Assembly: GCA_029858565.1 (NCBI GenBank)
Contig: JAOUEV010000059.1
Coordinates: forward strand, 1 to 19,516
Direction of reading: 5' to 3'
Length of the DNA: 19,516 nt
Origin: Nitrospirota bacterium
GTDB lineage: Bacteria; Nitrospirota; UBA9217
Below the pieces are notes generated by a model. The model was given only the letters and a program-made list of their open reading frames with translations. It was not told where the DNA came from and made no database searches. Each line of letters starts with the position of its first letter. Within the stretch, counting starts at the first letter, position 1. Shown in pieces: positions 1 to 19,516 of the stretch. The translations under genes were made by a program, and so were the position numbers.

Positions 1-35
1 GCACTTTCAAAGCCTAACTTCCGCTTTGAAAGTGC
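1..35. repeat. Perfect 13-bp inverted repeat (hairpin), possibly truncated by the window edge
   Basis: GCACTTTCAAAGC (1-13) and GCTTTGAAAGTGC (23-35), 9-nt loop. Confidence 0.6.
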
Positions 36-135
36 GGCTGCCCGAACCACCTCGTCCTGTCAAGCATTTTCGTCAAAACGAAGCGTTTTTTCTTCATGAC
101 AAAGAACACGAAACTCTAAACCCTAGTATATAGAC

Positions 136-618
136 ATGAAAAGCACACGCGAATCGATCCGCTACCGGGTCACGAAAAAGCGCGAATGTTCATTCTGCGT
201 CATCACCTTCAAGGACCTCTCCTGGACCGACCACAAGACAACGGTCGTTAATATCAGCCGCCATGGCGTGGGTGTTGAGGCTGACGACAAACTGGAGCCG
301 GGATTCGTCTGGTTCCTGGACCGCATGGGAGGGTTTCGCGGAGGCGTGCTGATGTGGGCAAGGAACGACAACAGGAAATACCACGCCGGCATACGGTTCA
401 TCGAGCTTTCCCGGTACGAAGAGCAGTTCATCCAGGAACAGGTCGCCTTGATCCGCGCCAATAAGCCGCTTACCAATCCCGAAGCCGTGCTTGCGACGAT
501 CATGCGGGCGCTTACGGGTACGTCCTCGGTCCCTTCGGGACCAAAAAGATCCTCGGCCAAAAAGGCCGATGGCGACGATCCCCTGGGTGATATTCAGGAC
601 ATGGTCGCGAAGATGTAA
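136..618 (+). CDS. PilZ-domain protein (putative c-di-GMP receptor)
   Basis: RxxxR (RESIR) and [D/N]xSxxG (NISRHG) motifs, followed by a beta-rich region ending in AGIRF; helical/low-complexity C-terminal tail. Confidence 0.75.
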   Translation: MKSTRESIRYRVTKKRECSFCVITFKDLSWTDHKTTVVNISRHGVGVEADDKLEPGFVWFLDRMGGFRGGVLMWARNDNRKYHAGIRFIELSRYEEQFIQEQVALIRANKPLTNPEAVLATIMRALTGTSSVPSGPKRSSAKKADGDDPLGDIQDMVAKM

Positions 619-641
619 GCCCCCCCTGCTGTATTTTTTCT

Positions 642-670
642 TTGCCTCTCCCGGCCCGCTGTTGTACTAT
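642..670 (+). promoter_or_regulatory. Sigma70-type promoter of the ABC-F gene, probably leaderless
   Basis: TTGCCT (642-647), 17 bp, TACTAT (665-670); ATG 8 nt downstream with no Shine-Dalgarno. Confidence 0.55.
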
Positions 671-678
671 GTGGCCCT

Positions 679-2529
679 ATGCTTCAAGTCACCAATATAG
701 AGAAATCCTACGGCAAACAGACGCTCTTTGACGGCGTCGGCTTCACCATCAACCCGCGCGAGCGCGTCGGCCTGGTCGGCAGGAACGGCCACGGCAAGTC
801 CACGCTCTTCCGCATGATCCTCGGGGAGGAGCACCAGGACTCGGGCACCATCTCGGTCCCCTCGGGCTACACCATCGGCCACCTGGAGCAGCACATCCAC
901 TTCACCGAGGACACGATCCTGAAGGAAGCCTGCCTCGCCCTGCCGGAGAACGAGGACCACATCGACGAGACCTGGAAGGCGGAGACCATCCTGCACGGCC
1001 TGGGCTTCTCGAACGAGGACTTTGAAAAGCCGCCCACGTCCCTTTCCGGCGGATATCAGGTGCGCCTGAACCTGGCCAAGGTGCTGGTGTCCGAGCCGAA
1101 CCTCCTGCTCCTGGACGAGCCCACGAACTACCTGGACATCGTTTCGGTCCGCTGGCTCACCCAGTTCCTGCGCGCCTGGCGGAACGAGATGATCATCATC
1201 ACCCATGACCGGGAGTTCATGGACAGCGTTTCGACCCACACCATGATCATCCACCGCTGCAAGATGCGGAAGGTCCAGGGCAGCACGACAAAGCTCTACG
1301 AACAGATCCTGATGGAAGAAGAGATCTACGAAAAGACCCGTCAGAACGACGAAAAAAAGCGCAAGGAAGTTGAGGCGTTCATCAACCGCTTCCGCGCACA
1401 GGCAACGAAAGCAAGCGCGGTCCAGTCCCGCGTAAAGGCCCTGGCACGCCACGAGAAGCTCGACAAGCTCGACGAGATCAGGCAGCTGGACTTCAAGTTC
1501 CGATCAGCGCCCTTTGAGGCAAAGTGGCTCCTGACCTGCGAGGACCTTTCCTTCGGATTCACGCCCGACGGTCCGCAGCTGATCGAGGGGCTGTCCTTTG
1601 CCATCGGCAAGAAGGACCGCATCGGCGTTATCGGTAAGAACGGCAAAGGCAAGACCACGCTCCTGAACCTCCTGGCCGGCGAGATGCGGCCGAGCGCAGG
1701 CGAAGTGAAGATTCACCCGAACACCAGGGTCGCCTACTTCGGCCAGACCAACATCAACCGTTTGCAGCCGCACAAGACCGCGCTCCAGGAGATCATCGAC
1801 GCCCACCCGGACTATGCCCAGGGCGAGTCCCGCGCGATCTGCGGGCTGATGATGTTCGAAGGAGACAACGCGCTCAAGAAAGTGAGCGTGCTGTCCGGCG
1901 GCGAAAAGAGCCGCGTGCTCCTCGGCAAGCTCCTCGTGCAGCCCGCGAACCTGCTGATGCTCGACGAGCCCACGAACCACCTGGACATGGAGTCCATTGA
2001 CTCGCTCATCGAGGCCATCGAGGCCTTCGACGGCGGCGTGATTATCGTGACCCACAGCGAGCTGATCCTCGAAGCCGTTGCCAACAAGCTCATCGTCTAC
2101 GACAACGACACGGTCTCGGTCTTCGAAGGCACCTACATGGACTTCCTGGAACGGATCGGGTGGAGCGATGAAGGCGGGGTCAAGGTCAAGAAGGCCAAGA
2201 AGGACAAGAACGCAGATCGCAGCAAGGACGCGAAGAAACAGAAGGCCGCGGTCGTTGCTGACCGGTCAAAAGCCCTCTCCGGGTTCAAGCGCAAGATGGC
2301 GACCCTGGAAGAGCAGATCACCAAGCTTGAATTCGACGTGGAGCAGGACACCCAGCGATTGACCGAAGCATCGATGAAAGGCAAGGCCCTGGAGATCAAG
2401 AACCTCTCCCAGGCCATCCGCGACAACAAGGCAAAGATCGACCGTCTTTTTTCGGAGCTTGAGACCGTTACGAACGAGCATGATGCGAAAGCAAAGGAGT
2501 TCGATCAGCAGCTGGCGGAGGCGACGTAG
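679..2529 (+). CDS. ABC-F family ATP-binding protein (ribosome-associated, YheS/Uup-like)
   Basis: Two ABC domains (GRNGHGKST/LSGG/LLLDEPTNYLD and GKNGKGKTT/LSGGE/LDEPTNHLD), helical linker, no TM segments, C-terminal coiled coil. Confidence 0.95.
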   Translation: MLQVTNIEKSYGKQTLFDGVGFTINPRERVGLVGRNGHGKSTLFRMILGEEHQDSGTISVPSGYTIGHLEQHIHFTEDTILKEACLALPENEDHIDETWKAETILHGLGFSNEDFEKPPTSLSGGYQVRLNLAKVLVSEPNLLLLDEPTNYLDIVSVRWLTQFLRAWRNEMIIITHDREFMDSVSTHTMIIHRCKMRKVQGSTTKLYEQILMEEEIYEKTRQNDEKKRKEVEAFINRFRAQATKASAVQSRVKALARHEKLDKLDEIRQLDFKFRSAPFEAKWLLTCEDLSFGFTPDGPQLIEGLSFAIGKKDRIGVIGKNGKGKTTLLNLLAGEMRPSAGEVKIHPNTRVAYFGQTNINRLQPHKTALQEIIDAHPDYAQGESRAICGLMMFEGDNALKKVSVLSGGEKSRVLLGKLLVQPANLLMLDEPTNHLDMESIDSLIEAIEAFDGGVIIVTHSELILEAVANKLIVYDNDTVSVFEGTYMDFLERIGWSDEGGVKVKKAKKDKNADRSKDAKKQKAAVVADRSKALSGFKRKMATLEEQITKLEFDVEQDTQRLTEASMKGKALEIKNLSQAIRDNKAKIDRLFSELETVTNEHDAKAKEFDQQLAEAT

Positions 2530-2540
2530 GAAGTGTCGGC

Positions 2541-3204
<664 letters not shown>

Positions 3205-3253
3205 TTGTTTATAAGATTGAACACTGAGGGCGAAGTGTCAATGGTTCGTTGCC

Positions 3254-3328
3254 GAGTTTGAGACCGTGACAAACGAGCATGATGCGAAGGCGAAAGAGTT
3301 CGATCAGCAGTTGGCGGAAGCGACGTAA
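3254..3328 (+). repeat. Diverged direct repeat of the ABC-F 3' end (2455-2529); gene remnant
   Basis: 66 of 75 nt identical by hand alignment; encodes EFETVTNEHDAKAKEFDQQLAEAT*; no in-frame start after the TGA at 3218. Confidence 0.9.
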
Positions 3329-3500
3329 ACATACGCTGTTAATAAACATTGCTGCAGGACAGGTTGAATAGGCCTGTCCTTTCTTGTCTCTTTTCACGCA
3401 TCACGAAATTCATTTCATCAATGTACCGACATTTGATCGACAAAATCCGACGTTTCTTTAAAACCTTTCATGTTTTGCGAATAAACTTTCAAGGTTCTTT

Positions 3501-3695
3501 TTGCAAGGTTGCTTGTTAAAAACGATCGCTGTTCCTACGCCGCAGGGAAATATTCCGCTGGTGGCGTGGGGCGAGGCTGCAATTGGAGAAGTGGCAAAGA
3601 GAGAGGGAATGAACGAGGTCTATTTCGCGGACGTGGAACGGTTCAGCATCCTGACCATCTGGAACAAGTACACGATCCACGTGTACGGGAAGTAA
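3501..3695 (+). pseudogene. C-terminal fragment of a TRL-like family protein, 5' part missing
   Basis: WGEAAIGEVAKREGMNEVYFADVERFSILTIWNKYTIHVYGK resembles the TRL-like C-terminal pattern (from recall); upstream is AT-rich with no signal peptide or good start. Confidence 0.55.
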
Positions 3696-3796
3696 GAGCA
3701 ACAGCAGTACACTTTAACCGCAGAAAGCACAGAATTCACAGTTTGCCTATTCCAGCTTTTTGTGAATTATGTGGCATCTCCCGTTTTCATCGGAAC

Positions 3797-3840
3797 AACA
3801 AGGCCCGCACCGGATGACCGATGCGGGCCTTGTTTTCTTC
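3797..3840. terminator. Probably bidirectional intrinsic terminator downstream of fhs
   Basis: AACAAGGCCCGCACCGG-ATGA-CCGATGCGGGCCTTGTT stem with T-rich flanks, between convergent units. Confidence 0.8.
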
Positions 3841-3864
3841 TACCTTCTTCCTTCAGTCTTCTGC
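3837..3864. repeat. Heptamer tandem array (CTTCTNC-like x4) just after the fhs stop
   Basis: cttctac cttcttc cttcagt cttctgc. Confidence 0.65.
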
Positions 3865-3871
3865 CTGTTTT

Positions 3872-5635
3872 TTAGAACACGCCCTTCACCTTGCCGGTCT
3901 CCACATCCACGTCCACGCGGCGATAGGCAGGATCTGACGCTGTTCCCGGCATGAGCGTGATGGAGCCGGCCACCGGCACCACGAAGCCCGCGCCCTTGAA
4001 GGTCAGGATGTCGCGGATGCGCAGGCGCCAGCCCTTGGGCACGCCCTTGAGGTTCGGGTTGTCGGTAAGCGACAAATGGGTCTTCACCATGCAGACGCCG
4101 AGCTTGGCGATCTCGGGGTCCGCTTCGAGCTTCTTGCACTTGGTCTCCGCCTCGGGCGTGTAGTCCACGCCGTCAGCGCCGTACACTTCCGTTGCGATCA
4201 ACTCGATACGCTTCTTGAGAGGCGCGGTCAGCTCATAGAGGAACTTAAAGTCGTTCTTCTCATTGCAGGCGTCGATGACCGCGTCGGCGAACTCCAGTGC
4301 TCCGTCGCCGCCCTTTTCCCAGTGGCGCGACAGGGCCACGCGGGCGCCGGCTGCTTCTGCCAGCCTGCGGACCGCCTTGATCTCCGCGTCCGTGTCCGTA
4401 TAGAAAGCGTTGATGCAGACCACGGGGTTCATGCCCGACTTCTTCGCGACCTTGATGTGGTGCACCAGGTTCTCGCAGCCCTTCTCGACCCAGCCCACGT
4501 TCTCGCCCTTGTATTCTTCCGGCATGGGCTTGCCCGGCACCGGGATCGGCGCTCCGCCGTGGCACTTGAGCGCCCGGATGGTGGCGACGATGACCGCTGC
4601 GTGGGGCTTGAGTCCCGACATGCGGCACTTGAGGTTCCAGAACTTCTCGAACCCGATGTCCGCGGCGAACCCGGACTCGGTGACGACGTAGTCGCCGAGC
4701 TTGAGGCCCACGCGGTCAGCGATGATGGACGACTGGCCGATGGCGATGTTCGCAAAGGGGCCGGCGTGCACGAACACGGGTTGGCCCTCGATGGTCTGGA
4801 GAAGGTTCGGGTTCAACGCCTCGACCATCCAGGCCGTCATGGCGCCGGCGACGCCCAGGTCCTCGGTCGTGACCGGCTGGCCGCTCTTGCTCGTGGCCAC
4901 CACGATCCGGCCCATGCGCTCGCGCATGTCCTTGAGATCTTTCGCAACGGCCAGGATGGCCATCACTTCCGACGACACGGCGATGGCAAAGCCGGACTTC
5001 ATCATGAAGCCGTTCGTCTTGCCGCCCATGCCGATGATGATCTCGCGAAGCGACTGGGCGCAGAAGTCGATGATCCACTTCATCTCCACGTTGTGCGGAT
5101 CGATGTCGAGCCGCTTCAGCTTGCGCTTGGCCATCTGCTCGTCGTTGTAGTTGAACTCATGCTGCATCCGCGAGGTGAGCGCGACCATGGCCAGGTTGTG
5201 GGCGTTCATGATGGCGTTGATGTCGCCGGTGAGTCCCAGCGAGAAGGGCGTGAGCGGAATGACCTGGGACAGGCCGCCGCCCGCGGCGGAGCCCTTGATG
5301 TTCATGGTCGGTCCGCCCGAAGGCTGGCGGATCGCGGCGATCACGTTCTTGCCGCGCTTGCCCAGTCCCTGGGTCAGGCCGATGGTAGAGGTGGACTTGC
5401 CCTCGCCGAGCGGGGTCGGGGTGATGGCCGTCACATCGATGTACTTGCCGTCAGGCCGGCCTTCCAGCCGCTTCAGCACCTTCTTGAAGTCCACCTTGGC
5501 GATATAGTGGCCGTAAGGCAGCAGCTCGTCCTTGGTGAGCCCCATCTTCTCCGCGATCTCCGCGATGGGCTTCATCCGCTTTTCCGAATCTTCCGCGATC
5601 TCCCAGTCCTGATGCTTGGTAGGATCCAGTGCCAT
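3872..5635 (-). CDS. fhs: Formate--tetrahydrofolate ligase
   Basis: [38 protein letters not shown] and LMPG motifs; AGGGAGG RBS favours the ATG at 5635. Confidence 0.97.
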
Positions 5636-5708
5636 GTGCAAAACCTCCCTTTATTCCTGAATGTAATTAGCCTCTGGCGGATAATCCGCCTTATTCTTCC
5701 TTACTTTG

Positions 5709-5812
5709 ATACAAGTGACGAGCGACCAGTGACCAGTTACAGCAGCGTAAAGCCTGCAGGAGAGAGGAGAGATCCTCGTCTCTCGTCTCTCGTCTCTCAT
5801 CTCTTATCTCTA
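5709..5812. repeat. Inverted heptamer arrays (NGACGAG / CTCGTCT), gene-less version
   Basis: tgacgag cgaccag tgaccag (5716-5736) facing ctcgtct x3, ctcatct, cttatct (5775-5809), directly abutting the stop of the upstream gene. Confidence 0.85.
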
Positions 5813-6268
5813 GTAACTAATCAGTGCCTTGATCAGCTTCTCGTTCATCATATGCACGTTCCGGCTCGCCATGCGCGCCATGGTCTTCATGATCTTGTAC
5901 ATCATCACCGGCTCGTCCTTTTCCAGCGCCTTGAACTCGTCCACCGTTATCCGGTACAGCTCGGCGTCGTCGACCGCCGTGGTGTTCGTGCTGTGGTTCT
6001 TCCGGTCCTCGATCACCGACAGTTCGCCGAAGAAATGCAGCTCCGTCAACAGGGCAAGCGTCTGTTTCCACCCGTCGGGCGTAGGCTTGGAGATCTCGAC
6101 CTTCCCCTTCTTGATCAGGAAGATCCCCTTGGTGGGCTCGCCGTCGCGGAACACCTGCGCGCCCTTGGCATGCTGCTCCCGCGTCATCCTTTTGGCGATG
6201 CTTTCCAGCTCCCGGTCATCGAGATCGCACAGCAGTTTCTGGCCCTTGAGATCAGCACCTTTGATCAT
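5810..6268 (-). CDS. Stand-alone cyclic-nucleotide-binding (Crp-like) domain protein without HTH
   Basis: KGAQVFRDGE..IFLIKKGKVEI..FFGELSVI motifs; ends after the C-helix; AAGGAG lies 7 nt before the ATG at 6268. Confidence 0.85.
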   Translation of the reverse strand: MIKGADLKGQKLLCDLDDRELESIAKRMTREQHAKGAQVFRDGEPTKGIFLIKKGKVEISKPTPDGWKQTLALLTELHFFGELSVIEDRKNHSTNTTAVDDAELYRITVDEFKALEKDEPVMMYKIMKTMARMASRNVHMMNEKLIKALISY

Positions 6269-6313
6269 AAGCACGCTCCTTTATTTACCAGGAAATCCGA
6301 TCAGAAGCTTATC

Positions 6314-6401
6314 TCACACGAAGCCACGAAGCCGCAGAGAAAAGCAATGGTTCTCACTAAAGGTCTTCTTCGTGTCTTCGTGTCTTCGTGCCTTCGTGCG
6401 A
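6314..6401. repeat. Inverted octamer arrays (CACGAAGN / CTTCGTGY)
   Basis: TCACACGAAG CCACGAAG CCGCAGAG (6314-6339) facing CTTCGTGT x2, CTTCGTGC x2, GA (6368-6401). Confidence 0.85.
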
Positions 6402-6441
6402 AACAGGAACTTGACGTCTTTCGTTTTATTTTACTTAATTC

Positions 6442-9183
6442 TCAAGCCTTCTCGATCCGCACCGTCCCCACCTTCAGCTCCGGGATCCGGCAGATCGGGT
6501 CCACAGCTGTGCTGCTCGTCAGGATGTTGGCCGCCGCCTCGCGGTAGTGGAAGGGGATGAACACCACGCCGCGGTCCGGCTTGGTCGTCACCTGCGCGGC
6601 AAGGGTGATGGAGCCGCGGCGCGACGTGACCTTCACCATTGCTCCGTTCTCCACGCCGAGCTCCCGCGCGTCCTCGCGGCTGATCTCGATGTACGGCGTG
6701 CCCGCGACCTTTTCGATGGCCTTCACGCGCCGGGTCATGCTGCCGGTGTGGTACTGGAACAGCATCCTGCCCGTGGTCAGCACAAAAGGGAACTCGCTGT
6801 CCGGCTGCTCCACCGAAGGGCGGAACGTCACGTTCGTGAACCGGGCCTTGCCGCGGGGGAATCCGCCCTTGAACAGGAACTGCGTGCCCGGGTGGTCCGG
6901 CGTGGGGCAGGGCCACTGGAGCCCGCCTTCCTCTTCGATCCGCGAATAGGAGATGCCCGCCATGGCCGGCCAGGCCTTTCCCAACTCCTGAAAAACTTCC
7001 TCGGTGTGATGGTACGGCATCTCGTACCCCAGCCGCCTCGATATCTCCATAATGATGTGCGAGTCCTTCATGGCCTGGCCGGGAGCGTTCACCACGCGGC
7101 GCACCAGCTGCACGCGGCGCTCGGTATTCGTGAACGTGCCGACCTTCTCGGCAAAAGAAGTGGCGGGCAGCACCACGTGCGCCAACTCCGCGGTTTCGGT
7201 CATGAAAAGGTCCTGCACGATCAGCAATTCCAGCGCCTTGAGCGCCTTACCTGTATGCACGGTGTCGGGATCAGTGAGCGCAGGATTCTCGCCCATGATG
7301 TACAGCGCCTTCAACTTCCCGGCAAGCGCGGCATCAAGCATCTCATTGGCCATCAGGCCTTCGCGCGCTGAGAGCTTGACACCCCAGAGCTCTTCGAATC
7401 GCTCCCGCACGGCTGGAACCGTCACCCGCTGATAGCCCGGATAGACGTTTGGCAGACATCCGGAATCGCACGAACCCTGAACATTGTTCTGGCCGCGTAG
7501 CGGATTCACACCGGCACTCTCTTTGCCGAGGTTCCCGGTCATCAGCGCCAGATTCGCTAGCGCAAAGACATTATCTGTCCCGTGCGAATGCTGGGTGATC
7601 CCCATGGTGTAGTATATACCCGCCCGCTTGCCTGTTCCATAGATGCGCGCCGCCTCGATGATCTTCTCCTTGGGCACGCCGGTGATCTTTTCCACGGACT
7701 CCAGCGTAATACCACGGATGGCTGTCTGGAACTCATTCGTGAATCCCTCGGTCCGTTCCTCGATGAACGCCCGGTCGACGAGATTCTCTGCCAGGAGGAC
7801 ATGCATCATGCCGTTCAGCAGGGCCACATCGGTTCCGGGCCGGTGCTGAAGCCAGAGACTGGCGAACCTGACGAGCGGCACCCTGCGGGGATCGACGATG
7901 ATCAGTTTTGCTCCCCGCCGCACGGCCTTTATCATCCGATGTGCTACAATCGGGTGGTTTTCCTTGGTGTTTGAACCGATGACAAACAGCACATCATTGT
8001 TCTCGATTTCCGCCATCGAGTTCGTCATGGCTCCCGAACCGAACACAGTGGCCAGACCGGCCACCGTAGCGCTGTGTCAGTAGCGCGCGCAGTGATCGAT
8101 GTTGTTCGTACCGATCGCCGCGCGCATCATCTTCTGGAACAGATAGTTTTCCTCGTTCGTGCACCGGGCCGAGGCGAAACCGCCGATTGCGTCGGGACCG
8201 TGCATATCCCGGATGGACCGCAGACGCTCGCCGAGATAGGCGAAGGTCTCTTCCCAGGATGCCGCCGTCAGCTTACCGTTCTTTCTGATCAGCGGGGCTT
8301 TCAGCCGGTCCGGGCTGTTGATGAACGAAAACCCGAAGCGGCCTTTCACACACAGCCATCCCTCATTGATCGTTTCCGGCCGCGACCCTGCCCTGATCAC
8401 CTCGTTCTTGACCACGTCGTAGGTGATGTTGCATCCGCAGCCGCAGTAGGGGCAGACGGTCTCCACCGTGCGTACGTCGCGGGTCCGGCCCTTGCACAGC
8501 GACGGTTTGGATACCAGCGCGCCTGTGGGACAGACCGAAACGCACTGGCCGCAGAACTCGCAGTCCAGGTCCCGCTCAAAAGGCGGGCAGATCTTGGTGC
8601 CAAAGCCTTTGTAGGCGTAATCAATGGCGCCGACCCCCTGCACCTCGTCGCAGACCTTCACGCACCGGCCGCAGAGAATGCACTTCTCCATGTCCCGCTC
8701 GATGAACGGGTTGCCGTCGCGTTTGGGGTAAATACGCCGCTCGCCGTGGAACACCGGGGTGCGGATCTGGTACTTGTACGCGAGCTCCTGGAGCTCGCAG
8801 TCCCCGGCCCGTTCGCAGACCATGCAGTCGTAGGGATGGTCTGACAGGATCAGGTCCAGGATATCCTTGCGCAGCCCTTCGATATAGGGCGACGCGGTGG
8901 TCACTTCCATCCCGTTCTCCGCCAAGGCAGTGCACGATGTCACCGGCTGGCCGTTGATCTCGACGATGCAAACGCGGCAGGCGCCGGTCACCGACAGCTT
9001 CGGATGGTGGCACAGCACCGGGATGTGGATGCCCAGCTGCTGCGCGGCGGCGAGGACGGTGGTTCCGGGCAGAACTTCGATCGGCCGACCGTCGATGGTA
9101 AGGGTCACCGGTGAAAGCGACGAGAGACGAGAGAGAGGTGACGAGGGAGAACCATCATGCGTATGTTTATCGTTTGATGACAT
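6442..9183 (-). CDS. fdhA: Selenocysteine-containing Mo/W formate dehydrogenase alpha subunit with N-terminal Fe-S domains (913 aa from ATG 9183)
   Basis: ORFs 8077-9183 and 6442-8064 are in frame; junction reads [29 protein letters not shown]; [2Fe-2S], HC-[4Fe-4S], 2x[4Fe-4S], CPYCGCGC and RGQNNVQG motifs. Confidence 0.95.
8045..8079 (-). promoter_or_regulatory. Sec UGA codon and bacterial SECIS hairpin
   Basis: TGA (8079-8077) followed by ACGGTGGCC-GGTCT-GGCCACTGT (8067-8045); position and GGUCU apex resemble the E. coli fdhF SECIS. Confidence 0.9.
9110..9150. repeat. Heptamer arm (NGACGAG) on one side of the four-helix-bundle gene, inside the predicted fdhA 5' end
   Basis: cgacgag agacgag agagagg tgacgag (9118-9145). 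Confidence 0.8.
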
Positions 9184-9196
9184 AAACGTCAGCTTG

Positions 9197-9559
9197 TCAG
9201 CCTTTACCTGCTTTCTTTTTGATCGTGCCCTGCAGCCCTGCGGTCATCAGGGATAGCTCATTAAGCTCTTTCAGGAGAACCGACGCCTGCTTCAAGTATT
9301 TCAGCTTGTCAGCAATGATCAATTGCGTTTCCAGTTCCGCGATCGAACCCTGCGCTGTGGACAGGAACTGGATGAACTCTTTCGAGCTTTTTCGTGCAGC
9401 ACCTTCAGCTATATTGCTCGGAATAGTAACGGCTGCTCTTCTCATCTGCTGCGTCAGTCCGTAAACTTCGTGCCGCGGAAAAGTATCCGTGACCTTATAG
9501 ATCTCGACAACCAGTTCTATCGAGCGCTTCCAGACATCAAGATTATGATGCCATTTCAT
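9197..9559 (-). CDS. Four helix bundle protein (23S rRNA IVP / bAvd-like, TIGR02436-type)
   Basis: LDVWKRS..IYKVTDTFPRHEVYGLTQQMRRAAVTIPSNIAEG..EFIQFL..AQGS..ELETQL family signature; visibly more AT-rich than neighbours. Confidence 0.93.
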   Translation of the reverse strand: MKWHHNLDVWKRSIELVVEIYKVTDTFPRHEVYGLTQQMRRAAVTIPSNIAEGAARKSSKEFIQFLSTAQGSIAELETQLIIADKLKYLKQASVLLKELNELSLMTAGLQGTIKKKAGKG

Positions 9560-9589
9560 GTTTAGTCGACCGCTACCTGCCTCTTTTTA

Positions 9590-9645
9590 CTTATCGCTCG
9601 TCGCTTGTCTCTCATCACTCGTCTCTTATTCACCGTCTCTCGTCA
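9590..9645. repeat. Complementary heptamer arm (CTCGTCN, about 8 units) on the other side of the four-helix-bundle gene
   Basis: cttatcg ctcgtcg cttgtct ctcatca ctcgtct cttattca ccgtct ctcgtca; the last unit contains the stop codon of the NuoF-like gene. Confidence 0.85.
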
Positions 9646-11406
9646 CTGTTTCTTTATCGCCTTAAATTTACACGCCCGGTAACAGGCCCCGCATTTGACG
9701 CACTTCGCCGCGTCGATCGCATGGACGACCTTCGGAGCGCCGGTGATGGCGTTGGCGGGGCAGGCGCGGCGGCAGAGGCCGCAGGCCTTGCACTTGTCCG
9801 CGATGACCGAGAAGGTTATGAGCGCGGTGCAGACGCCTGCCGGGCACTTCTTCTCGCGGATATGCGCCAGGTACTCGTCCTTGAAGTGGTTGAAGCTCGT
9901 GAGAAAGGGATTCGGCGCGGTCCTGCCCAGTCCGCAGAGAGACGTGGACGCCATCACGCCGGACAGCCGCTCGAGCGTCTTCAGGTCCTCTTCGGTCCCG
10001 GTCCCCCCGGTGATCTTCGTAAGCAGTTCCAGCATCCGCTTGGTCCCGATCCGGCAAGGCACACACTTGCCGCAGGACTCGCGCTGCAGGAACTCGATGT
10101 AGAACTTGGCGACCGACACGATGCAGTCATCCTCGTCAAAGACCACCATGCCGCCGGAGCCCACGATACTGCCGACACGCGCCAGGTTCTCGTAGTCCAG
10201 CCCCAGGTCCAGCATGGACGTCGGTATGATGCCGCCCGACGGCCCGCCCACCTGGATCGCCTTGAGTGCCTTGTCTCCTTCGATCCCGCCGCCGATGCCG
10301 TACACAATGTCCCGGAACGGCATGCCCATGGGGATCTCCACGAGCCCGTTGTTCCGCACCTTGCCCGAGAGCGTGAAGATCTTGGTGCCTTTGCTGTGTT
10401 CCGTACCGATGGCAGCGAACCAGGCGGATCCCATGCCGATGATGAGCGGAATGTTCGAAAAGGTCTCGGCGTTATTGATGACCGTGGGCTTGCCCCAGAG
10501 GCCGCGATAGGCCGGGAACGGCGGACGGACCCGCGGCATGGCGCGCCTGCCCTCGATGGACTCCATGAGCGCGGTCTCTTCTCCGCATATGAATGCTTCG
10601 GTGCCGAAGCTGAACTCGATGTCGAAGTCAAATCCCGAGCCAAAGAGATCCCTGCCGATGAAACCCCGTTCGCGCGCCTGTACGAGCGCGTTCCTGAGCC
10701 GCTCCACGGACAGGTGGTAGCGCTCACGGATATACAGGTATCCCTTCGACGCGCCCACGGCATACCCCCCGATGAGGAGGCCTTCAATGATCGCCTGAGG
10801 ATTTCCCTCGGCCAGCGGACGGTTCACTTCACCGATATTGCACACAACGTACTTCGTATCGCTCGGTACGCTCCGGCAGGCTTTCCACTTCTCACCGGTG
10901 CGGAACCCGCTCCCGCCCCTGCCGCGCAAGCCTGACCGGATCACCTCATCGACAACACCGTCGGGCGTCATGGTGGTCATGGCCTTCTTCGCTGCCCGAT
11001 AGCCCCGCATGGCAAGGTAATCGTCGATATTGTCCGGATCGATCTCGCCGCAGGGGCCGAGCACGACCTTGCGCTGCTTGGCATTGAAGGACGCGTACTC
11101 GTCCTTGACCGTCCATTCAGCGATCGGCGCGCCGCCGAGCACGTGCTCCTCCACGATCCGCTCCACCATGATAGGCGTGACCGACTGGTAGGTCGTGCGA
11201 CTGTCGTTGGCGATCACATCGACCAGCACGTCCTTGGAGCAGAACCCCCGGCAGCCGACCTTGGACGGCGAACACCGCTTCCCGATCCGGGCCTCGATGC
11301 CCTTTTCGAAAATATAGTGCCGGAACATGCGGAGCACTTCCTCCCCGCCGGCCGCGTTGCCCGAGGTGCCGAGACAGACCTTTATTTCGATGGTGTCGTT
11401 TGCCAT
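9643..11406 (-). CDS. nuoF: NuoF/HydB/HylB-like flavin and Fe-S subunit of the formate dehydrogenase complex
   Basis: N-terminal thioredoxin-like domain, SGLRGRGG, CGEETAL, GGPSGG, ESCGKCVPC..SLCGLG, H..CPAGVC and two C-terminal [4Fe-4S] motifs; start MANDTIE at 11406, just after the nuoE-like stop. Confidence 0.9.
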   Translation of the reverse strand: MANDTIEIKVCLGTSGNAAGGEEVLRMFRHYIFEKGIEARIGKRCSPSKVGCRGFCSKDVLVDVIANDSRTTYQSVTPIMVERIVEEHVLGGAPIAEWTVKDEYASFNAKQRKVVLGPCGEIDPDNIDDYLAMRGYRAAKKAMTTMTPDGVVDEVIRSGLRGRGGSGFRTGEKWKACRSVPSDTKYVVCNIGEVNRPLAEGNPQAIIEGLLIGGYAVGASKGYLYIRERYHLSVERLRNALVQARERGFIGRDLFGSGFDFDIEFSFGTEAFICGEETALMESIEGRRAMPRVRPPFPAYRGLWGKPTVINNAETFSNIPLIIGMGSAWFAAIGTEHSKGTKIFTLSGKVRNNGLVEIPMGMPFRDIVYGIGGGIEGDKALKAIQVGGPSGGIIPTSMLDLGLDYENLARVGSIVGSGGMVVFDEDDCIVSVAKFYIEFLQRESCGKCVPCRIGTKRMLELLTKITGGTGTEEDLKTLERLSGVMASTSLCGLGRTAPNPFLTSFNHFKDEYLAHIREKKCPAGVCTALITFSVIADKCKACGLCRRACPANAITGAPKVVHAIDAAKCVKCGACYRACKFKAIKKQ

Positions 11407-11411
11407 GAATC

Positions 11412-11891
11412 TTAGATATACCCCAGGAACTCCTCGCGCTCGTACCCCGTGATCAGCTTGGTCACCTTGACCGGGTCCATGCCGCTGTGCACCTGCTTGT
11501 TCATGATCACCACCGGCGCGATGTTGCAGGCGCCGATGCAGGTCGCCTTTTCGAGCGTGAACTTGAGGTCCGGGGTGGTATCCTCGTCGCCCGTGAGGTT
11601 CAGGGTCTCCCGGGCCTTGTCCAGGATCTTGTCCGCGCCCTTGATGTGGCAGGCAGCGCCGCAGCAGACCGTGAGCGTGTTCTTGCCAACGGGCTTGGTG
11701 CGGAACTTGGGATAGAACGTGATCACGCCGAAGAACCGGCTCGCCGGAATGTCCAGGCGCTCGGCGAACCAGTCCACGTTCTCCGGAGCGATATGGCCGA
11801 AGGTCTCCTGGATGCGCTGGAGCAGCATGATCAGATTGCCGCCCGTGCGCTTGTGTTCGTTCAGTATCTTGGTGAGTACTTTGTCTTCCAT
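11412..11891 (-). CDS. nuoE: NuoE/HydC/HylC-like [2Fe-2S] subunit
   Basis: LQRIQETFG, GVITFY, C-x4-C (CCGAAC) and C-x3-C (CIGAC..APV) motifs. Confidence 0.92.
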   Translation of the reverse strand: MEDKVLTKILNEHKRTGGNLIMLLQRIQETFGHIAPENVDWFAERLDIPASRFFGVITFYPKFRTKPVGKNTLTVCCGAACHIKGADKILDKARETLNLTGDEDTTPDLKFTLEKATCIGACNIAPVVIMNKQVHSGMDPVKVTKLITGYEREEFLGYI

Positions 11892-11908
11892 AGTAATCCC
11901 CGAAACAC

Positions 11909-11943
11909 AGCGAGCCGCCGGAATGTTCCGCCGGCGGCTCGCT
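11909..11943. terminator. Perfect 13-bp GC-rich hairpin between acsB and the nuoE-like gene (partial terminator or stabiliser)
   Basis: AGCGAGCCGCCGG (11909-11921) / CCGGCGGCTCGCT (11931-11943); only a weak GTGTTT tail on the minus strand. Confidence 0.6.
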
Positions 11944-12023
11944 CAAAAGCCTGACAACCGTGGTCACCGGCGAAGGAACGCTTTTGTAAATATGCGTCTG
12001 CGCCGGCCTTCCACCGGTAAGAT

Positions 12024-14225
12024 TTAGAACATGGGATCCATGGTGAGCGCCGGGTGGCCTTTTTCCGCGAGGAACGCCATAAGCTTCTCTGAATCCTCGG
12101 CAACGGTCTCATCAGCGACCTTGTCCAGAAGATCGGGCATGCCTTCCTCGGCGGCCCGCTTCTTGAACTCCTCGGCAAAGGACTCTTTCAGGTTCTTGGT
12201 CATCCAGACAATGCGCTTGAACCCGCCGTCCGCGGACAGGAACTTCCTGCTGGTCAGGAAGAACCGGCCGATGCCCATGAAGCCGGGCGTCTGGGCGCCG
12301 CCGCCCACAGTGCCGGCCAGGGTCGAGAACTTCATGCCGATCGGGGTCATGCCGGTGAAGCCGCGGTTCACGACCATCACGCCGTTCGCCTCGGGCACGA
12401 TTGCCACGATGCACTCGAAGCAGCCGCAGGAGGTCATGGGGTTGTCCATGATGGTGTAAGCGTTGAAATATTCCAGGGCCTGGTGGGAATTCTTGTACAC
12501 ATATTCATCCACACCCTTCCAGCGGCCTTTCTTCTCGTCAACGATCTCGCCCTTTACCACGGGCTGGTTAGCGCCGTTGGGATCGATCTCGTAAGCGGCC
12601 TTGGCGTCAAGCCAGTTGTAGGCCCCGCAGAGACCGAGCCGCTCGGGCGACACCACGCACACATGGTTCGGCGCGAAGCTCTGGCAAAGGATGCAGGAAT
12701 AGAACGTGTCCACGGACTCGTCGGTCATGGACGCGAGACGCACGTCGCGCTCGTGATAGGCCTTCAATGCCTCGGCGTGATGCTTCTTCACGTCGGCCTC
12801 GTCCACGTATAGCGTGACCTGAACCTTGTCCACGATGTTCGCGAACTTGTGCTTCAGCTGCGTCGCAAGGATATCGCCGAAATGACGGAGCTGGAAGCCC
12901 TCGGCAAGTGCGGCCTTGCTCACGCGGAACCAGTTCTGGTCGCGCTGGCCCATGTGCCAGATGCCCTGGGCTTCGTTCACGAAGTGGTGGATCTTGCGCT
13001 CGAGCACGGGCTCGAAGTCCTTCTGCATCTTGCGGCCCGCGACCTCGATGTACATGCCGAGGGGCATCTTGCCGCCCGCCTGGTAGCGGTTCTCGGCGTC
13101 TGCGCCGATGATCGTGACCTTGCCGTCCTCGACCTTGTCGAGATCAACAGTGTTGAGCCATTCAAAGGCCGGCGTGCGCTGGCCGCCGAACTCGATATGC
13201 ATGTCCTCTTTGCGGATGCGCTCGCCTTCGAACGCGGGGCCGTAGGCCACGGGAATGGGCGGCTTGGAGACCGTGATCTTGAGTCCGCGCACCTCGATGC
13301 ACTTCTGCACCAGGTTCTTGGGATCGAGCTCCTTGGCAACTTCCTCGTAGATCGTGACGCCCGTGGGATGGATGGTCGGAATGTCGGTGTTGGCGATTGC
13401 CGGGAAGCCCATGTTGATCGCGCCGGCGCCGGTGGTCCAGATCCGGTCGTTCAGGGGACCGAGCACCATGGCGAAAGCGAACACCTTGTCCTTGGAGTAC
13501 TTGAGGATCTTCTTGTAGTCTCCGCCCTTCATGCCGCCGAAGGTAATTCCCGCGCGGGCAGCCCAGTGCAACGCATAGATGGCATGCTCCACTTCGGGGC
13601 CCAGCGGCACGAGCCGCGTGTCCCAGCCGAGCTGCACGCCTTTCCTGAGCAGCTGCTTGGTCATGCTCTCGCCGTTCACATTGCCGCAGAGGAAGGTGAG
13701 GATGTTCTTCTGCTGCAGGTCCCGGGCGATCTCGAATGCCTGGTCGTCGCTGTCAGCCGCGCCGATGATGCAGACATAGCCGGGCATGGACCCGTCCACT
13801 AGCTGCACACCCAGATTCCGGAGGATCGTGTCGGAGATGAACCCGTTGTAGGTGAGGCCGATGGAATCGTCCTTCACCGGCTCCTGGCCGTAGATGTAGC
13901 GAATGGCCATGATGATCTCCTGGGCAAAGAGCGTCGCCATGCCGGCGTCAAGCGCCTCGCCGAGGTAGGGCACATAGAGCTTTTCTATGGGAGCCTCGGT
14001 GAGAAGCGGCTTCACTTTCTCCGCCAGGGCCGTCTTCATGTCCCCGAGGGTCCGGACCTCAAAACCCGTCATGGAGAATATCTGGGGCAGGAAGTACGCG
14101 GTGTCCGGGAACTCGAACTTGAAGTCCGCGCCCTTTTCAGATATGGCCTTTTCGACCAGTGCTTCGGCCTGCTTCACATAGTAGTGGGAACCGAGGATGG
14201 CTCCGGTAGCGATCGCTTTTGACAT
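12024..14225 (-). CDS. acsB: Acetyl-CoA synthase (CO-methylating), bacterial long form
   Basis: FPDTAYFLP N-terminal domain; A-cluster motifs FYSCILCQSFAPNHVC, RLGLCGA and PMTSCGCFEC. Confidence 0.97.
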   Translation of the reverse strand: MSKAIATGAILGSHYYVKQAEALVEKAISEKGADFKFEFPDTAYFLPQIFSMTGFEVRTLGDMKTALAEKVKPLLTEAPIEKLYVPYLGEALDAGMATLFAQEIIMAIRYIYGQEPVKDDSIGLTYNGFISDTILRNLGVQLVDGSMPGYVCIIGAADSDDQAFEIARDLQQKNILTFLCGNVNGESMTKQLLRKGVQLGWDTRLVPLGPEVEHAIYALHWAARAGITFGGMKGGDYKKILKYSKDKVFAFAMVLGPLNDRIWTTGAGAINMGFPAIANTDIPTIHPTGVTIYEEVAKELDPKNLVQKCIEVRGLKITVSKPPIPVAYGPAFEGERIRKEDMHIEFGGQRTPAFEWLNTVDLDKVEDGKVTIIGADAENRYQAGGKMPLGMYIEVAGRKMQKDFEPVLERKIHHFVNEAQGIWHMGQRDQNWFRVSKAALAEGFQLRHFGDILATQLKHKFANIVDKVQVTLYVDEADVKKHHAEALKAYHERDVRLASMTDESVDTFYSCILCQSFAPNHVCVVSPERLGLCGAYNWLDAKAAYEIDPNGANQPVVKGEIVDEKKGRWKGVDEYVYKNSHQALEYFNAYTIMDNPMTSCGCFECIVAIVPEANGVMVVNRGFTGMTPIGMKFSTLAGTVGGGAQTPGFMGIGRFFLTSRKFLSADGGFKRIVWMTKNLKESFAEEFKKRAAEEGMPDLLDKVADETVAEDSEKLMAFLAEKGHPALTMDPMF

Positions 14226-14250
14226 CGGTCTACTCCTTATAGAGAACTAT

Positions 14251-14333
14251 TTCACCACGGAGGCACTGAGGTCACGGAGAAAATCTGTTTTTAAATCCTG
14301 CTTTCCTCTGTGTCTCTGTGTCTCTGTGGTGGA
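14251..14333. repeat. Inverted 8/9-mer array hairpin element (TTCACCACRGAG family), copy 1
   Basis: TTCACCACGGAG GCACTGAG GTCACGGAG ... CTCTGTGT CTCTGTGT CTCTGTGGTGGA. Confidence 0.85.
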
Positions 14334-14341
14334 TTAAGATA

Positions 14342-15682
14342 TTACGCTCTTCCCTTCAGGAAGGTCGGGATCTGGTTCGCTTCACGCGGGCCAACGGTGA
14401 TCTTCCAGCCCGGCAGTTTCTCCTCAAGAGCGCCGGACAGCACGGCCACGTAGCCGGGGATGATCAGTTCCTTGGTGGTGACGCTCTTCTCCACACCGCT
14501 CTCCTGGATGAACGTCGCGATCTTGCTGGCCGTGAACTTTCCGGCGGCCCATGCCGTGAGAACGGACAGGCCTTCGTTGTCCATGACCGCGATCCACGAC
14601 GGGACCTTGCTGTTCTCCACTTCGCCGCGCACGATGAAGTAGGAAAGCGAGAAGTTGGTGGTGATCATGAGCGGCGACTTGTCGGTAGCCTCGCCGATCT
14701 TGTAGATATCCTGCTTCACCTGCATGGGCACCTGCGGGTCGGTGTAGATGTTCTGGCGCAGCGACAGAAGCGCCAGCATCTTCCACTTCTCCACGCTGTT
14801 CACCACGATGATGGACGCGTACTTCATCACACCGATCGCCGCCGCCATAGCCTCGGAGAGCGAATCACCGCGCTCCGCAAAGGAGATGATCGGGAAGCCC
14901 AGGGGCTTGAAGTTCTTCTTGATCGCCGCGCGGCGGATGATCGTGTACTGCTCGATCATATCCTTTGCCTTGCGCGCGCCGGAATCGAGCACCAGGTCCT
15001 CGACACCCATGGCCTTGACCTTGTCGGACAGGGCTTCGAGCGCCTCAAGGCCCGCTGCCGAGACCACGAGGGACGCCTTCTTCTCCTTGGCGATCTTGGC
15101 CATGGCGTCGGCATTGTCCGCGGTCGCGCCGCAGATGAGCGGCTTCTTGTCCGCGCAGTGCGCGATGCCTGCTTCGATCACCGCCGGGTTCGCGCTGACG
15201 AGGATGACCGGCACGCCGGGCGCCCCGTCCACGACCTGCTTCACCACCGAGGCGAACTTGGCCGCGTCGCCGCCGTCGTCGGTCACCGCGATCGCGTCGA
15301 CCCGGAGCTTCTGGCCGACCCGGTCGATCTCCGAGGTCTTCACCATCTCGATCTTCTTGGCCGCGGCATCGCCGGCTTCCGACGATTTGATGGACACGGC
15401 GAACGCACAGGGATTAAAGAACTTCTTCTCATGCCGGAACAGGCAGATCTCGCCGCCCACCTTCACTGCCTTGTCGCCGGCGCCGATGGTGATGTCCCTG
15501 ATCGGGGGCGCAGCGGCCTCGCCGAGCACCTTCTTCGCGTCCGCCGACGCGTCTGGGCAGGCATCGAGGCTGGCCTGTTTTGCCGCAAGCTTCATGGCGA
15601 AAGCAAGGCAGGTCGGGTGACCGCACTTCTTGCAGTTCGTCTTGGGAAGATATTTGAATATTTCAACACCGGAAAGTGCCAT
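14342..15682 (-). CDS. acsC: Corrinoid iron-sulfur protein large (gamma) subunit
   Basis: LPKTNCKKCGHPTCLAFA..CP, LFRHEK, RQNIYTDPQVP, TTNFSLSYF, SVLTAWAAGKF and VGPREA. Confidence 0.97.
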   Translation of the reverse strand: MALSGVEIFKYLPKTNCKKCGHPTCLAFAMKLAAKQASLDACPDASADAKKVLGEAAAPPIRDITIGAGDKAVKVGGEICLFRHEKKFFNPCAFAVSIKSSEAGDAAAKKIEMVKTSEIDRVGQKLRVDAIAVTDDGGDAAKFASVVKQVVDGAPGVPVILVSANPAVIEAGIAHCADKKPLICGATADNADAMAKIAKEKKASLVVSAAGLEALEALSDKVKAMGVEDLVLDSGARKAKDMIEQYTIIRRAAIKKNFKPLGFPIISFAERGDSLSEAMAAAIGVMKYASIIVVNSVEKWKMLALLSLRQNIYTDPQVPMQVKQDIYKIGEATDKSPLMITTNFSLSYFIVRGEVENSKVPSWIAVMDNEGLSVLTAWAAGKFTASKIATFIQESGVEKSVTTKELIIPGYVAVLSGALEEKLPGWKITVGPREANQIPTFLKGRA

Positions 15683-15705
15683 GTGATGCTCCTTTCAAAA
15701 TCTTT

Positions 15706-15767
15706 TTCACCGCAGAGGACGCGGAGACTCTTTTCCCTTCTCCGTGCCTCCGTGACTCCGTGGTGGA
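15706..15767. repeat. Inverted 8/9-mer array hairpin element, copy 2
   Basis: TTCACCGCAGAG GACGCGGAG ... CTCCGTGC CTCCGTGA CTCCGTGGTGGA. Confidence 0.85.
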
Positions 15768-15774
15768 CTTGTTT

Positions 15775-16713
15775 TTACATCAGGTCCGCGATCAGTTCCT
15801 TTGCCTTGGCCATGGCGCCGGGATGGCGCATGATCAGCATATCCGCTCCCGCGGTCAGCATGCCCGAGGCAGTGATGGCCTCCCAGGCAAGCGCACGGTC
15901 CGCGAGGCCGCCCCATTCGGGCATTTCCGCGTCCGGAGCGATCGTTTCCTTGACCTTCCAGACGTTCAGGCCGATATCACAGATGATCGGCGTCTGCATC
16001 ATGGGATCGTTCTGGAGCAGCGCGGCCTGACGGATGCGCTCCATCACGCTGTAGGTGTACTCCATGCCGTAGCCCAGGGCCGAGGACATGGGGTCCATGA
16101 TGATGCGCTCCTTGGCGAAGCCCATCTGGGAAAGCAGGATGTTCAGCTGCTTTGCCAGGTTCACGTCCAGCTGGCTCATGGCGATCAGCTTGTGGTCATT
16201 TGCCATGGCAGCAGCAGCCACGGTCTTGTAGTTCTCTTCAACCGCCTTGCCGATTGCGCAGTTCTTGCCGCGCACCGCTGCGGCAACAGCCTGGAGGACC
16301 TGAGTGTCCTTTTCCACGTGGCCGCTGCCCAGGATAACGAGCGGGATATCCACCGCCGCAGCAACTTCCGCCGCGGTCTTGGCCGCGTCCTCGGCGCTGC
16401 GGTTCTTCTGGTCCGGGTGCGTGCCGATCAGGCGGAGCGCTACCATGTCAGCGCCCTGCTCCTGGCAGAACTTTGCCCATTGCACCGGGCTCGCCGATGC
16501 GCCCGACACGGCCTTCTTCACCGTCTCCGGCCAGTCTTCGGGAGCGATGTCCATCACTTCCAGCGCCACCGCCGGTTTGTGGGGGAAGGTGCCCTCGAAG
16601 CCCAGGAACGGAAGGGCGTTCGCGCCGCCGATGGTCACGGTCTTTGCGCCGCTTCCGAGCTGTACTTCATAGATCTTGCCGCTATAGGATTCTTTGGGAA
16701 CTACGAGTGCCAT
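15775..16713 (-). CDS. acsD: Corrinoid iron-sulfur protein small (delta) subunit
   Basis: YSGKIYEV, LDVNLAKQLN, MDPMSSALGYGMEYTYSVMERIR and MRHP; GAGGAGG RBS. Confidence 0.96.
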   Translation of the reverse strand: MALVVPKESYSGKIYEVQLGSGAKTVTIGGANALPFLGFEGTFPHKPAVALEVMDIAPEDWPETVKKAVSGASASPVQWAKFCQEQGADMVALRLIGTHPDQKNRSAEDAAKTAAEVAAAVDIPLVILGSGHVEKDTQVLQAVAAAVRGKNCAIGKAVEENYKTVAAAAMANDHKLIAMSQLDVNLAKQLNILLSQMGFAKERIIMDPMSSALGYGMEYTYSVMERIRQAALLQNDPMMQTPIICDIGLNVWKVKETIAPDAEMPEWGGLADRALAWEAITASGMLTAGADMLIMRHPGAMAKAKELIADLM

Positions 16714-16741
16714 ACCAGCCTCCTCGAAAAAGGTGTTGCCT

Positions 16742-16804
16742 ATATTAACAAAATTCGTTTTTCAGAACAATCACAATCGTGTCAAAGAGTAACAAAATTC
16801 ACAA
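16742..16804 (-). promoter_or_regulatory. Internal promoter for acsDCB with repeated operator-like motif
   Basis: Minus strand TTGTTC (16770-16765), 17 bp, TAATAT (16747-16742) with extended TG; 11-bp direct repeat TAACAAAATTC at 16746-16756 and 16790-16800. Confidence 0.55.
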
Positions 16805-16849
16805 GTTGCCGATTTAAATCTTCTGCAACTCAAATATGCTGCCAGAAGC

Positions 16850-17638
16850 CTACATATCCAGATAGGAATGGGCGTACATCTTCTTGCCCATGATCATCTC
16901 CACGGTCTTGACCGTGTCCATCATGTCCTTGTCCAGCGGATCGATGATAGCGGCCGAGAGTCCCTCGTACAGAAGCATGGCAAGATAGTTCCGGTTGATG
17001 ATGGGACGCACGGCCTTGGGCGCGCCGTTCGAGATGTTCGACAGGCCGACCACGGTGTTCATCGGCGGATCGTTCAGCTGCTGGAACATCTTGATGGCCC
17101 GGATCGCCTGCAGCCCCTGGTCCTGCATGGTGCAGATCTGGAGGATCAGCGGATCGAGGAAGATGTTCTCCATGGGCACGCCGTACTCCATGCCGCGGGC
17201 CATGATCTCCGAGGCGATCACGCAGCGGTCCTCGGCATCGGCCGGGATGCTGCCCTTGCCGAGCGTCAGGGCGATGATCTTGGCGTTGTACTTGCCCGCC
17301 AGCTCCATCATGGGAAAGCGCTCGGGCTCGTTGGAGGTCGAGTTGATGAGCGGCACGCCCCACTTGTTGTTGTGCGCCTTGAGGCCCGCTTCCATGGCCT
17401 TCACGTTGGTGGTGTCGAGGCAGAGGGGCTTTTCAACCACCTCATGCACGACCTTCACAGCCCAGTCCATGAGCTCGGGACCGTTCTCCTCGGCCGGACC
17501 GATGGAAACGTCGATAAAGGTCGCGCCTGCCTTTGCCTGCGCCACGGCAAGCTCCTGCAGCGGCTTGGGATCGTGGTTCGCCAGCGCTTCCCGAACTTTC
17601 TTCGCGATAACGCTGATCTTCTCTCCGATAATGATCAT
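16850..17638 (-). CDS. acsE: Methyltetrahydrofolate:corrinoid/Fe-S protein methyltransferase
   Basis: MIIIGEKI, PLCLDTTN, LINST, IFLDPLIL and GLSNISNG pterin-binding barrel motifs; acs context. Confidence 0.95.
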   Translation of the reverse strand: MIIIGEKISVIAKKVREALANHDPKPLQELAVAQAKAGATFIDVSIGPAEENGPELMDWAVKVVHEVVEKPLCLDTTNVKAMEAGLKAHNNKWGVPLINSTSNEPERFPMMELAGKYNAKIIALTLGKGSIPADAEDRCVIASEIMARGMEYGVPMENIFLDPLILQICTMQDQGLQAIRAIKMFQQLNDPPMNTVVGLSNISNGAPKAVRPIINRNYLAMLLYEGLSAAIIDPLDKDMMDTVKTVEMIMGKKMYAHSYLDM

Positions 17639-17705
17639 CTGCTCTTCCTCGCTTTCACTGTATATAAAACCTGCGAACTTCTCGAACCGGATGCATGGGC
17701 TTTTT

Positions 17706-17740
17706 CATTCCGAATTCCGCATCCCGAATTCCGCATTTCT
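17706..17740. repeat. Heptamer tandem array (MATTCCG x5) abutting the DUF2520 gene stop
   Basis: cattccg aattccg catcccg aattccg catttct. Confidence 0.8.
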
Positions 17741-18621
17741 TATTTCACAATCTTGAGCAGCTCTTCTACTTTCTTGTCGTCCAGTCCCCGCTCCCCGGCG
17801 ATCTGAATGGTCTGCTTCGCCAACTCCCGGTACAGGGGCAGAAGCTCGGGCAGCCGCTCTTCCATTGCCTGGATATGACCTTTGACCGTTTCCGCGTCGC
17901 CCCGGGCGATCGGTCCGGTCAGGGCCTGCGTCGTGCCCATGGCTTCCATGTTGGCCAGCGTTCCCTTGATCAGCGGCAGAACCGCCTGCAAGGCCTGCTG
18001 TTTATCCGCTCCCAGGTCCTGATAGAAACGGAGGCCGTAATCTATGAGCGCTACGAAATAATTGGATACCGCTACGGCGCCCGCATGGTACAACGCGGCC
18101 GACTGTTTGTCGGACCGCCATTTCGGCATGACAAGTTCGATGCCGCCCAGCGCCGCCACAATATCCTTTGCTGCCTGAAGCATCTCGGGATCAGCCTCGA
18201 TCCTGAAGAACGATCCCGGAAGGTTTTTCGCTCCCTGCTCCATTCCCGGCAGGGACTGGAGCGGATGGATCACTGCTCGATGAACACCCGATTTCTTCGC
18301 GCTGTCCAGAAGGTCCAGCGTATGAGCACCCGATGTATGGATGACCATACTGCCAGGTTTGAAACCTCTGCCTTGTGAGATCCGCTCGCAAACTTGCCTG
18401 ATCGCTCCATCGGGCGTAGTGATGAAAACGATGTCTGCTGTTCCTGCCGCTTGTATCGGATCGGTCGATGCGCTCCCGGAACCGATGAACACCCTTGCCT
18501 TCTCAGCAGGTGCCTCAGTGCGGCAGACGACCGCGATGACCGTAAACCCCGCCTTTGCCAGCAAGTGGCCGATCGCGCCGCCTACGCGGCCAGCACCGAT
18601 GATAGCAACCGTTTTATTCAT
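17740..18621 (-). CDS. Rossmann-like and DUF2520 domain oxidoreductase (PanG-like family)
   Basis: IIGAGRVG, ITTPDGAI, HTSGA, HPLQS, YHAGAV..SNY and ALTGPIARGD. Confidence 0.88.
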   Translation of the reverse strand: MNKTVAIIGAGRVGGAIGHLLAKAGFTVIAVVCRTEAPAEKARVFIGSGSASTDPIQAAGTADIVFITTPDGAIRQVCERISQGRGFKPGSMVIHTSGAHTLDLLDSAKKSGVHRAVIHPLQSLPGMEQGAKNLPGSFFRIEADPEMLQAAKDIVAALGGIELVMPKWRSDKQSAALYHAGAVAVSNYFVALIDYGLRFYQDLGADKQQALQAVLPLIKGTLANMEAMGTTQALTGPIARGDAETVKGHIQAMEERLPELLPLYRELAKQTIQIAGERGLDDKKVEELLKIVK

Positions 18622-18634
18622 AAGGGACGTTCGT

Positions 18635-18690
18635 GCGCCAAGCGTCAGGCGAAAGCTTCTGTCGTCCCCCTGACCCCTTACGCCTAACGG
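18635..18690. repeat. Degenerate inverted heptamer arrays (GCGTCAG / CTKACSC)
   Basis: gcgccaa gcgtcag gcgaaag (18635-18655) facing ctgaccc cttacgc ctaacgg (18670-18690). Confidence 0.6.
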
Positions 18691-18701
18691 GTTATCAGCT
18701 T

Positions 18702-19472
18702 CTAAGGCACCAGCTTATCGAGTATCCCGAAGTAGCTCGTTATCGCCTTCGAATCCCCCGGCAGCTGCACCAGCGGTTTGCCGTTCAGATCGTATTCAAA
18801 GATCATTTCGTCCGCAGGAACGAATCCCGCGAACTCGACGCCCTGCTGTTCTATGGTCTGGCGGAGCGCCTGGTCCTCGCCGGTGCCGTCCTGCAAACGG
18901 TTCACGATCAGGACCGTGCGTTTCACGTTCAACTTAAGTTCCTCAACCAGTCCGGCGATCCTGCCGGCGGTCATGATGCCCCGCACCGAGGAATCGCTGA
19001 TGATCAGGAGCAGGTCCATGTCCTGCGTGGTCCGGCGGGAAAGGTGTTCGAGGCCGGCCTCGTTGTCAACGACCATGTACGGATAGGTATCCGCGAGCTT
19101 GTCCATGTACTTGCGGATGATATTGTTCGCAGCGCAGTAGCAGCCAGCGCCCTCGGGCCTGCCCATGACCAGGAGATCGAAGCCCTTTGCCTCGACCAGC
19201 GCCTGCTGGATCTGGTAATCGAAGAGCTGCTCCATGCTCATGCCGCCGGGCCGGGGGGCGGTGGACTTGACCGCTTCGAGCGAGGTCTCCCGGAGCTTTC
19301 CCACGGTCGCGTGGACCTGAACGCCGAGCACGTCGTTCAGGTTTGCGTTCGCATCGGCGTCAACGGCAAGAACCGCGCCGCGCCGTTTCTCTGTCAAATA
19401 ACGGATGGTAAGGCCACAGAGGCTTGTCTTGCCCGTGCCGCCCTTTCCTGCAACTGCGATGGAAAACCCCAT
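18702..19472 (-). CDS. cooC: CooC/AcsF nickel-insertion ATPase
   Basis: GKGGTGKT, AVDADANANL, MGRPEGAGCYC (CxC Ni site) and DNEAGLEHLSRRT. Confidence 0.95.
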   Translation of the reverse strand: MGFSIAVAGKGGTGKTSLCGLTIRYLTEKRRGAVLAVDADANANLNDVLGVQVHATVGKLRETSLEAVKSTAPRPGGMSMEQLFDYQIQQALVEAKGFDLLVMGRPEGAGCYCAANNIIRKYMDKLADTYPYMVVDNEAGLEHLSRRTTQDMDLLLIISDSSVRGIMTAGRIAGLVEELKLNVKRTVLIVNRLQDGTGEDQALRQTIEQQGVEFAGFVPADEMIFEYDLNGKPLVQLPGDSKAITSYFGILDKLVP

Positions 19473-19480
19473 AAAACACC

Positions 19481-19516
19481 TTCACCACAGAGATCACCGA
19501 GAAAAGAACGAGGAAG
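19481..19516. repeat. One arm of a third TTCACCACRGAG element, truncated by the window end
   Basis: TTCACCACAGAG ATCACCGAG matches the corresponding arms at 14251 and 15706. Confidence 0.65.

Follow-up and report, generated by a model that had tools for sequence, protein, structure and literature searches.

The window, i.e., the whole stretch of DNA that was analysed (19,516 nt of contig JAOUEV010000059.1, from a Nitrospirota bacterium), carries a Wood-Ljungdahl (carbon fixation) operon in which a nuoF-like gene and an fdhA gene with a probable selenocysteine codon are separated by a low-GC insert of 534 nt (9109-9642). The features of this region are as follows, with the evidence in brackets:

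9643..11967, minus strand: NuoF-like gene, 774 aa (Pfam Complex1_51K, NADH_4Fe-4S, SLBB and Fer4)
9588..9642, minus strand: upstream (5') arm, a degenerate GACGAGA-type array of about four 14-nt units on the sense strand (inverted-repeat search, Tandem Repeats Finder, fold, duplex)
9560..9587, minus strand: leader, from the 5' arm to the ATG of the cargo gene (sequence read)
9197..9559, minus strand: cargo gene, 120 aa, PF05635 / TIGR02436 (profile matches)
9152..9196, minus strand: spacer after the cargo stop codon, containing a minor inverted repeat of its own (9156-9170 / 9182-9196)
9109..9151, minus strand: downstream (3') arm, reverse-complementary to the upstream one (plus strand: 2.3 units of GACGAGA plus variants)
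6442..9108, minus strand: fdhA-like gene, molybdopterin formate dehydrogenase (Pfam matches on both halves)
6316..6398, minus strand: hairpin without a gene, built of CACGAAG-type arrays with an 8-nt unit, close behind the stop codon of fdhA (sequence read)
5711..5811, minus strand: gene-less GACGAGA-family array with partial complements just downstream (Tandem Repeats Finder, C7:5775-5811, 4.3 units)

The placement of the insert is exact: it extends from the stop codon of the nuoF-like gene (TGA, 9643-9645), which abuts it, to the start of fdhA, now a GTG (9106-9108), where relatives with an empty site have an ATG plus three further codons. The C-terminus of the NuoF-like protein is conserved at orthologous junctions, and the GC content of the insert is 0.45-0.51 (about 0.48) versus 0.58-0.72 in its flanks. 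The fdhA-like ORF is made of two halves in one frame around an in-frame TGA (8077-8079), which is, to judge from the motif read around it, a probable selenocysteine codon. The gene-less array at 5711..5811 is located between a cNMP-binding ORF and fhs, while the hairpin at 6316..6398 represents PDDEXK_3-type arms without a cargo gene, its unit being also found in the flanks of PDDEXK_3 genes (see below). Between positions 8900 and 9900, Rfam returned no match at E<=1. Since no terminator was found in the same interval and the only promoter-like match at the cargo gene is weak and overlaps its start codon, this gene is probably expressed by read-through transcription. Finally, Pfam scans of 19 window ORFs returned neither a transposase nor an integrase, and it is for these ORFs that the preliminary description, which considered the window devoid of both, is borne out.

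According to its profile matches, the cargo protein is a member of the PF05635 / TIGR02436 family of four-helix-bundle proteins, a family discovered in intervening sequences of ribosomal RNA (PF05635, 23S_rRNA_IVP: E 8.3e-38, 129.3 bits for a cut-off of 33.8, positions 2-104 of 106; TIGR02436: 125.1 bits for a cut-off of 24; NF008911: 143 bits for a cut-off of 137), and its neighbours are identified by Pfam, which agrees with the initial view of a 120-aa four-helix-bundle gene splitting a nuoF-like/fdhA pair. A four-helix-bundle fold and a pentameric assembly would go with this membership; the sequence relative in the PDB is 2GSC (XCC0516; E 7.1e-28), an entry listing five chains. The protein is 74% identical to the copy found at the same site in the MAG DeMMO3_8 (in which an in-frame stop codon is present), and 65% identical to the closest homologue among 241 million metagenome records; its identity to the remaining copies of its own genome is 20-46%. 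It is under purifying selection, with a dN/dS of 0.06-0.10 between orthologues (from the 5 of 12 pairs with unsaturated dS). Genes of the family occur in unrelated contexts (five sites in the window's genome, tRNA/tmRNA neighbourhoods, cas and restriction-modification loci), and many PF05635 cassettes are kept at the same site across genera.

The two arms around the cargo gene form a best inverted repeat of 37 nt with 78% complementarity (9115-9151 / 9591-9627), along with a second register (9116-9148 / 9615-9647). Tandem Repeats Finder recovers 2.3 perfect GACGAGA units in the 3' arm (9119-9134) and a 14-nt period repeated 2.9 times with 75% matches in the 5' arm (9607-9647); the complementary 7-mer arrays reported at first do exist, but they are shorter and more degenerate than a regular series of heptamers. 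When the flank is aligned with the reverse-complemented flank, the score is 39, a value that 2000 randomly drawn pairs of windows from this genome never reached. The arm duplex has an energy of -49.8 kcal/mol versus -35.3 +/- 4.2 for 1000 dinucleotide shuffles, three of which were as good (z = -3.4), meaning that the arms pair more stably than expected from their composition. Moreover, the arm stem closes the minimum-free-energy fold of the 571-nt region, even though this fold as a whole is marginal (z = -1.68; 4 of 100 shuffles as good). The pairing of the arms proposed at first is supported by duplex stability, but the pattern of mismatches does not support an action in mRNA: in the arms of 75 non-identical loci, there is no sense-strand G·U excess that would indicate selection at the RNA level (90 G·U in the sense RNA versus 107 in the antisense only), and the antisense duplex of the window arms is the more stable one (-55.4 versus -49.8 kcal/mol).

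The nuoF-like/fdhA-like junction was compared wherever it was readable, i.e., in 19 cases. A PF05635 gene is present in two of these, in the window (534 nt) and in G011 (473 nt), where the arm unit is different and the protein shares 50% identity. The 17 others, nearest relatives included, are without such a gene: the spacer is only 5-11 nt long at nine junctions, among which those of G002 (same genus) and G012, at 83-84% FdhA identity, and in G001, G009 and G016 this junction is occupied by gene-less hairpins or arrays. Because the junction is just 11 nt long in two close relatives, window positions 9109-9642 are an insertion, and because the empty sites of G002 and G012, the closest ones, are free of any array, the arms arrived at this locus together with the gene. 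In run X2, one contig joins position 9067 to position 9650, while run X5 yields a filled relative about 92% identical and with a shorter arm. The presence of the cassette is patchy on, and incongruent with, the flanking-gene tree, ((G000 filled,(G001,G002 empty)100)100,(G012 empty, DeMMO3_8 filled)81)99, a pattern that needs at least two losses or at least two gains; over the 19 genomes, at least five separate occupancies of this single junction are seen. We found no recombination tract adjoining the cassette, no evident target-site duplication between filled and empty sites, and no recent movement among the metagenome homologues and own-genome paralogues. Hence, the empty alleles that the preliminary description proposed to look for do occur, gene and arms behave as the single inserted unit that it had envisaged, and a vertical descent congruent with fdhA is contradicted by the tree.

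This armed design is not particular to the locus. All five PF05635 copies in the window's genome are located in low-GC islands between complementary arrays of differing units. With a threshold set at the 99th percentile of flank complementarity in 2000 random window pairs, arms were detected at 16 of 28 loci from relatives, 27 of 35 loci across phyla (0 of 32 displaced controls) and 39 of 68 metagenome loci (0 of 36 displaced controls), these counts not being independent, as they include orthologues and some near-duplicates. The enrichment of arrays beside homologues, which had been anticipated, is therefore real: inverted short-repeat arms are a hallmark of PF05635 genes across phyla, with a period that is almost always 7 (135 of 142 periodic flanks) and a unit whose sequence changes from locus to locus. 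The arms co-vary within loci (mean complementarity of 36.3 within loci, n=19, versus 28.5 between orthologues, n=40), and, for loci in different contexts, the fraction of similar downstream arms over rising bins of protein identity is 0.01, 0.02, 0.14, 0.24 and 0.75, the top bins being small and dominated by one subfamily. Cargo genes are co-oriented with the host operon and located in its spacers (neighbour orientations at 86 loci: ++ 60, -+ 15, +- 8, -- 3), as first suggested for expressed operons, with a median of 37 nt between arm end and start codon. Whichever strand is read, the 5' arm is rich in G (58 loci versus 12), a bias that is inherent in the inverted repeat and independent of gene direction.

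Two further aspects were absent from the preliminary description. First, the arm unit of the window belongs to a dispersed family, whose members are mostly gene-less hairpins or arrays: the genome contains 25 dispersed arrays of the GACGAGA family and 53 inverted array pairs, with gaps of 2-110 nt in 37 and of 265-533 nt in about 10, the 37 gene-less hairpins sharing units with cargo-bearing pairs. Second, a blind genome scan recovered the same armed architecture, with units of 8-10 nt, around PDDEXK_3 genes (5 of 7 in the window's genome; 23 of 33 overall versus 0 of 30 controls), whose nuclease-fold proteins form another small cargo family. Each cargo type has its own arm period: that of PF05635 is 7 nt, whereas PDDEXK_3 arms have 8-10 nt and none of their 13 periodic flanks has a period of 7. 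This specificity and the rise of arm similarity with protein identity indicate, albeit indirectly, that the protein may recognise the repeats, as the preliminary description had inferred. The scan also returned two RAYT-like loci (C19 and C82, named by their motifs).

Considering the generality of the design, the dispersed unit and the gene-less hairpins, we therefore regard it as rather probable that gene and arms constitute a foldback-type gene cassette, in which a PF05635 gene is enclosed within two inverted arrays of 7-nt repeats that would pair up as a hairpin in the transcript. By analogy with the stem-bounded intervening sequences (IVS) of 23S rRNA, the hairpin would loop the insert out; the operon may tolerate the insert because the stop codon of nuoF and the start codon of fdhA would thereby be brought together. 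The IVS known from Leptospira, Coxiella and others consist of a stem cut by RNase III and an S23p ORF, and they share several traits with the cassette: the cargo family (PF05635, "S23p"), a similar size (428-444 nt versus 534 nt), complementary termini in a long stem (28 bp in Coxiella), a GC content below that of the host with a sporadic distribution, and no promoter of their own (PMC4990558). The cassette indeed has complementary termini forming a stem around an ORF, but it lies between two protein-coding genes, outside any rRNA gene, and its arms are built from arrays of a 7-nt repeat that is also found dispersed over the genome. An IVS-like excision by RNase III might be expected from this resemblance, and the genome encodes the enzyme (C14:187704-188090). 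No RNA sequencing run was found to cover the stretch.

In REP/RAYT systems, a single RAYT gene stands between inverted REP copies. The cassette is comparable in having a short dispersed element, in inverted orientation, on both sides of one gene; this element is mostly gene-less and often occurs as hairpin pairs in intergenic spacers of the same genome. On this model, the cargo protein may act on its own kind of repeat. In contrast, its cargo is a four-helix bundle or a PD-(D/E)XK fold rather than an HUH/Y1 (IS200/IS605-like) transposase, its arms are tandem arrays whereas a REP is a single palindrome, and a single genome harbours several cargo genes with differing units. In Drosophila, foldback (FB) transposons have long inverted arms of short tandem repeats in variable number, with a loop that sometimes bears a gene; the likeness is one of architecture only: FB elements, which are eukaryotic, far exceed the cassette in size and are related to it neither in sequence nor in their proteins. 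A classical insertion sequence or MITE was rejected, as the arm unit differs among the five genome copies and between loci, with no target-site duplication evident and no transposase among the 19 scanned ORFs, and so was an integron gene cassette, given the arms on both sides of the gene, where such a cassette has one attC hairpin at the 3' end, and no integrase among these ORFs. No published description of such a cassette was found in the literature searched, and the recurrence of the same bracketed design in many bacterial phyla points to a kind of gene cassette for which we found no description. Its movement would be slow on the scale of genera.

A different and rather unlikely possibility is an element folding back at the DNA level: the arms would form single-stranded hairpins or cruciforms, cut and rejoined by a structure-specific enzyme acting in trans or by the cargo itself (as for the PD-(D/E)XK-fold proteins), with the RNA hairpin as a by-product and the gene-less hairpins as non-autonomous derivatives, like MITEs and REPINs. 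The symmetry of G·U and A·C mismatches and the equally good folding of both strands fit this reading, as do the G-rich 5' arm on either strand (58 loci versus 12), the 37 gene-less inverted pairs that have 2-110-nt loops and share units with cargo-bearing pairs, the nuclease fold of one cargo family, and the five or more occupancies of one junction in 19 genomes. Yet neither transposase, integrase nor HUH enzyme is found in or beside the cassettes examined, no catalytic motif is known from the PF05635 protein, the arms vary between copies, which transposon ends do not, and the filled-versus-empty comparison makes no target-site duplication evident. Moreover, the strong co-orientation with host transcription is not predicted, though selection could yield it.

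It is also conceivable, albeit unlikely, that the arms are no part of the unit, short-repeat hairpins arising and spreading alone in intergenic spacers (e.g., through polymerase slippage) and small genes being captured or surviving in their loops, much as intervening sequences do in the loops of rRNA helices. Gene-less heptamer arrays are abundant in the genome (193 of 462 robust arrays have a period of 7), and such arrays occupy the same junction in three relatives, as noted above. Over-represented intergenic heptamers are known from Xanthomonas (GGGAATC), Nostoc (GGGGA(C/T)T), Beggiatoaceae (TAACTGA) and cyanobacteria (STRR), with proposed roles in G-quadruplex formation or regulation (PMC4692102, PMC4679880). 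They resemble the cassette arrays in their period of 7, their 2-26 units and their position in spacers of co-oriented genes, and differ in length among close relatives; in Xanthomonas, 70-75 pairs are convergent (inverted), no link to a gene being noted (PMC4692102, PMC4679880). The terms PF05635, S23 and four-helix have no occurrence in the text of these two papers, whose supplementary tables may list a gene between the inverted pairs. Cassette arrays, in contrast, go with a cargo gene: no array is present at the empty sites of G002 and G012, the closest ones, the period is cargo-specific (7 versus 8-10 nt), and arm similarity grows with protein identity, within the limits of small top bins and one dominant subfamily.

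That the gene would be a common accessory gene of the formate dehydrogenase operon, passed on vertically, with repeats of incidental low complexity, is very improbable. The ORF is intact in the window, homologous copies sit at the same junction in DeMMO3_8 and in the relative from run X5, and family members are under purifying selection, but this reading is largely refuted because of the empty sites (17 of 19 junctions, nearest relatives included), to which are added the incongruence with the flanking-gene tree, the GC content (about 0.48 versus 0.6-0.7 in the flanks), the unrelated contexts of the family and the arm statistics, which speak against incidental repeats. Finally, the idea that the gene is what remains of a diversity-generating retroelement, the cargo being its Avd accessory protein (Avd binds nucleic acid and has a homologous fold, a four-helix bundle; PMC10053308), is scarcely credible and was rejected for this locus, since the weak Avd matches (bAvd, 24.7 bits; NF033474, 29.5 bits) fall under the respective cut-offs of 40 and 80 bits, no template/variable repeat pair (long direct repeat) was seen in 9000-9750, and no reverse transcriptase is adjacent, the two of the genome being located on other contigs (C62 and C69).

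The window carries a Wood-Ljungdahl cluster on its minus strand, which comprises, in cluster order:

First in the cluster, minus strand: pterin-binding methyltransferase gene, two CdhD-type corrinoid protein genes and acsB
9643..11967, minus strand: NuoF-like gene (774 aa)
9197..9559, minus strand: ORF of 120 aa matching PF05635 (129 bits) and TIGR02436 (125 bits)
TGA at 8077-8079, minus strand: joins the two in-frame halves of the FdhA-like gene
6316-6398: hairpin built of 8-nt CACGAAG-type arrays, enclosing no gene and immediately following the fdhA stop
5810..6274: cNMP-binding ORF, after the FdhA-like gene
5711-5811: gene-less GACGAGA-family array (4.3 units at 5775-5811, partial complements downstream), between the cNMP-binding ORF and fhs
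Last in the cluster, minus strand: formate-tetrahydrofolate ligase gene (fhs)

The TGA dividing the fdhA-like gene into two same-frame ORFs lies inside a conserved Cys-containing motif and probably represents a selenocysteine codon. Between the stop of the NuoF-like gene and the start of the FdhA-like gene, 534 nt (9109-9642, hereafter the cassette) have a GC content of 0.45–0.51 vs. 0.58–0.72 in the surroundings, and enclose the PF05635 ORF (the cargo). The “hypothetical” family PF05635 is very common, and its sole previously known context is, to our knowledge, the puzzling 23S rRNA intervening sequence. The closest solved relative of the cargo protein is XCC0516 (PDB 2GSC). The cargo is co-oriented with the operon and is probably transcribed in the same sense; no terminator-like site was found in its region, nor any Rfam match in 8900-9900, and a single weak promoter-like match overlaps the start codon.

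The two ends of the cassette (its arms) are reverse complements, the best register pairing 9115-9151 with 9591-9627 (37 nt, 78%), and alternative registers are present, as expected where arms consist of repeats. According to Tandem Repeats Finder, 9119-9134 holds 2.3 perfect GACGAGA units and 9607-9647 a 14-nt period repeated 2.9 times; the arrays are short and degenerate. Because GC-rich coding flanks dominate the energy, RNAduplex was uninformative on 150-nt flanks and was replaced by an arms-only duplex test and a local-alignment score. The duplex of the arms alone reaches −49.8 kcal/mol, vs. −35.3 ± 4.2 for 1000 dinucleotide shuffles (3/1000 equally good). When the sense RNA is folded, its minimum-free-energy structure closes with the arm stem. 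Moreover, the local alignment of one flank with the reverse-complemented opposite flank scores 39, and none of 2000 window pairs drawn at random from this genome scores as high. The armed gene noticed in the preliminary description is thus confirmed, and the arms can close the insert off.

Orthologous junctions were retrieved from 30 relatives; 20 junctions were read and, one being N-masked, 19 remained for comparison, the window included. A PF05635 gene is present among these 19 junctions only in the window and in one relative (G011), where the arm unit differs from that of the window and the protein is 50% identical. Spacers of 5–11 nt are found at nine of the 19, including those of G002 (same genus) and G012 (83–84% FdhA identity), in which the junction reads TGA, two bases, then ATG. 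In the window, that ATG and roughly three codons have been lost from fdhA, whose start is now GTG 9108. In three other relatives (G001, G009 and G016), the junction is occupied by gene-less hairpins or arrays; in another (L055, from G028), the 133-nt spacer holds a palindromic repeat element of another kind, not a short-period array. The window cassette is therefore an inserted unit, and close relatives provide empty alleles of the kind that the preliminary description had proposed to look for; its reading of gene plus arms as one unit is supported by this comparison and extends to many other loci.

When one genome of each species was scanned, the same cassette, with homologous arms and at the same junction, was recovered in the Nitrospirae MAG DeMMO3_8, where it is split across two contig ends and its protein is 74–75% identical to that of the window. 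Codon 35 of the PF05635 ORF in this copy (L067) is an in-frame stop, which may mean that the copy is a pseudogene, that the codon is recoded or that the sequence is in error. In the tree of the flanking proteins (NuoF-like and FdhA-like only, 793 aligned residues), ((G000,(G001,G002)100)100,(G012,DeMMO3_8)81)99, where G000 is the window's own genome, the two filled alleles are not sisters. Both nevertheless begin fdhA with GTG and agree over the codons that follow, derived states being shared across only about the first seven codons. A recombination tract was considered for this shared allele and rejected: over the 150 nt that end the nuoF-like gene, G000 and DeMMO3_8 are 68% identical vs. 80% for G000 and G002, so that identity beside the cassette tracks the flanking-protein tree and leaves no room for a long tract. 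The history of the junction requires at least two losses, or else two gains or transfers. Weak support for insertion also comes from DNA contigs of two sequencing runs: in X2, a contig of one relative connects 9067 directly to 9650, and in X5 a filled relative, about 92% identical, has fewer units in its upstream arm; no RNA run was listed as containing the stretch. Near-identical copies were not found elsewhere, either with one genome per species (≤75% identity, the best match being the orthologous site) or among metagenome contigs (≤65%). Finally, the empty site of G002 resembles one unit, which raised the idea that the arm unit was copied from the local target; this idea is weakened, as the unit is dispersed in the genome as a family of 25 arrays (GACGAGA with at most one mismatch), the longest mentioned having 19.6 units.

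PF05635 occurs in 22 of the 31 related genomes sampled (up to 12 matches per genome). In the window's genome, all five copies above the family cut-off lie within low-GC islands between complementary arrays, and the arm unit differs among all five. To extend the comparison, we considered loci from the 30 relatives, from other phyla (Omnitrophota, Acidobacteriota, Bacteroidota, Patescibacteria, Planctomycetota, Verrucomicrobiota and Desulfobacterota; 40 loci, 35 with both flanks, two records not labelled as MAGs) and from metagenomes (80 loci, 68 with both flanks). The 99th percentile of random window pairs is exceeded by 16/28 loci in the relatives (7/28 being above the maximum), 27/35 in the other phyla (vs. 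0/32 controls displaced by 700 nt) and 39/68 in the metagenomes (vs. 0/36 controls), although the sets include orthologues and some near-duplicates, so that these counts overstate the number of independent cases. The enrichment of arms beside homologues, a check suggested in the preliminary description, is thus observed. Periodicity is higher than in 95% of controls for 142 of 238 flanks, with a period of 7 in 135 of these 142. The cargo has the same orientation as both neighbours in 60/86 loci and is opposite to both in 3/86. Where orthologous cassettes have diverged, the two arms of a locus stay complementary to each other (mean of 36.3 within loci, vs. 28.5 between orthologues), and the cargo protein is conserved (dN/dS of 0.06–0.10 in 5/12 orthologue pairs with unsaturated dS). 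None of the seven loci tested falls inside an rRNA gene; three lie in other stable-RNA neighbourhoods, one locus lying between two tRNA genes (L026), one just upstream of a tRNA gene (L076) and one just downstream of a tmRNA gene (L078). One Planctomycetota contig (L100) is an exception to the rule, with very long arrays (17 and 12 units) that are mutually non-complementary.

The same design exists with another cargo. A blind scan of the whole window genome for inverted matches about 320–500 nt apart (63,753 window pairs, reduced to 22 clusters) recovered the window cassette, a second PF05635 locus and five PDDEXK_3 genes between inverted short-repeat arrays (Pfam E-values of 1e-38 to 1e-41). 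Armed PDDEXK_3 genes amount to 5/7 in this genome and to 23/33 loci when relatives are included (vs. 0/30 controls), and none of their 13 periodic flanks has a period of 7, the periods being 6 and 8–10. One of these genes (G000:C14:144469-144947, L187/L198), with perfect 23-nt inverted arms, sits at another NuoF-like/NuoG-like junction, and PDDEXK_3 matches adjoin the homologous NuoG-like gene in four relatives (G001, G010, G012 and G014), so that the second cargo type is found at junctions of a homologous kind. The blind scan further found two prepilin-type (N_methyl) ORFs and a tRNA-His gene between inverted heptamer arrays of the ATTGCGG and AGTGCGG families (G000:C109:8747-9303, C115:24384-24938, C14:127946-128742); hence, cargo is not limited to PF05635 and PDDEXK_3. 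It also returned two RAYT-like ORFs, named by motifs alone, between REP-like palindromes (G000:C19:20061-20324 and G000:C82:36841-37485), and a CRISPR array (G000:C32, ~9550-10360).

A Tandem Repeats Finder census of the window's genome yielded 462 robust short arrays, among which period 7 is the commonest (193). Array pairs within 1.5 kb are inverted in 53 cases and direct in 20, and the inverted ones show a bimodal gap distribution, with 37 at 2–110 nt (gene-less hairpins) and about 10 at 265–533 nt (cargo-bearing). The CACGAAG-type unit of the hairpin following fdhA also flanks PDDEXK_3 genes elsewhere in the genome. Single-linkage clustering of the repeat units merged everything, and this grouping was discarded.

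How such cassettes are tolerated within operons may be explained at the RNA level: the arms would fold back in the transcript, as in stem-bounded 23S rRNA intervening sequences, which RNase III cuts (PMC4990558). An RNase III gene is present in the window's genome. Such folding would place the stop of the upstream gene next to the start of the downstream one, and a tightly coupled junction could thereby survive the insertion. A serious rival is a DNA-level foldback element, of which the gene-less hairpins would be non-autonomous derivatives. It is favoured by three observations: G·U pairs on the sense strand are not in excess among arm mismatches (90 vs. 107), the antisense strand of the window arms folds at least as well as the sense strand, and G outnumbers C in the 5′ arm of 58 loci vs. 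12 (75 PF05635 loci), a richness that holds on both strands, as the arms are reverse complements, and is hence independent of gene direction. A role of the period-7 upstream arms as three-frame translation stops was rejected (1.40 stop trinucleotides per arm vs. 1.32 when shuffled; all frames closed in 10/75). Regarding the protein, the arm period is cargo-specific, 7 for PF05635 and never 7 among PDDEXK_3 periodic flanks, and arm similarity increases with protein identity, in small bins dominated by one subfamily. These sequence patterns indirectly suggest that the cargo protein may recognise its own repeats, a candidate pairing that is open to bench testing.

Among known systems, the window cassette resembles an rRNA intervening sequence in its stem and cargo but is devoid of the defining feature, as it is not in an rRNA gene; with REP/RAYT loci, it shares a gene lying between inverted copies of a dispersed repeat. 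By membership tests, it does not qualify as a diversity-generating retroelement, an insertion sequence or MITE, an integron cassette or a RAYT locus. Over-represented intergenic heptamer repeats have been described, including 70–75 inverted pairs in Xanthomonas campestris (PMC4692102, PMC4679880), the species that also supplied the crystallised PF05635 protein, and the text of these two papers does not mention the PF05635 family. Openly readable full texts yielded no account of PF05635 or PDDEXK_3 cassettes armed with repeats, nor any paper connecting either gene family with neighbouring repeat arrays.

Inverted 7-nt arms accompany the PF05635 gene almost wherever it is found, tight operon junctions are its landing sites, and its arm units are common to many gene-less hairpins, which joins three separate puzzles (rRNA intervening sequences, orphan four-helix-bundle/PDDEXK_3 genes and over-represented heptamer repeats) into one testable system. 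We tentatively propose, as a possibility that we consider rather unlikely, that bacteria harbour two foldback-element families, so far unrecognised, whose trans-acting factors are the PF05635 four-helix-bundle proteins and the PDDEXK_3 proteins, that the long-known and unexplained 7-nt and 8–10-nt intergenic arrays of many bacteria (Xanthomonas GGGAATC, Beggiatoaceae TAACTGA, cyanobacterial STRR) are their gene-less derivatives, and that ORF-bearing 23S rRNA intervening sequences are the special case of a cassette landed in an rRNA helix. For operon biology, the window offers an insert of about 0.5 kb amid a Wood-Ljungdahl operon. For annotation, downstream start codons are displaced (fdhA here) and contigs break at arrays: cassettes are often at contig ends or broken by them (L067/L104 in DeMMO3_8, G000:C94:215-511, L156), and since short-read assemblies seem to be interrupted by the arrays, the copies counted in MAGs are probably too few.

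A subfamily from Desulfobacterota (L080 from Desulfacinum hydrothermale DSM 13146, L081, L134, L137, L143, L146, L156 and related metagenome loci) has proteins 88–97% identical and conserved arms (GGTTYCTGGTT / AACCAGRAACC), and always lies upstream of a DNA-methylase-like gene, the 5′ end of which traverses the downstream array. In L156, the array exceeds 20 units and reaches the contig end, indicating that repeat number is hypervariable. High-identity pairs in different contexts, considered as evidence of transposition, mostly belong to it and, because the methylase-like gene is homologous throughout, are not clean evidence. Two unrelated PF05635 cassettes (G000:C93:8506-8799 in the window's genome and L093 in a Verrucomicrobia MAG) each immediately precede a gene for a DinB-like (Y-family) polymerase, which may be a coincidence. 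Finally, a 5′-truncated PF05635 copy of 70 aa, followed by a long downstream array with an 11-nt period, sits between a malic-enzyme-like and a fumarase/aspartase-like gene (G000:C47:36041-36226 and L036); in G012, the cassette at the orthologous site is intact and its units are similar.
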